Positions 1 to 57,672 of a stretch of 57,672 bases of DNA are shown here, piece after piece (within the stretch, counting starts at the first letter, position 1; the number at the start of each line of letters is the position of its first letter). A program made the position numbers and the translations under genes. Under the pieces are notes generated by a model. The model saw nothing but the letters and a program-made list of their open reading frames with translations. It was not told where the DNA came from and made no database searches. The DNA is from a virus (taxonomy: Duplodnaviria > Caudoviricetes), in IMG/VR virus record IMGVR_UViG_3300044296_000098, positions 1-57,672 of that record, one strand, 5' to 3'.

Positions 1-692
1 AATCGTACGCCTTGCCTAGTCCTTCCGCCCCGGCCTGGCCCATGCCGTACAGGGTCTTCACGTCCTGCCCGATGCCCGCCACGCCATGAAGGCCGCTCGC
101 GAGCGTCGGCTGCTGCTGCGGTGCCGGCGTCTTGGCGGTCACGAGAGACGGATGCGAACCCCCGCTGGTCGGGATACCGAGCCCCATGCCCTCGCCCGGC
201 ATACCGGACAGACCGCGGCCGTGCTGCCCCCACGGAGCGTTGGCGAACATATCCGCCTGCGCCCGCAGCATCGCGGCGTAGTCGCTGTCCCCGACAAGAC
301 CGCCGCCGGCAAAGCCGAGCCCCGCGTGTTCAGGCGCCACGGCGCCGCCCATCGAGGCGGCGTCCGCTGTGGCCTTGTCATAGTCGACCGTCTTATAGCC
401 GCCGGCCAGGCCGACCGCCTCGGGGTGATGCTTCTCGACGTCCTGGGCGAGCAACCCGATGTGCTTGCCGGGTTGACCGCGGTAACGGTACTTGAAGATC
501 TTCTGCCCGTCGTAGGTCTCGCCCACAGGCTCGATATCTTCCTTCAGCCGCTCATCGGAGAACATGGACGACGGCGAAGTAGTCGTTGTGGTCGACCCCG
601 ATAGCGCGCCCGTGCCCTCGGCGATGTTCGCCTCGAATTGGGCCGCCTGGAACGGGTAAGCCTGTTGCTGTTGGAACTGCTTATACAGCGCC
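1..692. repeat. Left copy of imperfect 692-bp terminal direct repeat (circularisation overlap)
   Basis: Aligns without gaps to 56981-57672. I count 24 substitutions, all between positions 81 and 565. Confidence 0.97.
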
Positions 693-1387
693 TCTAGCCC
701 GGCCTGCTGCGTTTGCTGCTGCGCCTGCCCGGCGGCCATTTGGGCTTGCGCGCCCTGCAGGGACGCTTGCTGCGCGCCCGCCCCGAGACCGGCGAGTTGC
801 TGGCCCGCTCCCGTCAGACGGGCGAGGTTCGCCTGCTGCGCCGCAAGCTGCGCGCCCTGCTGTTGCGCGGCGACCCCTTGCGCCTGGGTGTAGCCAGACT
901 GTAGCGCCTGGGCCAAAGTCTGTTGATTGGCGAGGTTCTGCTGGTAGGCAAGGTTCGCCGCGGCTACACCGGCTCGATCGCCGCCAAAGGCCCCGGACTG
1001 GATCGCCTGCCCCTGCAATGCGCTTCGCTGCTGGGCGTTCTGTTGCTGCTGGGCAGCCATCAGAGACCCGACCACATCACCCAGATACGGCGACAGATAC
1101 CGGTTGGTTTGAAGTTGCCCGAGGTTAGCCGGGCCGGCGCCGGCCAAGGTCAGCCCCGTGGCCGCGCCATAGTATGGCTGCGCCTGACCGGCGGCGGCAT
1201 TGGTACCCGCGATGCCCGCTTGCTGCGTCGGGGTCAGCGGCGCAACGAATGCACTCGGGTCGTAGCTGTACGCTTGGAACGGGGTCTGAGATACTTGCGA
1301 AGCTCGCGCATTGACCGCGTTGTACCGAGCGAGAACCTCCGGCGGGATCTGGACGGTACTGGTAGAAGTTGAGGATTTACCGCCCAT
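1..1387 (-). CDS. 5' part of a large internal virion/ejection protein (about 1153 aa across the junction) with a Gln/Ala-rich N-terminus and an internal peptidase-S74-like chaperone motif
   Basis: ATG at 1387 (MGGKSSTSTSTVQIPPEVLARY...) is open to the window edge, contains SDERLKEDIEPVG...GLLAQDVEK, and continues in frame into 56980-54906. It is missing from the ORF track because it runs off the edge. Confidence 0.8.
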   Translation of the reverse strand, partial: MGGKSSTSTSTVQIPPEVLARYNAVNARASQVSQTPFQAYSYDPSAFVAPLTPTQQAGIAGTNAAAGQAQPYYGAATGLTLAGAGPANLGQLQTNRYLSPYLGDVVGSLMAAQQQQNAQQRSALQGQAIQSGAFGGDRAGVAAANLAYQQNLANQQTLAQALQSGYTQAQGVAAQQQGAQLAAQQANLARLTGAGQQLAGLGAGAQQASLQGAQAQMAAGQAQQQTQQAGLEALYKQFQQQQAYPFQAAQFEANIAEGTGALSGSTTTTTSPSSMFSDERLKEDIEPVGETYDGQKIFKYRYRGQPGKHIGLLAQDVEKHHPEAVGLAGGYKTVDYDKATADAASMGGAVAPEHAGLGFAGGGLVGDSDYAAMLRAQADMFANAPWGQHGRGLSGMPGEGMGLGIPTSGGSHPSLVTAKTPAPQQQPTLASGLHGVAGIGQDVKTLYGMGQAGAEGLGKAYD

Positions 1388-1877
1388 CGGGGGCCTCCGC
1401 GGTCAGCCGGTCATCAGTCCGGGCGTTATAGAGGAAGAAGGCGCCGGCGGGTTCCCCGAACATCCGCTCGTACATCACGACCTTGGTCTTCGTTCGGTGG
1501 TTACTGAGAACCCCTATCAAGAGCGGTAGGCCGAGTTTATCAGACGTAGCTTTCGCAAAGCTCGCCAATAACCGCGCGTGGCGGCTCTTTCGGCAATCTT
1601 TGCGGACGTATAGAATTTTCTCTTCGATCACTTCCGCGTCAGAATAAGACACGTTCCCGATGCGCAGAACGACCAGGGCTTCAGGCGCTTGGCCCGGAAC
1701 GCCGATCACCCCCACGATGCCGCGATCCAACGTGAGAGCAGCCCACAGGTCGTTCAGCATCTTGAGCGGATTGGCGTCAACGAAACCGTTCTCGTGATGC
1801 CCCTCCATGAGGAGGTCCATGAGCGGGTGAACGTCGTCTGGCGTTCCGATCCGAACGGTCGCGTTGATGATCGGCAT
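1377..1877 (-). CDS. GNAT-fold acetyltransferase-like protein
   Basis: VRIGTPDD...ILYVRKDCRKSRHARLL...MYERMFG pattern; lies next to the ejection genes. Start chosen at MPIIN. Confidence 0.55.
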   Translation of the reverse strand: MPIINATVRIGTPDDVHPLMDLLMEGHHENGFVDANPLKMLNDLWAALTLDRGIVGVIGVPGQAPEALVVLRIGNVSYSDAEVIEEKILYVRKDCRKSRHARLLASFAKATSDKLGLPLLIGVLSNHRTKTKVVMYERMFGEPAGAFFLYNARTDDRLTAEAPDGR

Positions 1878-1878
1878 T

Positions 1879-2469
1879 CTAATCCTTCTTCGGACCCGGC
1901 AAGGCTTCAAGCGTCTTAATCGTCTTGGCCCGCATTCGCTTCACGAATTCATCCAGTATGCGATGGCCGTCTTCTAACGACCCGCTCCCGAGCCTTACCA
2001 CGTCCTGCGGGTGGATGACATACTCCCCGCCCGCGGCCACGATGGGCACCGTGCCTACGGATCCACCCGCCGCCCGGTGGGGCGCGGGTTGCCCGTAAGG
2101 CATCGGGCTGTCGCCGCCGTAAGGAATGCCCGCGCCGGCACCCTTCGACCCGTAGAAGGGCTGGCTAAAGATCGACTTAGCGACCTTGAACCCTGCCATC
2201 GTGTTGCCTTGCCCCATCGCGCCGATGATGTCCGCCGGGATCACGTAGGATCCGGACACGACGTGCATTGGAAGATGGTCGGTGCGGCCGGCCACAGGGC
2301 TGTGGATAGGACCGACGTGGACCTTGTTGACGGTTCCTCCTTCGGCCCGCCCTTCCCGCGCCGTGCGCATCGCTGCGGCCACAGCCTGGGCCTGCGGATG
2401 GCCCGCATGAACCATCTCGCGAATGTTGCTGCTGATCGTGGCGGGGCTGCTGCCGTGAGCGAGGGGCAT
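1879..2469 (-). CDS. Hypothetical virion-associated protein
   Basis: MPLAHGSS...ISSNIREMVHAGHPQAQAVAAA, GRTDHLP...GSYVIPADII and GGEYVIHP segments; tightly packed in the late operon. Confidence 0.7.
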   Translation of the reverse strand: MPLAHGSSPATISSNIREMVHAGHPQAQAVAAAMRTAREGRAEGGTVNKVHVGPIHSPVAGRTDHLPMHVVSGSYVIPADIIGAMGQGNTMAGFKVAKSIFSQPFYGSKGAGAGIPYGGDSPMPYGQPAPHRAAGGSVGTVPIVAAGGEYVIHPQDVVRLGSGSLEDGHRILDEFVKRMRAKTIKTLEALPGPKKD

Positions 2470-2473
2470 TAAG

Positions 2474-2752
2474 TCACACTCCTGATACAGCGGTCCAAGT
2501 AGAGCCATTGCTTACGTAAAGGCGAGAGCCTGTTGTTCCGGTGTAGTTTAGGTAAAGGGAAGCGTTTGGCTGCACCGCTGATGGTGCTCCGGAGCCACTG
2601 GAAATGTTAGGCATTCCAGTGGTTCCCATCGTAGTGGCGCCATTCAGGATCGCATTGGAAAGAGTGGGGACAGAGGACAGAACAACAGACCCCGAGCCAG
2701 TCGCAGTCGTAACGCCCGTTCCGCCGAAAGCTGGGGTGATAACACCAACCAT
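2474..2752 (-). CDS. Small tail-fibre-like protein
   Basis: GGTGVTTATGSGSVVL module shared with the 4846-6867 protein; C-terminal LYVSNGSTW. Confidence 0.6.
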   Translation of the reverse strand: MVGVITPAFGGTGVTTATGSGSVVLSSVPTLSNAILNGATTMGTTGMPNISSGSGAPSAVQPNASLYLNYTGTTGSRLYVSNGSTWTAVSGV

Positions 2753-2755
2753 GAC

Positions 2756-4846
2756 TTATCTCCATTCCACCGAAAGGGCGTTCACGTAGAACTGCACGCC
2801 CGAAGTTGAGTTGAAATACATCGCGTTGAAGATGGAGTTGGTCGTCACGTCGATCCAATTGGAGTCGAAGTTGACATTGGCCGCGCTCGTCGCGGTGTTC
2901 ATCGAGACGGTTAGCTCTGGGATCGTGGGGAAGTTCAGCACGGTCGTGCCGGACGTGACGCCAGTTACGACGTAGAGAGTGCCGGAAATGCGGACCTGCT
3001 TCGCGCCATATTGGATTGGCGCGTATTGGCTGCCCGTGGTCAAAACGGAAGTTGACCCCGTGCCGGTGAACAGCATCGTCTCGAAGAAGCCGATCGGGTT
3101 CCAGATGCCGTATTTGTCAGTGTTGCAGTAGGCTATGCCGCCGCCCGCGACGAAATTACCACCAGAACCTTTAATTACGTTATAGTTTGAGACGGAAGCG
3201 TTGGAATTGGCCGCGAGGTTGAAGACGAGCTGGCCGGTCCCGTAGTGGGCACAATAGAACCCGTTGACCATGAGGGTTCCACCGGAGCCATTCCCGATGG
3301 CGAAGACGTTGTTATCGACCCAGCTCACGTTCAGATTGGCGATTTGCATCGTCACATTGTCGGAGCGGAAGTCGAAAGCGTAGAGGTTTTGACTGCCCAG
3401 AGGCACATTCTGCGTGCCCACGAGGAAATTATTGCCGGTTCCGATTACGTGAGTCGTATTGGCCGCGACCTTCATTGCGCAGCCAATAATGTTAAATCCT
3501 ACGTTCTCAAAGAAGCCGTTGAACCAGCTGTGAGTTGCGCCAAAGCAAGTTCCGTCCGTGAAACGGATACCGGTGTTGATGAAGTTGAAAATGATATTTT
3601 TCGCGACGGAGTTATCCGTGTATTGGCAATCCCAGCCGAGAACGTTGTCCCACATCCAATTATGGACCGGATTACCAGACATGATGTTATTTACCTGGAT
3701 GTTGTCCAGGAGAATAGTATCGTTTACGTTAACGGTCTGAAAGCCGATATACCAAGGCGAGCCGATAATGACGTTTTGGATGACAGTCCCGGTGCCGTTT
3801 TGAATGCCATAGGCGATGCCGCTGTAGGTGACGCTAAACCCGTGGCTGGCATTCACGATCATAACGTCTGAAACGTGGCAATAGTTGCCGGAGACCGTGA
3901 AGGCATAGGGATAGGTTACGACATTTCCGCTCGTGATGGTGGTTGGTTGGCTAACCGCCGTTGACTGGTCATAAATGAAGTTCACGCCGAGCAACGAAGC
4001 ACCGTTAGCTTCGTTGAAATACACCGTAGCGGAAGAAGCGGAGCCGGAGACGTAGCACGAGAAAGTAATCGTGCTGCTGGTTGCCGAGGAAACTCGCCAA
4101 GCGCCGTTGAAAGCAGAATTGCTCGCGCCGGTTATCGTGACAATATTTCCGGCCGCCGCCGTGTAGGCAGGCGTGCCGCTAGGGTAGGCCAAGGTGGCCG
4201 TAGTTCCGTTGCCGGCGATCGTGCAGTTGGCGACGCCGCTATTCCACAGGGTCGTCATACCTGTGGAGGTGGGATCGGCGTAGGTGGGGTTGCCGAGCTG
4301 GCAAGCCGTGTTTACAGAGTCAACGCACTGTATCCAGGTGCCCGTCTTCGACCATTGAGTTACTCCGCCGTTGTTGGCGTAGAAGGTCTTGCTGCCCGCG
4401 CCCTGCAAGGTAACGCCCGGTGGCACGATCAGGCCTTTAGTGAGGTAATAAGGCGTCCCGGTGGGCGGCAAGTAGACAACTCCGCCGCCCGCATTGAAGG
4501 CGGCGTTCAGAGCCGTTTGAACGGCAACGTAGTCATCAGTTGCCCCGTTGCCAGTAGCGCCGTAGTTCTGCGCGTTGATAAAGGCTTGCCCGGCCAGGGC
4601 GTAACCGGTGCTTGTAGCGTTCCCGACAAGAATTTGCCCGACCGTTGGAATGCTCGAAAGGCCTGTGCCCCCCTGCGACACCGGGATCGGACTGGCGGAA
4701 GTGCCTGCGCCCACCCGGAACACGGTAGCGCCGTCTGACGAGTATAGAACACGATCCGCGGTATTGAGCGCGAGTTCCCCCGCCGCCAAAGACGACGGAA
4801 TAGAACCGGAAGAACCCGAACGCTTAACCTGGATCGTGTTTGCCAT
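2756..4846 (-). CDS. Tailspike/depolymerase with pectate-lyase-like right-handed beta-helix
   Basis: INAQNYGATGNGATDDYVAVQTALNA...GGGVVYLPP beta-helix cap motif followed by an Asn-rich region; N-terminal IQVKRS...LAAGELALN anchor. Confidence 0.8.
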   Translation of the reverse strand: MANTIQVKRSGSSGSIPSSLAAGELALNTADRVLYSSDGATVFRVGAGTSASPIPVSQGGTGLSSIPTVGQILVGNATSTGYALAGQAFINAQNYGATGNGATDDYVAVQTALNAAFNAGGGVVYLPPTGTPYYLTKGLIVPPGVTLQGAGSKTFYANNGGVTQWSKTGTWIQCVDSVNTACQLGNPTYADPTSTGMTTLWNSGVANCTIAGNGTTATLAYPSGTPAYTAAAGNIVTITGASNSAFNGAWRVSSATSSTITFSCYVSGSASSATVYFNEANGASLLGVNFIYDQSTAVSQPTTITSGNVVTYPYAFTVSGNYCHVSDVMIVNASHGFSVTYSGIAYGIQNGTGTVIQNVIIGSPWYIGFQTVNVNDTILLDNIQVNNIMSGNPVHNWMWDNVLGWDCQYTDNSVAKNIIFNFINTGIRFTDGTCFGATHSWFNGFFENVGFNIIGCAMKVAANTTHVIGTGNNFLVGTQNVPLGSQNLYAFDFRSDNVTMQIANLNVSWVDNNVFAIGNGSGGTLMVNGFYCAHYGTGQLVFNLAANSNASVSNYNVIKGSGGNFVAGGGIAYCNTDKYGIWNPIGFFETMLFTGTGSTSVLTTGSQYAPIQYGAKQVRISGTLYVVTGVTSGTTVLNFPTIPELTVSMNTATSAANVNFDSNWIDVTTNSIFNAMYFNSTSGVQFYVNALSVEWR

Positions 4847-6867
4847 TAGTACGTCCCCCCGTTGATAGTGTTTCCATCAAAGGTCGTCAGGTTCGTGACG
4901 GATCCGCCAGAGAGGGAAGCGTTCGAGATGGTCGCACCTTGCAGGCTCAACAGCGCCGTCGAATACCACTGCGTCGTGCTGGAAGCATCGAACTCAATCC
5001 AGCCGTTCACGGGGATCTGAATGGCGATGTTAGTGCCGAGAGCATCGATCTGCGCGGCAAGCGCCGGGTAAATGTTGACTGGATTTGCGCCGCGATTGAC
5101 GACGATAACGCGGCGGCCGACCGTAGCAGTCGGCAAGGTCACGGCGCTCGGGCTTGCCGTAGCGGTCGTGATGAAGTTGAAGTCCGACGTAAGCGGCGTT
5201 TGACCCTGGGTATTTGAGGTCGAAGCCGTAATCGCAGAGGACGTAGAATACGTCTCTGCGCTCAGTGCCGGGGTCGTAAGGCTTGGGCTGGTGTTGAGCA
5301 CCACACTGCCCGAGCCTGTGCTGCTCGTGACGCCCGTGCCGCCCGCTGTGACGGGCAACGTCCCTGTCGTCAGTGCGCTCGTGCTGGTAGCGTAGACCGC
5401 GCCGCCAGAAGTGAACGTAGTCAGGCCCGTGCCACCATTGGTCGTCGGAAGCGTACCGGCCACGCCGGTCGTCAATGACAAGCCCGTGGCGTTGGTTAGC
5501 GTGATCGAGCTAGGGGTGCCCAGGTTTGGCGTCGTCAACGTCGGGCTGGTACTGAAGACGACATTACCCGAACCCGTCGTTCCCGACGTGATCTGCGATC
5601 CGGCGATAGCAATCGACGTGTTGGTCACACCGGTCAATTGCCCCTGGCCGTTGACCGTGAACACCGGAACAGAGGAAGCCGACCCGTAAGTGGCAGGCGT
5701 GACTGCGGTATTGGTGATGCTGAAGACGTTGGCTGCCAGCGTCAGCCCGGTGCCGGCCGAGTAGGTGATCGGGCTAGAGAACTCAACGAAATTGAGCGCC
5801 GTCGTGCCGATCGTGATCGACCCGGTGGTGTTGAGAACCCAGCTAGTATTCAGGTTGCTGCTGCCGCTAGTGACTAGTGCATACGCACCCGTCGCCACCT
5901 CACCGGTCGTAGCCTGGTCGAAGTCCGTTGCTCGGGTCAGCACCCAGTTGGTCGAACCCGATCCTACAGTCGTGACGGTGTAAATGCCGTTCTGAGCCGC
6001 AGCGGCTTGATCCTTGATCAGCACTCGCTGGCTGGCCGACAAGGACACGCCATCGAGCGAGAAGGCTGCCTGCGCGCCCGAGTTGGTTAGCGTGGCACCT
6101 ACGCCGGAGGTGCCGTTGTTATAGGTGGCGCTCAACGCCCCCGTAGAAGCCGCCGTAACCGGCGTGTGGATCTGCAAGCCGGTCGCATTGGCGTCGACAT
6201 ATGCCTTGGTCGCGGCATCAGTGGCGTTGACCGGAGCGCCCGCCAGGGTAATGCCAGACCCGGTGCCCGAGGTTGTCGCCGTCATATCCCGAATAGACGG
6301 GGTAACGATGGTGCCGTTGTTGCTCAGGACGACAGAACCCGAACCCGTGCTGCTCGTGACGCCCGTGCCGCCCGCCGTGACAGGCAACGTCCCCGTCGTC
6401 AGGGCGCTCGTGCTGGTAGCGTAGACGGCGCCGCCCGATACGAAGGAGCCTAGGCCCGTGCCGCCGCTGGTGGCGCCAAGAGTGCCCCCGAGCGTTATCG
6501 TGCCGGAGGTGGTGATGGGGCCGCCCGAGGTTGTCAGGCCGGTCGTGCCACCGGAAACTTGAACGCTCGTGACCGTCGCGCTGCTGGTCGCGTTGATCGT
6601 GACATCCGCTCGGTTCGAGACGGCGTTGTCCGACACGCTCAGCGTGACGTTGGTTCCGGGGATGAAGTTGATCGACGGCCGAGTGCTGTTGAGCGTGCCG
6701 TTGTTGTCGATCTGGACTGCGCCGACAACTTGGAAGACGGAGGAACCGGTTCCTGCGTACAGGAACTTATCCGTCAGATTGAGGGCCATTTCGCCCGCCT
6801 GAAGGGCGCCTGCGCTGGGAACCGAACCGGCGGTGGAGGACCGCTTGATCTGAATTACGTTTGCCAT
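4846..6867 (-). CDS. Tail fibre protein
   Basis: Thr/Gly/Ser-rich; DAATKAYVD and RVLIKDQ...QNGIY...WVLTRATDFD fibre motifs; internal duplication. Confidence 0.75.
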   Translation of the reverse strand: MANVIQIKRSSTAGSVPSAGALQAGEMALNLTDKFLYAGTGSSVFQVVGAVQIDNNGTLNSTRPSINFIPGTNVTLSVSDNAVSNRADVTINATSSATVTSVQVSGGTTGLTTSGGPITTSGTITLGGTLGATSGGTGLGSFVSGGAVYATSTSALTTGTLPVTAGGTGVTSSTGSGSVVLSNNGTIVTPSIRDMTATTSGTGSGITLAGAPVNATDAATKAYVDANATGLQIHTPVTAASTGALSATYNNGTSGVGATLTNSGAQAAFSLDGVSLSASQRVLIKDQAAAAQNGIYTVTTVGSGSTNWVLTRATDFDQATTGEVATGAYALVTSGSSNLNTSWVLNTTGSITIGTTALNFVEFSSPITYSAGTGLTLAANVFSITNTAVTPATYGSASSVPVFTVNGQGQLTGVTNTSIAIAGSQITSGTTGSGNVVFSTSPTLTTPNLGTPSSITLTNATGLSLTTGVAGTLPTTNGGTGLTTFTSGGAVYATSTSALTTGTLPVTAGGTGVTSSTGSGSVVLNTSPSLTTPALSAETYSTSSAITASTSNTQGQTPLTSDFNFITTATASPSAVTLPTATVGRRVIVVNRGANPVNIYPALAAQIDALGTNIAIQIPVNGWIEFDASSTTQWYSTALLSLQGATISNASLSGGSVTNLTTFDGNTINGGTY

Positions 6868-7446
6868 TTAGTAGGTTCCACCGTCCAAAGAGATCGAAAC
6901 GGAAGCCGCGGCTTCCAACTGGCCTTGCGGGTTTACCGTAAGAATAGGGACGCTTGAGGCCCCGCCATACGCTCCCGATGCTACCGGCGTGTTGGTGATG
7001 CTGAGAGTTCCGGTCGAAGTGATCGCCGCCCCGGCCGTGCCGTTTGCGCTAAGGCCAGTCCCAGCCGTGATACTGGTGACGCCGGACGCGCTTGCGGTCC
7101 CGGTCGACGAGATCGTCACAGACCCGGGGCCGGTCGAGATGTTGATGCCCGAGCCCGCGGCCAGAGTGCCGGGAACGTAAACCGACCCGGTGCTGATCGG
7201 GATCGAGCCCGCCACCGTCGGCGCCACATTGGTCCCGAGGCCCCCGGCGGTAGGAGCCACGACGCCGCCCAGCGTGACCGTTCCGGTCGTGGGCACGTCC
7301 GGCGTCAGCCCGGTGGTGCCCCCGCTGAACGCCGCCACGCCGGCGCCGCCAAGGCCGCCAAGGTTCTGAAGGGCGTTGATGATGCCGTTGATGGCGACGA
7401 CGCCATTCTTCTGCGTCGTCAGAATATCAGTGAGAGACGCGCTCAT
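6868..7446 (-). CDS. Tail/fibre-associated structural protein
   Basis: FSGGTTGLTP, GVTSITAGTGLS and YG..SSVP..TVN.QGQL modules shared with neighbouring fibres; ends DGGTY. Confidence 0.65.
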   Translation of the reverse strand: MSASLTDILTTQKNGVVAINGIINALQNLGGLGGAGVAAFSGGTTGLTPDVPTTGTVTLGGVVAPTAGGLGTNVAPTVAGSIPISTGSVYVPGTLAAGSGINISTGPGSVTISSTGTASASGVTSITAGTGLSANGTAGAAITSTGTLSITNTPVASGAYGGASSVPILTVNPQGQLEAAASVSISLDGGTY

Positions 7447-9521
7447 CAGTATTTTCCGTCCGGCATCACGCGGTATCTCATATTACCAATGCGCCACCAA
7501 GTGCCGATGTCGCTGCTCCCAACGGCGATGGATACTAGCCTTCCCCGGAACCTCGGGGAGATAAAGGTCGTGTTCCGGGTCACTTGGTAAGGCCCGTACA
7601 CGGAGGGGGTGTCGCCGGGGTAATCAGCGACGTAGAAAGTCAGGTTCAGGGTCGCGCTCGGGTTCGGCGTCGTCGTGACCGGGTTCGAGCTGCCGTTGTA
7701 GTAGCCCCACTTTGCGTCCGGCCACATCTGGTCAATGAACGATTTCAGGTCGCCTTCGTTAATCGCGAAGTACCCGGTTTGGAAGTAGCTATTCATCGCG
7801 ACCGCTTGGGCGCCACTGGCAGCATCGGGCGACGTCTCGTGCTGGTAGATGTACCGGTCGGACGGGCTCGCACCGATAGGAGCACCGAGAACCGACTCGT
7901 TAATCCACGCTGACCGTCCTAACGACCCGTAATCCCAAGTGCGGAGGACAGCGTTGTATTTGACGTATTTGGCTACCTCGCCGCCCGATGTGGTTGTGGG
8001 GTAATACCAAGCCACTTCCGCAAATCGGGAGTTAACCGCGACCCGGATTTTGTTCAGGTTCGTCTTGTCGAGGTCTTGGAAGATTACGTCCCAAATCGGG
8101 CACGCAATTGGCTCCACGCCTCCCCCGGAAAGCTGATAGAATTGGGTCTGGCCCATCCAGTACACGACGCCGTTGTAAGAACCGGCGGCTTTCCGGCCGA
8201 TCAGACCGCAACCAGTTGCGATTTCATTGAACTGGTAAATGAAGGGTTGGCCGACGTATTGCATCGCCCATATTGACAGGTCTGTCCACACGAGGGCCTG
8301 CTGCGGACCCTGTATGCATCCGACGATACGAGAGCCCTTGGGGATGCGGTAAGAACCCGCCTGATTGGTGGTCTTGGCGATCCAGTCGTTGAAGTTCTCG
8401 ACGTCGCACCACCGTAGGAGAAGCGGGTCTTGCACGCCGTTAAAGGAAGACCCCCATGCGATGACTTGCCGCTGCGGCATAGCCACAAACATGCCGTCAT
8501 TGACTGGCGGGCCGAACGGTAGAACGGTGGCGATGACGTTACCGGAGGTCGGGTCCCATTGGTAAATAGGGCCGGTCACGGGGCACGCGAGAAGGATCTG
8601 ACCGAAATTATCGAGCGTCCAATCGACCGCCGTAATAGGCGTTCCGGTCGTAGGAACGATTGCCGTTCCAGAACCGAAGCCTCCGGTGCCAAACCCGCCT
8701 ACGCCAAAACCAGTGCCCGCCGGCACGGGGCCGAGGCCGACGTAGTAGAGGAAACTGACGGCTTCGTAGATGCTGCCTGTCGCGGAAGCTAGAGTAGCCG
8801 CCTGGATCGTGAAGACGCTGGTCGAAGAGACGGATTGGACGGTGTAATTACCGAATAGCGTCACGCCGTTAAGCGGCGTTGACACTAGGACCGGAAAGGT
8901 GTCCCCGGCCGCATACCCGTGCGAAGGGAGCGTCACGGTTACGACCGCTGACCCGCTCGTTGTAGCAAATTGCGGGGCGACCCCGCCGCTTGCGGTAGAC
9001 GTGGCTGGCGCCGGAAGCCCAAGAGCCGTCAGGGCTTGGATCGAGTACGTCGTGTTGCTGATTTCGGTGACGGGGTAGAGCCCAAAGAGGACCAAGCCGC
9101 CCACGGAGATTGGCGTTTCGATAAACACCGAGTCGTAGCTGCTAGTCGCGAAACCCGGATCAGTAATCTGGACAATGCTGCTGCCAGCAGTCGTCGAGAA
9201 GGCGATTGCGGGCGTCGTTGTTGCCGTACGGGGCGTAAGGTCGCGTAGGCTGCCGTTGCTCAGGGTATTGAGTGAGGCTTCGTTGCCCAACGCTAGATAC
9301 GAGACGGAGTTGGTGTCTTCCCACGCCCACAGGGCGCGGGTGATCGAACTCATGGGCGCAGAGTAGTATGCGGTCCAGCCGCCTAGCTTTTGAACAAGAC
9401 CTTGACCGGCCTTGTCATAGATAAACCGAATGAAGTTGCATTGCGAAATTGCGGCTTGGTTAAGAGCCTGCGTTTCGTTCTGGTCAACCCCCGGAATGAG
9501 CTTGATGGCAGAATGCGGCAT
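7446..9521 (-). CDS. Head-closure/nozzle (tail tubular B-like) protein
   Basis: 691 aa, beta-rich, propeller-like segments (LLRWCDVENFNDW, LVWTDLSIWAMQY, VYWMG); located directly after the adaptor gene. Confidence 0.65.
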   Translation of the reverse strand: MPHSAIKLIPGVDQNETQALNQAAISQCNFIRFIYDKAGQGLVQKLGGWTAYYSAPMSSITRALWAWEDTNSVSYLALGNEASLNTLSNGSLRDLTPRTATTTPAIAFSTTAGSSIVQITDPGFATSSYDSVFIETPISVGGLVLFGLYPVTEISNTTYSIQALTALGLPAPATSTASGGVAPQFATTSGSAVVTVTLPSHGYAAGDTFPVLVSTPLNGVTLFGNYTVQSVSSTSVFTIQAATLASATGSIYEAVSFLYYVGLGPVPAGTGFGVGGFGTGGFGSGTAIVPTTGTPITAVDWTLDNFGQILLACPVTGPIYQWDPTSGNVIATVLPFGPPVNDGMFVAMPQRQVIAWGSSFNGVQDPLLLRWCDVENFNDWIAKTTNQAGSYRIPKGSRIVGCIQGPQQALVWTDLSIWAMQYVGQPFIYQFNEIATGCGLIGRKAAGSYNGVVYWMGQTQFYQLSGGGVEPIACPIWDVIFQDLDKTNLNKIRVAVNSRFAEVAWYYPTTTSGGEVAKYVKYNAVLRTWDYGSLGRSAWINESVLGAPIGASPSDRYIYQHETSPDAASGAQAVAMNSYFQTGYFAINEGDLKSFIDQMWPDAKWGYYNGSSNPVTTTPNPSATLNLTFYVADYPGDTPSVYGPYQVTRNTTFISPRFRGRLVSIAVGSSDIGTWWRIGNMRYRVMPDGKY

Positions 9522-9524
9522 ACA

Positions 9525-10265
9525 TCACCCTCGGCTCGGAGAAGCGACGGGCGCGGGCGACATGGAGGACCACGCGGCGCCTTGAAACTTCTTGCGGGCC
9601 TCTTCTACCATCGCGCTCTTCAGCAGCGTCTGGTACTGCGCTTCGTAGGTTCCCGGCATTGCGGGGTCGTTTGCCATAGCCCCTGAGAAGTTCCGCTGGT
9701 AGGCGCTGATGTAGACCATCGAGGCCATGATCATCAGGTCCGGCAGATACAGGGATATAAACGTCGTCAGGTTTGTGGGGGACAAAGAGTTCGGACGAAC
9801 TGTCCCTACGAGTTCCAACGTGTAGTTGGCATCCGGCCACGGCCCTACTAGGAAGGTGCTTTGGTCGAAGATGGCGAAATACTGCGGCAGCGCAGATCCC
9901 ACACTGCTCGGGAACACCGCGTCGAGGAACTCCTTCGTTACCGGGAGAAGCGGGTTGCGCGTGGCCGAGTTGGGGTTGGTAGCGCCGGCGGGGCTGAGGA
10001 CGTTGACCTGCTCAAGGACCACGAACACGTCAGGCGGTATGACGACCGACCGGGTTCCAGAAGCCAAGGAGTAGGAGGTGTTGGCTTGCGTCGTGGATAG
10101 GAAGTCAAGGTCACGATACATCCTGTTTTCCGCGTAAGTGATCATCGCGGGCAAGATGGTCGTGTAGTTTGGATCGGTCGTGTTAACGACGGCTAATTCA
10201 GCTACCTGCTGAATGTAGCTGGTAGTGCCTGAAACGCTCCCGTCGTAGCTTAAACCAGTCGTCAT
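9525..10265 (-). CDS. Head-tail adaptor (tail tubular A-like) protein
   Basis: ITYAENRMYRDL, PQYFAI...VGPWPDANYTLEL and YLPDLMIMAS pattern; position upstream of the nozzle gene. Confidence 0.6.
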   Translation of the reverse strand: MTTGLSYDGSVSGTTSYIQQVAELAVVNTTDPNYTTILPAMITYAENRMYRDLDFLSTTQANTSYSLASGTRSVVIPPDVFVVLEQVNVLSPAGATNPNSATRNPLLPVTKEFLDAVFPSSVGSALPQYFAIFDQSTFLVGPWPDANYTLELVGTVRPNSLSPTNLTTFISLYLPDLMIMASMVYISAYQRNFSGAMANDPAMPGTYEAQYQTLLKSAMVEEARKKFQGAAWSSMSPAPVASPSRG

Positions 10266-10277
10266 CTATGGTCCTCG

Positions 10278-10517
10278 TTACGGGTGCTTGTCGGCTTTTC
10301 CGTCCAGCTTGTCAAATATCTTCCCCAACATCTCCTTAACCTCTTTGATGTTGTCGTTGAACTCGTCTTTTAAGACGTAGTGTTTGGGGAGATCGACCTC
10401 GATCTGATGGACATCTTTCCGAAGCTGCTCGGTCGCTTCATACAGCCGCCGGGCAAACCACCCAATCACGGCTAGAACCGCACTGGCCCCTACGTTGATC
10501 GCGGTTTGCATGTCCAT
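10278..10517 (-). CDS. Small single-TM plus coiled-coil membrane protein (possible holin/antiholin)
   Basis: Hydrophobic N-terminal helix AINVGASAVLAVIGWF followed by a charged coiled coil. Confidence 0.55.
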   Translation of the reverse strand: MDMQTAINVGASAVLAVIGWFARRLYEATEQLRKDVHQIEVDLPKHYVLKDEFNDNIKEVKEMLGKIFDKLDGKADKHP

Positions 10518-10520
10518 TGG

Positions 10521-11462
10521 TTATGCCGCCATGAACTGAAGGAAAGAACTATTCTGAACGTTAGTGGTCACGGTGTAAACGAGGACAAGTATCCCGGCGG
10601 CCCCCGCAGCATTATTAGCACCAGCACTGCCCGAAGATCCTGCGCCGCCGCCATAGGCTCCCGCAGTGTTCGTCGGATTAGCATTTGAGCCGCTTCCGCC
10701 GCCAGAACCACCCCCTGGCCCCGCATACGCAAGGGAAACACTATCTTGCCAAAGTTGCGAAGTGCCCCCTGAGCCACCCGCAAAGTTTGTAGAACCGAAA
10801 CCGCCGCCGCCGCCGTAACCGCTCGTAGTGCCGCCTGATCCCGCCGCAGAAGCAGAAGTAGCCCCTGCGCCACCGCCGGAACCGCCGCCTTTACCGCCGG
10901 CAGTCGATGTCCCCGTTCCGCCTGCGCCGCCGCCATTAGCCCCGCCACCGCCCCCGGAGCCAAGATTGCTGGTGGCGCTATAACCTGTTCCGCCCGCCCC
11001 GCCTGCCCCACTAGGGCCGCCCGCCCCACCGCCGCCCCCACGGTTCGCGGTGCCTCCAGCTGCACCTACAGCTCCGCCATTTCCCCCGGAGTTTTTACTT
11101 GCCCCGATGGAGGAGCCAACTGTGCCCCCGCCGGTTCCCCCGCTTCCTGCACCTGCAGAACCGCCCCCTCTAGCGAGAACCCCTTGAGCAACAGTAGTGG
11201 GGGCACTACCCGTTGTTGAAAGCCAAGTCGATCCCCCGGCCGAACCCGAAGCCCCAGCGCCCACACTGATTGAATAAGTAGTTGAAGCTATAAGGGATAA
11301 AGAGGTGTTATCGCTAGAAGCCCAGCCCCCTCCACCGCCGCCGGCATTAGAGCCCGCAGTTCCCCCGCCCGCGCCAATCGCGTGCAGGGTCCAAGGAGCG
11401 CCAAAATCGTTCGGAGTTGTATAGGTAGTGCCCGACGTGATGAGAACGGTTACGGTGGTCAC
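10521..11462 (-). CDS. Glycine-rich tail/receptor-binding protein
   Basis: TSGTTYTTP...IGAGGG...GGGGGG...GAAGILVLVY, typical of phage glycine-rich (polyglycine II) domains. Confidence 0.7.
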   Translation of the reverse strand: MTTVTVLITSGTTYTTPNDFGAPWTLHAIGAGGGTAGSNAGGGGGGWASSDNTSLSLIASTTYSISVGAGASGSAGGSTWLSTTGSAPTTVAQGVLARGGGSAGAGSGGTGGGTVGSSIGASKNSGGNGGAVGAAGGTANRGGGGGAGGPSGAGGAGGTGYSATSNLGSGGGGGANGGGAGGTGTSTAGGKGGGSGGGAGATSASAAGSGGTTSGYGGGGGFGSTNFAGGSGGTSQLWQDSVSLAYAGPGGGSGGGSGSNANPTNTAGAYGGGAGSSGSAGANNAAGAAGILVLVYTVTTNVQNSSFLQFMAA

Positions 11463-11641
11463 GCTAGCGGCCCTGGCTCAACGAAAACTCGCAAAATTGG
11501 ATCGTAGGCCCAACCGATGCCGCAGTTTTGCTCGGCTACATCTACGAGAAAAGTTCCTTGATATGGCGGGTCTTCCTGCGCGTTCGCCATTATGAGGTTG
11601 ACCACGAGCAACGAGGTGGCGTCTACGACTGCTGCGACCAT
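11459..11641 (-). CDS. Small tail-fibre accessory protein
   Basis: AAVVD...VVNLI...CGIGWAYD pattern; 4-nt overlap with the glycine-rich gene. Confidence 0.55.
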   Translation of the reverse strand: MVAAVVDATSLLVVNLIMANAQEDPPYQGTFLVDVAEQNCGIGWAYDPILRVFVEPGPLA

Positions 11642-11642
11642 G

Positions 11643-12239
11643 CTACACCTGTGCCACGGCTACGACATCCCAAAAGGCGTCAGCACTATTATAAACGCAT
11701 CCTACATACATGATCGTCGGGACCGTAGTTGTCGGAAGGGTTATTCCGACTGAACGATAGGCGCCCGAAGTAGTTGTCCACGACAAAGTTTGCCTCGTGC
11801 CATTATCTTTAATTCGCAAGATAAGGCGTTGTCCGTCAGTAGGGGTGCCTGAAGGGGCAGCAATAGCTGCCGTTACTGCAAGCGCCGTAACTTCATATTG
11901 ATCCGCCGTATCGCCGGTTGGAGTGACTGTCGCGCTATTAGTTATCGAAACAATTCGAGGGGTAATACGCTTGTTGGTAAAAGTTTCCGTCCCGGCAATC
12001 GTCGCCAGCGTGCCAGAGGTCGGCAACGTAACCGCCGTCGTTCCGGTGCTGGTGATGGTCGTCGGGAACGCCCCCGACGTAGCCAACGTCGAACCGTCTG
12101 CAAGCGTCAACGTGGCCGAAGTGGCCGGAGCCGTGATGGCGACCTTATTGACGCTCGTGGCAGTAGCCGCCCCAGAAATGGTTAAAGTCCCGGCGGTCGG
12201 GGTCAACGTATCGGTAACGTTGTTGGTGTTGATGCTCAC
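11643..12239 (-). CDS. Tail-fibre-related protein
   Basis: ETFTNKRI and PSGTPTDGQRLILRIKDNGT...WDVVAV; shares a segment of about 55 aa with the 936-aa fibre. Confidence 0.65.
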   Translation of the reverse strand: MSINTNNVTDTLTPTAGTLTISGAATATSVNKVAITAPATSATLTLADGSTLATSGAFPTTITSTGTTAVTLPTSGTLATIAGTETFTNKRITPRIVSITNSATVTPTGDTADQYEVTALAVTAAIAAPSGTPTDGQRLILRIKDNGTRQTLSWTTTSGAYRSVGITLPTTTVPTIMYVGCVYNSADAFWDVVAVAQV

Positions 12240-12562
12240 GGGATTACAAGCTCCGCCCCGTTGAGGGGATCATCTGGGTTAGCCTTAAACACGTTCTGAA
12301 CGCCCTCATACAGAAGTGTTAAGCTCATGCTGTTGGGGTCAGTGCCCGAAGGAAAATCTGCCACGGTAAGGTTATAAGGGAGACTGGCCGTCGGGATCGG
12401 CTGGGCGCCAGCCTCATACGCCTCGGGGGTCACATACCCCACGACGCACACGCCGTAGGCAGGGCCGTTCGGGCCTCCGAGCTGAAAGGTGCCTGCGATA
12501 ATAACCCAGCAAGTGGCGTTGATACCCGTGTTGCCAATGGGGATAGATTTGGAGAAATACAT
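12236..12562 (-). CDS. Hypothetical protein (possible fibre chaperone)
   Basis: ATG at 12562 overlaps the stop of the upstream fibre gene; GYVTPEAYEAGAQP motif. Confidence 0.6.
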   Translation of the reverse strand: MYFSKSIPIGNTGINATCWVIIAGTFQLGGPNGPAYGVCVVGYVTPEAYEAGAQPIPTASLPYNLTVADFPSGTDPNSMSLTLLYEGVQNVFKANPDDPLNGAELVIP

Positions 12563-15372
12563 TACCACACCTCGGTTGTTTGGATGTTGGCTACCCAATG
12601 CGTCGCGTTAGCGTTAACGGGAGTAACCGTCACGGTGAGGCCATTGTTTGTCGTATCCGCCGTTATAACCGGGGTTGCAGTGCTAGCCCACCCAGAAGAA
12701 AGCGCGATTACCGTGCTGGTTACTGAGCCGACGATAGCGGCAGACCCGGTGCCGCGAGCGAGTAAAAGGTCAAATACCCAACCTCCGCCTGCTGTGGAGC
12801 CTGAAGCGGTTTCACGCCCCACGACATAGACGCGCGTCAAAAACATCGCGTTTTGAGGAATATTTGCGACATTGGTTGACGCGGCCGCTGCAGAGTCGGC
12901 GGTTAAAACTTTTGCAGCCGTGGAGGCTGTTGACGCCCGAAGAACGGTAAGAGCGGTTTGACTGTCGCCCGCCGTGGTTATCGAACCCGTTCCAAACGCA
13001 ATTTTGCCTGTTTGCCCGTCTACCCAAGACTGATATCCAATTGCGGCAGAATTATTGCCGTTTGTCGTGTTGTTGTTTTTAGCTGCAATACCGATCGCGA
13101 GATTATTACCCGCATTACCGCTCGTGCCGGCCGCAGCGTTGTAGCCGATAGCAATTGCTTGCTGCAAATTAAAATAGTTGCCAGTGTAGGCGTTATACCC
13201 AAGAGCAATGCTGTATTGCCCTGTGGATCGGGCGTTATAGCCAATAGCTACGGAACCTGCTCCTTGAGAGCCTGCAAGTCTTCCGATAGCTATATAGTCC
13301 GTTCCCGGATTAGAACTGCCGCCAGCAAAGGCTCCGTATCCGATTGCGATATCGTATTGATGAGCGGTGGACGCAGTCCCTCCTATGACGATGGAATTGG
13401 CCCCTGCGGCTATTTGACTGGCTGCGGTGCGAACAGTTTGTAAATCAATCGCATTTGCACCGCGTGCATTACCCCCGGTCGCCGTGCCGTCTGGTGCAGG
13501 TCCCGCTATGAGTCCCCCGGTGCCTTTGGGGGTCAACACAATGGCGGTGTTTGTATCGCCGCTTGTAGCGATTAGCGCAACATTGCTTTGCGTGGTATTG
13601 TTGCCTGCGTATTGCAGGCCGTATCCTGACCCTGCGACCGCGGCAGCGTTTAGCGTAAAAGAACCGCTAGTTGACCCCGTAAAAGCTATGCTCGTGGCAG
13701 TTGCGACGCCCACATTGGGCGTCACGAGCGTCGGGCTAGTTGCTTGGACGCTGCTGCCCGACCCGGTTACGGGGTTCCACGAGAACGTAGTTCCGGACCA
13801 CGACATCTCCGCAGCGGTCGTGCCCGGAGCCGTAATGAACGTCGTCACGCCAGCCGCAGACTGATACGGAACTTGATTGGCCGTTCCGCCCGCTAGATTG
13901 GTGGCGGTTCCGATCGTCAAAGTGCTTGGCGCGTACCATCCCGGGGTGACCGTGCCGCCCGACACTAACAGGTCGCCCACGTTGCCGGCGGCGCTGAAGG
14001 CATAGGCCGTTCCGGTCCCGTATGCTAAACCGCCTGCTTTAGGCGTCGCGGTGCTGTTCGTGCCGCCGTAAGCCGTATCGAGCTTCCCGCCCAGCGTGAC
14101 CGCCCCAGTCGTCGCCGTCGCGGGCGTCAGCCCGGTCGTCCCGGCGCTGAAGGAAGCCACGGTTGCGCCGGTCGTCGCCAGTGTGCCGGAAGTCGGCAGC
14201 GTGACCGACGTCGTTCCGGTGCTGGTGATGGTCGTCGGAAACGCCCCCGACGTAGCCAACGTCGAACCGTCTGCAATCGTCAACGTAGCCGAGGTGGTCG
14301 GGGCCGTGATGGCGACCTTATTGACGCTCGTGGCAGTTGCGACGCCCACATTGGGTGTCACGAGCGTCGGGCTGTTAGTCATGGCGACGGTGCCGGTCCC
14401 GGAGATCGGGTATTCCCCAACCACGCCGGCGTTATCGTAAACAACCCGCCCGCTATTACCGCTCACGATGGTCGAAGACCCGACCGTGATGGTGCTGGCG
14501 CCACTCGGCCCCGTAGGCCCGGTCGGGCCGGTCGGCCCGATCTGGTTGTTCATGACCTGTACGGCGGTCACGATGACGCCGGGGGTTTCTGGAACCGTCG
14601 GGGTTACAGTGCTGGCGATGGTTTCGATGTAGAGATGAGTTGCGTCGTCAGGCAACCACATGATTTGAAAGTAGTCGCCAGCAGTCACGGTTACGACGTA
14701 ATTGACCGCAGCAATGAGCTGGCCGTGGGTGCCGCCGTGAGACCCCACTACTGCGTAAAGGCTATTGGAGTCTGCAATGTCGCCCGTAGATCCCGAGTCG
14801 TTCCTGCGCAGCCACACGTTGACGTTGTGAATGCCCGTGTCGGTATTTACGAACTGGATCGAGTACTGGATGTTATAGACGCCCGTAGTCGCAAAAGTAA
14901 TGCGGCTACCGCTGACAATACTGACGCCGCTGCTGCTGGGGTCCGTGTGGTTGAGAGTGATTGCAGTCCCGGTAGAAGTGCTGCCGGTTTGAGTGGCCGA
15001 GGTATCCCAGAACGACCCCCAATACCCCAATGCCCCGCCCGGTCCAGTTGCGCCGGTTGCTCCAATCGCGCCGGTCGCTCCCGTAGGCCCGGTTGGCCCC
15101 GGCACGGTCGAGGCCGCGCCAGTTGCGCCGGTTGCGCCAGTTGGCCCAATCGCTCCCGTGGAACCGGCCGCTCCGGTCGCTCCAGTTGGTCCGGCTGCGC
15201 CCGTGTTGCCCTTCGGCCCCGCAGGCCCGACCGGCCCGATAGGACCCGGCGTCAACCCAGAGATCTGGCTTGTAGTCGTGCGTACGGACACGCCCGCTTG
15301 AACGACTTCAACCTGCTCGGACCCGTTGAGCGCGATTGCCGGCGGGAGGTTCGGGATCTGGATCGAACTCAC
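12562..15372 (-). CDS. Long tail fibre with collagen-like Gly-X-Y repeats and YadA-head-like repeats
   Basis: GPT/GAT triplets near the N-terminus; [24 protein letters not shown] and NLAIG repeats in the C-terminal third. Confidence 0.8.
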
Positions 15373-15872
15373 GTCAATGGTCCTGTCTGGGGCACGCTGG
15401 TATTTTCATACGGCAAGCCAGGGTTGGCGTCACCCGGCGCGTTCGGATCAGTGCCGGGCTGCTGGTTCAAACCGCCCGGAGGCTCGCCGGTCTGCTGGGT
15501 CACGCGGTTGTTGCCGTCTTGCGTGATGCGCTGCACATCGCCCGGAACAGGTATTCCGGTTGCTGCATTGATCGTGTTCTGGCCGCTCGTCGTGCGATAA
15601 TTGGTCTCCGCGTTAACGAAGTCCTGAAGCCTCGGTTGGTTGATCGGCACTGGGTCGGCCGGGATCACGATCGCCCGCAACTGCTGCTGCGGTACGTCCA
15701 GGCAGGGGCGGCATACGAGGAGGCGTTTATTGATGAGCGAAGCGCCCGCCCAATCATACTGCCATTGTAGCGCGACGTGATTGTACCAGATGCCGCAACG
15801 GTCACAGACCGCAAAGGCTTGCGGGTTACGGCTGCTGGTCGACGCGCGTCCGGAGCGTGATGCGTACGCCAT
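15369..15872 (-). CDS. Hypothetical protein with CxxC...CxxC motif
   Basis: AVCDRCG...LVCRPCLD...PQ; coupled within the structural operon. Confidence 0.7.
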
Positions 15873-15881
15873 TCATGCTCC

Positions 15882-16574
15882 TTAAGGCCGGTAGTAACCC
15901 GCGATTTGCGGAGAGATGTACTGGTTTGCCTGTTCGACGTTTTGCGCCGCGGCGATCTGATACGACTCGTCGGCTTGCGCTTTCAGCGCAATAGCCATCG
16001 TCGGGTTCCAAATGCGAGCCAAACGGAAAGCTAAACCGTCGCTAAACGCTTCCATCCACAGGTAAGGGATGTCAACGGTCTGACCGCCAGCGTAATTGGC
16101 GTCTTGAAGCTGACGAACGCGGTAGTACTTGAAGTATTGCGCGCTCGTTCCGTCTGGAACCGGCCACAAGGTCACGGATGGCGACAGCAAACGGTCAAAC
16201 CAGAAGACCGTGGTAAAGCCTTGCTGCTGCTTGTTTGGGTAGGAAGCATATTCGGTGCGGCTGATCGGCAGCACGATACGGTCGGTCTCGGTGCTCCCCG
16301 AAACCGTCGACATATAGCCGTCAAGGATCATGACGGTCGAAGCATCGACGGGGTAAACAGATTGCCCCTGAACCACAGGCACCGTGACAAGATCGACTTG
16401 CCACAGGTTGACGCCCTGATTGCTCCAACGCGAGAGCATCATGTTCGTAGCAACCCGCGCCGTCTGCATATGTTCTTGCAGAAGCGACGTGTTGCGCAAA
16501 CCCGCCAAATTATAGGCGTATAAAACTAGCTCGCCGAGCGACGGGTTGAAGTTGTAGGTGCCGCTAGTTGTCAC
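15882..16574 (-). CDS. Virion neck/adaptor-like protein
   Basis: WSNQGVNLW, ISRTEYASYPNK, LWPVPD, DIPYLWMEAFSDGLAFRLA pattern. Confidence 0.6.
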   Translation of the reverse strand: MTTSGTYNFNPSLGELVLYAYNLAGLRNTSLLQEHMQTARVATNMMLSRWSNQGVNLWQVDLVTVPVVQGQSVYPVDASTVMILDGYMSTVSGSTETDRIVLPISRTEYASYPNKQQQGFTTVFWFDRLLSPSVTLWPVPDGTSAQYFKYYRVRQLQDANYAGGQTVDIPYLWMEAFSDGLAFRLARIWNPTMAIALKAQADESYQIAAAQNVEQANQYISPQIAGYYRP

Positions 16575-16879
16575 CGAAGGCCCGCTTGAACGATGTAAAG
16601 CGTGACGGTACCGGCGCCGGCAGTGACGTTAACCGACACCGCTCGTGCAGGGATCGTCAGGCTTAGTGCGGAAGCCACGGTCAGCCCGGTCGTACCTGCC
16701 GGCGCGCCCCATACCGTAATCGCCGCGTCCATAGGGTCTTGCGGCGTGATCTCGATATTGTAGGTCGCTGAACCAGACAACGTAGTGACCAACCCCAAAT
16801 TGAACGGGTTGGTAAAGTTATCGACGGCGATTACCGCACTCCGACCGACACCTGTTTGGGCTACTGAGATCGGGGTCAT
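16571..16879 (-). CDS. Small beta-rich virion protein
   Basis: PARAVSVNVTAGAGTVTLYIVQAG C-terminus; start overlaps the upstream stop. Confidence 0.6.
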   Translation of the reverse strand: MTPISVAQTGVGRSAVIAVDNFTNPFNLGLVTTLSGSATYNIEITPQDPMDAAITVWGAPAGTTGLTVASALSLTIPARAVSVNVTAGAGTVTLYIVQAGLR

Positions 16880-17145
16880 TACGGGCAATCCCACTTTCGA
16901 AGCGACTTATTGATCCGGCTATCCGGGTCGTGCGCCGTTTTAGCAGAGGTCAGGTGCTTTCGCATCCCCTCCATGCGGGCGCAGAAGGATCGGCGTCGAG
17001 CCGCGGCCATCTCACTATGATGCGCCTCTTCGCGAGAGACGGGCTTCTTGATGTCGTGGCCTTCCGCTTTGAGAGAGGCCCGACCTTTCTCATTGAGGCC
17101 GCCGGCGGGGTTCTTGCCCTCGCGACGGGTCCAAGCTCCTGCCAT
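16879..17145 (-). CDS. Conserved basic phage hypothetical protein
   Basis: AWTRREGKNPAGGLNEKGRAS...RRRSFCARM...DPDSRINKSLRKWDC, a pattern I recognise from phage structural regions. Confidence 0.7.
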   Translation of the reverse strand: MAGAWTRREGKNPAGGLNEKGRASLKAEGHDIKKPVSREEAHHSEMAAARRRSFCARMEGMRKHLTSAKTAHDPDSRINKSLRKWDCP

Positions 17146-17163
17146 CTTCGCGGCCCTCCGCCA

Positions 17164-17190
17164 CATCAGAAGGGGGCCTTGCGGCCCCCT
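17164..17190 (-). terminator. GC-rich hairpin after the His-rich gene (weak terminator-like)
   Basis: Minus strand AGGGGGCC-GCAA-GGCCCCCT followed by only TCTG. Confidence 0.35.
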
Positions 17191-17196
17191 GCCGGG

Positions 17197-17571
17197 TTAC
17201 TCTTCGGTGACGGACTTGTGCCCTCGGGGCTCCGACACGCGATGAGCCGAAGACAGCGGGCTCATGTCCGAGCCGCCAGCCTTGCGGGGCTTGCGACCGG
17301 CGTGATGCGCCGCCTTGTGGCCGTGCACATGGCCGACGTGCTTGGCATGGGCCAGGTGCTTGCCGTGCTCGTGATGGGTATGCCCCATCACATGGCCGCC
17401 GTGCTTCCGCTTGGCGCGGCCGCCATGCTTCTTCGCTTCGGCCTCGTGAGTGATCTTGGGGGCGTTGACCCGGGCTTCCGGGTTCTCCCGCAGATCCTGT
17501 TCCCATTCCTTCACGCCGTGCTCGGCAGAACCGCCATGGGCGCGGTGGTGGTGGTGCTTATGACCCTTCAT
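17197..17571 (-). CDS. His/Lys-rich protein
   Basis: About 25 His in 124 aa; repeated xHGG/xAGG motifs; fills the gap in the late operon. Confidence 0.65.
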   Translation of the reverse strand: MKGHKHHHHRAHGGSAEHGVKEWEQDLRENPEARVNAPKITHEAEAKKHGGRAKRKHGGHVMGHTHHEHGKHLAHAKHVGHVHGHKAAHHAGRKPRKAGGSDMSPLSSAHRVSEPRGHKSVTEE

Positions 17572-17582
17572 GGCCTTGATCC

Positions 17583-18803
17583 TCAGAAGGTGGCGTACTG
17601 GGTGGCGCCGAACAGACCTGTTGCGGACAACAGGTTGTACGGTTGCGGCGACTGCCGCACGATGAGCTTGTTTGCGCCAGTGCTGGAAGTGAACCCAGCA
17701 TACGTGCCGCGAACGTCGCCAGTCGTCGCGGTCGGGGTAGACCGATCTGCGGCTACGTAGCTCGTCGCTGCCGTAACCAAGGTCGTCGCCGTCAGTGACC
17801 CAGCCGCCGAATTGATCAGGATGTCGCCGAAGCTATCCGACCGGATCGGGAGACCGAAGAGGTCAATCGTGTTGACCGAGTACGCATGAGTGGTATCAGC
17901 CGTGCCGCCGCTCAGGACGACCGACTTGATATACTTGTGCGCCTTCTTGCCGTTGACGGTAGAGCCGGCCGTGATGGTGATTTGCTCCACCATCGGGTAG
18001 CCATACACGTCATAGCTCGAAATGGTCGCAGTCGTGTACGTCGCGCCCGCCGCCGCAGTCACCGATACGCCACGGCCCAGCAGAGCTTGAGGGCTCCACA
18101 GGTAGACGCTCGGGGTCTGAAGGTTGGTCGGGACCGCACACGCCTGCGGGTTCGGGTAAGCCAGCACCACCGTGCCCGACGTTGCCGTCAGGTTGCTCGC
18201 GTTGGTCTGGTAGGTGCCCGCCACGCCCTGGCCGCCGGTCGCAACCGCCGAAGCCGAAGTCAACTGGCTACCCACTACCGCGCCCGCCGCAGTGCCCGAG
18301 GACACCGTGCCAGTGGTCGACACAACAACCATGCCGGGAGCAATCGGCATATAGCTGTTGGCCGTCACGGTCATCACGCCGTTCGCGAACGACGCAGTGA
18401 CCGAGGCATAGGCATCCAACGCCACGAGGCCCGCGCCGCCGTTGGTATCAAGCACTCCGGTGTCGGAGCGAGTGATCGACGGGGTGATGTAGACGCCGGA
18501 AGTCGTCGAACTGGACGACACCAACGTCAACGTCGCGCTAGTCGGGTTGGCAGACGCAACCACCGCGCCCGAGGTGGCCGTGTAAGGCACGACGTTCAGA
18601 GCAGTGATGTTGTCCATACCGGCCCAAGCATAGTCCGGGGCGGACTGAGCTTCGCCGGGCAGGTACGTGAACGGCAGCCGAGGGTCCAGGATCGCAGCGC
18701 CGCCCCAAAATAGGGACGGAGCCAGATCCGGGTTATATTCGGCGCCTGGGTACGGAGATTGCCCGAAGACAATAACCGGACCCGAAAAGGCGGTATCCGC
18801 CAT
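17583..18803 (-). CDS. Virion structural protein (possible capsid decoration)
   Basis: 406 aa, Thr/Ala/Ser-rich; TAFSGPV, YDVYGYPMVE, GKKAHKYI and ATTGDVRGTY motifs; directly after the major capsid gene. Confidence 0.65.
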   Translation of the reverse strand: MADTAFSGPVIVFGQSPYPGAEYNPDLAPSLFWGGAAILDPRLPFTYLPGEAQSAPDYAWAGMDNITALNVVPYTATSGAVVASANPTSATLTLVSSSSTTSGVYITPSITRSDTGVLDTNGGAGLVALDAYASVTASFANGVMTVTANSYMPIAPGMVVVSTTGTVSSGTAAGAVVGSQLTSASAVATGGQGVAGTYQTNASNLTATSGTVVLAYPNPQACAVPTNLQTPSVYLWSPQALLGRGVSVTAAAGATYTTATISSYDVYGYPMVEQITITAGSTVNGKKAHKYIKSVVLSGGTADTTHAYSVNTIDLFGLPIRSDSFGDILINSAAGSLTATTLVTAATSYVAADRSTPTATTGDVRGTYAGFTSSTGANKLIVRQSPQPYNLLSATGLFGATQYATF

Positions 18804-18815
18804 GAGCCCGTCTCC

Positions 18816-19730
18816 TTACGACGTGGGGAACGACCCGTAGATAGCACGCCAGTTGAAGTAGCCAAAGCTGTAACGCTCGTAGCCCTTCACCAACAAGTTA
18901 TCCGTCGTGAAATCGACCTGCATGTCGGTTTCGAACTTGATGCGCGACATGTAGGACAAGCCGTCGATGTTCGTCAGCAGGAACCACGCAAACGAAGACG
19001 TGAGGAAGTCCGCAACCATGTAGCCTTCCGGCAGGCCGCCGGCGGTAGTGTGGATCGCGTTCACGTCGTTGTCAGCGGTGCCCGGGCGCAGTTCGGTCTT
19101 GGTCAGACGAATTGCAACCGGTTCCAGCTGCGGCGGGACGATCAACTTACGGGCGCGGGCGAAGACCTTCAGGCCTGCCTGGTCCCGGAAATTGGTCCGA
19201 ACTGCGATCATGCCGTTCAGCAAGGTCGCTTCGTTCAGGTCAACCTGCGTAGCCGGCGTGTTGGCGACCGTAGAACCCGTGATCGGGTGCGAGGTCGAAC
19301 ACAGGGCCACGCCGTCGCCGCCGATCGCAGAGTTGTAGGTCTGCGCGGTGTTCAGGATGTTCGCGCCGTAGATTTCCTTGGTCTGCTGGAAGGACTCGAT
19401 CAGACCGAGGTTCGACGGGTGGAACTGCGTCTTGTACAGGTTGTCGTCGACGGCCTTGCGGGTGATCGCGTAGCCAAGAGCGATTTCAAGGTGCTCCTGG
19501 TTATAGACGAAACGCTCGCCGGCGCTGTTGTCGAACGAAGTCTGACCGCCTTCAGTCTTCAGCTGGGCCAGCCCGAGGTACTGCATTTCGGCAGTGCGTT
19601 CGAGCGCCATCTTCGACTCGATCTTCGTAAAGATCTTGTCGTACTGAGACGCGATCATCTCGTACTTGCCTTCTACGCCCCGCAGGCCGGGCTGCAGAAG
19701 GTCTTTGATGGCGGAAAGATTAACAGCCAT
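18816..19730 (-). CDS. Major capsid protein (HK97 fold)
   Basis: LLQPGL, KTEGG, ALGYAITRKAVDDNLY, GGDGVALCSTSHP, KLIVPPQL, DFTTDNLLVKGYERYSFG. Confidence 0.9.
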   Translation of the reverse strand: MAVNLSAIKDLLQPGLRGVEGKYEMIASQYDKIFTKIESKMALERTAEMQYLGLAQLKTEGGQTSFDNSAGERFVYNQEHLEIALGYAITRKAVDDNLYKTQFHPSNLGLIESFQQTKEIYGANILNTAQTYNSAIGGDGVALCSTSHPITGSTVANTPATQVDLNEATLLNGMIAVRTNFRDQAGLKVFARARKLIVPPQLEPVAIRLTKTELRPGTADNDVNAIHTTAGGLPEGYMVADFLTSSFAWFLLTNIDGLSYMSRIKFETDMQVDFTTDNLLVKGYERYSFGYFNWRAIYGSFPTS

Positions 19731-19743
19731 TGTCCGTTACTCC

Positions 19744-20379
19744 TCAGCTGATACCGGTCGGGCCAGCGCCGTTGGTGCGCCAGACTTCATTGTTGAAGCC
19801 AACGACCACGTACGGGTAGTTCGTCGAAGGGTCCGTACCGTTCTGCCCCGGAGGATCAAAAACGTAACTGACGATGATGAAGGGCGATCCAACCGCCGTG
19901 CCGGTCGCATCAAGATACGCGCCAGACTGACCGGTCGAGGTGCTGCCCGAGCCGATATTGAAGGTCACGTACTGACCAATCGGCAGGGAGTTGATGTTGG
20001 AAGAGGTCGCGTTCGCGTTGTAGAACGACGAACCGCTCGCCTGCACCAAGAAGCGCGAATTGGGGTCGTCGATCACGTACGCAATCACGTCGCCGCTTGC
20101 ATCCGACCCCGGCCAATAGCGCGACCACACGGTGCGCTTCTGGGCAACCGACAGGTACTGGCAACCGACGAAGATGCCCGCCACAACGGTCGTGCCATCA
20201 GTGGCGCCGCGGGTGATGTAGCCGGTCGCAGAACCAGTGACCGGGATCACCGGGTCGCCGAAGTAGATCGCAGTGGAGTTGGTCGAAGCAATACGCCGGG
20301 TCGACTGAGCAAAGGTCGGCGCACCGCCCGCTCCCCCCTGGTACTGCAGGAAACCGAATGGCGCGAAGGTATTCGCCAT
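19744..20379 (-). CDS. Capsid cement/decoration protein
   Basis: MANTFAPFGF, IYFGDPV, GIFVGCQY, AYVIDDP; immediately upstream of the capsid gene; AGGAG RBS. Confidence 0.7.
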   Translation of the reverse strand: MANTFAPFGFLQYQGGAGGAPTFAQSTRRIASTNSTAIYFGDPVIPVTGSATGYITRGATDGTTVVAGIFVGCQYLSVAQKRTVWSRYWPGSDASGDVIAYVIDDPNSRFLVQASGSSFYNANATSSNINSLPIGQYVTFNIGSGSTSTGQSGAYLDATGTAVGSPFIIVSYVFDPPGQNGTDPSTNYPYVVVGFNNEVWRTNGAGPTGIS

Positions 20380-20524
20380 GACAGATTTTCTCCTGTAGGA
20401 GATGGCCTGTCGCCCACGCATCGTGGGGGCTAAAAGCCAAGGCTAAAACACGCCCCCTGCATCGTGAGAGGGAAGGATGGCTAGCCCCATATCACCCTTC
20501 CCTCTTATTAGTAAAGAGGATGCG

Positions 20525-21064
20525 TTAAGACGGCACCGCCATCGGCTCGTGAGATTTACCAATCTTCGGTCGGATTTGGGGGTGATTTCGCCCAAATTGC
20601 CCGTCCGGGGCAGACGACAACTGCGCTTCTTTATGCCGCACTTGATCCCGAGCTTTGCGTTTTTCGATATTCTCGAATTGCTCGGTGATGATCTTCGGCC
20701 GCTGCATGAGGATCATGCCGTCGCGTTCGATGGTCTCGCCCTTCCACCCCAAAGGCATCTCCTCGGGATGACGGCCCAATGGAACCGGTTCCCATCCAGT
20801 GCGGGATAAATTTACGTCGTACGACGGGTCCGGCATGTTCAGAAGCGTACGACGCTTCCACTCATACGACCATCCATCCGGCACGCGGTTGGGGTCGATA
20901 TAGAAGCGATCAACGCCTTCTTCGACGGCCGATAGATTACCCAAAATCTCAGCCGCACGACGTTCCGCCGCAGCTCGCGAAGACTCTGGCCGAAGTTCCG
21001 GCCGCATGGGCTTAGCCGCAGCGGGGGCAGCCGCCGCGGTAGGGGCAGTGGTGGAACCGCTCAA
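20525..21064 (-). CDS. Conserved head-module hypothetical protein
   Basis: PDGWSYEWKR, GWEPVP..RHPE, IERDGMILMQRP; between the scaffold and cement genes. Confidence 0.7.
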   Translation of the reverse strand: MSGSTTAPTAAAAPAAAKPMRPELRPESSRAAAERRAAEILGNLSAVEEGVDRFYIDPNRVPDGWSYEWKRRTLLNMPDPSYDVNLSRTGWEPVPLGRHPEEMPLGWKGETIERDGMILMQRPKIITEQFENIEKRKARDQVRHKEAQLSSAPDGQFGRNHPQIRPKIGKSHEPMAVPS

Positions 21065-21903
21065 TGCACTCGTCCTTCTTTAATCAGGAGCTGCTTGTTC
21101 TGAGCATACTCCTTATCGGTCATACCCATCATTTGGGCCATTTCACGCTCTTCCGCGCTTAGCCGAACGGTTCCGGGTCGAGACTCCCGGTTTACCGGGG
21201 CCGCCGGCGGGGCCGTTTGACGTTCCGGAGCGGTTGGGGCCGCCGGTTGACGCAAGCGAAGCGTGGTTTCGATTGCCGCGAAATAGTCGTCGCTATCCGG
21301 TTCGAGTCCATCGCCAGTCGCAATCTCGTGAGCCGCGATCATACGGCGGTAAAGCCGTTCATCTCGTGCAAATTGCGGGTTACGACGCACCCACGCGGCG
21401 GATCTTGGCGACAATTGCGCCGCCAATGCTTCTACGGGGTCAGAAATCGGGCGCCGTTCAGGCTCTTGCGGCTGTGTTTTGGCGTTTTCAAGCGCCGTTT
21501 TGCCGTTTTCGAGCTGAAGCAGCTTAGCCGCAGACACGGACATGCCTTCTTGAGCGTCTGCTGCGGCATCAAAATCACCCGCAGCCATAGCTGCGCGGTA
21601 ATTTGCCTTATAAATCTCTTGATCCCGCTTCACGCCGTCAATAGCGTTCTTAACGAGCGTCAAATTGACGTCTTCGACTTCGGTTGACGCCTTGGTTGCG
21701 CGTTCCCGAGCTTCACGTTCGCGCTGCGCAGCCTCTTGAGCCGCGCGATATGCGTCTTGCGCACGAGTTTCAGCTTCTTCGCGCGCCTTTTTCTCTTCGT
21801 CAAGGCGCCGCTTGAGCTCTTCGATGCCGTCTTCCGCCGCAATTACAGGCGTTTCTTCGACAGCCTCTTCGACCTTAACTTCTTCGTCTTCCATGTTCAC
21901 CAC
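21061..21903 (-). CDS. Capsid scaffolding protein
   Basis: Acidic coiled coil; WVRRNPQF, SDDYFAAI, C-terminal VRLSAEEREMAQMMGMTDKEYA. Confidence 0.7.
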   Translation of the reverse strand: MVNMEDEEVKVEEAVEETPVIAAEDGIEELKRRLDEEKKAREEAETRAQDAYRAAQEAAQREREARERATKASTEVEDVNLTLVKNAIDGVKRDQEIYKANYRAAMAAGDFDAAADAQEGMSVSAAKLLQLENGKTALENAKTQPQEPERRPISDPVEALAAQLSPRSAAWVRRNPQFARDERLYRRMIAAHEIATGDGLEPDSDDYFAAIETTLRLRQPAAPTAPERQTAPPAAPVNRESRPGTVRLSAEEREMAQMMGMTDKEYAQNKQLLIKEGRVH

Positions 21904-22289
21904 ACCCTGTCCGGACGATCAACACCAGCGCGAATGGACGTGTCTTCCAGAACGCGGCACGACACGCCGTTCAGTGACACGCCCCATCCATCAGAAGGAC
22001 GGAACACAACCCAGTCGTTCAGGTTGACCTCAACGTCCTTAAACCAGCCTTCGGCTGCGGGATCAAAGGCGCTTGGGCCTTTTGCAACCACAAGGCCAAC
22101 TTTGCCTTGGTACTTATCTTCGTCGACAGTCTGATCCGGGAGGTATAACCCGCTTTTGGTTCGCGCGGGCCGCACGTAAATAGCGACCAGAACCTGATTG
22201 TTGAAGAGTTTGAACGAACTGATGTCGCCCAACTCGTCGCGGATTTTCTTCTTCGGATCGGTATCGTGATCCATCGTCATAAACGGCAT
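21897..22289 (-). CDS. groES: GroES-like co-chaperonin
   Basis: NQVLV...RTKSGLYLPD...GLVVAKGPSAF...DWVVF...RVLEDTSI. Confidence 0.75.
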   Translation of the reverse strand: MPFMTMDHDTDPKKKIRDELGDISSFKLFNNQVLVAIYVRPARTKSGLYLPDQTVDEDKYQGKVGLVVAKGPSAFDPAAEGWFKDVEVNLNDWVVFRPSDGWGVSLNGVSCRVLEDTSIRAGVDRPDRVW

Positions 22290-22292
22290 AGT

Positions 22293-22496
22293 CTATCCCC
22301 TCTTTCCTTCGCAGATGGAGAGTGCTTCCTCCATCAAGTCCTTTGCCTCTTTAAGCGACTGCACTTGACCAACTACCTTTTGATAGCCGCCATAGTCTTG
22401 CACAGTGCCGCTTGTCAGAATTTCGATTAACGCTCCGATCCTCTCGTCAACCAGTTTCCCAAACTCTTTCGCCAACTGCATGTTGAACGTCAGCAT
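22293..22496 (-). CDS. Small helical hypothetical protein
   Basis: LTSGTVQDYGGYQKVVGQVQSL pattern, adjacent to the GroES-like gene; RBS AAGGAGG. Confidence 0.7.
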   Translation of the reverse strand: MLTFNMQLAKEFGKLVDERIGALIEILTSGTVQDYGGYQKVVGQVQSLKEAKDLMEEALSICEGKRG

Positions 22497-22521
22497 GCCC
22501 CCTCCTTTATCCTACGGGTTG

Positions 22522-22554
22522 GCAGGGCATCGGGAGGGGAGGCCGATGCCCTGC
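22522..22554. other. Perfect 12-bp intergenic inverted repeat
   Basis: GCAGGGCATCGG-N9-CCGATGCCCTGC. Confidence 0.6.
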
Positions 22555-22599
22555 TTCCACTCGCCGCAGTTGCTGGCGTCACCTGCGGCGAATATGAAA

Positions 22600-24846
22600 T
22601 TACCGACGGCGCGATGCGATCTCCGTCTTCTCCAGACGCCCTTCGCCGCTGCCGGCGCCAGCGTCCATGTCGTGGTAGGTGCGATACGCCCGGCCGCCGC
22701 GCTTGCGGGGCATCGGAGGCATGCCGCCAGTCGGGACGCCCGGCGCCGCCGCCAGCCCGCCGCCCATCGGCGGCATCATCGCCGGCGGGGGAGCCGCCGG
22801 AGCGACCGGCACATGCGGCATGGGCATCGGCGCCGCGCCCGGCGGGCCGCCCGGCATCGGCATCTGCTGGTCGTGTCGCTGCGGGTTGATCGCGATCACG
22901 ATGTTGGTCTTGCCTTTGGCGCGTCCGCCTGTCGCACGATGGGTTCGACCGCCACACATCCGGCATTCGCAGCCCTTCGGATGCGCCGCGCCGCCGTCAG
23001 CGTGGTGCGTGCCCTTCAGGGTTTCCGCCAGCCGGGCCCGCTTACCGAGCTTGCCCGGAGCATGAGCGGCCTTGGCCAGTTTCTTCGCCGGGATCTTCTC
23101 GCCCTCCGGCACATGCAGAGACTTGTGCAGCGCGCCCGGGTGTTTGATGGCGCCGGCGATCCACTTCTTGCCCGCTTCGCCGCCGCGCTTGCGCGCCATC
23201 GGTTCTTCCGGAGGAGCGTCGAGCGTGGCCGGGCCGCGGAAGTCTGAACGGCCGGTTTGCTGGAAGTATTTGTACGCGGGCTCATCGATCTGTTCGCCCC
23301 GCGAACCAAGCGCGGACGGGATCTTGCCGCCGCTACGGATCGTGGCGTTCTCGCCCAACGCCCTCTGAATGCGCTCGCGCTGAGTTTCGCCGCCATTTTG
23401 ACGGTGCGCCCGGCCGCCGTGGCGAAGGCCCTCCATCGACTGTTGGCGGTCATGCTTCTTGTCGAGCTTCGAGGCTTCCCACTGCTCCATGGTCATGTGG
23501 TGCTTCTTCGCCAGCTTGCGATCTTCCTTCAGATCGCGCTGGGAGTGCTCCCATTCCACGTGAGAGACCTTGCCGCCGTGCTTGCGGTGCTGCGGCGTCA
23601 GGGTGCTGCCCAGGAAGTCAGCATCGAGCGGCCCGCCGCCGGCGCGTTCGGCGCGACCGCCGGCGTACATGCTTTGGTCGGCGCGCTCCCGTTGGTACTG
23701 GTCCAGGTAGATGCGGTTCAGGTCGTCGGCGGTGAGCCCGGTCTCGACCGGGGGACGGGCAGCCGGGGGACGAGCAACCGGGGGACGGGCAGCCACACGG
23801 GCACGAGCCACGGCGAGAGCAGAGTTGATGGCGCTCTCGTCCGGCGCGCGCCCGGTCAACGCGCCTTCGCCCATGCTGCGGGGGGCGGGTTCCGGGGCGG
23901 GGGCCATGCCGGGTTCCGGAGCCGACGACACGCTCGGAACGCGAGGGGGGAACTCCCCTTCGTATGACGGGGCCGACGACACGCTCGGAACGCGAGGGGG
24001 GAACTCCCCTTCGTATGACGGGGCCGCCGCTGGCAAACGCCGAAGCCTAGCGGGGGAACTGTTAGCCCGTAGGCTTTCTTCGCGGGTCATCGGGCCGATA
24101 GGGCCAGTCGAAGGCTGCGGAGGGAGCAGATAGTCTTTGACGTAAGGGTACGCGGTAGCGGCCAAAGCGGCACCCGTGGCAGCAGCCCCCCAAGGGCCCA
24201 TCCCCGCCCCCGTTCGAGAGGCACGCGCCATCGGCCCCTCCCCCGTTCCCCGCGCCATTTGCATGGCTTGCTGCACAGGAGTTGAAACCGAAGGCCGCGG
24301 GGCTGCTTGCTGCACCGAAGTTGGGGCAGGAGCAGGAGCCGAAGGCCGTGGCGCCGGCCGCTGCAACGGGTCAACTGCTTCGCCGCCCCACTCTGAAGCG
24401 GGAGCCGGAGCACGCGCTGCTTGCTGCTGGCGGAAGGCTTCGCGCTTGCGCACTCGACGGCTGCCCGGATCCTCGAAGCTCGCGTCGGGGTTGCCGCCGC
24501 GAGCAAACCCGCCGACGTGCGGCTTGCCGTGTTCGGCGTTGGCTTCCTTCGCGTCGCGGTTGACGTAAGCATCAGCGATGGCGCGACCACCGGTCTTGCG
24601 GGGCTTGCGCCCGCCGTGGTGGTCAGCGGCCTTGCCGTGGACCTTGCCCCCGTCCTTGAACTGACGCGGGGAGATCGGGCGCATGCCCGTCTTGGCGCCC
24701 ATGTTGGCCATTGGGGGCGGCGTCCACGAAGAGGCGTCGACCTTGGCGTGGGGATCGCCCGCGCCGCCCATGCGTTCAGCACGGGCGCGGCGGGCGGCGC
24801 GGATGGCTTTGGCGTCGTGTTCGGTCACTAAGGGGTGCTCCCACAA
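22600..24846 (-). CDS. Large low-complexity protein with many xxGG motifs (probable internal head protein); start uncertain
   Basis: 748-aa ORF directly after the portal gene; includes [30 protein letters not shown]. Confidence 0.65.
23921..24026. repeat. 51-bp in-frame tandem duplication
   Basis: Encodes [17 protein letters not shown] twice on the minus strand. Confidence 0.9.
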
Positions 24847-24853
24847 ATGCGGA

Positions 24854-27148
24854 TCATGCCGGCGGTGTCCCCTGCACTGGCGGCGTGCCTAAGGCGTCAC
24901 GGATATGCTGCGCGATCTGATCGCGCTGGTGCATGTGCTGCTCATGCTGATGCTGACGTTGCTCCCGCGCCGCATCTGCCGCCAGCTTCATTTTCTCGAT
25001 CTCGATCTTGGCCATACGGTCCTGATCGCGGTTGCGATCCTCGACCACAGTGCGCTGATGCTGGAAGTCGATCTGGCGGGCTTTGGTGACTTCAGATGCG
25101 GCTTTAAGCCGAAGTTCCGCCGGTGTGATCCCATGATGCTTTTCCCCTCCAGCCAAGCCTGCCACTCGGGCCTTGGTCTGGGCATCAAGCATCCTCGCAT
25201 CCGCGGAAGTCTTAGCCGCCTGCGCCATGATGTCGCCCTGACGCATCTGCGCCTGCGCCTGGATCATCTCCGGCGGCGGGCTGGCCTGGGCTTGCTGCGG
25301 CGCCATGAACTGCTCAGGGTTGTTGAACCCGATCGCCTGCAAAGCCGCCCGGTCAATCGCGATCGGGTCGTACAGCGAAGGCTGTGCCGCCTGGAGCTGT
25401 TTCAGGGCCATGATCTTCATGACCCGCTGAGCGTGGCTGGCGGTGTTCGGGTCCGCTTGAGGGATCAACTCACAGTCGTTCAGCGCCTGCAGGAAAGTCT
25501 GCTCATCCCACTGAAGCGCCGGCCGGCGATTGCGCTGCCAGAAACTCTCCGGGTGCTCCCGGAATAGCTCGACCAGCAGTTGAAACTCTTCCGCCTGGGC
25601 GGCGTGCAGCCGCTTGTGGACGGAGCTCATGATCTTGGTAGCCTGCTCGATCAGCGCGAGCGTGGTGCCTACCGGGGCCTCGGGCCGTCCTTCCCCCACC
25701 TGAAGCTCGGAGGTGCCGCCCACACGCATGCCGGTCGTGGCGATGTTATCCACGAGGGACATCAACGCCGTCGACGGCTCCTTGTAGGGCAACGGCATGA
25801 TGGCCTGTTGGATCGGGGCGCCCCCGGTCTTGACCAGAGCACCGCCGCCAGGAGGCACACGGAAGATGTTGGTGTTCTGCCGAGCCCCGGTATCTGCCAT
25901 CAGGAAGCCCGGAAAGTTCGAGTACATCCCGGCGTCAAGAAGCTCACGCCACGCCGCGGTAATAGCGTTCGTGGTGTTCCCCAGAATGTTCAACAGGCCG
26001 ATGTCATAAAACCCAAAGCCCGGAACAAACGAGTATTTTACGAAAGTTCTACGCGCTTCGGGTAGATCTTCGGTGTCTTTATGAAAGTTTCGCACAACGG
26101 ACAGCACTTCCCGCGTCGAAACGTCGATAGTGACGCGGTAAGGTATCTCCAGACCGGTCTCTTTGCCCCGCAGTTTGTGCTCGAACCCTTTGATGTTAAG
26201 CTCGCAGTAGCACTCATACAGCTCGCGGTCGCGATCTTCGGGGTTATTAGCCTCTGCGGCGATGCCTTCAGTCGCTTTCTTTTCGCGCTGAACGCTATCC
26301 AATTCCGGCGCATTTGGCGTCGAAAGGTCCAACGTTCGATACACGCCGAGGATTTGCAACCGTTTTACGGTGCTCGGCTTCATCATCACGCGGTGCGTGA
26401 CGCGCTTCGCGTTGCTAAGGTCGGTAGCGTTGTTGTTTACGATCAGGTCGATCGCATCCACGGTTTCGCTGACCGGACGGTTGCGCAAAGGGCAGAAATT
26501 TACCTTCTTGAACGAAGTTCCGCCAAAACCGAGCATGATCAGCATGCGGTCGGTATCGGGATAATACTCTTTGGCGGTAGCCGTCAGGAAGTGATTGAAG
26601 TCTTTCTCAAGCACGTCAGCCAGTGCGCTTTGGGAGGCGCTGCCGTCATCCCGGATCTTGACCGGCCCATCCGTGGGCAACAGTTCCGACCGGGCATTTG
26701 CCTGAAACCGCAAGACCGCTTCGAGCAATAGCGGGTGACGAACCCGGCTGATGCCCTCCACAGGGGCGCCATCGGCGCTGCCGCCAATCCCCGGCAGTTC
26801 GGGCTTCAACCCAAGCAGCTTGATCCCGTCGGCGCGGGCTTCGATCCATTCACGCCGGCTCTCAAGGTCGTCGCTGATGCCACGCAGCAAGTCCTCGGAA
26901 ATGCGCGCAAGCTCGCCGGCTTCGATGTCCTCAACGAGGTTACTCCACCACCCACGAGGAGCTGGCTCCCCGGCTTCGAACGGCTTGCCGTCCAACCGGA
27001 TCGTGATGCTGCCGTCGTCGTGCTCAATACGGAGCAGGTCTTCCGAGCCGCGGTCTTGGTCGAGGTCGACGTCCATGGGGGACAGCGGCGCGGCAGCTTC
27101 AGGCTGCGGCACTCTGATCGACGGGCTAAGACCGGGTGTAAGCGCCAT
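24854..27148 (-). CDS. Portal protein
   Basis: [73 protein letters not shown]; start at MALTP with GGAG RBS. Confidence 0.88.
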
Positions 27149-27252
27149 CCTGCTCTCCTGCCTTCGCCATATGACATGCGAGGGCTGTTGACGCAAGCGC
27201 GGCGGTCTGGTAACCACCAAACTGGATTTCCTCCATTGTGACACCCCAACTT

Positions 27253-27287
27253 ACCGCCAGCGCCGCAAGGGCTGGCGGTTTTCTTTT
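27253..27287 (+). terminator. Intrinsic terminator-like hairpin with U-tract on the plus strand
   Basis: ACCGCCAGC-N9-GCTGGCGGT-TTTCTTTT. Confidence 0.6.
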
Positions 27288-27354
27288 ATGGAGGATTGGG
27301 CGCCGGATGGGGTGCGGGATTGGGCGCCGGATGGGGTGCGGGATTGGGCGCGGG

Positions 27355-27804
27355 CTAAGGCACCGGATTGGGCGCCGTCTCGAACAGCTCTCGTTCCGCT
27401 GCGCGGCGTTTGACCAAGCCGGGCAATACCGCGCCCCCGGCATACACCCACTTGGGGAACTCCGCCGCGGCACCGGCTCTATCCCCGGCGTTCAACAACT
27501 TAAGCAGCGTCGAATGGGCATACGTTCCGAGGCCCAAGTTAAACACGAACGACGTCAACGCGGCGAGTTCGTTATCAGACAACGGGCCTTTCGTCGTCTT
27601 GAGCACTTGGTCGCGCGTTTTAATGATCTCCGCGCTCAACAGGCCCTCCGCTTCCTCTTGCGTAAGAGGCTCAGTCTTGGGCGAAACCATGGCGCCTTTG
27701 ATCCGACGGCATCCGTAGCCGATAGTCCACAGGCCGACCGCGTCTTGGTAAGGGTGCAGCACGCACCCTTCAAAGCGTTTGATAAGATCGAACGCCGTGG
27801 TCAT
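27355..27804 (-). CDS. Endolysin, GH24 lysozyme
   Basis: IKRFEG...YQDAVGLWTIGYG (E-x8-D-x5-T), ALTSFVFNLG, STLLKLLN, GLVKRRAAERELF. Confidence 0.93.
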   Translation of the reverse strand: MTTAFDLIKRFEGCVLHPYQDAVGLWTIGYGCRRIKGAMVSPKTEPLTQEEAEGLLSAEIIKTRDQVLKTTKGPLSDNELAALTSFVFNLGLGTYAHSTLLKLLNAGDRAGAAAEFPKWVYAGGAVLPGLVKRRAAERELFETAPNPVP

Positions 27805-27965
27805 CGCTTACGCTCCAGCCGTCGAATAGCTTCTTCCTGCGCAACCTCAGCAAAATCAGTCATGCCGATCAAGGCAAACGCGAGAATATCTTCCACAAGG
27901 TCTCGGTTCGCCAGTTCACGCACGTTGAGCTTGTACTGGTCGACAGTGACGTCCGGGTATTCCAT
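27801..27965 (-). CDS. Small hypothetical protein (54 aa)
   Basis: Manually translated MEYPDVTVDQYKLNVRELANRDLVEDILAFALIG...; fills the gap and has an ATGA overlap with the endolysin. Confidence 0.55.
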   Translation of the reverse strand: MEYPDVTVDQYKLNVRELANRDLVEDILAFALIGMTDFAEVAQEEAIRRLERKR

Positions 27966-27974
27966 GCCGTTACC

Positions 27975-29657
27975 CTATGCCGGATAGATCGGTGGGAGTG
28001 CTTTCGTCCCGGAACGGCTTAGCGCGTCCTGCGCATCCGCCGCCCATTCAGGAGCGCGAACCAACATACCTGCATCACGCAGATGGCGCAATGCCATGCT
28101 AACGGTATCCACCAAGTCATCGTGCTTTCCGCGCGGAAAGACCGCCGCTTGCTGGATGACCATCTCCGCCCACTGCTTGTCCGGAGCGTAGATCATGCCC
28201 TCCGCGAACAAATGCGCGACGCTATGCAGTCGAGCCACTTTATCCAGCCCACGGCTGCCGCCGCGAATGTCCGCAATTTGGACCATAAAGTCTTCATGAC
28301 CAAATACCCTCTTGAGTTCCTGCGCGACGCTGTGGCCACTGGCCTTATTCTCGACCAACAGCTTGTCGACCTTCATCTTACGGCACGTCGAGGCCACTTT
28401 AGTGACCAAATTATGTAACTCCAACCGCTCTTGCCATGCGTACATCAGCACAACGCGGGGAGCACTATTCATGCCTAGATAGGTTTTGGCCCGAACCTGC
28501 AAAGCCTCATCGAACATGCCTTGCTGTTGTCCAAAACTGGTCAATGCCCCATTTGGACGGACATAATTATGGGCTTGCATGGCTTGCGAGCCCGAGAAGA
28601 CCCCCCACACGGTCAGCGCGCTCGGGTCGTTCTCAGCCTTTTCGGTGTAGGCGGTGTCCAGGGCCGCCACCACGAAGTCCATCGGTGGGTAGTTCGCCTC
28701 TTCCCACGGCTTCCACCAGTCCCGCTGGATGATCCCGCCGCCTCGCGGGGCCGGCTCCTGCTGGTGCTGGCCGGCCGTGGCGTAGGGGCCCATGGTCTTC
28801 TCGTCCCGGTCCACCACCTCGGCCGGAAACCGCGCCGGGAAGAGCAGCTCGCCTTCCTCCGTGCGGGGGTCGACAAAGCCTAACCGGGTCGGAAAGTCCT
28901 TCCTCCACAGCGTGGCGCGCATCGGGAGGCACAGGTGGTCATAGCCCATCTTGCGGTCCAGGATGATCCCGCTGACATCCTCCTCGTGGAGGCGCTGCAT
29001 GACCACGACGATCGCGCTCTTCTTCGGGTTGTTGAGGCGGGTCGGCACCGCCTCCGTGAACCACTCGATCGTCGACTGGCGCTGCTGGTCGCTACTCGCC
29101 CCCTCCACGGAATGCGGGTCGTCAATGATCACACGGTCGCCGCGGCTACCGGTAATGGACCCCGCCGCCGCGGCCTGCCGGAAGCCCGTCGAGGTGTTCT
29201 CGAATTTGGTCTTCTGGTTCTGATCCGTCGTCAGGACGACATGCGGCCACCGCGCTTTATACCAGTCGCTGCTGACCAGTCGCCGCATACGCATATTATC
29301 GCGCACCGCCAATTCCTGGCTATGACTTGCGCAAAGATACCGCAAATGCGGCATATTCAACGGGCCCCACTCCCACGCGGGCCAAAATACGGACACGGCC
29401 AACGACTTCATCGTGCCGGGCGGGATATTCACGAGCAACCGGTTATACGGGCTCTCGTCGTCGCTATCCGAGATGGCTTCAAGATGCTCGCATAGCGCAT
29501 CAATATGCCATCCATGCACATACTCTTGGTTCGGTTCGACGATTGGCCAAGCCAGCTGAATGAACCGCGATAAGGACTCCTTGCACTCCACGCGGTCCAG
29601 ATCGACAAGCGCTTTATTGACGTCGATCAGAGCCTTGCCAAAGCGGATGTAGGCCAT
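27975..29657 (-). CDS. terL: Terminase large subunit
   Basis: LLVNIPPGTMKS (Walker A variant), GSRGDRVIIDDPH (Walker B), VVMQRLHEED, ALDTAY, FPRGKHDDLVD. Confidence 0.95.
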   Translation of the reverse strand: MAYIRFGKALIDVNKALVDLDRVECKESLSRFIQLAWPIVEPNQEYVHGWHIDALCEHLEAISDSDDESPYNRLLVNIPPGTMKSLAVSVFWPAWEWGPLNMPHLRYLCASHSQELAVRDNMRMRRLVSSDWYKARWPHVVLTTDQNQKTKFENTSTGFRQAAAAGSITGSRGDRVIIDDPHSVEGASSDQQRQSTIEWFTEAVPTRLNNPKKSAIVVVMQRLHEEDVSGIILDRKMGYDHLCLPMRATLWRKDFPTRLGFVDPRTEEGELLFPARFPAEVVDRDEKTMGPYATAGQHQQEPAPRGGGIIQRDWWKPWEEANYPPMDFVVAALDTAYTEKAENDPSALTVWGVFSGSQAMQAHNYVRPNGALTSFGQQQGMFDEALQVRAKTYLGMNSAPRVVLMYAWQERLELHNLVTKVASTCRKMKVDKLLVENKASGHSVAQELKRVFGHEDFMVQIADIRGGSRGLDKVARLHSVAHLFAEGMIYAPDKQWAEMVIQQAAVFPRGKHDDLVDTVSMALRHLRDAGMLVRAPEWAADAQDALSRSGTKALPPIYPA

Positions 29658-29659
29658 CG

Positions 29660-30322
29660 TTAGGCGGTCTCGAACGCAGCCACGCAGGTGGGAACATGCG
29701 GGCGGATCAGATCCAGCATGGCTTCCGCATACACCTGGATCTCGTATTGAGCATGCTCGTGGTTCCTCAACGTCAGGAACCTGAACAGGTTGAGCAGGTT
29801 TACCGTTGCGAACATACGGCTATACATCGCCACAGGGAGGACAGTTCGGGCCAATTCACGCGGCCATCCTTCCTTCAGCAACTGCTTATACAAAGCATAC
29901 GTCGCTTCGTGGTGCTCTCTGACCACATCGGTTTGGGCAGTGCGGTCTCGATCGGCTTGAAGGATGCGGCCTTGCTTATTGTCCGCCGATTGCGACCCCA
30001 CAATGGACGGGTCAGGGACGTATACGTGGTCCTCTACCTCGGAATATCGCGCCGATACCTCATTGAACGACCACGTTCTGTGGCGGTGCCACTGACGCAT
30101 TACAAACAACGGGGCTTTTACCTCGAACGTCATAGTAACCGCCTCAAACGGTGACGTATGCTTGTTCTTCCACAGGTAGTTGATCAGGCGCGTATCCGAC
30201 CCGGTATGGGTTCCCGTTCGCCAATCGGCGTCATACGACACACGAGCGGCGCGAACGACAGACAGGTCACACCCCATCATGTCCACAAGGCGAACAAAGC
30301 CATGGTCAAGAAGCGGTATCAT
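29660..30322 (-). CDS. thyX: Flavin-dependent thymidylate synthase
   Basis: AARVSY, HTSPFE, RQWHRHRTWSFNEVSARY (RHR-x7-S-x-R), ELARTVLP, HAQYEI. Confidence 0.95.
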   Translation of the reverse strand: MIPLLDHGFVRLVDMMGCDLSVVRAARVSYDADWRTGTHTGSDTRLINYLWKNKHTSPFEAVTMTFEVKAPLFVMRQWHRHRTWSFNEVSARYSEVEDHVYVPDPSIVGSQSADNKQGRILQADRDRTAQTDVVREHHEATYALYKQLLKEGWPRELARTVLPVAMYSRMFATVNLLNLFRFLTLRNHEHAQYEIQVYAEAMLDLIRPHVPTCVAAFETA

Positions 30323-30390
30323 GCGGGCCAGAGTATGCAGTAACGGCGGGGTGAAACGCAAGGGGGTGGGTCTACGGTAAATAGCGGGAA

Positions 30391-30470
30391 ATTACGGGGA
30401 ATTACGGGGAATTACGGGGAATTACGGGGGATTATGGGGAATTACGGGGGGTTATGGGGGATATCGGGAG
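30391..30470. repeat. 10-bp tandem repeat (ATTACGGGGA), about 8 copies, degenerating rightwards
   Basis: Read directly from the sequence. Confidence 0.92.
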
Positions 30471-30597
30471 ACGGCAGGGCACCGCAAAAGGTTACCGGTC
30501 TTTTTGATTTTTGGGGGGCTACCCGGCGCCCCCGCCCCCCTTCGAGCTGGCCGAAGACCGGGGGGGGGGGCCTCCGCCACCGTAACGACCGCCCTGG

Positions 30598-30720
30598 TGC
30601 AACCCTAGGTAGGCGTAATGCAACCCTAGGTAGGCGTAGTGCAATCCTAGGTAGGCGTAATGCAACCCTAGGTAGGCGTAGTGCAATCCTAGGTAGGCGT
30701 AGTGCAACCCTAGGTAGGCG
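30598..30720. repeat. 21-bp tandem repeat TGCAAYCCTAGGTAGGCGTAR, about 6 copies
   Basis: Read directly; each unit contains the palindrome CCTAGG. Confidence 0.95.
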
Positions 30721-30767
30721 CGACCAAATGCGCTCCATAATTAACGCCATACCGCGCTAATTATGTG

Positions 30768-30814
30768 TTGACGGATGGCGCGGCGCCGCGTAAAAGCATT
30801 TGTGTCACAACGGA
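30768..30814 (+). promoter_or_regulatory. Sigma70-like promoter plus TGTCACAACGGA leader
   Basis: TTGACG-N17-TAAAAG followed by TGTCACAACGGA. Confidence 0.6.
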
Positions 30815-30826
30815 AGGAACGTATTC

Positions 30827-31528
30827 ATGATCATTTACGAAGGCCCGTCCAAACTAGACGGCGCGCCAATCGTGGCCATCGCTACGGTGGCATCGCGCAA
30901 CGTCAAGACTGGCTCCATGGTGCAGGTGTGGATTATGCGTGCTGACATCGATCCGGTTACCGCCAGCCGCATCGGATCAGATGCGTCTGTCTGTGGCAGA
31001 TGCCCGTTGCGCGGCATTGCTGCGCCGCACAAAGCGGGCGGCATCGCCGAGGGTCGCGCGTGCTATGTCACGCTGGCGCAAGCGCCGCTAACCATCTGGC
31101 GGTCTTACAAGCGCGGCTTGTATCCCACCGCGCGGTCTGTATCGGACATCGTGGCGCTCGGCCGCGGCAGGATGGTGCGCAACGCCGCTTACGGCGATGG
31201 CGCCGCTGTGCCGGGCTGGGTTACCGCGGCCCTAATTAGCGAGTCATCTGGTCACACGGCCTATAGTCACAATGGGGGCGATCCTGCGCGTTATATGACG
31301 TCTGTCGAGACGGAACGCGATGCGCGTGCTGCGTGGTCACGCGGTGAACGCACGTTCCGCGTCGTATCATCCGCCGACGATATTGTGCGAGGGGCTGAAA
31401 TTGAATGTCCCTCAGAGCGCGGCGTGCAATGCGCGGATTGCGGCCTGTGCGGCGGAGCGCAAGTTAGGGCGCGGTCAATCGCCATCGTGGCGCACGGCAA
31501 CGGCGCTCGATACGTGCCAGCGGCCTAG
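30827..31528 (+). CDS. Cys-rich conserved phage protein (possibly Fe-S/radical-SAM-like)
   Basis: NVKTGSMVQVWI, CGRCP...ACYV, AYGD, C-terminal CP...CADCGLC, IAIVAHG. Confidence 0.7.
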   Translation: MIIYEGPSKLDGAPIVAIATVASRNVKTGSMVQVWIMRADIDPVTASRIGSDASVCGRCPLRGIAAPHKAGGIAEGRACYVTLAQAPLTIWRSYKRGLYPTARSVSDIVALGRGRMVRNAAYGDGAAVPGWVTAALISESSGHTAYSHNGGDPARYMTSVETERDARAAWSRGERTFRVVSSADDIVRGAEIECPSERGVQCADCGLCGGAQVRARSIAIVAHGNGARYVPAA

Positions 31529-31567
31529 CTAGGCCCCCTAGGACGCGTCAGGAAGCCCCTAGCCGCT

Positions 31568-32035
31568 TTAGTGCGGCTTAGGGGCGGCTTGCGTTGCGGC
31601 GGCCGCCAGGGCCGCCCGTAGGGCATCCCGCTGGTCAGCGTCCAATTCGCTTGCGTCTACATTGGACGTGTTGAGCGTGACGTTGCTTGTGCTTGTGACC
31701 TCAGTTTTATCGCCGTACGACCGCGGTTTGTATTTACTAGCCGCCCACTGTAGCGCGCTCAGTTTAACGCGATCAGCCGCCGCGGTTTCTGACGTCGAAT
31801 TGGCCGCTATTTCGATCATACGTTCGACTAGGTGATCAGCCAGCGACTCCCGTGCGCGTAAATACCGCGCGTAGAATTCGGGATGTAGGTCAAACCAGCC
31901 CGCCACGGTATGCCGCGATGGCATCCCCGGATCGCGCAAAATATCGGCCAGCGTCCGACCGTCCGCCGCCATCCCCTCGATAATGCGGCTGCCTATCGTT
32001 TCGGTAAATGACGATTGCGGTCCCCGCTTGCCCAT
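31568..32035 (-). CDS. terS: Terminase small subunit (HTH type)
   Basis: GRTLADILRDPGMPSRHTVAGW...FYARYLRARE...ADRVKLSALQWAASKYKPRSYGDK. Confidence 0.85.
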   Translation of the reverse strand: MGKRGPQSSFTETIGSRIIEGMAADGRTLADILRDPGMPSRHTVAGWFDLHPEFYARYLRARESLADHLVERMIEIAANSTSETAAADRVKLSALQWAASKYKPRSYGDKTEVTSTSNVTLNTSNVDASELDADQRDALRAALAAAATQAAPKPH

Positions 32036-32099
32036 CGACCCTACCCACACCTGCCCTAACCCGCCTGATACCTAGCGTCGCACCCGGCTGGGAGCAAGC

Positions 32100-32300
<201 letters not shown>

Positions 32301-32305
32301 GGCCC

Positions 32306-32650
32306 AATACTCCTCACTTTTCCGGCCTCACTCCTGCCTTTTTTCGAAGTGAGGGATTTCGGGTGTGGAATGGAGGGTGTCAATTTCTTCAACAATTTCA
32401 ACGTTCTAGCTATCTTTATACTCCCTACTCCTCACTTTTTAAAGTCTTACACATGAGAGACCTATAATATATAATACATAATATATAATATATAATATAT
32501 AATATACAGATAGAAAAAATCTGGGGGGAATAGGAAAAAGTGAGGAGTATCCGTTTAAGACGCCTATCCGAAATGAAGAGTGTGAGTTATTTCAATACCT
32601 TGTGGCCGAAAACCTTTACCCCTGGACTACCCGAAAGTGAGGGGTAACTC
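32306..32650. other. Candidate replication origin: AT-rich core flanked by inverted AAAAGTGAGGAGTA boxes
   Basis: TACTCCTCACTTTT at 32308 and 32426, AAAAAGTGAGGAGTA at 32535, variant AAAGTGAGGGGTA at 32634; (TATAATA)n tract at about 32463-32506. Confidence 0.5.
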
Positions 32651-32813
32651 AGGAGTATTGAGGGGTATTGGCTTTAGTCCTAGGGTGCCCTCTCCGGAAC
32701 CGTAATGAGGCGTGAAAGTAACACCCGGTATGGCGCCGCTCCCCCCTCGGGGGCGCCCCCGTGTGGCCACATTTGAGCCTCTATAATACCGCTTGACGGC
32801 CCCATAATACCGC

Positions 32814-32872
32814 TTGACGGCCCCGTAATCTGCCGTTACAACCATTCCTGTCACAACGGAGACGCTATTATG
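32814..32872 (+). promoter_or_regulatory. Early promoter plus conserved leader/RBS cassette
   Basis: TTGACG-N17-TACAAC, then TGTCACAACGGAGACGCTATTATG; preceded by a duplicated ATAATACCGCTTGACGGCCC. Confidence 0.65.
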
Positions 32873-33199
32873 ACCGCCAACAACTCCAATAGGCGCCGCG
32901 TCCTAGGTTACGCCGGGGACGCGCGCCTGCCTTTCGCTCAACGTGGTTGGGAGGACGCCCGCCTCGGCAGGCCGTTTGACTATGCTTTCGTCGACGCCGC
33001 CCCCGCCATGGCGCAGGCGACAGCGTATGAACTGGCGCGGTTCCGTGTGATGGCCCTGCGCGACAGCGGCCACTCGGTCCCGGCTTGGCGCAAGGCAGAG
33101 GTTGTGCCGTCGCTGGTCCGGCGCGCGATGCGCGCCGCTAACGCGACCGCCGCCACCTACTGGCCAAGAGGCCCGGCAGGCTGGATGCCCGCCGCCTAA
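32870..33199 (+). CDS. Early hypothetical protein
   Basis: ATG lies inside the conserved cassette with GGAG RBS. Confidence 0.7.
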   Translation: MTANNSNRRRVLGYAGDARLPFAQRGWEDARLGRPFDYAFVDAAPAMAQATAYELARFRVMALRDSGHSVPAWRKAEVVPSLVRRAMRAANATAATYWPRGPAGWMPAA

Positions 33200-33228
33200 C
33201 CCGTCCTACAACAGAGGAGAGTAACACC

Positions 33229-33471
33229 ATGTCCTGTCAAGGCCATCCGACCCGCGCGCACTGGAACGTCAGCTTGTGGGTTAACAGCGACGAACCGCTC
33301 TACCGCATGGCGCGTGCCTATGCGCGCCGCATCCGCAGGGGATCGTACACCGCGGCGGATGCGGCGAAGGGGATGCTTGCGCGGTTACCTGAGCGCACTC
33401 CCGACGGCTACCGCTACAATGTCCGCACGCTGCGCCGGGTGCTAGTAGAGATGAAGCGGGATGACGTATGA
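33229..33471 (+). CDS. Early hypothetical protein
   Basis: GAGGAG RBS; WNVSLWVNSDEPLY motif. Confidence 0.7.
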   Translation: MSCQGHPTRAHWNVSLWVNSDEPLYRMARAYARRIRRGSYTAADAAKGMLARLPERTPDGYRYNVRTLRRVLVEMKRDDV

Positions 33472-33495
33472 CCCACAAGTCGCCGCCCGGAACGG

Positions 33496-33553
33496 TTGAC
33501 ACCAATGTAGGCGCCGCGTAACAAGGCGCTGTCACAACGGAGACGCTATTATG
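33496..33553 (+). promoter_or_regulatory. Early promoter plus conserved leader/RBS cassette
   Basis: TTGACA-N17-TAACAA, then TGTCACAACGGAGACGCTATTATG. Confidence 0.7.
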
Positions 33554-34099
33554 ATCACTGACGAGCAGTTTGCCGCGCACACGGCGTGGTTTCGCGGGGA
33601 GCCAGGAGGCGAGCGGTTGGTCCTGACCGGCGCCGACTTGACCGGCGCCGACTTGGCCCGCGCCGATCTGCGCCGCGCCGACCTGACCGGCGCCGACTTG
33701 GCCCGCGCCGACTTGACCTGCGCCGACTTGGCCCGCGCCGTGCTGGCCCGCGCCGCGTTGCGCTGCGCCGACTTGACTGGCGCCGACTTGACCGGCGCCG
33801 ACCTGCGTCACGCCGACCTGACCGGCGCCGTGCTGGATCGCGCCGACCTGCGTCACGCCGACCTGACCGGCGCCGTGCTGGATCGCGCCGACTTGACCTG
33901 CGCCAACTTGGCCGGCGCCGCCGGCATAGTCGATGCCGGGGCAGACTGGCGCGGGTATAGGTTCCTCGGCGTCCGTCACTCGGATGGCTGGCGTATAGCC
34001 GCCGGCTGCCGTTGGTTCACGCTGCCAGAGGCTCGTCAGCACTGGCAGGACAACCTGGCCGCCCTCGCCCGCCTCGGCGTGATCGAGGCGCGGTCATGA
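33551..34099 (+). CDS. Pentapeptide-repeat protein 1
   Basis: About 20 A(D/V)Lxx repeats; C-terminal D.RGYRFLG...IAAGCRWFT..EARQHW domain. Confidence 0.9.
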   Translation: MITDEQFAAHTAWFRGEPGGERLVLTGADLTGADLARADLRRADLTGADLARADLTCADLARAVLARAALRCADLTGADLTGADLRHADLTGAVLDRADLRHADLTGAVLDRADLTCANLAGAAGIVDAGADWRGYRFLGVRHSDGWRIAAGCRWFTLPEARQHWQDNLAALARLGVIEARS

Positions 34100-34136
34100 T
34101 CGACTACAACTTCCTTGTCACAACGGAGACGCTATT

Positions 34137-34700
34137 ATGATCACACAAGAGCAGCTCGCCGCGCATGCGGCGTGGTTTCGCGGGGAGCCAGGAGGCGTAC
34201 GGTTGGTCCTGACCGACGCCGACTTGACCGACGCCGACTTGACCGACGCCGACTTGACCGACGCCGACCTGCGCCGCGCCGACTTGGCCCGCGCCGACCT
34301 GCGCGGCGCCGGCCTGCGCCGCGCCGTGTTGCGCCACGCCGACTTGACCGACGCCGTGTTGCGCGGCGCCGACCTGCGCGGCGCCGTGTTGCGCCGCGCC
34401 GTGTTGCGCCGCGCCGTACTGCGCGGCGCCGACCTGCGCCACGCCGACTTGACCGACGCCGACTTGACCGACGCCGACCTGCGCTACGCCGACCTGCGCC
34501 GCGCCGACTTGACCGACGCCGTCGGCATGATCGATGCCGGGACGGATCCGCGCGGGTATAGGTTCCTCGGCATCCGCCACTCGGATGGCTGGCGTATAGC
34601 CGCCGGTTGCCGCTGGTTCACGGCAGCCGAGGCTCGTCAGCACTGGCAGGACAATCCGGACGCCCTCACCCGCGTAGGTGTGATCGAGGCGCAGCCATGA
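34137..34700 (+). CDS. Pentapeptide-repeat protein 2 (tandem paralogue)
   Basis: Same N- and C-terminal domains and same upstream cassette as 33551-34099. Confidence 0.9.
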   Translation: MITQEQLAAHAAWFRGEPGGVRLVLTDADLTDADLTDADLTDADLRRADLARADLRGAGLRRAVLRHADLTDAVLRGADLRGAVLRRAVLRRAVLRGADLRHADLTDADLTDADLRYADLRRADLTDAVGMIDAGTDPRGYRFLGIRHSDGWRIAAGCRWFTAAEARQHWQDNPDALTRVGVIEAQP

Positions 34701-35083
34701 CCCACCACCGCGCCGCAACCTTGGCCGCGCTGATGGCGCGGCATTACCCCGACGCCCCGCTGCTCTCGGTTATTTCGATCGTAGAAGTCTTCCGGACGGC
34801 AGCGCGGAGCGCCTCTAACTTCGAGCGCCGCCGCCGCGATACCAGCATGAGCAAACACGGCGAGGATCTGTGGAGGCAGCGGTTAGACCGGGAGGAAGCT
34901 CGCCTCAACGACACGTTATCCCGCACCCTGCTGCGCTCACCCGCTTACGATGGAGACCGCGGCCCCCTCCACGGTCAACCGGTCAAGATCACGCTCGGCG
35001 GCGACCCACGTGGCCCGTGTGCTTACCTAATCGTGCCGGGTCAAACCGGAGATGCGGGAGGCTCTGGCTTTGCGGTTTACTGA
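34697..35083 (+). CDS. Hypothetical protein
   Basis: ATGA overlap with the upstream stop; GGDPRG motif near the C-terminus. Confidence 0.65.
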   Translation: MTHHRAATLAALMARHYPDAPLLSVISIVEVFRTAARSASNFERRRRDTSMSKHGEDLWRQRLDREEARLNDTLSRTLLRSPAYDGDRGPLHGQPVKITLGGDPRGPCAYLIVPGQTGDAGGSGFAVY

Positions 35084-35244
35084 GGTGCGGGTAGCTCAAT
35101 GGCGCCTGATAGCCGCCCGCGATGCTCTTACCGTCGCGGCCCGCGAGGGCCGCGTTACCCTGGCGCTACAGGCCGAACGCGCTGCCGCGCATGAAGACTA
35201 CAATCGGCAGGTGCGCGACGCCTGCCTAGGCATGGAGGATTGAC

Positions 35245-35472
35245 ATGGTCGACCCCGCCACACTGTGGGACGAGGATGCGCCTATTTCGGATCGACTGTT
35301 GAGTTTAGCCGGGTATTTGACTTCCCCGGACACTCGACCTCTCGTGACCCCCCTACTCGACATTATCGGAGACCTACAATGGATTACCGCGGCGGGCGGA
35401 TCCCCTACGGCTTCGCCCTCAACCGGTCCCACACTCAGCTCGTGCCCGACATCCACGAGCAAAACGCTTTGA
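35245..35472 (+). CDS. Hypothetical protein
   Basis: GGAGG RBS; overlaps the next ORF by 94 nt. Confidence 0.4.
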   Translation: MVDPATLWDEDAPISDRLLSLAGYLTSPDTRPLVTPLLDIIGDLQWITAAGGSPTASPSTGPTLSSCPTSTSKTL

Positions 35473-35618
35473 AGATGGCCCGCGCGCTCAAACAGCGCGG
35501 GCTTTCCCTCCGCGCGATCGGAGAGACGCTAACGCAGATGGGGTTCCGCGCTCGGACAGGCTGGTGGCACCCGACGCAGGTTAGCCGTTTATTAGGAGCG
35601 AACGCATGGCGACCGTAA
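35379..35618 (+). CDS. Stand-alone serine-recombinase-type DNA-binding domain
   Basis: GGRIPYGF...LVPDIHEQ...GLSLRAIGETL...G.WHPTQVSRLL; no catalytic Y-x-R-x-S domain. Confidence 0.6.
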   Translation: MDYRGGRIPYGFALNRSHTQLVPDIHEQNALKMARALKQRGLSLRAIGETLTQMGFRARTGWWHPTQVSRLLGANAWRP

Positions 35619-35968
35619 CCGCCGTGGCCGCGGCCACCGCTTTAGCCTTGACCTTGGCGACAACCGTCGCCCAGGCCAAACCTTGCCCCCACGACCTTGC
35701 TAGCTGGTATGGCGCACGCCATGCCGGACACCTGACGGCCAACGGCGAGAGGTTCAACCCGCGCGCCATGACCGCCGCCAGCCGTCGCTGGCCCCTCGGC
35801 TCCCGTGTGCTGGTTTACGCCAACCACCGCGCCGTCGTGGTCCGCATCAATGACCACGGGCCGTACCACCACCGCTGTCGGGTGCTGGATCTGTCGCACG
35901 CCGCGGCCCGTCACCTCGGCGTCGCGCATGCCGGCGTGGTACCGGTCAAGACGTGGAGGGTGGATTAG
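35606..35968 (+). CDS. RlpA-like (double-psi beta-barrel) lytic transglycosylase with signal peptide
   Basis: ASWYG...TANGERFN...TAA...PLGS...VVVRINDHGPY...LDLSHAAA..LG. Confidence 0.88.
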   Translation: MATVTAVAAATALALTLATTVAQAKPCPHDLASWYGARHAGHLTANGERFNPRAMTAASRRWPLGSRVLVYANHRAVVVRINDHGPYHHRCRVLDLSHAAARHLGVAHAGVVPVKTWRVD

Positions 35969-38256
35969 ACCCCATTGGCCTTCGAGTAGGCGGCGGCGAC
36001 CTCAGCCGCCGTCGGGATAGCCGACGCGAGAGACCCCGGTCGCACCCACAGCCGGGGTCTCCGACCGTCCGGCGCCACCGTGTTGTTGACCCGGCCCTCG
36101 ATCAGGTTCGGGTGCCGGATGTATCCAATTGCCTTCATTACCGCGTCCCACTTGGCCGGCGGGGCCTTGCCCCGCATGCGCCGCTGGTCGAGCATCATGC
36201 CCAGCCAGTGCGATGAGACAAACCCGCCGCGGAACCCAATCTCGTCGCTGGCAATCGCTTCCAGTATCGCCTGTTCGACCGGCCCCAGGCTGGCCTCGAT
36301 CGCCGCGGCGGTGCTCGATGTGAGGGGCGCCCGGTGGCAATCGGTGGCGGGGTTCAGGTGGCCCGGGATCCGGTAATTCCGAAGGTAATGGTTCCAGTAG
36401 GCGAACCCGTTGTTGCCCCTCGCCCAGCGGTACAGCTCGGGGAAGTATGTCCCGTCCATGCCATCGCGCACGAGGTGCGCGGCTTCCTGCTGCTCGCAGT
36501 GTATTATGCAATACCGGCGGTCATCTAACGTCTTAGGCAACGCATCTTTATGGTTAGTATTGATCAAGAAGTTAGCGCGGTTGTCCCCCATGTATTGGTT
36601 CTCACCTTTACGCTGTATCTCGATCCGTAGGTTCGTTATCAGCACCTTGAGAACGTCAATCATGTCCACGCGGTCTCTGACTGCTAGCTCCTCGACAACC
36701 GCTAGCAGCGTGCCCGGCACCCAACCGTTAAACTTGTTGGCGATGTCGTTCGACGCCACGGTGTGGCTGTATTTCTCCCCGACGCAGTACATGGCGGCTT
36801 CGGTCAGCAGGCTCTTGCCGTTACCCTCGCATCCCTGGATCACGAGCGCCCATTGGAATTTGACGCCGGGGTGCTGGACGATAGCCGCGTGAGTGCAGAG
36901 CGCGATCTCCCGGTCTCGATCCGTCCGGAACATCTTGTCCAGATGCCGCAGCATCGGGGTTACATCGCCTGGCACTGCCGGCGTTTCGTCAGGCACGTAA
37001 GTGTTATACAGGGTCCGCTTGCCTACGGTGACGGCGCAACGTGCCGGCAGCTCAGGACGGAAGCAGATGCCGTCGGCCCGCAGGTGAGGCGCGAACACAT
37101 TGTGGTTGAAGCCATCCCAGGCGCTGCGGGTTGTCTTGCCTTGATGGTCAAGCACGAAGATGTTCCCGCCGTAGCGGGAGTTGGCGTCGAACTGCGTCTT
37201 AGTCAGCAGATTGCCGTCGGGAACGGCGATGCGCTCGAGCTCCTCGATCCACACGCACCCGGCGAAATACTTGCTATAATCATTGGCGCCGACGACTTGG
37301 CCGCGAGCTATGTCAGCGGTCGTGGCGCCGTCGGTAGGGGGGATGACCGTCACCGCGCCCGAGGCGTACACTTCAGTCACGAGAGCGCACGCTTTTAGGA
37401 CCGTGCGAGGGATATAATCTTCGCGGAGCCACTTCTGCCTCACCAGCGCCGACCGTTCCATGAGGCGGCGGATGCGGTCGCAGTCCCTGCCTGTCCAGTA
37501 GACGAGGTGGCAGGCTAAAGCACTGTCGGCCGAGCTGGCGTCGTACGCGCGGTTCTGGGTTCCTGTCTCCGGGAAGAACTTCCCGAGTACCGCCTCGTCG
37601 CCCTCCCACAACGCCCGGAAGGACGCCTTGCCCCCGAAGGCGGCAGAAGGGCTTTGCCTCGTCATGGCGAGTTTGAGCAGCTCGTCATCGTCTTCTGGCC
37701 CGGCCCATTCTTCGCAAGGAGTATCCGTCCAACCGGTATGATCGGCCTGCCCTCCGCCGTCAGCGCGCGGCGGGAAGTGCTCCGCTGCAAGCGCCAGGAT
37801 CTCGGGCGCTTCGGCGTCCATGTCGCCGCTGGCATCGGTCCCGGTCAGCGCGATGGCCCGCTTGCAGCTGAACAGGTCCACACCGAGCAGCGTCTTGCTC
37901 TTGATCGAGTGCGGCGGCAGTTCGCCCTTGCCGATGATATGCAAACCGCGACCGCTCTGGCTGACCTCGATGTAGCAACCGGCGAACCGCCGGCACAGGT
38001 CGACCGCAGTCTTAGACCACTCGCCGTTGTGGAAGGCGTTGTCGATGTCGATCGCCCAGTGCGTGCGTTCGGGCGGCAGGACATAAGCCACGCCGTAGGG
38101 CGGGCCGAATAGCGCCGCCGCTAAAGCCGCTTGAGCTTTAGGCACCCAGTATTCCGGGTTGTGCGCGTTGACCACGCCCCCGGTCAGCGGTGAAACCGGT
38201 AACTTCTCCGTCCGGTTATTTTCGCCTGGGACTAACTTATAGCACAGGTAGGGCAT
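35965..38256 (-). CDS. Primase-polymerase fused to an SF3-type helicase/NTPase
   Basis: AIDIDN and EVSQSGRGLHII (prim-pol), DASSADSALA, IQGCEGNGKS (Walker A), VVEEL, INTNH, DDRRY. Confidence 0.88.
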   Translation of the reverse strand: MPYLCYKLVPGENNRTEKLPVSPLTGGVVNAHNPEYWVPKAQAALAAALFGPPYGVAYVLPPERTHWAIDIDNAFHNGEWSKTAVDLCRRFAGCYIEVSQSGRGLHIIGKGELPPHSIKSKTLLGVDLFSCKRAIALTGTDASGDMDAEAPEILALAAEHFPPRADGGGQADHTGWTDTPCEEWAGPEDDDELLKLAMTRQSPSAAFGGKASFRALWEGDEAVLGKFFPETGTQNRAYDASSADSALACHLVYWTGRDCDRIRRLMERSALVRQKWLREDYIPRTVLKACALVTEVYASGAVTVIPPTDGATTADIARGQVVGANDYSKYFAGCVWIEELERIAVPDGNLLTKTQFDANSRYGGNIFVLDHQGKTTRSAWDGFNHNVFAPHLRADGICFRPELPARCAVTVGKRTLYNTYVPDETPAVPGDVTPMLRHLDKMFRTDRDREIALCTHAAIVQHPGVKFQWALVIQGCEGNGKSLLTEAAMYCVGEKYSHTVASNDIANKFNGWVPGTLLAVVEELAVRDRVDMIDVLKVLITNLRIEIQRKGENQYMGDNRANFLINTNHKDALPKTLDDRRYCIIHCEQQEAAHLVRDGMDGTYFPELYRWARGNNGFAYWNHYLRNYRIPGHLNPATDCHRAPLTSSTAAAIEASLGPVEQAILEAIASDEIGFRGGFVSSHWLGMMLDQRRMRGKAPPAKWDAVMKAIGYIRHPNLIEGRVNNTVAPDGRRPRLWVRPGSLASAIPTAAEVAAAYSKANGV

Positions 38257-38259
38257 TGC

Positions 38260-38469
38260 TTAGATGCCGATCTTTTCGCGGAGAGCGATCTCGCGCTCTA
38301 GATACCACTTCGCTTTGCGGAGGTCTTCAAGACCGCTCTTGAAGTCAGCGCGCCAAACGTATTTGATCACGTTACCTAGGTTGAAGCTCATGTGCTCAAC
38401 CACTTGGATGCACTCAATTCCGCTTGGGTGTTGGTTGTAGTGCTCGGGATGGTCTACGGCGTCGGGCAC
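38260..38469 (-). CDS. DUF3310/SaV-like small protein
   Basis: VDHPEHYN...IECI...FNLGNVIKYVWRA..K..LEDLRKAKWYLEREI. Confidence 0.88.
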   Translation of the reverse strand: MPDAVDHPEHYNQHPSGIECIQVVEHMSFNLGNVIKYVWRADFKSGLEDLRKAKWYLEREIALREKIGI

Positions 38470-38783
38470 TAGTGTTCCCCCAATACAAATCGCAGTGCCG
38501 CCATTTTTAACTCGCTAGGAGCGGCAAGAGCAAGGGGGTTTCGATCGGTGATACCTTGCGCTATAATCGTGAGGTTAAACCTCGCGATAGCTTCGATTAT
38601 CAGCGCGTTCCGCCACTCGGGAGCCGTCCAGTATTTAGACAGTAGGGACGGACTACACCCTACCTTATCGGCTACCATTTCCCGCGTCACTTTACGATAG
38701 CCGTACACTTCCGCCAGCGGCACGCCCGCGTCTAGGAGTTGTCTGCGCCGCTCGTCACGTTTGAGGTGCGCGCCCATTACCAT
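38469..38783 (-). CDS. TetR-like HTH DNA-binding protein
   Basis: RRRQLLDAG...GYRKVTREMVADKVGCSPSLLSKYW. Confidence 0.7.
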   Translation of the reverse strand: MVMGAHLKRDERRRQLLDAGVPLAEVYGYRKVTREMVADKVGCSPSLLSKYWTAPEWRNALIIEAIARFNLTIIAQGITDRNPLALAAPSELKMAALRFVLGEH

Positions 38784-39139
38784 TCCCCGGTTGTGAATGC
38801 GGCGTCGCCGCCTAAGTCCCGCACTAGATCAATCCACGCTTGTTGCGCGCGTTCTCGGGCGTTGTTTGGGTTGTATCGCCAGCCGCTGCGTTTGACTTCG
38901 CGACTGCAAAACACGCCGAGCGTTTGCCCGACGTGTCCTGCGGTAATCAGGACCGGTTTGATCCCGATTAAGTCACCCGACTTGACCGCTTTATTGAGAG
39001 CGGTCGAGTCGTTTGCCAGGCCCCAACGGAGATAGCTGCCGTCCGAGAGCACGCCCGCCCCGACGTTGTTGCGCCACAGTCTCGCCCCCGCCTGTGACGC
39101 CGCGAGGCGGACGCGCGCTTGGACAACAGCCTCATCCAT
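38777..39139 (-). CDS. VRR-NUC family nuclease
   Basis: EAVVQ...LWRNNVG...SGDLIG...EVK...QQAWIDLVRDLGGDA. Confidence 0.8.
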   Translation of the reverse strand: MDEAVVQARVRLAASQAGARLWRNNVGAGVLSDGSYLRWGLANDSTALNKAVKSGDLIGIKPVLITAGHVGQTLGVFCSREVKRSGWRYNPNNARERAQQAWIDLVRDLGGDAAFTTGEW

Positions 39140-39143
39140 GAGG

Positions 39144-39377
39144 TTAGGCGGCGATCCGCCACAGGCGGAACGAGCCGTCACCCACAGCGCGGGTCACGAA
39201 CTTGTAGCCCGGATTGTGCTTGGAGAACGCATTGGCAGACCGAGCCGCGGCGTTCCTCAGCTTGTCGGTCGGCAGCGCAAACGACTGGCCAACCTGCATT
39301 TCGCCAAACGGGAAGCGGTGAACCGTGCTGCGGCCTCGGTTCGCCGGCAGCGGCACATCAGTCTCGATAGCAAACAT
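39144..39377 (-). CDS. Small putative DNA-binding protein
   Basis: IETDVPLP...FPFGEMQVGQSF...FRLWRI pattern. Confidence 0.7.
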   Translation of the reverse strand: MFAIETDVPLPANRGRSTVHRFPFGEMQVGQSFALPTDKLRNAAARSANAFSKHNPGYKFVTRAVGDGSFRLWRIAA

Positions 39378-39462
39378 TCGTCGTCCCCTACGGGTAGTTA
39401 ACGCTCCACAATGGAGCGCCTATCCCCCAAACAATCACGGTGCGGGGTCAACGGTCAAGCCG

Positions 39463-39984
39463 TTATTCCGGTCGGAAATCTCGGTGTGGGCTACAGAAGC
39501 CTTCTGGCTTCCATGCAGGCGGCATTTTGTTCGGCGACAACTGTAACGCTATCAGCCCGCCTTTCGTTTTCCCGCACTCTTCAAAACCGGCTTTTCGGTA
39601 TGTCCACCCCCAAACTGGCGTCCCCCGAACCATAGTCGGACGAACTTTACGGGGGTCGACAAACGTAACCATCCCCAACGTCGGCGGTTTCCCGTAATAC
39701 GATTTGGTAGCTGAGACGGCTAAAAGTATTAACGCACTAGCCGGGGCGATCCCCTCTGTACGAAATGCCGAACAAACCCACGCCCCCGCCCACTCGTGTT
39801 TCACGTATTGGGCGTAAGGCCAAGAAGTTATCCAGAGAGCTTTAAGTTGCCCCATCTGCGCAGTGAGAACCAAACACCGGCCCGGGGGAGCAAATTGAGG
39901 GCTTCCTATTTTTTGGCGGTTGTAGTGACGGTCGGCGATATCGCGGGCAAAAGGGTCCGCACGGTGAGACATTTTCCAAGTCAT
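39463..39984 (-). CDS. Mom-like GNAT-fold protein (putative DNA-modifying acetyltransferase)
   Basis: ADRHYNR, WVCSAFR.E..ASALI, MVTFVD, GWTYRKAGF...GKT. Confidence 0.55.
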   Translation of the reverse strand: MTWKMSHRADPFARDIADRHYNRQKIGSPQFAPPGRCLVLTAQMGQLKALWITSWPYAQYVKHEWAGAWVCSAFRTEGIAPASALILLAVSATKSYYGKPPTLGMVTFVDPRKVRPTMVRGTPVWGWTYRKAGFEECGKTKGGLIALQLSPNKMPPAWKPEGFCSPHRDFRPE

Positions 39985-41603
39985 TCTATTGCTACTCCCT
40001 TTGCGTGCAGAACCCCCCTCAGTTTGGCCCCCAGTTCCGTTGCCTCTTTAGTCTTGAGGGTTTGCGCAGAGGCTACGTCAACCCCGAACTCATGGTAGAA
40101 ACGGCGGTACCCCTCGCTGTCGTTGCGGCCGAGCGACCGCTGCCAGCCAGCCCACCATGCAATCTGCTTCCGTAGGTCCACTTGGGTCTCGACCCACTCG
40201 CGGTGACGTTTAAGGATGGAACCGCGCACCTCTGGCGTTGCGCCGTATGGTATCTTAGGCGGCTGCATCAAATCTCCTCCGCCTCTCAATTGGGCGAGGA
40301 AAGACGCATCCATCTCCAGCAGATCGCCGTCCACGTGCTCCGGTGCGGAGCGTGAGGTAGGCTCAGGGAAGTACCCACAATATGGGCACTCACGATGGAA
40401 CCGCTCATAGACCCCGGTGCATTGTGGACAAGCGCGCAGCGGGATCTCGTCGGAGGTCGACCGAGACCGCTTAGCCCGTCGGTCTAGGGTCCACTCTCGG
40501 TAGCCATCCGGTAGCCCATGCCGGATGACATTGCCCACATGGTCGATGATGATAGCTTCGGTCTTACCCTCCAGCGGGCGAAGGGCGCGGCCGAACTGCT
40601 GAGCATACAGGCCAAAACTCTCAGTCGGCCGACCCATGGAGACCACTTCCAAGGCAGGCAGGTCGAAGCCCTCGCCAAACAGGTCGACGTTGACGAGCTG
40701 GAGGATCTCGCGAGCCGCGAACCGGCGCAGCGCCGCGGCCCGGACGACCTCAGGGGTCTCCGAGGACACGCACTCGGCGGGCACCCCGGCGGCGCGGAAA
40801 CGCGCAGCGGTCTCTTGGGCCAACTCGATGCTCACGCAGAAGGTGACGCCGAGTTTACCGCGGGCAATCCGCAAATAAGAGTCTACAATATCCCCGGTGA
40901 TATGGCTCTTCCGTGCGGCTTCCCGGAGCGCGGCGGATTGGAAGTCCCCGGTCGCCGCGGATACCGGCACTTTAGACAGGTCGATATCAGACGCCGGCGC
41001 GAATATCCGATAGTCCGTGAGGTACCCGTCGCTGATTAGCTCCCTCATGCCGGGACCAACGACGAGAGCGTCCATAACGCCGTCAGCGTGACGCCCTAGC
41101 CCTTTGCCGTCGGCACGCATCGGAGTAGCGGTGACGCCGAGGCCGCGAGCGTGCGGGAACATCTCGACCGCTTTACCCCACTTATTTTCGCGTAGTAGGT
41201 GGTGGGCCTCGTCCGTAACCCATAGGGTGACGCGGTTCTGCCACGATCCTAGATCACGCCGAGCGATGGTATCGACGCCCGCTACGGCGCACGCGGCATT
41301 CGGGTCGTAGTAGGACCGCCCGTGATTGGCGATGTGGAGGGAGACGATCTCCTTTATCAACGGTGTCGGGGCGATTATGCGGTGGCGCAGCTGTAAACGC
41401 GCCAGCGTATTACTCATCTGGCCGACCAATTCCCGGCGGTGCGCTATGGCCACCGAGGAGCCGCTGTGGTTACGGAGGATGGCGCCAAATACGACGGTCT
41501 TTCCGCCGCCGGTCGGCAGCACTGCGCAGACGTTGCGAGCGCCCTCTCCCCATGCCTTATGTATATTAGCATCTAGCTCGCGCTGATATTCGCGATATTC
41601 CAC
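39981..41603 (-). CDS. SF2 DEAH helicase with C-terminal Zn ribbon
   Basis: LPTGGGKT, DEAHH, TATP, EGFDLP, QQFGRALR, CPQC...CPYC. Confidence 0.93.
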   Translation of the reverse strand: MEYREYQRELDANIHKAWGEGARNVCAVLPTGGGKTVVFGAILRNHSGSSVAIAHRRELVGQMSNTLARLQLRHRIIAPTPLIKEIVSLHIANHGRSYYDPNAACAVAGVDTIARRDLGSWQNRVTLWVTDEAHHLLRENKWGKAVEMFPHARGLGVTATPMRADGKGLGRHADGVMDALVVGPGMRELISDGYLTDYRIFAPASDIDLSKVPVSAATGDFQSAALREAARKSHITGDIVDSYLRIARGKLGVTFCVSIELAQETAARFRAAGVPAECVSSETPEVVRAAALRRFAAREILQLVNVDLFGEGFDLPALEVVSMGRPTESFGLYAQQFGRALRPLEGKTEAIIIDHVGNVIRHGLPDGYREWTLDRRAKRSRSTSDEIPLRACPQCTGVYERFHRECPYCGYFPEPTSRSAPEHVDGDLLEMDASFLAQLRGGGDLMQPPKIPYGATPEVRGSILKRHREWVETQVDLRKQIAWWAGWQRSLGRNDSEGYRRFYHEFGVDVASAQTLKTKEATELGAKLRGVLHAKGVAIE

Positions 41604-41615
41604 GATTAACCCCTG

Positions 41616-41644
41616 TTGACGGCCCGGTGAATTTAGGATAAACC
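41616..41644 (+). promoter_or_regulatory. Sigma70-like promoter for the rightward replication operon
   Basis: TTGACG-N17-TAAACC in a divergent intergenic gap; TTGACGGCCC also occurs at 32794 and 32814. Confidence 0.5.
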
Positions 41645-41673
41645 GCTTTTTACGTCAACACGAGAGGGACGTT

Positions 41674-42357
41674 ATGACCATCATCACTATCGACCTGAAC
41701 GACAGTCCTCGGCAGCTTCGCTGTGTCGCGGAACTGATCCTCAATTACGTTGGGGACGACCGTCAACAGGAACTGCGGTATACCCCGCAGGAACCGCTTA
41801 TTACCGTTGCCGGGTGGGCGCGGTCGGAAGAGGTTCCCGGCGCATTGGTTCCCGCCGCGCCCGCCAGCACGGCGGCGGCCAGCGACGAACTGGATGCGCA
41901 TGGCTACCCCTGGGACGATCGCATCCATGCCAGCAGCAAGGCGAAGAACGCTGACGGCACATGGCGCCAGCGGCGCAATCTCGACCCAGCCATCCGGGAG
42001 ACGGTGGAGGGGGAACTGAAGGACCGGGGCTACGGCAAGGCTGCTCCTGTCCCGGTGGTTCCGCCGGTCGAGGCTGCTCCTGTTCCGCCGGCACCGCCTA
42101 CTCCGCCGGCCCCGCCGGTCGAGGCTGCTCCTGTTCCGCCGGCACCGCCTACCCCGCCGGCCGGGCTTCCGACCATCACCTTCCCCGAACTGATGACCCG
42201 GATCACGACCGCGGTCAGCAATAACACGCTGTCGATGTCGGACATTCCGGCCATCCTGACGAGCACCGGGGTCAGCGGGGGATTGCCCGGCTTGGCCGCC
42301 ACACCGGAACTGATCCCGCTCGTCGCGGCGGCTCTGGGGGTGTCGTCGAATGGCTGA
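41674..42357 (+). CDS. Hypothetical protein with Pro-rich linker
   Basis: LDAHGYPWDDRIHASSKAKNADGTWR domain; PPVEAAPVPPAPPTPPA occurs twice. Confidence 0.75.
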   Translation: MTIITIDLNDSPRQLRCVAELILNYVGDDRQQELRYTPQEPLITVAGWARSEEVPGALVPAAPASTAAASDELDAHGYPWDDRIHASSKAKNADGTWRQRRNLDPAIRETVEGELKDRGYGKAAPVPVVPPVEAAPVPPAPPTPPAPPVEAAPVPPAPPTPPAGLPTITFPELMTRITTAVSNNTLSMSDIPAILTSTGVSGGLPGLAATPELIPLVAAALGVSSNG

Positions 42358-43462
42358 AGCCGAGCACGCGGTACTGGCGCCATCCTCCGCTTACCAGTGG
42401 GTCAACTGCCCCGGCAGCGTGATGATGCAGCGTCAATACCCGGAGCCGGAAGGGGAGAACGAAGCGGCGGACGAAGGGTCCGCCGCCCACTTCCTGGCTT
42501 CCGAGTATCTCAAGACCGGCAAATGGAAGGAAGGAGGTTTCAACGGCGTCCCGTTCACCACGGAGATGCAGCAGCACGTAAAGCTGTTCACGGATCTTGC
42601 TGACGGCGCCCGTAGCTCCGGGGCCAACTGGTATGTCGAGGCTAAGGTCGACATTTCCTCGATCCATCAAGACTGCTGGGGGACGGCGGACTTCTTCACC
42701 ATCGACCTGGCGGCGAAAACGGTTTGCCTGCTCGACCTGAAGTATGGTTTCGGGATCGTGGAGGCTTTCGAGAACCCGCAGCTATTGGCCTACGCCAGCG
42801 GCATCTACGACCTGATCGGGTCGGACGCGATCGACTATACGTTCGAACTGGGCATCGTTCAGCCGCGGCCTTGGCATCGCGAGGGGCCGGTGCGGCGGTG
42901 GCGCATCGCCGGCGTGGAGGTATCCAATCGCGCCCGCCATACCCGGGCTGCTGCAGAAGAGGCTCTCGGCAACAACCCCCGGACGGTTCCGGGGCCTTGG
43001 TGCAAGCACTGCACCGCTCGGCATGCTTGCCCGGCGCTGCGGGCGACCACACTCGACACGGCGGACATGGTTCGGGAAGCTACGCCCGTCGAGTTGCCGC
43101 CCGAGGGGCTGGCCGTCGAGTTGGGTTTGCTGAAGCGAGCGCAGGCCCAGATCGAGATGCGGCTGGCCGGGCTGGAGGCTCAGGCGACGGCTTTGATCCA
43201 GGGCGGCAAGTCCGTGCCGGGGTGGGGCATCGACCACACCGTCGGCCGGGAAGAATGGGCCAAGCCGGTGAAGGAAGTCTTGGCGCTTGGCGACCTGTTC
43301 GGCGTGAACCTTGCCAAACCGGTTGAGCCGATCACGCCTGCACAGGCTCGTAAGGCGGGCGTCGAACCGACCGTCATTGCGGCCTATGCCAAGCGTAAGG
43401 CTGGGACCGCAAAGCTCGTGAAGATTGACACTGCCGCCGCTCGCAAAGCGTTCGGCGGCTAA
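42350..43462 (+). CDS. Cas4-like PD-(D/E)xK exonuclease (DUF2800 type)
   Basis: HAVLAPSS...CPGS, EGSAAH, WGTADF, LDLKYG, NPQLLAYA, PGPWCKHC...CP. Confidence 0.85.
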   Translation: MAEAEHAVLAPSSAYQWVNCPGSVMMQRQYPEPEGENEAADEGSAAHFLASEYLKTGKWKEGGFNGVPFTTEMQQHVKLFTDLADGARSSGANWYVEAKVDISSIHQDCWGTADFFTIDLAAKTVCLLDLKYGFGIVEAFENPQLLAYASGIYDLIGSDAIDYTFELGIVQPRPWHREGPVRRWRIAGVEVSNRARHTRAAAEEALGNNPRTVPGPWCKHCTARHACPALRATTLDTADMVREATPVELPPEGLAVELGLLKRAQAQIEMRLAGLEAQATALIQGGKSVPGWGIDHTVGREEWAKPVKEVLALGDLFGVNLAKPVEPITPAQARKAGVEPTVIAAYAKRKAGTAKLVKIDTAAARKAFGG

Positions 43463-43475
43463 CAGGAGAAGAACC

Positions 43476-44348
43476 ATGGCAGACGCAGTACCATTCACGA
43501 CGCCGGTTGGCCGGCTCGTTCAGGGGTCCCTTTACAAGGGCTCGACCACGGATGCGGAGGGCAATCCCCTCGTCATCAAGAGCGGCCCGAATGCCGGCCA
43601 GCCGCGGACGGATTACTTCTTTGCCTTGGCCATCCCCAAGGGCAGCGAGCAGTCCTGGGCGCAAACCGAATGGGGCAAGCTGATCTACGACGTTGGGGTC
43701 AAGGGCTTTCCGAATGGACAGTACAACGCCCCGACCTTCGCCTGGAAGGTCATCGACGGCGACAGCACGGTGCCGAACCGCCGGGGCCGGAAGCCTTGTG
43801 ATCGCGAGGGGTTCAAGGGCCACTGGGTGCTTAACTTCAGCAGCGGCTACGCCCCGCGCATCTTCAACTCGAACGGTTCGCAGGCGCTGACTGACCCCGA
43901 CCACGTCAAGCTCGGCTATTACGTCCAGGTCGCCGGCACCGTGTCCGGCAACGGCAGCACTCAGCAGCCGGGCGTCTATCTTAACCACGGCATGGTCGCC
44001 CTCGCCGGCTTCGGCCCGGAGATTGTGGTCGGCCCGGATCCAACCGCCGTTGGCTTTGGCAACGCCGCTCTGCCGGCGGGCGCCAGTGCCACCCCGCTCG
44101 GGGGTCTGCCGGGCGCGGCGTCTGCGCTGCCGGGTATGCCCGCGGCTGCTCCGGCCGCCCCGGCCGCCCCCTCCGCTCCGGCTGCTCCGGCCGTTCAGCC
44201 TCATCCGGCGTTCCTCAACCCCTCGGCTCCTCCGCCTCCTGCGGCTCGCCAGATGACGGCGAAGGCGCAAGGCATGACCTACGAGCAGATGGTCGCCGCG
44301 GGATGGAACGACGCGCTGCTGGTGCAGCACGGGTACATGGCGGCGTGA
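43476..44348 (+). CDS. Single-stranded DNA-binding protein
   Basis: TPVGRLVQGS, WKVIDGDS, GHWVL, GYYVQV, PGVYLN; located after the exonuclease; AGGAG RBS. Confidence 0.7.
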   Translation: MADAVPFTTPVGRLVQGSLYKGSTTDAEGNPLVIKSGPNAGQPRTDYFFALAIPKGSEQSWAQTEWGKLIYDVGVKGFPNGQYNAPTFAWKVIDGDSTVPNRRGRKPCDREGFKGHWVLNFSSGYAPRIFNSNGSQALTDPDHVKLGYYVQVAGTVSGNGSTQQPGVYLNHGMVALAGFGPEIVVGPDPTAVGFGNAALPAGASATPLGGLPGAASALPGMPAAAPAAPAAPSAPAAPAVQPHPAFLNPSAPPPPAARQMTAKAQGMTYEQMVAAGWNDALLVQHGYMAA

Positions 44349-44371
44349 GGTAACAGACGGGGGTCAACGCT

Positions 44372-44641
44372 ATGACAGACGCCATCGACCGTATGCTTGC
44401 AGCGGCGGCTAAACGCTCGTCCGAGGGAGCGGAAGCGATGATGACGGCGGCGTTACTAGCGTTGACCCCCGACGACCATGTGGCGGCATTGAGAGCGATA
44501 GGATACCGGATCACGCCGCCACAACCGGACGATCACCCGTTTTATATCAAGGCTGAACGCACGATCCCGTGCCCTGGCTGCGACCGGTTCTTCGGCACTC
44601 CTTTCGCTCTCATCCAACACCGCTCATCGAAAGGGCACTGA
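44372..44641 (+). CDS. Hypothetical protein with C2H2-like Zn finger
   Basis: CPGCDRFFGTPFALIQHRSSKGH. Confidence 0.65.
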   Translation: MTDAIDRMLAAAAKRSSEGAEAMMTAALLALTPDDHVAALRAIGYRITPPQPDDHPFYIKAERTIPCPGCDRFFGTPFALIQHRSSKGH

Positions 44642-44645
44642 GGGT

Positions 44646-44933
44646 ATGACCGTCAACTTCAAGGAACTGGTCGAAGAGGCCATGCAAGAGCGGTACGACC
44701 CGCGCGGACGGCGGTGCTGGCCGTGGTCCCATGAGTGGTCTATGTGGGGCTTGGACGTTAGCGCCCGGAGGCAATCACGGCGATGCGTCGGTTGCGGCAA
44801 ACTCCAAGTTAAAACGCTCTCTTCGGTTTGCGCGCACTCGTGGCAGGTGTTTGAACAGCCTAGTCCGGTCGGGGTTGTGAGTATTATCCAACACTGCCCG
44901 TGGTGCGGGGACTTAAGGCGCCGGAGCGTATGA
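44646..44933 (+). CDS. Cys-rich hypothetical protein
   Basis: H.W...CVGCG and CAHSW...CPWCG; ATGA overlap with the methyltransferase. Confidence 0.6.
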   Translation: MTVNFKELVEEAMQERYDPRGRRCWPWSHEWSMWGLDVSARRQSRRCVGCGKLQVKTLSSVCAHSWQVFEQPSPVGVVSIIQHCPWCGDLRRRSV

Positions 44934-45931
44934 CCCGAGCCTATTACAATGAGGTAGATCCGTTTGCTGCTCAATGGTTACGAAACCTCATTGTATGCGG
45001 CTACATCGCGCCCGGAGACGTAGACGAAAGAGATATTCGGGACGTCTATCCCAGCGACCTTAAAGGATACGTTCAATGCCATTTTTTCGCAGGCATAGGG
45101 ATTTGGTCTCGGGCGTTTCGTTCCGCAGGATGGGCGGATGAACGACCTGTCTGGAGCGGTTCGTGCCCTTGCCAGCCTTTCAGCGCGGCAGGCCGCAGAG
45201 AAGGGATTGCTGATGAGCGGCACTTATGGCCGCACTTCCACCACCTCATCCGAGAGTGCAAACCTGGGGTCGTTTTTGGCGAACAGGTTGCGAGCAAGGA
45301 CGGCCTCGCTTGGCTCGACCTTGTACAATCTGACTTGGAAGGAGAGGGTTACGCCGTCGGGGCGCTTGATCTTTGCGCTGCGGGCGTCGGCGCCCCGCAC
45401 ATCCGCCAGCGATTGTATTGGGCGGCCGACGCCTACAACCCGCGACCACAAGGACGGGGCGTCGGAGGGGACGGTTCCGACGAATGGGTTACTCGGGCGC
45501 CAAGCGTGGTTGGCGGGGTGGCCGACGCCTACGGGCAAGGAGACAGCGGGGGGAGAATACAAAGACCCGGAGAAAGCGATGCTTCGGGCGCTTGGGCCGC
45601 ATGCGAACGATCTGCGGGATTTCGTGCAACTGGCCGGGTGGTGCTCGCCGATGGCCGAGGACGGCAGGAGGGGCGGACTGCCGGCGCGCCCACAGGACAC
45701 GGGCGTGCCGCTGTCGCAGCAGGTGGCGTTGATCGGCCCGGCCCGACGAACGGCGGATGGGCGGATGCTGACTGGCTCTTCTGCCGGGACAACAAATGGC
45801 GGCCAGTTAAATCCGGAACATTCCCGTTGGTTGATGGGTATCCCTCAAGAGTGGGCGCTTTGCGCGCCTATGGGAATGCGGTCGTCGCGCCGCTCGCCGA
45901 AGAGTTCATCCGCGCTTACCTCGGGACCTAA
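44930..45931 (+). CDS. C5-cytosine DNA methyltransferase, alpha-type chain
   Basis: FFAGIG (motif I), GSCPCQPFS (IV), GEQV (VI), PHIRQRLY (VIII), YGNAVV (X). Confidence 0.9.
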   Translation: MTRAYYNEVDPFAAQWLRNLIVCGYIAPGDVDERDIRDVYPSDLKGYVQCHFFAGIGIWSRAFRSAGWADERPVWSGSCPCQPFSAAGRREGIADERHLWPHFHHLIRECKPGVVFGEQVASKDGLAWLDLVQSDLEGEGYAVGALDLCAAGVGAPHIRQRLYWAADAYNPRPQGRGVGGDGSDEWVTRAPSVVGGVADAYGQGDSGGRIQRPGESDASGAWAACERSAGFRATGRVVLADGRGRQEGRTAGAPTGHGRAAVAAGGVDRPGPTNGGWADADWLFCRDNKWRPVKSGTFPLVDGYPSRVGALRAYGNAVVAPLAEEFIRAYLGT

Positions 45932-45935
45932 ATGA
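45138..45935 (+). CDS. Overprinted alternate-frame ORF, putative methyltransferase beta chain carrying motif IX
   Basis: Repeated (W/R)PTPT..D.K units and C-terminal GQLNPEHSRWLMGIPQEW; its stop overlaps the polymerase ATG (ATGA). Confidence 0.7.
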   Translation: MNDLSGAVRALASLSARQAAEKGLLMSGTYGRTSTTSSESANLGSFLANRLRARTASLGSTLYNLTWKERVTPSGRLIFALRASAPRTSASDCIGRPTPTTRDHKDGASEGTVPTNGLLGRQAWLAGWPTPTGKETAGGEYKDPEKAMLRALGPHANDLRDFVQLAGWCSPMAEDGRRGGLPARPQDTGVPLSQQVALIGPARRTADGRMLTGSSAGTTNGGQLNPEHSRWLMGIPQEWALCAPMGMRSSRRSPKSSSALTSGPK

Positions 45936-48217
45936 CCCCGCCCCCTCCGCCTGCGCTCTCCGACCTCCCTGCGGGATACCAGCTTCGTGCCGGCCGGGGC
46001 TTCAGCACTATCCTCCCGGACATGGACTTCGAGACCTATAGCGAGGCGGGCCTCGTGTGGGACGAAGGCAGGCAGAGGTGGCGGGCGCCCGACCGCGCTC
46101 CCAGCACGAAGCGCAGCATCAGCCTAGTGGGCGCGGCGCGGTATGCGGAGCACCCGTCCACTCAAGTGCTATGCCTAGCTTATGATCTCAAGGACGGCCG
46201 GGGCCGCCGGCAATGGGTTCCAGGCATGGAGCCGCCCGTCGACCTGTTCGCCTACCTTGCCACAGGAGGCCCGATCGAGGCTTGGAACGTCAGCTTTGAG
46301 CGGCACATCTGGGAGAAAGTCTGTGTTCCGCGCATGGGGTGGCCCCAGATCCACCGGAGCCAATGGCGGTGCGCCATGGCCAAAGCTCGGGCCTTCGCGT
46401 TGCCCGGCGCCCTGGCTAACGCAGCCTCCGTGGTCCATGCATCGGCGCAGAAAGACCCCGCCGGCACTCGGCTGCTGAACAAGTTTAGCGTGCCGCGGAA
46501 CCCGACCCTCAAGGACAAACGACTGCGGCTGGATCCGGCCACGGATCCGGAAGGGCCGGCGCTGTATGCCTACAACGTCCAAGACATCGTGGCCGAGGCG
46601 GAGGTGTCCTCGCTCGTCCCTGACTTGCAGCCGGACGAGCAGGAATGGTGGTTCGTCGACCAGGAGATTAACGCCCGCGGCGTCCAGATCGATATGGAGA
46701 GCGTGAACGCCGCGATCTCCATCGTGGAAGAGACGCTCAAGCGGTATAACGGGGAGCTGGCAGTGTTGACCAATGGGGCGGTTTCTTCAGCCAGCGAAGT
46801 GCAGAAACTTACCGGTTGGCTCGGCGCGTATGGCCTGCATCTGTCCTCCCTCGACGAAGAGGCGGTAGGCGCGGCTCTAGCGCGTAAGGACTTGCACCCC
46901 ACAGTGCGGCGGGCACTAGAGATACGGGCCCTCGTGGGAAGCGCCAGCGTCAAGAAGCTGTTCGCTATGGAGCATATGGTCTGCCGCGACGGTCGCCTGC
47001 GTGACCTATACGTCTACCACGGGGCTAGAACCGGCCGGGCGACAGGCGGTTCCGTGCAGCCTACCAACCTTCCTAACCACGGCCCGGCAGTGCGGAAGTG
47101 CGTGTCCTGCGGCAAGCACTTCGGGGAGGCCGCAGGACGGTGCCCGTGGTGCGCGGCAGCGCCGACACCTGCCACACAAGAGTGGTCCGCATCTGCGATG
47201 GAAGACGCCATAGCGGTCCTCCGGAGCGGGTCGCTCGATCTGACCGAGATGGCCTTCGGCCCCGCCTTACCGGCTATCAGCGGGTGCCTCCGAGGCATGT
47301 TCGTGGCCGCACCCGGCCACGACCTCATAGCGTCGGACTACAGCGCGATCGAGGCCGTGGTGCTGGCGGAACTGGCGGGCGAGAAGTGGCGTCAAGAGGT
47401 GTTCCGGACGCACGGTAAGATATACGAGATGAGCGCCAGCAAGATCAGCGGCGTTCCGTTCGAGGAAATGATGGAGCACCGTAAACGCACGGGGCAGCAT
47501 CATCCCCTCCGGAAAACGATCGGTAAAGTAGCGGAACTGGCCAGCGGGTACCAGGGCTGGATAGGCGCGTGGAAAGCATTTGGCGCCGACGAGTTCATGT
47601 CCGAAGAGGAGATGAAGACCTCCATTCTCAAATGGCGGGCGGAGTCTCCAGCGATCGTAGAGTTCTGGGGCGGTCAAACCCGGCGCGTGGCGTTCGGCGG
47701 CGTCGTTCGGGAATACTACGGGGTCGAAGGCGCAGCCGTCATGGCGGTGCTGTCGCCGGGTAAAGAGTTCTCGTTTCGTGGCGTAACTTACGTTTGCCAG
47801 GGAGACATTCTCTACTGCCGGTTGTTGTCGGGCCGGTATTTGACCTACCACAGCCCTCGGCTGGAGCCGAGCCAAAAGAGGGTTGGAGAATGGTCGCTGA
47901 GCTACGCCGGGTGGAATACGAACCCGAAGAACGGCCCGATTGGTTGGATACGTATGCAAACGTGGGGAGGCCGTTTAGTCGAAAATATTATTCAGGCGAC
48001 CGCGCGAGATATTCAACGAGAGGCGCTTGTCAAACAGGAACGGGCCGGTTATAAGATCGTCCTACACGTTTACGACGAGAACGTAGCCGAAGTTCCTGAT
48101 GGCTGGGGTTCCGTCGAAGAGTTTGAAAAGATCATGTCTACTATGCCCGCATGGGCGGCCGATTGGCCTGTTCGTGCGGCGGGTGGATGGCGCGGTAAAC
48201 GCTATCGAAAGGACTAA
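45932..48217 (+). CDS. DNA polymerase family A with 3'-5' exonuclease
   Basis: DFETYS, AWNVSFER, YNVQDI, GARTGR, ASDYSAIE (motif A), GKVAELASGYQG (B), ENIIQATARD, HVYDE (C). Confidence 0.93.
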   Translation: MTPPPPPALSDLPAGYQLRAGRGFSTILPDMDFETYSEAGLVWDEGRQRWRAPDRAPSTKRSISLVGAARYAEHPSTQVLCLAYDLKDGRGRRQWVPGMEPPVDLFAYLATGGPIEAWNVSFERHIWEKVCVPRMGWPQIHRSQWRCAMAKARAFALPGALANAASVVHASAQKDPAGTRLLNKFSVPRNPTLKDKRLRLDPATDPEGPALYAYNVQDIVAEAEVSSLVPDLQPDEQEWWFVDQEINARGVQIDMESVNAAISIVEETLKRYNGELAVLTNGAVSSASEVQKLTGWLGAYGLHLSSLDEEAVGAALARKDLHPTVRRALEIRALVGSASVKKLFAMEHMVCRDGRLRDLYVYHGARTGRATGGSVQPTNLPNHGPAVRKCVSCGKHFGEAAGRCPWCAAAPTPATQEWSASAMEDAIAVLRSGSLDLTEMAFGPALPAISGCLRGMFVAAPGHDLIASDYSAIEAVVLAELAGEKWRQEVFRTHGKIYEMSASKISGVPFEEMMEHRKRTGQHHPLRKTIGKVAELASGYQGWIGAWKAFGADEFMSEEEMKTSILKWRAESPAIVEFWGGQTRRVAFGGVVREYYGVEGAAVMAVLSPGKEFSFRGVTYVCQGDILYCRLLSGRYLTYHSPRLEPSQKRVGEWSLSYAGWNTNPKNGPIGWIRMQTWGGRLVENIIQATARDIQREALVKQERAGYKIVLHVYDENVAEVPDGWGSVEEFEKIMSTMPAWAADWPVRAAGGWRGKRYRKD

Positions 48218-48221
48218 CGCA

Positions 48222-48806
48222 ATGCAAACGTCCGTTGCTACCGTTACGATCAGAGGGATCACTTCGCTTTCGCAGTCGCGGAGGCATGCGGACCCGAGGA
48301 AGGAAGGTGAGAACCCGGAGGATTACGACAACCGAACTTGGCGTTCCAAACTGAGCGTCGAGAACGGTTCGGTCGTGTTGCCCGCGCATGGGGTTCACCA
48401 GGCGATTGCCGCCGCGGCAAAGTATTCTAAGCGGCAGATCCCCGGCCAAGGGAAGTCCACTTGGACCGCCAAGTTCATGGCCGGTATCGCCATCCTGGAG
48501 GATCCTCGCCTCAACATTGACCCGGAGACCGTTTCCAGCGTCGTCATCAGCGCGAATTCGGACGGCGTGCGTGGGTCCGGCCGGCGTGTCCCTCGCCGCT
48601 ACCCGATGATCCCGGAGTGGCAAACCACGTTCGAGGTTTATATTCTCGACCCCATCATCACGGAGAGCGTGTTCACCGAGATGCTGACCATTTCCGGCAT
48701 GTTCATCGGCCTTGGTCGGTTCCGGCCGGAAAAGGGCGGCACCAACGGCCGGTTCCAGCTCGTGGAACTCCAGTGGCAAGATAACCGTCAGCTTCTAGCT
48801 GCATAG
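48222..48806 (+). CDS. Solitary Cas7/RAMP-like protein (194 aa), putative RNA-binding effector of the adjacent array
   Basis: N-terminal strand VTIRGITSL; VLPAHGVHQAI resembles RAMP IPGSSLKGAL; basic hairpin VRGSGRRVPRRYP; C-terminal Gly-rich loop IGLGRFRPEKGGTNGRF. Confidence 0.65.
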   Translation: MQTSVATVTIRGITSLSQSRRHADPRKEGENPEDYDNRTWRSKLSVENGSVVLPAHGVHQAIAAAAKYSKRQIPGQGKSTWTAKFMAGIAILEDPRLNIDPETVSSVVISANSDGVRGSGRRVPRRYPMIPEWQTTFEVYILDPIITESVFTEMLTISGMFIGLGRFRPEKGGTNGRFQLVELQWQDNRQLLAA

Positions 48807-48812
48807 AGGCTT

Positions 48813-48849
48813 GAGGTGCCTGTTCCTTCCCCCGTGGTATGGGCACCTC
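48813..48849 (+). other. Leader hairpin between the RAMP-like gene and the array
   Basis: GAGGTGCC...GGCACCTC inverted repeat. Confidence 0.6.
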
Positions 48850-48851
48850 GC

Positions 48852-49418
48852 CCTTCCCATGCCGTCAGCCTCAGTGGCTGGCGGGATGCGAAGGCATCCA
48901 TCTCCGCCCCGCTGCGCTCCGCAACGCTGCGCCTCGCCTCGCAACGCAACGCAACGGCCTTCCCATGCCGTCAGCCTCAGCGGCTGGCGGGATGCGAAGG
49001 CATCCATCTCCGCGCCGCCTCGCGCCGCCTCGCTACGCTGCGCTCCGCAACGCAACGCAACGCAACGCAACGGCCTTCCCATGCCGTCAGCCTCAGCGGC
49101 TGGCGGGATGCGAAGGCATCCATCGCCGCCACGCCTCGCATCGCACCGCATCGCACCGCAACGCACCGCAACGCAACGCAACGGCCTTCCCATGCCGTCA
49201 GCCTCAGTGGCTGGCGGGATGCGAAGGCATCCATCGACGCTTCGCCTCGCCGCGCTCCGCAACGCAACGCAACGACCTTCCCATGCCGTCAGCCTACGCG
49301 GCTGGCGGGATGCGAAGGCATCTATCGCCGCTCCGCTTCGCAACGCAGCGCTCCGCGCCGCGACGCCACGCAGCGCAACGCCTCGCCACGCCGCGCCCCG
49401 CAACGCCCCGTAACGTAA
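48852..49418 (+). repeat. Array of five 51-nt hairpin repeats, each followed by a tract of CGC-NN pentamers (putative guide-RNA array)
   Basis: Repeat CCTTCCCATGCCGTCAGCC-TCAGY-GGCTGGCGGGATGCGAAGGCATCCATC at 48852, 48958, 49074, 49185 and 49276; tracts of 10, 12, 11, 7 and 16 CGCNN units. Confidence 0.95.
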
Positions 49419-49430
49419 AGGAACCTAACC

Positions 49431-49913
49431 GTGGCTCTGACGTCTGCTGATATCCGTGTGCTTACCGATGCCATGCTCAGCACTCCGGTCGGGGAAGTAA
49501 TCACCTTCTTCGAGCTGTCGAAGGCTCTTGGGGCTAACGTCAAAGCCCGGCAGTACCTTATCCACGGCGCGATTAAGCTCGCCAGTAAGGAAGCCGGCGC
49601 GATCTTCACCAGCGTCCGTTCGGTCGGCTACAAGCGGCTCCCCGCCGAAGCCGCAGCGGCTGTGGGGTCGCACGCTCGAAACCGCGTCCGGTCGACCGCA
49701 AGGAAAGCCTCAGGCATCATCACACGGGCCGTCGAACGCGCTAACGACATGTCTGATGAAGCTCGACGCAAAGCCATGACTGAGGTCTCCGCCCTCCAGC
49801 TGCTGAACACTCTTGCCGCTGATAGGACGGTTAAGGCCGTTCAACCGACCGATAAGCCGCAACCGGTAGCCATGACCCTGCGGTCAATGGCGGCGTCATT
49901 GGGGATTACGTGA
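49431..49913 (+). CDS. Putative winged-helix DNA-binding protein, candidate accessory of the RAMP/array locus
   Basis: GTG start with AAGGA RBS right after the array; ITFFELSKALG and FTSVRSVGYKRL wing-like motif. Confidence 0.7.
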   Translation: MALTSADIRVLTDAMLSTPVGEVITFFELSKALGANVKARQYLIHGAIKLASKEAGAIFTSVRSVGYKRLPAEAAAAVGSHARNRVRSTARKASGIITRAVERANDMSDEARRKAMTEVSALQLLNTLAADRTVKAVQPTDKPQPVAMTLRSMAASLGIT

Positions 49914-50167
49914 TGGTTTACGGTCCTGAACACGATCGACCTTCCAGAGGCATGGGGTCTTACGGAACCGAGAAGTCCGTTCCAGACATGCCAAAATGCG
50001 GTAATTGCCGATGGCTTATTGACTACGGCAATGACCTAAAAGGGGTTTTGGGGACGTGCAGGGTTCCTTTACCACCTTTTCGCGTTTCTGGAACGGAAAT
50101 GTACCAAGCTCCTGTCAAGCATCACTACTGGTGTGTTCTGTGGGAGAAAAACAATGTCTGCCCGTAA
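49910..50167 (+). CDS. Small Cys-rich hypothetical protein
   Basis: CGNCRW...GTC...WC; GTGA overlap with the upstream stop. Confidence 0.55.
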   Translation: MMVYGPEHDRPSRGMGSYGTEKSVPDMPKCGNCRWLIDYGNDLKGVLGTCRVPLPPFRVSGTEMYQAPVKHHYWCVLWEKNNVCP

Positions 50168-50333
50168 ATGTGAGACCTGTAGGCATTGGAGCCCTTCCAA
50201 TAATCCCGGTATTGGCTATTGCGATTGGACCGTCGAAGCAGACGTACCGGAATGGCTAGTAACTTCTTCGGCTTCTATGCGGGGGTTCGAGGGGTCTACT
50301 TGCCGGGTTTGGTCTCCTGGAAACGACCGCTAA
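50154..50333 (+). CDS. Small Cys-rich hypothetical protein
   Basis: GGAG RBS; CETCRHW...GYC...CRVW. Confidence 0.6.
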   Translation: MSARKCETCRHWSPSNNPGIGYCDWTVEADVPEWLVTSSASMRGFEGSTCRVWSPGNDR

Positions 50334-50419
50334 TTCCCTTTCGCTTTGGGGGTGGCCGCGGTTTGCGGGGCAGCAGGCATCGACTGCATCCTCCCCCAAT
50401 TCCTGACAGGAGAAACACG

Positions 50420-50647
50420 ATGGCTCACGTTGACAGCGCCTCCGACGATCGCACTGCGAACAACGCCGTGCGGCACCAATACCGCGTCCTATCCGATGCG
50501 GAGAAGCAGCAGATGGTTGACTTGAAAGACCTTGGCGCGGCGTTCATCCAGAAGTGCAAGGACATCGGCGGCAGTCGGGAATTGTCGATCGCCATCACCA
50601 AGGCCGAGGAAGCCGTGATGTGGGCCGTCAAGCATGTGACAGCCTAG
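50420..50647 (+). CDS. Acb2/Tad1-like helical hairpin protein (putative immune-signal sponge)
   Basis: QYRVLSDAEKQQMVDLK...SRELSIAITKAEEAVMWAVKHVT; AGGAG RBS. Confidence 0.7.
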   Translation: MAHVDSASDDRTANNAVRHQYRVLSDAEKQQMVDLKDLGAAFIQKCKDIGGSRELSIAITKAEEAVMWAVKHVTA

Positions 50648-50688
50648 CCACCACCAGCGGCACGGCTTCAGGTCGGTGGTTTCGTCCT

Positions 50689-50886
50689 TCACCGTTTTGC
50701 CCTCCACGCTGTCGGCTCTCTCAGTTCATCCACACAGAACCCGGCGTCCGGGTGCCATGCGCAGTTTGATATGAACCCCGGCAGGCCGTGCTTCGACGGC
50801 ACGAACACTTCAATCAGCGTGCCGTCTCGGGGCGCCTCGTTTATGTGCGTCCAGTCGGACGGGTCGGGGGTTGGATTATCGCCCAT
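50689..50886 (-). CDS. DUF551-like small protein
   Basis: WTHINEAPRDGTLIEV...EPTAW. Confidence 0.6.
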   Translation of the reverse strand: MGDNPTPDPSDWTHINEAPRDGTLIEVFVPSKHGLPGFISNCAWHPDAGFCVDELREPTAWRAKR

Positions 50887-51049
50887 GCTGGCTCTCCGGG
50901 ATGTCGGCGACGGCCCTGTAGAATGCGCTCCACTCGACATCGGTAGCGTCGTCCGGGTGGTATCTGATGACCTTGGCCGCGTCGTAGAGCGCCCACAGGC
51001 GGCGGCGCAGTTCGGCGTCCAGCCCGCCGGTGGTTTTAGAACTGGACAC
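50876..51049 (-). CDS. Small hypothetical protein
   Basis: C-terminal part of the 244-aa track ORF from a GTG with a purine-rich RBS; start uncertain. Confidence 0.4.
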   Translation of the reverse strand: MSSSKTTGGLDAELRRRLWALYDAAKVIRYHPDDATDVEWSAFYRAVADIPESQHGR

Positions 51050-51295
51050 CGTTGGCTTCCTTCCACTCCATGATGATCCGCTTGAGATGTTCGGTCGTGT
51101 CCTCGATACCCCGGTATCCTGAACACCAGCTTGTCCAAGGAGGTCGCCCGTATGGGCGTTGATGGATCGGACCGTAGCACCGCCTCCGCGAAAGTCTGCC
51201 CGAGCCAGTCGGGAGCGACAGAGGACGTCGTCTGAGAACTGGTAGACGTGACAGGCCGGAGAGACGGCCACCAATCCCCCAACCTGTGAGGCCCA

Positions 51296-51691
51296 ATGAC
51301 CCCCGCTGAATATCGTGTCCTCCAACTGTGCCGAGCGTGGCAAGAAGGAGGACAGTCCATCCGCGCCTTTCGGGATCTGGTTGCGGCTATCTACGACTTG
51401 CCGCCAGACCCCGGTTCCATTCATTCCGGCCCGCTTCCCGAAGTGAGCGCGGCGAATTACGCGGCCGATCTTGCCCGAGGCCATCTCGTCCGGAACAAGA
51501 TCAGCGGCGTAAAGGTGGCCGTCAGTATTTCGCCCCGGGTGCGACAGCGCCTTAACGAAGCGGTAATCGAGCGGCACACCGCCGGCATGAAGCCTCTCGA
51601 AATAGCTCAAGAGCTATCCGTCACCGGCTACGTCGTTAACGGCATTCTCTACCGGCACAAGCGCGCTATGAAACTCGCAGCCACGAAGTGA
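51296..51691 (+). CDS. HTH-containing putative regulator
   Basis: C-terminal GMKPLEIAQELSVTGYVVNGILYRHKR. Confidence 0.55.
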   Translation: MTPAEYRVLQLCRAWQEGGQSIRAFRDLVAAIYDLPPDPGSIHSGPLPEVSAANYAADLARGHLVRNKISGVKVAVSISPRVRQRLNEAVIERHTAGMKPLEIAQELSVTGYVVNGILYRHKRAMKLAATK

Positions 51692-52751
51692 CGTTATACA
51701 GGGTCTCAAAAGACACCGTATCGACCCGCCCCATGCACTGCCATGTTTGGCCGGCGGAGAACGGGGAGCCAACGATGGTTCCAGTCGCATCGCATGGCAC
51801 CAGGAGGTTCCCCGACACCGTACCCCCAAAGGTTATCGCCCCGCTGCCTAGGTACTTAGCCATCGCGTAGGTTCCGACCGCTCCAGCACTTAGGCCGGCG
51901 GTCGCGGTGCCTACCTGAGCGGAGGTGAGGTTCGTCACGTTCGTGGCGGTCGTGGCTACTAGCGCCGCTGCGGCGCTACCCGCGCTCGTGGCGTAATTCG
52001 CGTTTAGAGCCGTAGTGGCGGTTCCATTGAAGGAGAGGGTCGTGCCGTCGTAAGTGACGGAGCCGACGACCGTCGGCGTCGCGCTTAACGACCCATAGTT
52101 GAACTTAAGGAAGGTTCCCGACGTACTGTCCTTCTGGACGGTGATGCCGTCAGTTGCCCCGTCAGAGGCGGTTCCGATCTGGCCCGTCGTAGCAAGTCGG
52201 GTTCCCGCTCCTCCGCCGAAACCCGGATTGGTGCCCGACCCCACAATGAGGCCCACCCCGGCGACCTCTCGGAACGTCAGGTTGGACGACCCCGCAAAGG
52301 CCCCGCTGTTGTTGAACTGCACTTGGGTGTCGGACCCGCCCGGCTGCCCAGAGGGGGTAGTGCGGAACGTGTATCCGGTACCGCCATCGTTAAAAATGGT
52401 GTCTACGATCCCTTGGGGTATAGTCACTCCCGCGGTCACGCCCGAAAATGTTAAAGTGTGGCTCCCCGACGTAGCATTCGTCACCACCCACATCCCGCCA
52501 ACGCCGGCGGGAAACTGGAGGGTAATATCGCCGCTCGGTGTACCCGCAACGTATATATTCAACGGCCGGTATTGGGAAAGCGTCAGGACGATCGTGCCGC
52601 TTTGACCGGTCACGTTAACTTCTGTGACCCCGCCCAGTGCTTGGTCGATAGCGGACGAGTTGGCGTTGACTGGGGTATTCCAGCTGTTAACGTAATCGTT
52701 GTAGCCGGGCTCTTCGAGCGACTTGTTCGGAGTGAAGGTGCTGGTCATCAA
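51666..52751 (-). CDS. Tail/needle-like structural protein
   Basis: STFTPNKSLEEPG...WNTPVNAN...IDQA N-terminus; PGGSDTQVQFNNSGAFAGS module; TWQCMG...WLRVS end. Confidence 0.7.
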   Translation of the reverse strand: MMTSTFTPNKSLEEPGYNDYVNSWNTPVNANSSAIDQALGGVTEVNVTGQSGTIVLTLSQYRPLNIYVAGTPSGDITLQFPAGVGGMWVVTNATSGSHTLTFSGVTAGVTIPQGIVDTIFNDGGTGYTFRTTPSGQPGGSDTQVQFNNSGAFAGSSNLTFREVAGVGLIVGSGTNPGFGGGAGTRLATTGQIGTASDGATDGITVQKDSTSGTFLKFNYGSLSATPTVVGSVTYDGTTLSFNGTATTALNANYATSAGSAAAALVATTATNVTNLTSAQVGTATAGLSAGAVGTYAMAKYLGSGAITFGGTVSGNLLVPCDATGTIVGSPFSAGQTWQCMGRVDTVSFETLYNVTSWLRVS

Positions 52752-54904
52752 ATGCTCCTGTTGGCGACACTGAGCGCCTTCGTGATGGCTTCATCCGGCA
52801 GGTTCAGCAGCGGCTTCGTAACCTGCTCTTCCTGTTTCCGGGCGCGCTCCGCCGCTCGGATCAGAGCGTCCGCTCGCTGCCCGTGGTCGACGCCAATCCG
52901 GCCGCCACTGGCGCGCTCAATGCGCCCGCCGCCCGCGTGCCCTTGCATTCTGCGGAGCACATCTTGAACGTAGGAAGAGGTTCTTTTTCCCATGCCATCC
53001 GAGCGGTCCTGAAGCCACGGGGTTGGATAGCCAGGGGGCGAAACATTGCCGGGGCCGGAGAAATAAGCCACGGCCACGCGGGCGGGATCTCCCCCATACC
53101 TCTCGCTGTAGGCGTCGATGATGCGGCGGCCAACCCGGAGGTTGTCTTCTGGCCGGTCAATACGTTCCCCGGCCTGCGCCCACTTAGCGAAAGTCCCCGG
53201 CGTGATTTGCATGCCCCCCTGGGCGCCGTCCACGCTGGTTCGAGCGTTTCGCCCCGACCCGCTTTCCTGAGCGTAGATCGCGTCCGCAATCCGACTGGGC
53301 GCCGGCTGAGCCGGTTCGGCGGGAGGCTCTTCCCCCAGCCTCTCTATTCCGGCGGTAGCCAGTCTTGCCGGCGTAGAAGTGAGTTGCCGCCCGGCTACGC
53401 CCGCTGCGTAATTGGCCATTCCCATGGCGCGGGGGGAGGCCGCTACCACATTGGCGGCGCCGATCGGCAATCCCACGGGGTGCAAAAAACCCCCGAGAGG
53501 CCCAAGGGCTTGGGCAACCCCGCGGATGCCCCCCGGAAACCACGGGTTGAGCGCCGCTCCTGCCAGCATATACGGAAGGTTTTTACCGGAAGGAACAGAG
53601 GTCAGTTGGTCAAAGATCCGGTCGTTGCCGATTTTATAGTTGCGAAGCATCTTCGCAACCTGCGAACTCGCCCCCGCATTGCCCAACAAGCCGGTTGATT
53701 TCTTAATATCGTTCAGCTCTTTCAAGCCGTACTGATATTTTTCCATCAAATCGGCGTATTGTTTACCGAGAGGATGTCCGTCAACGATGGCTTGCTTTAC
53801 GCCGTTATAGACCCCTTTTAACGCACTTTCCGTGGCGCTGTTACCGGTTTGGTCAACTCGGTCCCAAATGCTACGCTTAAGGGTATCGAAATTCTCCATC
53901 GTGTGCAAAGAAGGGGGCTGCGCGCGAAGGCGATTTACGTCTTGTTCGACTGCGTCCAACACGTTGTGGGCGGGGCTGAAGCCGTATCTTTGACCTCCGA
54001 TAGTTAGATTTTGACGGGCGTCAGCGATTGCCCGGTCGATTGGGTCGAACGGCAACGGAGATTGGTTTGCCGCCATTCCCTGCCGGGTTTGAAAGAACTC
54101 TTGGCTCTTTTGATTACGTAGGTCTTTCAGAGCCGCTTCCGCCGTTGAGGCCAAATCCACAGCGTTGGCGTTACCCCGGAGGTGGGTAAGGAAAGCCTCT
54201 CTTGCCGCCGGGTCAGTCGTCGATCCTGCCGTTGCCGCGATCTTCATAAGGCTGGCGGGAACCCCCGTCGTAGCCCCCTGCACTTGCCTCACTACCGCCG
54301 CGGCGGGTTTCGCGGCAACTTTAGCCGCAGCGATAGACGCTTGCACGGGGTCCGTGATAGTTGCCAACTTGCTCAGCACGCTGGCGGTTCGACCCCCAGC
54401 CGGCGCGGCCCCGGCCCCCAAAGTCAACGGCAGCGACACGTCCATAAGAGTACTGATAGGTTTGGTCGCAATCGCCTTCTTTATCCCGGCGATAGAGCCG
54501 TATTGGCCGTAATGCTCCATCACGGCGTCGGCCAAAGCCTCCGCGTGGGGGTCTCGCTCGCCCCCCAAAGACCCGGCGACTTTCGAGTAAAACCCTTTTC
54601 CCACACCGAGGAGGTTTTTACCGGTCTCAATAGGATGCATGACGGCGTGCCCGAGGCCCGCCGCTTCTTCTTTTAGGTTTTCCCACGCGTGCTCTTTAGC
54701 ACTGGCGGCAACATCGGACGCGCTCATCCCCTCGTAGGGCGTGAGGTCTTGCGGCGCCGGCGGAGTCCTCGGAACCGAGGGGGCTTTGGCCGCTGGAGGC
54801 GCCGGGCGAGACCCAGGAGCTAACGCCTCCCAAGACGGGGTTTCTTCGTCAGCCGCTGCGTTCCTTGGCTGAAGACTTTCCCAAGAGGGCACATTTTCGT
54901 CCAC
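52748..54904 (-). CDS. Ejection protein with C-terminal SLT (GH23) lytic transglycosylase domain
   Basis: AIYAQESG...GAQGGMQITPGTF...DNLRVG...AVAYFSGPGNV...YVQDV. Confidence 0.8.
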   Translation of the reverse strand: MDENVPSWESLQPRNAAADEETPSWEALAPGSRPAPPAAKAPSVPRTPPAPQDLTPYEGMSASDVAASAKEHAWENLKEEAAGLGHAVMHPIETGKNLLGVGKGFYSKVAGSLGGERDPHAEALADAVMEHYGQYGSIAGIKKAIATKPISTLMDVSLPLTLGAGAAPAGGRTASVLSKLATITDPVQASIAAAKVAAKPAAAVVRQVQGATTGVPASLMKIAATAGSTTDPAAREAFLTHLRGNANAVDLASTAEAALKDLRNQKSQEFFQTRQGMAANQSPLPFDPIDRAIADARQNLTIGGQRYGFSPAHNVLDAVEQDVNRLRAQPPSLHTMENFDTLKRSIWDRVDQTGNSATESALKGVYNGVKQAIVDGHPLGKQYADLMEKYQYGLKELNDIKKSTGLLGNAGASSQVAKMLRNYKIGNDRIFDQLTSVPSGKNLPYMLAGAALNPWFPGGIRGVAQALGPLGGFLHPVGLPIGAANVVAASPRAMGMANYAAGVAGRQLTSTPARLATAGIERLGEEPPAEPAQPAPSRIADAIYAQESGSGRNARTSVDGAQGGMQITPGTFAKWAQAGERIDRPEDNLRVGRRIIDAYSERYGGDPARVAVAYFSGPGNVSPPGYPTPWLQDRSDGMGKRTSSYVQDVLRRMQGHAGGGRIERASGGRIGVDHGQRADALIRAAERARKQEEQVTKPLLNLPDEAITKALSVANRSI

Positions 54905-54905
54905 A

Positions 54906-57672
54906 TCAGCCTCCTTGAGTAAAGTAGCGACCCATGTGCGGGACGTGGTAGAACCGCTCGAAATACTTGTTGATGTCCGCTGCGGAGTATTTCCCGTCTT
55001 TCGCCAAAGTGATGAACTTGACGGAGTTGGGATCGCTCATTGCGTTAATGAGCGCTTGCCGTTCCGCTGCGTATTTCTGTTCCCCGTTTTCCTGATCGAA
55101 TGCGGCATACACGTTGGAAGCAAGACCCGTGGTTGAGTCTTGGCGGTAGTTTCGCAAATGCGCCGCTCGATCGAGGTTCTGTTGCGTAGCTACCGCCAAT
55201 CTCGCGGCCAATTCCCGTGCAGCACGAGGATCTTGGTCAAGATTAGGATTTGCCTCCAAAAACTGTTTGAACGACTGAAAGGCCCTCAAATCCGACTCGT
55301 GCGCATTTGCTCCGGCGGAATACGTATTGAGTTTATCCAACAGCTGCTTCGTGCTGCTGATGTCTCCGAAAGCCCCTGGTTTTACGTCCATTCCAATCAT
55401 TCGGGCGAAGGTGTCGGCTGCGTTCACGTACATGGAACGTACGGCGGAATACGCGCCGGGGGTATTGAAACCGCCAGTTATGCCCGCGTTTCCGATCAAA
55501 GCCATACGCTCCAAGGAGGAAGGACGGTCTTGATAAGCCGCACGAGCGGCACTCGTGATGCGGTCGACGTTTGCCTCCGACTGCTTTCGCAGTTCAGGAG
55601 AATTTAGGCCTGCAACATCTTCATTCTTTGCAAGCGCGCGAGAAGCGTCACCGTAAGTTACTCCCGGAGAGGGAGGCAAAGGCGCCACCGTCGGGATCGG
55701 GGCTCCGGGTTCGCCCGACGGAACCGGCTGCCCTTCGTACAATTCAACGCGTTGCCCGCTCTTGATCATCTGATCGACGATCTGACGCGAAACATAGCGC
55801 AAAGAACCCGTAACCGGGTCTTTGATAGCCACTTCATTAGAGCCCGGAATACGGGGAGCCGCCGTAAGCGCCAGTTTCTGCCGCTGCTCCTGTTCCTTCA
55901 AGATCTGTTGTTGCGTCGGTTCGTATGCTTGAGCCGCCGCCCCCACACCTTGCAGGATAGCGGCGCCTAGGTAGCGGCTCGGCGACGACGCCATTGTGCC
56001 GACGCCCGACAGAAGCGGGATCAACCAATCGCGATTGCGCTCCAGCCAATGGCCGCTCCCGGCCGGCTTCGGCTGCGGCTCGGCGGCTGGGAGCTGCCGT
56101 TGCAACTCGGCGGCTGAGGGCGCCAGGCCGGCGGGCACAGGCGGCGGCGGCTCGACGGCCGGGGGCGCCCCTGGAGGGAGGACATTCTCTTTTACTTCTT
56201 GCGCTCGCAAAGGCGCGAGGCCGGCGTTCTTCGGCGGGACCGGCGGGACTGGCAAGGCTTCGGCCGCGGTGGGCGCCCCCTCGACGGGCGGCGCTACGTC
56301 TCTAACTTGCGGCTCAGTTTTCCACGCGGGTTCTGGCGAATGCATCCAAGCCGGCCATAGTGCCTTTCCGACTTTACGCAGTTCCTCCCAATAAGATTGT
56401 CCCGGAGAGACGCCGCCCGGAGGCCCTTGGGTAAGAGCGGGTTCCGCCGTCGGGTCGATCGCCACGTCGCCGCCGTCTTCATACCCGTGGCGCCCGGCCA
56501 CACCGCCGGTATGAAGCTGGGACAAGACCCCCAAGCCGCCGCCAATCAAGGCCCCCCAAGGGCCGCCAATCATGGCGCCAGTCGCGGCTCCCGATAGCCC
56601 CCCGCTAATCGGGTTCTTCTTTGCGGCGGGAGGAGGAGCCGCAGCAGCCTGAAGCGTTTTAGGCTTCTCCGGCTTGTCTTCGACCCCTTGGTCCATGTAG
56701 CCGTCCGAACTGCCGTCATACGGCGTACCGCCGTCGGCATATCCTCGCGAGGCGGCGAAACCAGCCAAACCCGGGTTGTGGCGAATAGTCGGGCCAAGAG
56801 CCAAACCCAGCAAGCCTAGTTCGGAAACCCCCAGCGCGCTTCCCTCGTCGTCCGTCATACCGCCGTCGGCATAATGAACGCGACCGCCATGCGCCGCTCT
56901 CACCAACCTGCCCGCATCGGTGATATTAGACGGAGCATCCGTCATAGCCTGTAGGTCTTCGGTCGACGGAGTGGTCAGCCAATCGTACGCCTTGCCTAGT
57001 CCTTCCGCCCCGGCCTGGCCCATGCCGTACAGGGTCTTCACGTCCTGCCCGATGCCCGCCGCGCCATGGAGGCCGCTCGCGAGCGTCGGCTGCTGTTGCG
57101 GGGCGGGCGTCTTGGCGGTCACGAGAGACGGATGCGAACCTCCGCCGGTCGGGATACCGAGTCCCATGCCCTCGCCCGGCATACCGGACAGGCCTCGGCC
57201 GTGCCGCCCCCACGGGGCGTTGGCAAACATATCCGCCTGCGCTCGCAGCATCGCGGCGTAATCGCTGTCCCCGACAAGGCCGCCGCCGGCAAAGCCGAGC
57301 CCCGCGTGTTCGGGCGCCACGGCGCCCCCCATCGAGGCGGCGTCCGCTGTGGCCTTGTCATAGTCGACCGTCTTATAGCCGCCGGCCAGGCCGACCGCCT
57401 CGGGATGATGCTTCTCGACGTCCTGAGCGAGCAACCCGATATGCTTGCCGGGTTGACCGCGGTAACGGTACTTGAAGATCTTCTGCCCGTCGTAGGTCTC
57501 GCCCACAGGCTCGATGTCTTCCTTCAGCCGCTCATCGGAGAAGAAGGACGACGGCGAAGTAGTCGTTGTGGTCGACCCCGATAGCGCGCCCGTGCCCTCG
57601 GCGATGTTCGCCTCGAATTGGGCCGCCTGGAACGGGTAAGCCTGTTGCTGTTGGAACTGCTTATACAGCGCC
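54906..57672 (-). CDS. 3' part of the large ejection protein that starts at 1387
   Basis: Frame is open to the right edge and matches the frame in 1-692. Confidence 0.8.
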   Translation of the reverse strand, partial: ALYKQFQQQQAYPFQAAQFEANIAEGTGALSGSTTTTTSPSSFFSDERLKEDIEPVGETYDGQKIFKYRYRGQPGKHIGLLAQDVEKHHPEAVGLAGGYKTVDYDKATADAASMGGAVAPEHAGLGFAGGGLVGDSDYAAMLRAQADMFANAPWGRHGRGLSGMPGEGMGLGIPTGGGSHPSLVTAKTPAPQQQPTLASGLHGAAGIGQDVKTLYGMGQAGAEGLGKAYDWLTTPSTEDLQAMTDAPSNITDAGRLVRAAHGGRVHYADGGMTDDEGSALGVSELGLLGLALGPTIRHNPGLAGFAASRGYADGGTPYDGSSDGYMDQGVEDKPEKPKTLQAAAAPPPAAKKNPISGGLSGAATGAMIGGPWGALIGGGLGVLSQLHTGGVAGRHGYEDGGDVAIDPTAEPALTQGPPGGVSPGQSYWEELRKVGKALWPAWMHSPEPAWKTEPQVRDVAPPVEGAPTAAEALPVPPVPPKNAGLAPLRAQEVKENVLPPGAPPAVEPPPPVPAGLAPSAAELQRQLPAAEPQPKPAGSGHWLERNRDWLIPLLSGVGTMASSPSRYLGAAILQGVGAAAQAYEPTQQQILKEQEQRQKLALTAAPRIPGSNEVAIKDPVTGSLRYVSRQIVDQMIKSGQRVELYEGQPVPSGEPGAPIPTVAPLPPSPGVTYGDASRALAKNEDVAGLNSPELRKQSEANVDRITSAARAAYQDRPSSLERMALIGNAGITGGFNTPGAYSAVRSMYVNAADTFARMIGMDVKPGAFGDISSTKQLLDKLNTYSAGANAHESDLRAFQSFKQFLEANPNLDQDPRAARELAARLAVATQQNLDRAAHLRNYRQDSTTGLASNVYAAFDQENGEQKYAAERQALINAMSDPNSVKFITLAKDGKYSAADINKYFERFYHVPHMGRYFTQGG
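56981..57672. repeat. Right copy of the 692-bp terminal direct repeat
   Basis: Matches 1-692; the first 80 and last 127 nt are identical. Confidence 0.97.

What the first reader, a model, noticed from the sequence alone, without database searches (positions are those of the whole stretch)
48222..49913. Candidate phage RNA-guided system: lone Cas7/RAMP-like gene, hairpin/pentamer array and winged-helix gene
Seen: directly after the DNA polymerase, a 194-aa ORF is followed within 50 nt by five structured 51-nt repeats. Each repeat precedes a different, strictly 5-nt-periodic tract, and a 160-aa gene follows with its RBS abutting the array. No cas1, cas2, cas3, cas5, cas6, cas8 or cas10 is recognisable. 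Established: Cas7/RAMP proteins polymerise along guide RNA with a fixed nucleotide step and carry a C-terminal Gly-rich loop like IGLGRFRPEKGGTNGRF. Inference: each repeat plus tract is one guide, coated by one subunit per pentamer, that recognises a host or competing-phage nucleic acid, probably blocking it rather than cutting it because no nuclease domain is evident. From memory this resembles recently described phage 'VIPR'-type loci with alternating GGY/NN motifs. That recollection needs checking, and the CGC scaffold here would be a distinct variant.
Basis: partly seen in the sequence, partly recalled or inferred. Interest (0 to 1): 0.97.

Follow-up and report, generated by a model that had tools for sequence, protein, structure and literature searches.

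The report
Phage VIPR locus with CGC-NN guides
This freshwater phage carries a copy of the VIPR RNA-guided DNA-silencing system first described in 2026, here with guide repeats built on C-G-C instead of G-G-Y, so it is a real but already known kind of system.

Summary
A 194-aa gene (48222-48806) is followed by five near-identical 51-nt repeats. Each repeat precedes a strictly 5-nt-periodic CGC-NN tract of 8 to about 18 units, and a 160-aa gene abuts the last tract.

VIPR is in print in four 2026 bioRxiv preprints, and this locus fits it.
- The protein model (pLDDT 96) matches Cas7/Csm3 over its whole length (Z 13.0).
- A profile of its family hits the characterised Vipr of coliphage SUSP1 (hhalign 98.2%, E 3e-14).
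- 80 of 87 related loci carry pentamer tracts within 1 kb of the gene, always on its coding strand.
- 58 of 87 loci carry a homologue of the 160-aa gene, which has a predicted winged-helix N-terminal domain.

The scaffold is C-N-C (CGC, CAC or CTC) rather than GGY. The letter at scaffold position 2 tracks one G-loop residue: Arg with G, Gln with A. Only 2 to 4 of these switches are independent.

No natural target was found, and strand and processing are inferred, not measured. Non-canonical VIPR scaffolds are already published. This scan has noted VIPR loci before on other DNA: 683 notes in at least 463 genomes. Verdict: a new member of a known kind, of moderate interest.

The parts
48222..48806 (+). 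vipr: 194-aa Cas7-like RAMP protein (RRM core, thumb hairpin about residues 105-130, G-loop 163-177)
   Evidence: AF2 pLDDT 96.1. Foldseek PDB top hits are type VII Cas7 and Csm3/Cmr4, E 1.8e-7. VIA Z 13.0 over 165 of 194 residues. Family profile against SUSP1 Vipr: E 6.5e-14 and hhalign 98.2%. phrog_4652 E 8e-9, no Pfam.
48813..48849 (+). extra stem-loop between the vipr stop and the first repeat; function unknown
   Evidence: Fold of 48807-48902. No T-run follows it, so it does not look like an intrinsic terminator.
48852..49326 (+). five 51-nt repeats (48852, 48958, 49074, 49185, 49276): a 43-nt interrupted hairpin plus 8 unpaired nt, interleaved with tracts 1-4
   Evidence: The + strand folds at -30.2 and the - strand at -25.0 kcal/mol, because one U-G pair becomes C-A. 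The only variation among copies is in the loop and one 3' base. No Rfam family. Covariance model R1 finds no copy in 87 related loci.
48903..48957 (+). tract 1: 11 CGC-NN units, the last three NN = AA
49009..49073 (+). tract 2: 13 units, the last five NN = AA
49125..49184 (+). tract 3: 12 units, the last three NN = AA
49236..49275 (+). tract 4: 8 units, the last three NN = AA
49327..49416 (+). tract 5: 16 strict plus 2 degenerate units; it runs into the ribosome-binding site of the next gene with no hairpin after it
49431..49913 (+). vap-like accessory gene, 160 aa: winged-helix-like N-terminal domain (1-72), long helical hairpin (72-133), C-terminal helix
   Evidence: Homologue found in 58 of 87 loci, downstream of vipr on the same strand in all but L043, where it lies upstream. 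AF2 pLDDT 88.6. VIA Z 8.6 to a winged-helix domain over residues 1-72. Foldseek only weak, best E 0.04. No BLASTP similarity to SUSP1 vap1. No Pfam, PHROG or PADLOC family.

Best explanation
This is a VIPR (Viral Interference Programmable Repeat) system carried by a roughly 58-kb freshwater phage.

Shown here:
- The 194-aa protein is a Vipr-family RAMP.
- The array consists of pentamers with three fixed letters (C-G-C) and two hypervariable letters.
- The protein-array-accessory module is conserved as a unit across many phages.

Inferred from the published SUSP1 work:
- The + strand is transcribed with vipr and vap, and the transcript is cut into vrRNAs.
- One Vipr protomer binds each pentamer and hides the CGC letters.
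- The NN pairs are presented to pair with double-stranded DNA that reads NN-x-NN-x (one base skipped).
- Binding silences transcription of a rival mobile element, and the winged-helix-like Vap assists.

The CGC scaffold goes with changes at the residues that contact G1 and G2 in SUSP1. SUSP1 Asp177 corresponds to Arg166 here, and thumb Arg138 corresponds to Tyr127 here.
For: Fold:
- pLDDT 96.1.
- All 50 rows listed by VIA are CRISPR effector entries (mostly Cas7, Csm3 or Cmr chains by title), with Z 10.6 to 13.0.
- Foldseek E 1.8e-7.

Homology:
- A 70-sequence profile of the family finds one place in phage SUSP1 (KT454805.2, 28492-28974, E 6.5e-14).
- That place is the 195-aa gene ALH47069.1, flanked by GGY-NN tracts on its coding strand, as the paper describes.
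- hhalign gives 98.2% probability, E 3e-14, over 170 columns.

Conserved array:
- 80 of 87 related loci have a pentamer tract within 1 kb of vipr: 67 upstream, 73 downstream.
- Tracts cover 13.3% of bases near the gene and 0.24% farther away.
- On the vipr strand the tract families read CGCnn in 189, CACnn in 50, CnCnn in 19 and CTCnn in 10. Distant homologues read GGCnn.

Plus strand:
- The arrays are co-oriented with vipr in those loci and in SUSP1.
- vap's ribosome-binding site abuts tract 5.
- The hairpin is 5.2 kcal/mol more stable on the + strand.
- AA units pile up at the 3' end of tracts: 32-37% of the last three units against 8% of inner units, over 285 tracts.

Guide-like content:
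- The NN letters of 187 unique clade guides have 44.5% and 54.9% GC, against 61.9% for the loci.
- They fit codon positions 1-2 best. The log-likelihood ratio is +171.7, against -35 for positions 2-3 and -496 for positions 3-1. 138 of 187 guides fit this model best. That is what skipping the wobble base predicts.

Other points:
- No self-target at 80% or better under the 1-nt skip, apart from the uninformative 5-unit guide of tract 4.
- Unit counts of 8-18 compare with the published 9-16.
- The module moves as a unit: only 1 of 87 loci shares the upstream polymerase.
Against: - No natural target was found for any of the window's guides.
- No skip length stood out when 187 clade guides were scanned against 0.55 Mb of related loci.
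- A relative's guide gave 2 hits against 13 for the reversed control in 401 genomes.
- The canonical GGY scaffold is absent.
- The hairpin precedes the first tract and is missing after the last, unlike the published tract-then-tail layout.
- Vap shows no sequence similarity to SUSP1 vap1, and its fold matches are weak.
- The codon-position fit could partly reflect low GC in the NN letters alone.
- Across all 118 inter-tract gaps, folding favoured the - strand slightly (64 against 47, p 0.01). This is probably because C-rich filler becomes G-rich on the other strand.
Confidence: 0.85

Rival explanations
1. The machinery is the same, but the guides are aimed at host genes (defence or regulatory) or at the phage's own timing rather than at rival phages or satellites.
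For: No rival-element target was found in IMG/VR or in the metagenome collection. An Acb2/Tad1-type anti-defence gene lies about 300 nt downstream in the same + strand run. Earlier notes of this scan on other VIPR loci proposed defence-gene targets; those notes are unchecked or only partly upheld.
Against: No self-target under the 1-nt skip. The host is unknown, so host genes could not be searched. Published natural targets are mostly satellites and prophages.
Confidence: 0.15
2. The complex binds RNA rather than DNA, like the type III and type VII Cas7 filaments that its fold most resembles.
For: The best structural matches are RNA-targeting effectors: type VII Cas7 and Csm3. The NN letters fit the antisense of codon positions 1-2 in 86 guides and the sense in 52.
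Against: SUSP1 VIPR, to which the family is homologous, binds dsDNA in vitro, in vivo and in cryo-EM structures. Guides fit both orientations, as expected for DNA.
Confidence: 0.07
3. The tracts act as DNA: arrays of binding sites (iterons or a centromere) for the winged-helix protein, with no RNA guide.
For: A winged-helix-like gene is attached to the array. Short direct repeats are typical of such sites.
Against: Binding sites would keep their letters, yet the NN pairs differ in every unit and between close relatives. Tracts also occur in 67 of 87 loci upstream of vipr, away from vap. The link is to a RAMP protein homologous to an RNA-guided one. Strand polarity is kept.
Confidence: 0.03

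Closest known systems
Type II VIPR of Escherichia phage SUSP1 (Vipr ALH47069.1 / YP_009199429.1, vap1, four vrRNAs; bioRxiv 10.64898/2026.04.26.720920, .720927 and 10.64898/2026.10.15.759431)
   Same: A lone Cas7-like protein of about 195 aa that is homologous at profile level. Pentamer tracts with 3 fixed and 2 variable letters on the vipr strand. A small accessory gene. A phage host. A comparable number of units per tract.
   Different: Only 18% identity over the 170 columns that hhalign aligned. The scaffold is CGC, not GGY. Asp177, Trp178 and thumb Arg138 of SUSP1 correspond to Arg166, Phe167 and Tyr127 here, and the His17 segment is absent. The array lies between vipr and vap, not after vap. 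The separator is a 43-nt hairpin, where the papers describe a pseudoknot tail. Vap is unrelated in sequence.
Non-canonical VIPR arrays (YNNNG, NNNGG and NNNNG repeats in 10.64898/2026.04.26.720920; GAC/NN, CAC/NN, WGT/NN and TGH/NN clusters in 10.64898/2026.10.21.760802)
   Same: Pentamer arrays with other fixed letters next to Vipr-like folds. CGC-NN written in the paper's register is C-N-N-C-G, which fits YNNNG. CAC/NN and GAC/NN relatives were also seen here.
   Different: CGC/NN is not named in any text I could read. The figures and tables that list the motifs and loci were not visible, so I cannot say whether this clade is among them.
Class 1 CRISPR-Cas backbone (Cas7: Csm3, Cmr4, type VII Cas7)
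   Same: RRM core, G-loop and thumb. A filament with one subunit per fixed step of guide RNA.
   Different: No CRISPR repeat-spacer array with contiguous spacers. No Cas1. The step is 5 nt with three hidden letters, not 6 nt with one flipped base. The locus has two genes.
TIGR-Tas tandem interspaced guide RNA systems
   Same: Short-period tandem guide arrays found in phages (named).
   Different: The period is 18 nt, and the effector is a Nop-domain protein, not a RAMP (the effector is recalled; the period is).

Membership tests
VIPR | Vipr protein with a RAMP fold: RRM core, glycine-rich loop and thumb | tested here: met
   Model pLDDT 96.1. Cas7/Csm3 matches at Z 10.6-13.0 over nearly the whole length. 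Foldseek E 1.8e-7. G163 and G176 are invariant, and G165, R168 and G173 are nearly so, in 70 sequences.
VIPR | Sequence relationship to a characterised Vipr | tested here: met
   Family profile against SUSP1: E 6.5e-14. hhalign 98.2%, E 3e-14. Plain tblastn of the single protein did not reach SUSP1.
VIPR | Tandem pentanucleotide repeats with fixed letters alternating with hypervariable NN, next to vipr | tested here: met
   Five tracts of 8-18 units. Conserved next to homologues in 80 of 87 loci.
VIPR | Canonical GGY fixed letters | tested here: not met
   The fixed letters are CGC. The papers allow 'a related consensus', so this separates the locus from the canonical type, not from the family.
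VIPR | Invariable structured 3' tail after each tract | tested here: inconclusive
   A conserved 43-nt hairpin follows tracts 1-4. One hairpin precedes tract 1 and none follows tract 5. Separators differ widely among relatives.
VIPR | Accessory vap gene with a predicted DNA-interacting fold | tested here: inconclusive
   A conserved neighbour in 58 of 87 loci. Winged-helix-like N-terminus at Z 8.6, but Foldseek best E is 0.04. Not similar to SUSP1 vap1.
VIPR | Targets read by the 1-nt skip rule, with no self-target | tested here: inconclusive
   No self-target at 80% or better except for the 5-unit guide of tract 4, which is too short to be informative. No convincing target elsewhere. NN composition fits codon positions 1-2.
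VIPR | vrRNAs expressed and bound by Vipr | not testable with these tools
   No RNA run was listed for this DNA.
CRISPR-Cas (class 1) | CRISPR array of repeats and contiguous spacers, plus adaptation genes | tested here: not met
   The 'spacers' are pentamer-periodic tracts. No Cas1 in a record rated 99% complete. Other cas genes were not searched one by one.

The most novel reading that the evidence does not exclude
One G-loop residue of Vipr sets the middle letter of the hidden scaffold: Arg reads G and Gln reads A. Vipr/vrRNA pairs with different scaffolds would then be orthogonal. Scaffold switching would be a way for phages to keep rivals' solo vrRNAs from hijacking their Vipr protein.
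Probability: 0.25. Interest if true: 0.6.

Novelty: new member of a known kind. Interest (0 to 1): 0.35.

Why it matters
VIPR is a months-old class of RNA-guided DNA binders with an unusual gapped code. This locus adds a well-defined example from a very large, mostly freshwater and alphaproteobacterial-associated clade: 954 homologous proteins (representatives of 90%-identity clusters). The clade's guides use C-N-C instead of G-G-Y.

The clade offers a natural experiment on how the protein recognises the hidden letters. Arg goes with G and Gln with A at one G-loop position. That could be tested by swapping one residue and one letter, and it might yield orthogonal programmable repressors.

The locus does not change what is known about the class. 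The biological target of this phage's guides remains unknown.

Tried and rejected
Target hunting
- Self-scan of the window at skips 0-3. At skip 1 there was no hit at 80% or better for tracts 1, 2, 3 and 5. The short 5-unit guide of tract 4 gave 36 hits at skip 1 (36 to 60 across the four skips), which is noise for so short a pattern.
- The 87 loci plus three others (L088-L090) gave only chance-level scores.
- Exact-pattern scans of IMG/VR for tract 5 found nothing: units 1-11, 2-11 and 8-17.
- Tract 3's nine variable units gave one IMG/VR hit. It lies in an AT-rich tail-fibre-like gene, out of wobble register and without extension.
- The metagenome collection gave 0 hits for tract 5 units 4-14.
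- Tract 3 gave 15 metagenome hits. Most of them lie in short ORFs in that frame (a few in ORFs of 117 to 337 aa). None extends, and none has a second guide nearby. I read them as chance.
- 187 clade guides against 0.55 Mb of loci showed no preferred skip.
- A guide of the Ancylobacter prophage (L085) gave 0 hits in five genomes. In 401 genomes of its order it gave 2 hits against 13 for the reversed control.
- Collection scans take exact patterns only, so targets with a few mismatches would be missed.

Expression
- No RNA holder was listed, and read laying was not used.

RNA family and structure
- No Rfam match. The best was 21 bits against a cut-off of 70.
- Covariance model R1, built from the five copies, found no hairpin homologue elsewhere, so no covariation test was possible.
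- A MAFFT alignment with the L021 separator was not structurally consistent and was dropped.
- A strand test by folding all 118 inter-tract gaps was confounded by C-rich filler.

Signals
- The promoter and terminator scan was at chance level.

Coding reading
- ORFs of about 200 aa cross the array on both strands. I rejected them because copies differ by multiples of 5 nt.

Vap
- A PDB profile search gave nothing below E 0.14.
- The sequence search gave only 4 hits.

Not done
- Complex prediction, the protein-atlas search and the paper supplements were not called.
- The supplements are stated closed. Tables S2 and S3 and data S4 of the first paper, and Fig. S10 of 10.64898/2026.10.21.760802, may list this clade or the CGC motif.

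What I saw of each paper
- 10.64898/2026.04.26.720920: outline and abstract, all of Results, Methods sections 18, 20, 26 and 27, and passages with the legends of figures S17-S22.
- 10.64898/2026.04.26.720927: outline and abstract, and sections 5 and 6. One term search found nothing.
- 10.64898/2026.10.15.759431: outline, abstract and passages.
- 10.64898/2026.10.21.760802: passages and section 33.
- The statement that 'CGC' is not named rests on term searches in .720927 and .759431 and on the parts of the other two papers that I read, not on a term search of those two. Searches found no further VIPR paper.
Full report
**What is there.**
The window is a whole virus record of 57,672 bases from a freshwater metagenome, rated 99% complete. 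On the + strand, genes follow one another with almost no gaps:
- a C5 cytosine methylase (44900-45931, PF00145);
- a family A DNA polymerase (45932-48217, PF00476);
- a 194-aa ORF (48222-48806);
- a 610-nt non-coding stretch;
- a 160-aa ORF (49431-49913);
- an 85-aa Cys-rich ORF that overlaps its stop.

The non-coding stretch holds a stem-loop (48813-49849 region, precisely 48813-48849) and then five 51-nt repeats with 98% column identity. Each repeat is followed by NN-CGC pentamers: 11, 13, 12, 8 and 16+2 units.

Repeat spacing is 106, 116, 111 and 91 nt. Copies therefore differ by multiples of five. This excludes a coding reading of the long ORFs that cross the array. Runs of six or more CGCNN units occur nowhere else in the window and never on the - strand.

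**The protein.**
Pfam and PADLOC give nothing, and PHROGs gives a family of unknown function. The family is large:
- 954 proteins (representatives of 90%-identity clusters) match in the 5.8-billion set;
- 1,146 clusters at 50% identity match at E up to 0.001.

With a 70-sequence alignment the AF2 model reaches pLDDT 96.1. Foldseek against the PDB returns type VII Cas7, Csm3 and Cmr subunits (E 1.8e-7, probability 1.00). VIA-align gives Z 13.0 over 165 of 194 residues, and all 50 listed rows are CRISPR effector entries, mostly Cas7, Csm3 or Cmr chains by title. The order of elements is that of a RAMP, with the glycine-rich loop between the last helix and last strand. G163 and G176 are invariant across the family.

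**Link to the published system.**
As published:
- Vipr is a phage-encoded RAMP.
- vrRNAs are 9-16 YNNGG repeats followed by a structured 3' tail.
- One protomer binds each repeat and hides GGY.
- The NN pairs read dsDNA with one base skipped.
- Natural targets are satellites and prophages.
- Seven types exist with different accessories.

I fetched phage SUSP1 (KT454805.2; accession recalled, confirmed). The profile of this window's family hits a single place there (E 6.5e-14). That place is a 195-aa gene with one GGY-NN tract upstream, a 146-aa gene after it and three tracts downstream, all on its coding strand. This is exactly the layout the paper gives. hhalign gives 98.2% probability (E 3e-14) over 170 columns. 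The window's protein is therefore a Vipr homologue by sequence as well as by fold.

**Conservation of the module.**
87 related loci were collected from IMG/VR and from bacterial genome assemblies.
- 80 have a pentamer tract within 1 kb of the gene: 67 upstream, 73 downstream.
- Tracts fill 13.3% of those flanks against 0.24% farther out.
- A homologue of the 160-aa gene is found in 58 of 87 loci on the same strand, downstream of vipr except in L043, where it lies upstream.
- The flanking polymerase is shared by only one locus.

The protein-array-accessory unit therefore travels as a cassette.

**The scaffold.**
On the vipr strand the fixed letters are CGC (189 tract families), CAC (50), CTC (10) or C-N-C (19). 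Distant homologues carry canonical GGC. The third letter stays a pyrimidine, as in GGY.

In the alignment with SUSP1, the residues that the cryo-EM paper names as contacts of G1 and G2 are changed. Asp177, Trp178 and thumb Arg138 of SUSP1 correspond to Arg166, Phe167 and Tyr127 here. The segment with His17 is missing.

Across 74 distinct proteins the residue at the Asp177 position tracks the scaffold:
- Arg in 48 of 48 CGC loci;
- Gln in 13 of 13 CAC loci;
- Asp in SUSP1 and in 2 of 3 GGC loci.

Nine further loci gave:
- Gln with CAC (1);
- Arg with CGC (4);
- Arg with GGC (2);
- Val with GAC (1);
- Ser with no clear array (1).

Arg thus goes with G, and Gln with A, at scaffold position 2. The exceptions are two CTC loci with Arg.

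On the tree the CGC/CAC switch needs 4 changes, of which 2 are forced by well-supported branches. Every independent pair goes the same way, but 2-4 pairs cannot reach significance. This is a lead, not a result.

**Strand and processing.**
The + strand is favoured by several observations:
- co-orientation with vipr in the relatives and in SUSP1;
- the lack of room for a promoter before vap;
- a U-G pair that makes the hairpin 5.2 kcal/mol more stable on the + strand;
- a clear polarity of the tracts, with AA units making up 32-37% of the last three units against 8% of inner ones.

The ends of the mature RNAs are unknown. In this window a hairpin precedes every tract and none follows the last. 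In L010 a two-hairpin element sits only between two tracts. In L003 and L005 the separators are short and T-rich. The hairpin may be a 3' tail, a 5' handle or simply a processing site. It has no Rfam family and no detectable homologue in the other loci.

**Guides and targets.**
The NN letters are far less GC-rich than their genomes. They fit the dinucleotide usage of codon positions 1-2 much better than positions 2-3 or 3-1. That is what a wobble-skipping, 3-nt-periodic target predicts, though low GC alone may contribute.

There is no self-target under the 1-nt skip for the four informative guides. Every attempt to find a natural target failed or gave chance-level hits. What this phage silences is unknown.

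**The accessory.**
The model (pLDDT 88.6) has three parts: a helix-strand-helix-helix-hairpin N-terminal domain (1-72), a long helical hairpin (72-133) and a C-terminal helix. The N-terminal domain aligns with winged-helix domains at Z 8.6. Foldseek matches to MarR- and OmpR-type DNA-binding domains are weak, with best E 0.04. It has no sequence similarity to SUSP1 vap1. 'Winged-helix-like DNA binder' is plausible and matches the kind of Vap the paper describes for some types, but it is not shown.

**Verdict.**
The locus is a genuine VIPR system of a large C-N-C-scaffold clade. The class, its mechanism, the existence of related consensus motifs and non-canonical scaffolds such as CAC/NN are all in print. 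This scan has flagged VIPR loci many times on other DNA: 683 notes in at least 463 genomes.

I could not see the figures or tables that would say whether CGC/NN or this clade is listed. I therefore file it as a new member of a known kind. The one new lead is the Arg/Gln-to-G/A correspondence.

Noticed in passing
window 33551-34099 and 34137-34700 (+): Two tandem pentapeptide-repeat protein genes (PF00805, E 1.8e-30 and 5.1e-42) lie in the early region. Their 15-nt coding period triggered my 5-nt periodicity detector. They are not vrRNA tracts.
   Followed up: partly
window 50219-50647 (+): A 142-aa protein whose C-terminal part matches the Acb2/Tad1 hairpin domain (PF24729, E 4.9e-17, above the curated cut-off). 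It is a likely anti-CBASS or anti-Thoeris nucleotide sponge, about 300 nt downstream of the VIPR module.
   Followed up: partly
window 49910-50167 (+): An 85-aa Cys-rich ORF whose start overlaps the vap stop. It has no Pfam or PHROG family and is not found next to vap in the 87 related loci.
   Followed up: partly
window 48813-48849: A strong stem-loop directly after the vipr stop and before the first repeat. No T-run follows it, and its role is unknown.
   Followed up: no
L032 1974-4561; L072 1764-2584: Some relatives have very large arrays. L032 has 14 tracts, seven on each side of vipr. L072 has near-continuous tracts of 230-300 nt. The longest run in the set has 79 units.
   Followed up: no
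L110 1379-2788; L059, L115, L116: L110 pairs a GAC-NN scaffold with Val at the G-loop position. L059, L115 and L116 pair a GGC-NN scaffold with Arg. The residue therefore seems to follow scaffold letter 2, not letter 1.
   Followed up: partly
L085 (Ancylobacter amanitiformis DSM 15561) and L087 (Rhizobium ruizarguesonis Vaf-46): Two cultured alphaproteobacteria carry prophage copies of this Vipr clade (48% and 52% identity). They could serve as experimental hosts.
   Followed up: no
window 44900-45935: The C5 methylase ORF matches PF00145 only over residues 86-174 (E 3.3e-12). The split-enzyme idea was not examined.
   Followed up: no

What the first reader, a model, noticed from the sequence alone, without database searches (positions are those of the whole stretch)
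48903..49418. Spacers are a dinucleotide code on an invariant CGC scaffold
All 56 pentamers I counted start with CGC (plus two terminal CGTAA), while positions 4-5 vary freely. Spacers 1-4 are 55, 65, 60 and 40 nt, all multiples of 5. Including the leading dinucleotide, the NN strings are S1 TC-CC-TG-TC-AA-TG-CT-CT-AA-AA-AA; S2 TC-GC-CT-GC-CT-TA-TG-TC-AA-AA-AA-AA-AA; S3 GC-CA-CT-AT-AC-AT-AC-AA-AC-AA-AA-AA; S4 GA-TT-CT-CG-TC-AA-AA-AA; S5 GC-TC-TT-AA-AG-TC-GC-GA-CA-AG-AA-CT-CA-CG-CC-AA-CC-AA-AA. A decaying microsatellite would mutate all five positions, so variation confined to two suggests selection. Every tract ends in AA units, which look like non-informative filler or the template from which new units arise. 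Inference: CGC is bound by protein and NN pairs non-contiguously with a target.
Basis: partly seen in the sequence, partly recalled or inferred. Interest (0 to 1): 0.92.

Follow-up and report, generated by a model that had tools for sequence, protein, structure and literature searches.

The report
Phage VIPR guide array, CGC scaffold
The five-letter repeats are guide RNA genes of a phage VIPR system, a CRISPR-like gene silencer first described in 2026, here built on a fixed CGC instead of the published GGY.

Summary
Of 63 phased five-base units, 56 read NN-CGC, and 71 of 79 departures from AACGC fall in the two NN positions.

The gene just upstream (48222-48806) is a Vipr protein. Its family profile hits the solved SUSP1 Vipr at E 7e-8. 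Its model has a Cas7 fold. Published VIPR systems use pentamer repeats in which Vipr holds a fixed triplet. The NN pairs read DNA with one base skipped (bioRxiv 10.64898/2026.04.26.720920).

What differs here:
- The fixed triplet is CGC, not GGY.
- Hairpins separate the guides.
- Each guide ends in unmatched AA units.

Relatives of this Vipr clade use CGC, CTC, CAC, GAC or GGC.

Two guide-to-target matches at a one-base skip fit the rule:
- The first 11 units of tract S5 spell the DUF3175 core motif exactly in two metagenome contigs. This is suggestive, not proven.
- A relative's guide hits a serine-recombinase active-site motif in 5 of 121 genomes. Controls gave 0.

No target was found for S1-S4. 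The scan has found VIPR systems before on other DNA.

The parts
48222..48806 (+). vipr gene: a 194-aa minimal Cas7-like RAMP protein with the G-rich loop GLGRFRPEKGGTNGRF
   Evidence: A profile of 26 family members hits PDB 36pp_D 'SUSP1 Vipr protein' at E 7.3e-8. The AF2 model has pLDDT 91.7. Foldseek top hits are type VII Cas7, Cmr4 and Csm3, E 1e-7 to 1e-5. It matches PHROG 4652, function unknown. There are 954 unnamed homologs.
48808..48852 (+). Hairpin directly after the vipr stop codon, not followed by a T run
   Evidence: Folds at -24.7 kcal/mol, z -4.03. No terminator-like site was called on this strand.
48852..48902 (+). Hairpin unit 1 (47 nt plus CATC)
   Evidence: The stem contains a U-G pair, which only forms on the + strand.
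48903..48957 (+). Guide tract S1: 11 units, NN = TC CC TG TC AA TG CT CT AA AA AA
   Evidence: No convincing target: 12 exact hits in viral contigs, at chance level.
48958..49008 (+). Hairpin unit 2
49009..49073 (+). Guide tract S2: 13 units, 8 informative plus 5 AA
   Evidence: 9 exact hits in viral contigs lie in unrelated genes, at chance level.
49074..49124 (+). Hairpin unit 3
49125..49184 (+). Guide tract S3: 12 units, 9 informative plus 3 AA
   Evidence: One exact viral hit, off the wobble frame, at chance level.
49185..49235 (+). Hairpin unit 4
   Evidence: A contig from another sample carries this hairpin followed by a different tract (run X3, record 19).
49236..49275 (+). Guide tract S4: 8 units, 5 informative plus 3 AA
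   Evidence: Too short for a collection scan.
49276..49326 (+). Hairpin unit 5 (variant loop and flank)
49327..49421 (+). Guide tract S5: 19 units, running into the ribosome-binding site of the next gene. Units 1-11 spell codon positions 1-2 of the DUF3175 core motif.
49431..49913 (+). vap-like accessory gene: 160 aa, an N-terminal winged-helix-like domain plus long helices
   Evidence: No Pfam or PHROG family. tblastn gave 23 matches to it among the fetched loci; 18 distinct full-length ORFs were extracted and aligned. AF2 pLDDT 88. Only weak Foldseek hits to winged-helix DNA-binding domains, E 0.1 or worse.

Best explanation
This is a phage-encoded VIPR system (Viral Interference Programmable Repeat).

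Inferred mechanism, by homology:
- The array is transcribed on the + strand, probably together with vipr, and cut at or near the hairpins into guide RNAs.
- Vipr protomers polymerise along each tract, one per pentamer, and sequester the fixed CGC.
- The exposed NN dinucleotides pair with double-stranded DNA in which every third base is skipped. A guide therefore reads codon positions 1-2 and ignores the wobble base.
- Binding silences transcription of the target. The published targets are rival mobile elements.

Features particular to this locus and its clade:
- The scaffold is CGC rather than GGY.
- A stable hairpin separates the guides.
- The informative units sit next to the upstream hairpin.
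- Each guide ends in 2-5 AA units that do not match targets.

Shown here: the periodic anatomy, the Vipr homology and fold, the conserved gene-array association, fast NN turnover, and two one-base-skip matches in wobble phase. Inferred here: transcription, processing, binding and silencing.
For: (1) Protein. The family profile A1 hits only one solved protein with significance, SUSP1 Vipr (E 7.3e-8), aligned through the thumb and G-loop. A high-confidence model (pLDDT 91.7) matches Cas7-type RAMPs.

(2) Association. A scan for the DNA pattern alone returned 35 viral loci, and 23 encode a Vipr homolog in the stretch held. All 56 loci found through the protein were checked, and about 48 carry phased pentamer tracts beside the gene, by my reading.

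(3) Strand. Tracts lie on the vipr coding strand in all loci. GGC-type relatives read GGY only on that strand.

(4) Conservation pattern. Relatives at 68-81% Vipr identity keep NN-CGC tracts in the same slot, but with different NN strings and different intervening units. L001 has a polymerase 95% identical yet unrelated guides. Another sample shows hairpin 4 followed by a different tract.

(5) Code. S5 units 1-11 match exactly at a one-base skip in two contigs of 42% and 64% GC. Both matches are in frame with the skip on wobble, in DUF3175 genes at the family's conserved motif. A 12-unit guide of relative L049 matches a serine-recombinase catalytic motif at 21-22 of 24 positions, in wobble phase. 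It does so in 5 of 121 genomes, against 0 for the backwards control and 0 of 121 at a two-base skip.

(6) The published mechanism was read.
Against: - No RNA data exist for this phage. No RNA run was listed, so transcription, processing and Vipr binding are untested.
- Four of the five window guides have no identified target.
- In a 0.65-Mb local set, 175 guides showed no enrichment at any skip over shuffled guides.
- The S5-DUF3175 match covers only 11 of 17 units (27 of 34 NN overall, just under the published 80% cut).
- No match within 3 mismatches was found in 401, 151 and 101 genomes of Alphaproteobacteria and of the order of G531.
- None of 193 other guides hits DUF3175.
- My rough estimate of a chance in-frame hit is about 0.004-0.02 per scan, and I ran six such scans.
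- The residues that read G1 and G2 in SUSP1 are not conserved here. The G-loop GxGRFRP is the same in CGC, CTC, CAC and GGC loci, so I cannot say how the triplet is recognised.
- In SUSP1 the structured element is a 3' pseudoknot and engagement runs 3' to 5'. Here the 3' units are unmatched AA, so polarity may differ.
Confidence: 0.85

Rival explanations
1. The tracts are a periodic binding array for an oligomeric RNA-binding regulator, following the logic of TRAP on GAG-NN repeats. The tracts would sit in 5' leaders and control translation of the downstream genes. CGC is the contact and NN is a free spacer that carries no information.
For: Tracts end a few bases before ribosome-binding sites in the window and in relatives. 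NN variation alone is what a free spacer would show. Four of five guides have no target.
Against: The adjacent protein is a Vipr homolog, and in that family NN is shown to specify DNA targets. Two guides match conserved coding motifs in wobble phase. Guides S1-S4 lie between hairpins, not before genes.
Confidence: 0.06
2. The array is a CRISPR-like array in the usual sense. The 51-nt hairpins would be the repeats, and the pentamer tracts would be spacers captured from invaders and read contiguously.
For: The layout alternates repeats and spacers next to a Cas7-like gene.
Against: In relatives the conserved element is the pentamer tract, not the hairpin. A tract with CGC at every fifth base cannot be a copied protospacer. 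Contiguous reading (skip 0) gave no excess over shuffles. Rfam gave no CRISPR repeat match. No cas1 or other cas gene was seen among the neighbours scanned.
Confidence: 0.02
3. The array is a DNA-level element: iterons of a replication origin or a coating site for a DNA-binding protein, placed in the replication module.
For: It lies beside the SSB, methylase and polymerase genes.
Against: The tracts are strictly strand-specific and co-oriented with genes in all loci. A U-G pair in the hairpin forms only on the + strand. In genomes the tracts travel with vipr rather than with replication genes.
Confidence: 0.03
4. The pattern is a mutational artefact. Either it is a CGCAA microsatellite decaying neutrally, or adenines are mutated by a diversity-generating retroelement.
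For: Variation sits where the consensus has A. AA units cluster at the 3' ends, as polar slippage would give.
Against: 71 of 79 changes fall in two of five positions (P 2.6e-20). The 99%-complete phage has no reverse transcriptase. Relatives use other triplets and show the same NN freedom. A true pure (CGCAA)n microsatellite (L033) looks quite different.
Confidence: 0.02

Closest known systems
Type II VIPR of Escherichia phage SUSP1 and the Pseudomonas fulva prophage (bioRxiv 10.64898/2026.04.26.720920 and .720927; PDB 36pp)
   Same: Both have a lone ~20-kDa Cas7-like Vipr, a small accessory gene, and guide RNA genes made of 5-nt units with a fixed triplet and free NN. Both are phage-borne. 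The one-base skip falls on the wobble position in the two matches found here.
   Different: The scaffold is CGC, not GGY. Simple hairpins lie between guides instead of a 3' pseudoknot tail. A run of unmatched AA units ends each guide. The array sits between vipr and the accessory gene. Only the C-terminal half aligns by sequence (profile positions 98-183).
Non-canonical VIPR repeats: NNNGG, YNNNG, NNNNG (first VIPR preprint, Methods); GAC/NN, CAC/NN, WGT/NN, TGH/NN (bioRxiv 10.64898/2026.10.21.760802, passages)
   Same: Both have a fixed triplet other than GGY next to a Vipr-like fold. C-NN-C-G fits the pattern written YNNNG.
   Different: CGC and CTC are not named in the main text of any of the four preprints; 'cgc' has 0 occurrences in each.
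Cas7 backbone of Class 1 CRISPR effectors (Csm3, Cmr4, type VII Cas7)
   Same: They share the fold. In both, one protomer binds per RNA repeat unit and bases are flipped out periodically.
   Different: The period is 5 nt with 3 bases hidden, not 6 with 1. There is no cas1/cas2 and no spacer uptake. The guide is non-contiguous.
TRAP binding sites (GAG/UAG triplets with 2-3 nt spacers); recalled, not from a call
   Same: Both have a triplet plus a two-base spacer periodicity bound by a protein oligomer.
   Different: There the spacer carries no information and the protein is unrelated.

Membership tests
VIPR system | Vipr protein: a small stand-alone RAMP with an RRM core, G-rich loop and thumb | tested here: met
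   Profile hit to SUSP1 Vipr at E 7.3e-8. AF2 pLDDT 91.7. Cas7-type top hits.
VIPR system | Tandem 5-nt units with a fixed triplet and hypervariable NN, about 9-16 units per guide | tested here: met
   56 of 63 units are NN-CGC, with 8-19 units per tract. The triplet is CGC rather than the canonical GGY.
VIPR system | Canonical GGY scaffold | tested here: not met
   The scaffold is CGC throughout. The papers allow 'a related consensus'.
VIPR system | Guides flank the vipr gene on its strand, with no CRISPR array or other cas genes | tested here: met
   Only the neighbours were scanned for cas genes, not all window genes.
VIPR system | Accessory vap gene with a predicted DNA-binding or nuclease fold | tested here: inconclusive
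   The 160-aa gene has homologs in 18 of the fetched loci, and where I compared positions it lies beside vipr. The winged-helix resemblance rests only on weak Foldseek hits.
VIPR system | Structured constant element attached to each tract (3' tail in SUSP1) | tested here: inconclusive
   Stable hairpins lie between tracts. Whether they end up 5' or 3' of the mature guide is unknown.
VIPR system | NN read against DNA with a one-base skip | tested here: inconclusive
   S5 units 1-11 match exactly in two DUF3175 genes, in wobble phase. A relative's guide scores 5 of 121 genomes against 0 of 121 at skip 2 and 0 backwards. No target was found for S1-S4, and the local set showed no enrichment.
VIPR system | vrRNAs expressed and co-purifying with Vipr; transcriptional silencing | not testable with these tools
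   No RNA run was listed.
CRISPR-Cas | Spacers that are contiguous copies of foreign DNA; adaptation genes | tested here: not met
   The tracts are periodic scaffolds. No cas1 or cas2 was seen among the neighbours.
Diversity-generating retroelement | Reverse transcriptase plus template and variable repeat pair | tested here: not met
   PF00078 is absent from the 99%-complete genome. The control rang in 3 of 14 genomes.

The most novel reading that the evidence does not exclude
A CGC-scaffold VIPR clade works with reversed polarity. The structured hairpin and a seed-like block of informative units sit at the 5' end, and expendable AA units sit at the 3' end. In this phage one guide (S5) is aimed not at a rival mobile element but at a conserved chromosomal host gene of unknown function (DUF3175). 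VIPR would then serve host takeover as well as inter-virus conflict.

Within one Vipr clade the scaffold triplet has switched repeatedly (CGC, CTC, CAC, GAC, GGC) without change in the G-loop motif. This implies an unrecognised determinant of triplet choice.
Probability: 0.25. Interest if true: 0.65.

Novelty: new variant of a known kind. Interest (0 to 1): 0.42.

Why it matters
It adds a well-resolved, non-canonical member to a very young class of RNA-guided systems.
- The CGC scaffold, and the CTC, CAC, GAC and GGC scaffolds in close relatives, show that the 'fixed' triplet is itself evolvable. That matters for engineering orthogonal VIPR tools and for detectors that look only for GGY.
- The unmatched AA tail and the hairpin-proximal block of matches hint at a different assembly polarity.
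- If the DUF3175 match is real, it would be a case of a phage guide aimed at a host chromosomal gene. It would also give that uncharacterised family a first functional lead.

The basic finding, that NN is a gapped code on a protein-held scaffold, is already published.

Tried and rejected
- Similarity to known phages: blastn in distant mode found nothing.
- Rfam: nothing but a sub-threshold miRNA hit, so the hairpins are not known ribozymes.
- PADLOC: no hits for six neighbouring proteins.
- DGR idea: dropped, because there is no reverse transcriptase.
- TRAP-like idea: held until, then demoted.
- Idea that the swap of SUSP1 D177 for Arg in the G-loop explains C in place of G1: rejected. GxGRFRP is the same in CGC, CTC, CAC and GGC loci.
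- Local target searches: 103 guides against 38 loci and 175 guides against 0.65 Mb, skips 0-3 against shuffled unit order. No enrichment at any skip. The one strong hit (L033) was a low-complexity artefact, (CGCAA)n against (AAG)n.
- Exact one-base-skip scans of viral contigs:
  - S5 units 1-10: 0 hits.
  - S5 units 8-17: 0 hits.
  - S3 units 1-9: 1 hit, in an AT-rich tail-fibre-like gene with the skip on codon position 1.
  - S2 core: 9 hits in unrelated genes.
  - S1 core: 12 hits at about 5 distinct sites, one of them in frame.
  - All are at the level expected by chance for 16-18 fixed bases.
- S5 in genomes: 0 of 5, 0 of 401 with all 17 units, 0 of 151 with 14 units, 0 of 5 and 0 of 101 with 11 units.
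- S1-S4 against the two DUF3175 contigs: nothing above shuffles. 193 other guides against DUF3175: nothing.
- No DUF3175 in the phage itself, but that family search rang in none of the control genomes either.
- No paper mentions DUF3175 in the library.
- No RNA holder was listed among sequencing runs. Laid contigs break at the array.
- Promoter and terminator scan: nothing convincing inside the array.
They may already show a CGC logo.
- Skips 0 and 3 were not run genome-wide for the L049 guide.

Full report
What is there. The window is a whole phage record of 57672 bases, 99% complete. Between 48852 and 49421 lie five copies of a 47-nt hairpin, each followed by CATC or TATC (starts 48852, 48958, 49074, 49185, 49276). 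They alternate with five tracts of 55, 65, 60, 40 and 95 nt. In the frame NN-CGC the tracts hold 63 units, and 56 carry CGC. All 7 exceptions are the last one to three units of a tract. Entropy is 1.83 bits at each NN position and 0.12, 0 and 0.66 bits at C, G, C. Of 79 departures from AACGC, 71 are in NN (P 2.6e-20). Ten thousand shuffles never gave more than 13 phased CGC.

Surroundings. The array sits in a + strand run of genes:
- a Gp2.5-like SSB (43425-44348),
- a C5 methylase (44900-45931),
- a family A polymerase (45932-48217),
- a 194-aa protein of PHROG 4652, function unknown (48222-48806),
- the array,
- a 160-aa protein of no family (49431-49913),
- further on, an Acb2/Tad1 hairpin-domain protein.

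The hairpins fold strongly (-33.9 kcal/mol, z -4.65). They contain a U-G pair that forms only on the + strand. No promoter or terminator was called inside the array on that strand.

Relatives shift the emphasis. Three viral contigs encoding the 194-aa protein at 68-81% identity carry NN-CGC tracts in the same slot. Their NN strings differ, and so do the sequences between tracts. Two also have tracts upstream of the gene. The conserved element is therefore the pentamer tract, not the hairpin. A scan of viral contigs for the bare DNA pattern returned 35 loci, and 23 encode a homolog of the 194-aa protein in the stretch held. Of the other 12, one is a plain (CGCAA)n microsatellite. Several are cut by contig ends, and some may be solo guides. 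Within each locus all tracts share one strand.

Identification. A profile of 26 family members hits one solved protein with significance: chain 36pp_D, 'SUSP1 Vipr protein', E 7.3e-8. The alignment runs through the thumb and the G-rich loop. The AF2 model (pLDDT 91.7) matches type VII Cas7, Cmr4 and Csm3. A literature search then found the VIPR preprints.

- First preprint. I read the Results, Discussion and four Methods sections.
- Structure paper. I read the first part of the Results and some passages.
- Competition paper. I read the outline, two sections and some passages.
- A language-model preprint. I read passages only.

They report the following. Vipr is a minimal RAMP encoded mostly by phages. 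vrRNAs are 9-16 YNNGG units with a 3' tail. Vipr protomers hide GGY and present NN. NN pairs with double-stranded DNA with one base skipped, usually the wobble base. The outcome is transcriptional silencing of rival phages and satellites. Seven types exist, with 'a related consensus' in some (NNNGG, YNNNG, NNNNG). The fourth preprint adds GAC/NN, CAC/NN, WGT/NN and TGH/NN. 'CGC' does not occur in the main text of any of the four.

This locus is a member with a different scaffold.

Scaffold diversity. Fifty-six genome loci found through the protein are mostly MAG contigs and prophages of Alphaproteobacteria. By my reading, with examples read, their tracts on the vipr strand use:
- CGC in about 25 loci,
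- CTC in 7,
- GGC in 6,
- GAC in 6,
- CAC in 2,
- GTC in 1,
- CGA in 1,
- no tract detected in 8.

The third base is C in all but the CGA locus. The G-loop GxGRFRP is the same in CGC, CTC, CAC and GGC loci. My first idea, that Arg in place of SUSP1 D177 explains C in place of G1, therefore fails.

AA units. In 135 tracts of the window and the first 38 loci, the last three units are AA in 73, 70 and 57% of cases. This set is biased by the search pattern. In 37 tracts from 13 loci that were found through the protein, 25 carry a run of two or more AA at or next to the 3' end, by my count. GGC-type relatives end in GA runs instead. On the targets of the L049 guide the four AA units match 1-2 of 8 positions, which is chance level. 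They behave as filler. Whether they are raw material for new units was not tested.

Testing the code.

Local searches of up to 175 guides against 0.65 Mb of related loci showed no excess over shuffled guides at skips 0-3. That database is small and unlikely to hold targets.

Exact one-base-skip scans of viral contigs for S5 (two halves), S3, S2 and S1 gave 0, 0, 1, 9 and 12 hits. This is what chance predicts, and the hits do not cluster in one gene family.

The single metagenome scan, with S5 units 1-11, gave two exact hits. One contig has 42% GC and the other 64%. In both the NN fall on codon positions 1-2 of a DUF3175 gene (Pfam E 6e-43 and 5e-22) at the motif AASLKRSAEHSK. The wobble bases differ at 9 of 11 codons between the two, by my count of the two target lines. 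That motif is present in 115 of 120 family members inspected. The remaining six units match only 5 of 12, giving 27 of 34 overall.

Against this reading, no match within 3 mismatches turned up in 401, 151 and 101 genomes. None of 193 other guides hits DUF3175. My rough estimate of a chance in-frame hit is 0.004-0.02 per scan, over six scans. An earlier finding of this scan records that a similar claim about conserved motifs partly fell on later checking. I put the DUF3175 reading at about 55%.

Independent support for the rule in this clade comes from relative L049, a Paracoccus prophage with Vipr 47% identical. One 12-unit guide matches the catalytic motif IY(V/T)RKSSEEGL of large serine recombinases at 21-22 of 24 positions, with the skip on wobble. 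It does so in its own genome on another contig, in a Beijerinckiaceae MAG, and in 5 of 121 genomes of its family. The backwards control gave 0, and a two-base skip gave 0 of 121. A recombinase active site is also the target shown experimentally in the competition preprint (abstract).

In both matches the perfectly matched block lies next to the upstream end of the tract. That is units 1-11 of S5 and units 1-8 of the L049 guide in its own genome.

Polarity. SUSP1 guides carry a 3' pseudoknot, and engagement proceeds 3' to 5' from it. Here five hairpins precede five tracts, the informative units adjoin the upstream hairpin, and the 3' units are unmatched AA. This suggests, but does not show, a 5' handle and 5'-proximal recognition. 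Other relatives have hairpins only between tracts, so the hairpins may simply be processing sites. S5 is atypical: it is the longest tract, it has AA units inside that do match Lys codons, and it runs into the ribosome-binding site of the next gene.

The accessory gene. The 160-aa protein has homologs in 18 of the fetched loci, and where I compared positions it lies beside vipr. Its model (pLDDT 88) has an N-terminal winged-helix-like domain. Foldseek gives only weak hits to winged-helix DNA binders. This fits the published 'vap' genes but is not proven.

Verdict. What is new at the level of detail is the CGC scaffold, scaffold switching within one clade, hairpin-separated guides with AA tails, and a possible host-gene target.

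Noticed in passing
window 50420-50647 (ORF 50219-50647): A small protein with an Acb2/Tad1 hairpin domain (Pfam PF24729, E 4.9e-17). This is a known kind of anti-CBASS / anti-Thoeris sponge, lying 500 bases downstream of the VIPR locus.
   Followed up: partly
L049 3566-3642, with targets L096-L101: A CGC-type guide of a Paracoccus prophage spells the catalytic-serine motif of large serine recombinases with the skip on wobble. One hit is on another contig of its own host genome.
   Followed up: yes
L044, L057, L063 (CTC); L071, L062 (CAC); L072, L090 (GAC); L058, L078 (GGC); L079 (CGA): Close Vipr relatives use different fixed triplets while keeping the same G-loop motif. The third base is C in all but L079 (CGA).
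   Followed up: partly
L004, L010, L015, L018, L026, L032, L035, L036: Single NN-CGC tracts in viral contigs with no Vipr homolog in the stretch held. They may be solo guides of the kind reported for SUSP1-like phages and satellites. L035 lies on the same contig as the Vipr locus L017.
   Followed up: no
L072 2600-2960 and L058 1420-1850: In GAC- and GGC-type arrays each tract is followed by a short T-rich stretch rather than a hairpin. GGC-type tracts end in GA units where CGC-type tracts end in AA.
   Followed up: no
window 33624-33920 and 34210-34521: 15-nt periodic coding repeats of the pentapeptide-repeat type. They produced partial false positives in my CGC phase scan.
   Followed up: no
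window 30385-30720, 32099-32290, 32463-32506: Other tandem repeats: a 10-nt CGGGGAATTA array, a 21-nt repeat in 5.9 copies, a GCCA-rich array and TATAATA in 6 copies. They are unrelated to the VIPR array.
   Followed up: no
L033 2628-2694: A pure (CGCAA)n microsatellite in a giant-virus MAG contig, picked up by the pattern scan. It shows what an unselected CGCAA repeat looks like.
   Followed up: partly
L112 795-1130: The DUF3175 gene in this contig loses family similarity after residue 63, which may be a frameshift. Its neighbours are an MgtC-like membrane protein and a quinone oxidoreductase, so the setting is chromosomal.
   Followed up: no

What the first reader, a model, noticed from the sequence alone, without database searches (positions are those of the whole stretch)
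48852..49326. The 51-nt repeat is a conserved RNA structure that points to the plus strand
The repeat folds as CCUUC-C-CAU-G-CCGUCAGCC / 5-nt loop / GGCUGGCGG-G-AUG-C-GAAGG. An overlapping alternative hairpin GGAUGC-GAAG-GCAUCC is also possible. Differences among the five copies fall in the loop (TCAGT, TCAGC, TACGC) plus one C-to-T change that becomes a G-U pair in the alternative hairpin. The G-U wobbles work only on the plus strand, co-directional with the RAMP-like gene. Inference: the stem is a processing or capping handle (for example for a host RNase III-type enzyme) that releases unit guides of about 90-145 nt.
Basis: partly seen in the sequence, partly recalled or inferred. Interest (0 to 1): 0.7.

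Follow-up and report, generated by a model that had tools for sequence, protein, structure and literature searches.

The report
Phage VIPR guide-RNA array with hairpin tails
The 51-base hairpin repeat is the constant structured part of a row of phage guide RNAs of the recently described VIPR kind, a simpler relative of CRISPR that phages are reported to use to silence rival genetic elements.

Summary
Five near-identical 51-nt hairpins lie at 48852-49326 (0 expected by chance).

The stretches between them are not free spacers. They are perfect 5-nt-period (CGCNN)n runs of 10, 12, 11, 7 and 16 units, found nowhere else in this 57.7-kb phage genome.

The gene just upstream (48222-48806) folds as a Cas7-like RAMP. 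Its family profile matches the solved SUSP1 Vipr protein. The gene just downstream (49431-49913) is a winged-helix protein distantly like the SUSP1 gene that follows vipr.

This matches the VIPR systems of three 2026 preprints: one Vipr protomer per pentamer holds a fixed triplet, the variable NN bases read target DNA, and a structured tail caps the RNA.

Among 58 related loci, 51 carry CGC runs, always on the vipr coding strand. Tail sequences differ between lineages but keep hairpins with compensatory changes. G-U pairs favour the plus strand (34 against 5 cells in two tail classes).

[quoted passage not shown] I rate it a new member of a known kind, with CGC replacing the published GGY.

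The parts
48222..48806 (+). vipr: 194-aa minimal Cas7-like RAMP. An AAGGA ribosome-binding site lies 7 nt before the ATG.
   Evidence: AlphaFold model has pLDDT 86 and pTM 0.82. Foldseek PDB top hits are type VII Cas7, Csm3 and Cmr4, with 176 hits at E<=1e-3. The family profile hits PDB 36pp_D 'SUSP1 Vipr protein' at E 9e-5. hhalign against SUSP1 ALH47069 gives prob 90.9, E 1e-6. Start-site sequence read.
48813..48849 (+). Leader hairpin GAGGTGCC...GGCACCTC between the vipr stop codon and the first repeat.
   Evidence: Read from the sequence. Its arms resemble the last hairpin (GGTGCC-N4-GGCACC) of the class A tails of relatives. No function was tested.
48852..48902 (+). Hairpin repeat copy 1. 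No pentamer tract lies before it.
48905..48954 (+). Tract 1: 10 x CGCNN (NN = CC TG TC AA TG CT CT AA AA AA).
48958..49008 (+). Hairpin repeat copy 2.
49011..49070 (+). Tract 2: 12 x CGCNN. The last five NN are AA.
   Evidence: An internal 10-nt duplication is shown.
49074..49124 (+). Hairpin repeat copy 3.
49127..49181 (+). Tract 3: 11 x CGCNN.
49185..49235 (+). Hairpin repeat copy 4.
49238..49272 (+). Tract 4: 7 x CGCNN.
49276..49326 (+). Hairpin repeat copy 5 (loop TACGC; C-to-T change in the alternative hairpin).
49329..49408 (+). Tract 5: 16 x CGCNN. No hairpin follows it, and it ends 22 nt before the next start codon.
49431..49913 (+). Candidate vap (VIPR accessory protein): 160 aa, an N-terminal winged helix followed by long helices.
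   Evidence: A homologue follows vipr and its array in 38 of 46 non-redundant loci. The model has pLDDT 88. Foldseek gives only weak winged-helix matches, best E 0.07. hhalign against the SUSP1 gene after vipr (ALH47068) gives prob 64.5, E 6e-5 over 99 columns.

Best explanation
Region 48222-49913 is a phage VIPR locus (Viral Interference Programmable Repeat). The vipr gene, the array and the downstream gene are most likely read as one + strand transcript.

Each (CGCNN)n tract is a guide. By analogy with SUSP1, one Vipr protomer binds per pentamer, holds the fixed CGC, and presents the two variable bases. These pair with double-stranded target DNA in a gapped register and silence a competing phage, prophage or satellite.

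The 51-nt hairpin, together with the constant (CGCAA)3-CGG before it, is the invariable structured module of the guide RNAs. Most likely it is the 3' tail that caps the preceding tract and marks where the next one begins. That gives four complete units of 89-114 nt, an orphan leading hairpin, and a tail-less last tract that runs into the ribosome-binding site of the downstream winged-helix gene.

Shown here: the protein fold and its family link, the pentamer code, conservation across relatives, covariation in the tails, and replacement of a tract beside an identical vipr gene.

Inferred only: transcription, strand, RNA ends, protein binding, DNA targeting and silencing.
For: 1. Protein. The model is a Cas7-like RAMP. 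The family profile hits SUSP1 Vipr in the PDB at E 9e-5. hhalign gives prob 90.9.

2. Code.
- All 56 pentamers in the window have a perfect CGC, and there are no such runs elsewhere on that strand.
- In 106 unique tracts (1541 pentamers) from the window and 46 relatives, the base frequencies are C .96, G .93, C .98, and all 16 NN dinucleotides are used. Tracts are 8-30 units long.
- The published vrRNAs are 9-16 pentamers of a fixed GGY plus a variable NN, followed by a 3' tail. Variant consensus forms NNNGG, YNNNG and NNNNG are also reported (10.64898/2026.04.26.720920, Results and Methods section 20).

3. Context. 51 of 58 related loci have CGC runs of 4 or more units, upstream and/or downstream of vipr and on its coding strand. 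Only 3 rows show GCG runs, each lying within or next to a CGC run. The two-gene pair is kept in 38 of 46 loci.

4. SUSP1. All YNNGG runs lie on the vipr coding strand, one upstream and the rest downstream.

5. Register. The HMM alignment puts SUSP1 G-D177-W178-R179-P on this clade's G165-R166-F167-R168-P169. The cryo-EM preprint says D177 reads G1, W178 stacks on G2, and R179 lines the pyrimidine-only Y3 pocket. So bases 2 and 3 (G, C) and their readers are kept, while base 1 (G to C) and its reader (D to R) both change.

6. Tails are RNA structures.
- Class A (20 distinct copies from 8 loci): 98.5% of cells paired, and 5 pairs changed on both sides. Counts are 446 Watson-Crick, 24 G-U and 2 A-C.
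- Class C (9 copies, one locus): 95.7% paired, and 4 pairs changed on both sides. Counts are 145 Watson-Crick, 10 G-U and 3 A-C.
- Class B, the window's own type: the same interrupted hairpin, with a covarying outer stem (CCUUC/GAAGG in the window, CUGCG/CGCAG in L056, UCCG/CGGA in L027 and L049).

7. Guide replacement. L011 and L013 have 100% identical vipr genes. Their first tract is entirely different, but the sequence is identical again from CAACGCAACG into the tail.
Against: - No RNA data. No listed sequencing run holding this DNA is on record as RNA.
- The fixed triplet is CGC, not the published GGY. I could not see the supplementary figure and data that list the variant motifs and types.
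- No target was found under the published one-base-skip rule.
- Folding energies do not support the + strand. Raw MFE is lower on the - strand for 37 of 53 tails. Shuffle-normalised z-scores split 16 to 11 loci, p 0.82.
- Class B tails carry one G-U and one A-C each, so they are neutral on strand.
- On the 3'-tail reading, the window has one hairpin without a tract and one tract without a hairpin.
- The window's exact tail sequence was not found in any relative.
- The vap link to SUSP1 is weak (prob 64.5).
Confidence: 0.8

Rival explanations
1. Same VIPR system and same + strand, but the hairpin is a 5' handle or processing signal. Each guide RNA would be hairpin plus the following tract.
For: In the window every one of the 5 tracts is preceded by a hairpin, and none is left over. 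In L033 the single upstream unit reads hairpin, tract, then the vipr ribosome-binding site. The distance from hairpin end to first CGC is fixed at 2-4 nt.
Against: In SUSP1 the constant part is a 3' tail. In most relatives the first tract starts within a few bases of the vipr stop codon with no hairpin before it. In L011 against L013, conservation resumes at the 3' end of the tract and runs into the tail, while nothing is conserved 5' of the tract. The last three pentamers before every hairpin are the constant CGCAA.
Confidence: 0.25
2. Same system, but the guide RNAs are read from the - strand as (NNGCG)n followed by the hairpin. That gives five tidy tract-plus-3'-tail units.
For: On the - strand each of the 5 tracts is followed by a hairpin, with none left over. 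Raw folding energy is lower on the - strand in 37 of 53 tails.
Against: G-U against A-C counts in conserved helices are 34 to 5 in favour of +. In SUSP1 the runs lie on the vipr strand, and the construct used in that work carried vrRNA1 together with the vipr CDS. Tracts end a median of 26 nt before the vipr start and 31 nt before the vap start, so - strand RNAs would need promoters inside coding sequence at every array. GCG would put a purine in the pocket that is described as excluding purines. The energy difference disappears after shuffle normalisation.
Confidence: 0.08
3. A DNA-level element, such as replication-origin iterons or a protein-binding array in the replication module, with the hairpins acting as cruciforms or binding sites.
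For: The array sits among replication genes: exonuclease, single-strand-binding protein, methyltransferase and PolA. Short periodic repeats are typical of origins (recalled knowledge, not tested here).
Against: The flanking gene is a RAMP related to Vipr. G-U pairs are tolerated on one strand only. The NN positions are hypervariable between phages with identical vipr genes. Relatives have arrays on both sides of vipr whatever the neighbouring genes.
Confidence: 0.03

Closest known systems
VIPR system of Escherichia phage SUSP1 (called type II in bioRxiv 10.64898/2026.04.26.720920; structures in 10.64898/2026.04.26.720927)
   Same: A small Cas7-like Vipr protein. Pentamer tracts made of a fixed triplet plus a variable NN, on the vipr strand and flanking the gene. 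A constant structured module next to each tract. Units of about 100 nt. A small DNA-binding-type accessory gene. Phage-encoded.
   Different: The fixed triplet is CGC, not GGY. The tail is an interrupted hairpin with a competing 3' hairpin, not a pseudoknot. The array lies between vipr and the accessory gene rather than after both. The last 2-5 pentamers of each tract are the constant CGCAA. Gene-proximal tracts have no tail. There are no expression or target data.
Class 1 CRISPR-Cas Cas7 backbone with crRNA (types I, III, VII)
   Same: RAMP fold with G-rich loop. The top Foldseek hits are Cas7, Csm3 and Cmr4. The array alternates constant and variable parts, and the constant part forms a hairpin.
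   Different: No unique spacers. The variable part is itself a 5-nt-period repeat. Nothing else Cas-like appeared among the 27 window ORFs given to the Pfam, PHROGs or PADLOC scans; the other ORFs of the phage were not scanned. The gene set is two genes in a phage replication module.
Hammerhead-interspersed VIPR arrays (the same preprint's legend of fig. S19, seen as a text passage)
   Same: A structured RNA element sits between adjacent guide tracts.
   Different: Rfam scans of the window region and of 10 relatives found no ribozyme or other family at E<=1 that was more than a chance microRNA-type hit.
TRAP binding sites in Bacillus trp leader RNA: 11 (G/U)AG triplets with 2-3 nt spacers (recalled, no call)
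   Same: A fixed triplet with a period of about 5 nt, read by a protein oligomer with one subunit per triplet.
   Different: A different protein fold and a different role. It served only as an early lead here.

Membership tests
VIPR | Vipr protein: a minimal RAMP with RRM core, glycine-rich loop and thumb, related to known Vipr proteins | tested here: met
   Model pLDDT 86. Foldseek ranks Cas7-family chains first, E 7e-8. The profile hits SUSP1 Vipr 36pp_D at E 9e-5. hhalign prob 90.9. The glycine-rich motif GRFRPEKGGTNGRF is invariant or nearly so.
VIPR | Tandem pentamers with a fixed triplet and a hypervariable NN, flanking vipr on its strand | tested here: met
   Window: 56 of 56 pentamers have a perfect CGC. 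Family logo. 51 of 58 loci carry such runs. A tract is replaced beside an identical vipr gene.
VIPR | Fixed triplet is GGY (YNNGG) | tested here: not met
   The triplet is CGC, which is YNNCG in the preprint's notation. The preprint reports variant consensus forms including YNNNG. Whether CGC is among them needs its supplementary figure, which I could not see.
VIPR | An invariable structured tail 3' of the tract | tested here: inconclusive
   A constant structured hairpin adjoins every tract, and tails show covariation in relatives. Whether it is 3' of its tract depends on RNA ends that were not measured. The L011/L013 comparison favours 3'.
VIPR | An accessory vap gene beside vipr | tested here: met
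   A conserved 160-aa winged-helix-type gene is present in 38 of 46 loci. The link to the SUSP1 neighbour is weak (prob 64.5). That this SUSP1 gene is vap1 is my reading of the locus, not an annotation in the record.
VIPR | vrRNAs are expressed and bound by Vipr | not testable with these tools
   No RNA run is on record as holding this DNA.
VIPR | NN bases match natural targets under the one-base-skip rule | tested here: inconclusive
   No match above shuffled controls in the window and loci. No exact match in IMG/VR for three guides, nor in the metagenome collection. No match with up to 3 mismatches in 401 genomes of one class. The collection scans allow no mismatches, so absence proves little.
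CRISPR-Cas | Identical repeats separated by unique spacers, with cas1/cas2 or an effector module | tested here: not met
   The intervening stretches are pentamer repeats. PADLOC gave no hit for the four locus proteins. Nothing Cas-like appeared among the 27 window ORFs given to the Pfam, PHROGs or PADLOC scans; the other ORFs of the phage were not scanned.

The most novel reading that the evidence does not exclude
This clade would be a naturally re-coded VIPR, with three linked features.

1. The frame triplet has changed from GGY to CGC together with the G-loop residue that reads base 1 (Asp to Arg). That would be a ready-made pair for working out, and re-engineering, how the repeat frame is read.

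2. The tail is bistable. In the window and its class B relatives the long hairpin and a 3' hairpin (GGAUGx/xCAUCC) are mutually exclusive, and both are conserved. Class A tails likewise have one GGUGCC and two GGCACC. This could be a switch tied to processing or to filament assembly.

3. The tail-less tracts that end 20-30 nt before the vipr and vap start codons could be Vipr-binding operators in the mRNA leaders, letting the protein control its own synthesis and that of its partner.
Probability: 0.2. Interest if true: 0.7.

Novelty: new member of a known kind. Interest (0 to 1): 0.5.

Why it matters
VIPR systems were first reported in 2026 preprints, and the experiments I read were on E. coli and Pseudomonas phage systems.

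This locus belongs to a well-populated clade: 46 IMG/VR contigs, plus 9 genome contigs labelled mostly as Alphaproteobacteria.

The clade keeps the pentamer logic but uses CGC as the fixed triplet, hairpin tails of several lineage-specific kinds, and arrays of up to 21 tract runs around one vipr gene. It therefore gives natural variation for two open questions. How does the protein read the fixed triplet? What does the tail do?

It also shows that a reader with nothing but raw sequence can recognise such a locus.

The practical gain is annotation. The ORFs called across 48811-49450 in all three + frames are artefacts of a stop-free repeat, and the region should be annotated as non-coding guide RNAs.

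Tried and rejected
- Rfam at permissive thresholds, on the window region and on 10 relatives: only chance microRNA/snoRNA-type hits, no ribozyme.
- Exact hairpin pattern in IMG/VR: 0 matches.
- Covariance model of the five copies against 47 sources: it finds the window copies only. Other hits score 19 bits or less, with E 0.04 or worse.
- tblastn of Vipr against 50,697 phage records: no match at E 1e-3.
- Sequencing runs: 8 DNA holders in 6 studies, no RNA holder listed.
- Promoter and terminator scan of 47900-50300: nothing useful.
- Target searches, all negative or at background:
  - local scans with skip 0-3 for the 5 window guides
  - local scans for 94 guides from all loci, where shuffled-order controls did as well
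  - IMG/VR exact patterns for window tract 5 and for one guide each from L040 and L041
  - metagenome collection, 11 NN of tract 5
  - 401 genomes of the class of G001, with up to 3 mismatches.
- NN usage against codon-frame dinucleotide usage: the best correlations were r 0.61 (antisense of codon positions 1-2) and r 0.56 (sense positions 2-3). This is not decisive.
- Strand by folding energy: undecided.
- PADLOC on four locus proteins: no hit.
- Pfam on Vipr and the vap candidate: no family.
- Early ideas dropped once the Vipr match appeared: replication-origin iterons, a packaging site, a TRAP-like RNA site, and a protein-coding pentapeptide repeat.

Full report
**The observation.** The 43-nt core of the repeat occurs five times on the + strand, at 48852, 48958, 49074, 49185 and 49276, without a mismatch. 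None is expected in shuffles. Spacing is 106, 116, 111 and 91 nt. Aligned, the copies differ in the loop (TCAGT, TCAGC, TCAGC, TCAGT, TACGC). Copy 5 also has one C-to-T change in the 3' arm of the alternative hairpin and one G-to-A change just 5' of the repeat. Two copies folded on the - strand gave z -0.13 and -1.95.

**What lies between the repeats.** The intervening stretches are not unique spacers. They are runs of 10, 12, 11, 7 and 16 pentamers, each with a perfect CGC followed by two variable bases. No other such run exists on that strand of the window. The last three to five pentamers before each hairpin are the constant CGCAA. The ORFs that the mechanical list shows across 48811-49450 in all three + frames follow from a stop-free repeat.

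**Context.** The window is a whole IMG/VR phage record of 57,672 bp, estimated 99% complete. It encodes terminase, portal, primase and helicase. The array sits at the end of a + strand replication module: DUF2800 exonuclease, gp2.5-like single-strand-binding protein, C5 methyltransferase and PolA. Between PolA and the array lies a 194-aa gene (48222-48806, PHROG 4652, function unknown) with its own ribosome-binding site. A 160-aa gene starts 22 nt after the last pentamer.

**Relatives.** The 194-aa protein brought in 46 IMG/VR loci and 9 genome contigs. Most genome contigs are metagenome-assembled genomes labelled as Alphaproteobacteria. Two are isolate genomes, an Ancylobacter and a Rhizobium.
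- In 51 of 58 fetched loci there are CGC runs of at least four pentamers just upstream and/or downstream of the gene, on its coding strand. The 7 without runs are mostly the most divergent.
- Across 106 unique tracts (1541 pentamers), the three fixed positions are 93-98% C, G, C. The two variable positions use all 16 dinucleotides. Tract length is 8-30 units.
- The hairpin sequence itself is not conserved. Other lineages have other elements between their tracts, and a covariance model of the window's five copies finds nothing convincing elsewhere.

**Identity.**
- A profile of 32 family members hits one PDB entry, 36pp chain D, 'SUSP1 Vipr protein', at E 9e-5.
- The AlphaFold model (pLDDT 86, pTM 0.82) is most similar to Cas7-family RAMPs of type VII and type III CRISPR complexes, with E from 7e-8 and 176 hits at E<=1e-3.
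- In the SUSP1 genome the same profile finds one gene (E 8e-7). hhalign against it gives probability 90.9.

**What the preprints say.** Three 2026 preprints describe the system.
- 10.64898/2026.04.26.720920. I read the outline, all of Results, Methods sections 18 and 20, and passages. Phage VIPR systems consist of a minimal RAMP (Vipr) and vrRNAs of about 100 nt. Each vrRNA has 9-16 pentamers with a fixed GGY and a hypervariable NN, followed by an invariable structured 3' tail. The vrRNAs lie upstream and in arrays downstream of vipr, with an accessory vap gene alongside. The NN bases read double-stranded DNA with one base skipped per unit, and the complex represses competing phages and satellites. 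Seven types are reported, with variant consensus forms (NNNGG, YNNNG, NNNNG) and variant array architectures.
- 10.64898/2026.04.26.720927. I read the outline and sections 5 and 6. One protomer binds per repeat. D177 and H17 read G1. R138 and W178 hold G2. A pocket that includes R179 excludes purines at Y3. The 3' pseudoknot caps the RNA.
- 10.64898/2026.10.15.759431. I read the outline, the Introduction and passages. It shows competition between SUSP1 and a satellite.

**How the window compares.**
- Same: a Vipr-like RAMP; pentamer tracts of a fixed triplet plus NN on the vipr strand; a constant structured module beside each tract; units of 89-114 nt; a small accessory gene; a phage host.
- Accessory gene: it has homologues after vipr and its array in 38 of 46 non-redundant loci. 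It models as an N-terminal winged helix plus long helices (Foldseek matches are weak, best E 0.07). It aligns weakly with the SUSP1 gene that follows vipr (hhalign prob 64.5, E 6e-5).
- Different: the triplet is CGC; the tail is a hairpin rather than a pseudoknot; the array lies between the two genes.
- Register: read on the + strand, CGC keeps the G at position 2 and the pyrimidine at position 3 of GGY. The HMM alignment places SUSP1 D177-W178-R179 on R166-F167-R168 of this clade. So the readers of bases 2 and 3 are kept in kind, while base 1 and its reader both differ. This is an inference from an alignment, not a structure.

**Are the tails RNA structures, and on which strand?**
- Class A tails (20 distinct copies from 8 loci, 11 of them from L039) form three helices. 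98.5% of cells are paired, against 27-45% when partners are slid, and 5 pairs change on both sides. Of 476 cells, 446 are Watson-Crick, 24 are G-U on the + strand at 10 different pairs, 2 are A-C (these would be G-U on the - strand), and 4 are other.
- Class C tails (9 copies, all from L025) give 95.7% paired and 4 pairs changed on both sides, with 145 Watson-Crick, 10 G-U, 3 A-C and 4 other.
- Class B is the window's own type (L027, L029, L049, L056). It has the same interrupted long hairpin as its minimum-energy fold, with a covarying outer stem. The long hairpin is favoured by 0-8 kcal/mol. Class B carries about one G-U and one A-C per copy and says nothing on strand.
- Against the + strand: raw folding energy is lower on the - strand in 37 of 53 tails. 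The - strand is the G-rich one. After shuffle normalisation the strands are indistinguishable (16 of 27 loci favour +, p 0.82).
- For the + strand, beyond the G-U counts: the arrays are always co-oriented with vipr. SUSP1's YNNGG runs lie on the vipr strand, and the construct used in that work carried vrRNA1 with the vipr CDS. Tracts end a median of 26 nt before the vipr start (21 of 28 within 45 nt) and 31 nt before the vap start (22 of 27), which leaves no room for antisense promoters outside coding sequence.
- I put the + strand at about 0.85-0.9.

**Tail or handle?**
- L011 and L013 have identical vipr genes. Their first tract differs completely in length and NN content from the stop codon onward. 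Identity resumes at CAACGCAACG and continues through the tail. This is what a replaceable guide with a constant 3' tail looks like.
- In most relatives the first tract starts right after the vipr stop codon with no hairpin before it, and the last tract before a gene has no tail.
- In the window, though, each tract is preceded by a hairpin: the first hairpin has no tract before it, and the last tract has no hairpin after it. L033 likewise shows hairpin, tract, then gene.
- The hairpin may serve both neighbours. I favour the 3'-tail reading at about 60:40. How the ends are made is unknown: a search of the first preprint's main text for 'matur', 'process' and 'cleav' turned up no passage on vrRNA processing, and no ribozyme was detected.

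**Targets.** None was found.
- Local scans at skip 0-3 gave background values, and shuffled guides did as well.
- Exact patterns from window tract 5 and from two relatives' guides found nothing in IMG/VR or in the metagenome collection.
- Tract 5 with up to 3 mismatches found nothing in 401 genomes of one class.
- The large scans accept no mismatch, and tracts 1-4 have only 4-8 variable units. These blanks therefore weigh little. The skip rule remains untested for this clade.

**Verdict.** The finding is real. It is the constant hairpin module of a VIPR guide-RNA array, most likely on the + strand. The kind has been known since the 2026 preprints. This clade differs in its fixed triplet, its tail and its gene order. 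I therefore rate it a new member of a known kind.

Noticed in passing
window 50219-50647 (+): A 142-aa protein with an Acb2/Tad1 hairpin domain (Pfam PF24729, E 4.9e-17). Pfam names the family after Acb2 and Tad1, which I recall as anti-CBASS and anti-Thoeris signal sponges. It lies two genes after the VIPR locus.
   Followed up: no
L039 (IMG/VR contig), about 1.6 kb upstream to 1 kb downstream of vipr: 21 CGC tract runs with class A tails surround one vipr gene, far more than the four vrRNAs reported for SUSP1.
   Followed up: partly
L011 against L013, first 80 nt after vipr: The vipr genes are identical but the first guide tract is completely different, while the tail is identical. This looks like natural guide replacement.
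   Followed up: yes
window 49011-49033 and 49126-49183: Tracts 2 and 3 contain internal 10-nt tandem duplications (TRF period 10, 100% and 85% matches). Tracts may grow by slippage of two-pentamer units, so some units may not be selected guide positions.
   Followed up: no
L038-L051 class A tails (alignment A3): The invariant GGUGCC can pair with either of two invariant GGCACC copies, giving mutually exclusive helices. This parallels the competing hairpins in the window's tail.
   Followed up: partly
G004 contig 1, 4419599-4420191 (= L063, Rhizobium ruizarguesonis chromosome): The vipr homologue matches in two overlapping pieces (residues 1-45 and 45-197), and the locus has no CGC runs. It is probably a frameshifted remnant in a prophage.
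   Followed up: no
all tracts (106 unique): NN usage correlates best with the antisense of codon positions 1-2 of the phage's own genes (r 0.61) and with sense positions 2-3 (r 0.56). This is too weak to interpret.
   Followed up: partly
window 35965-38256 (-): The primase has an NrS-1 polymerase-type helix-bundle domain and a DUF5906 domain. It forms part of a replication set of PolA, a gp2.5-like single-strand-binding protein, an exonuclease and a primase, a combination I recall from phage T7.
   Followed up: no
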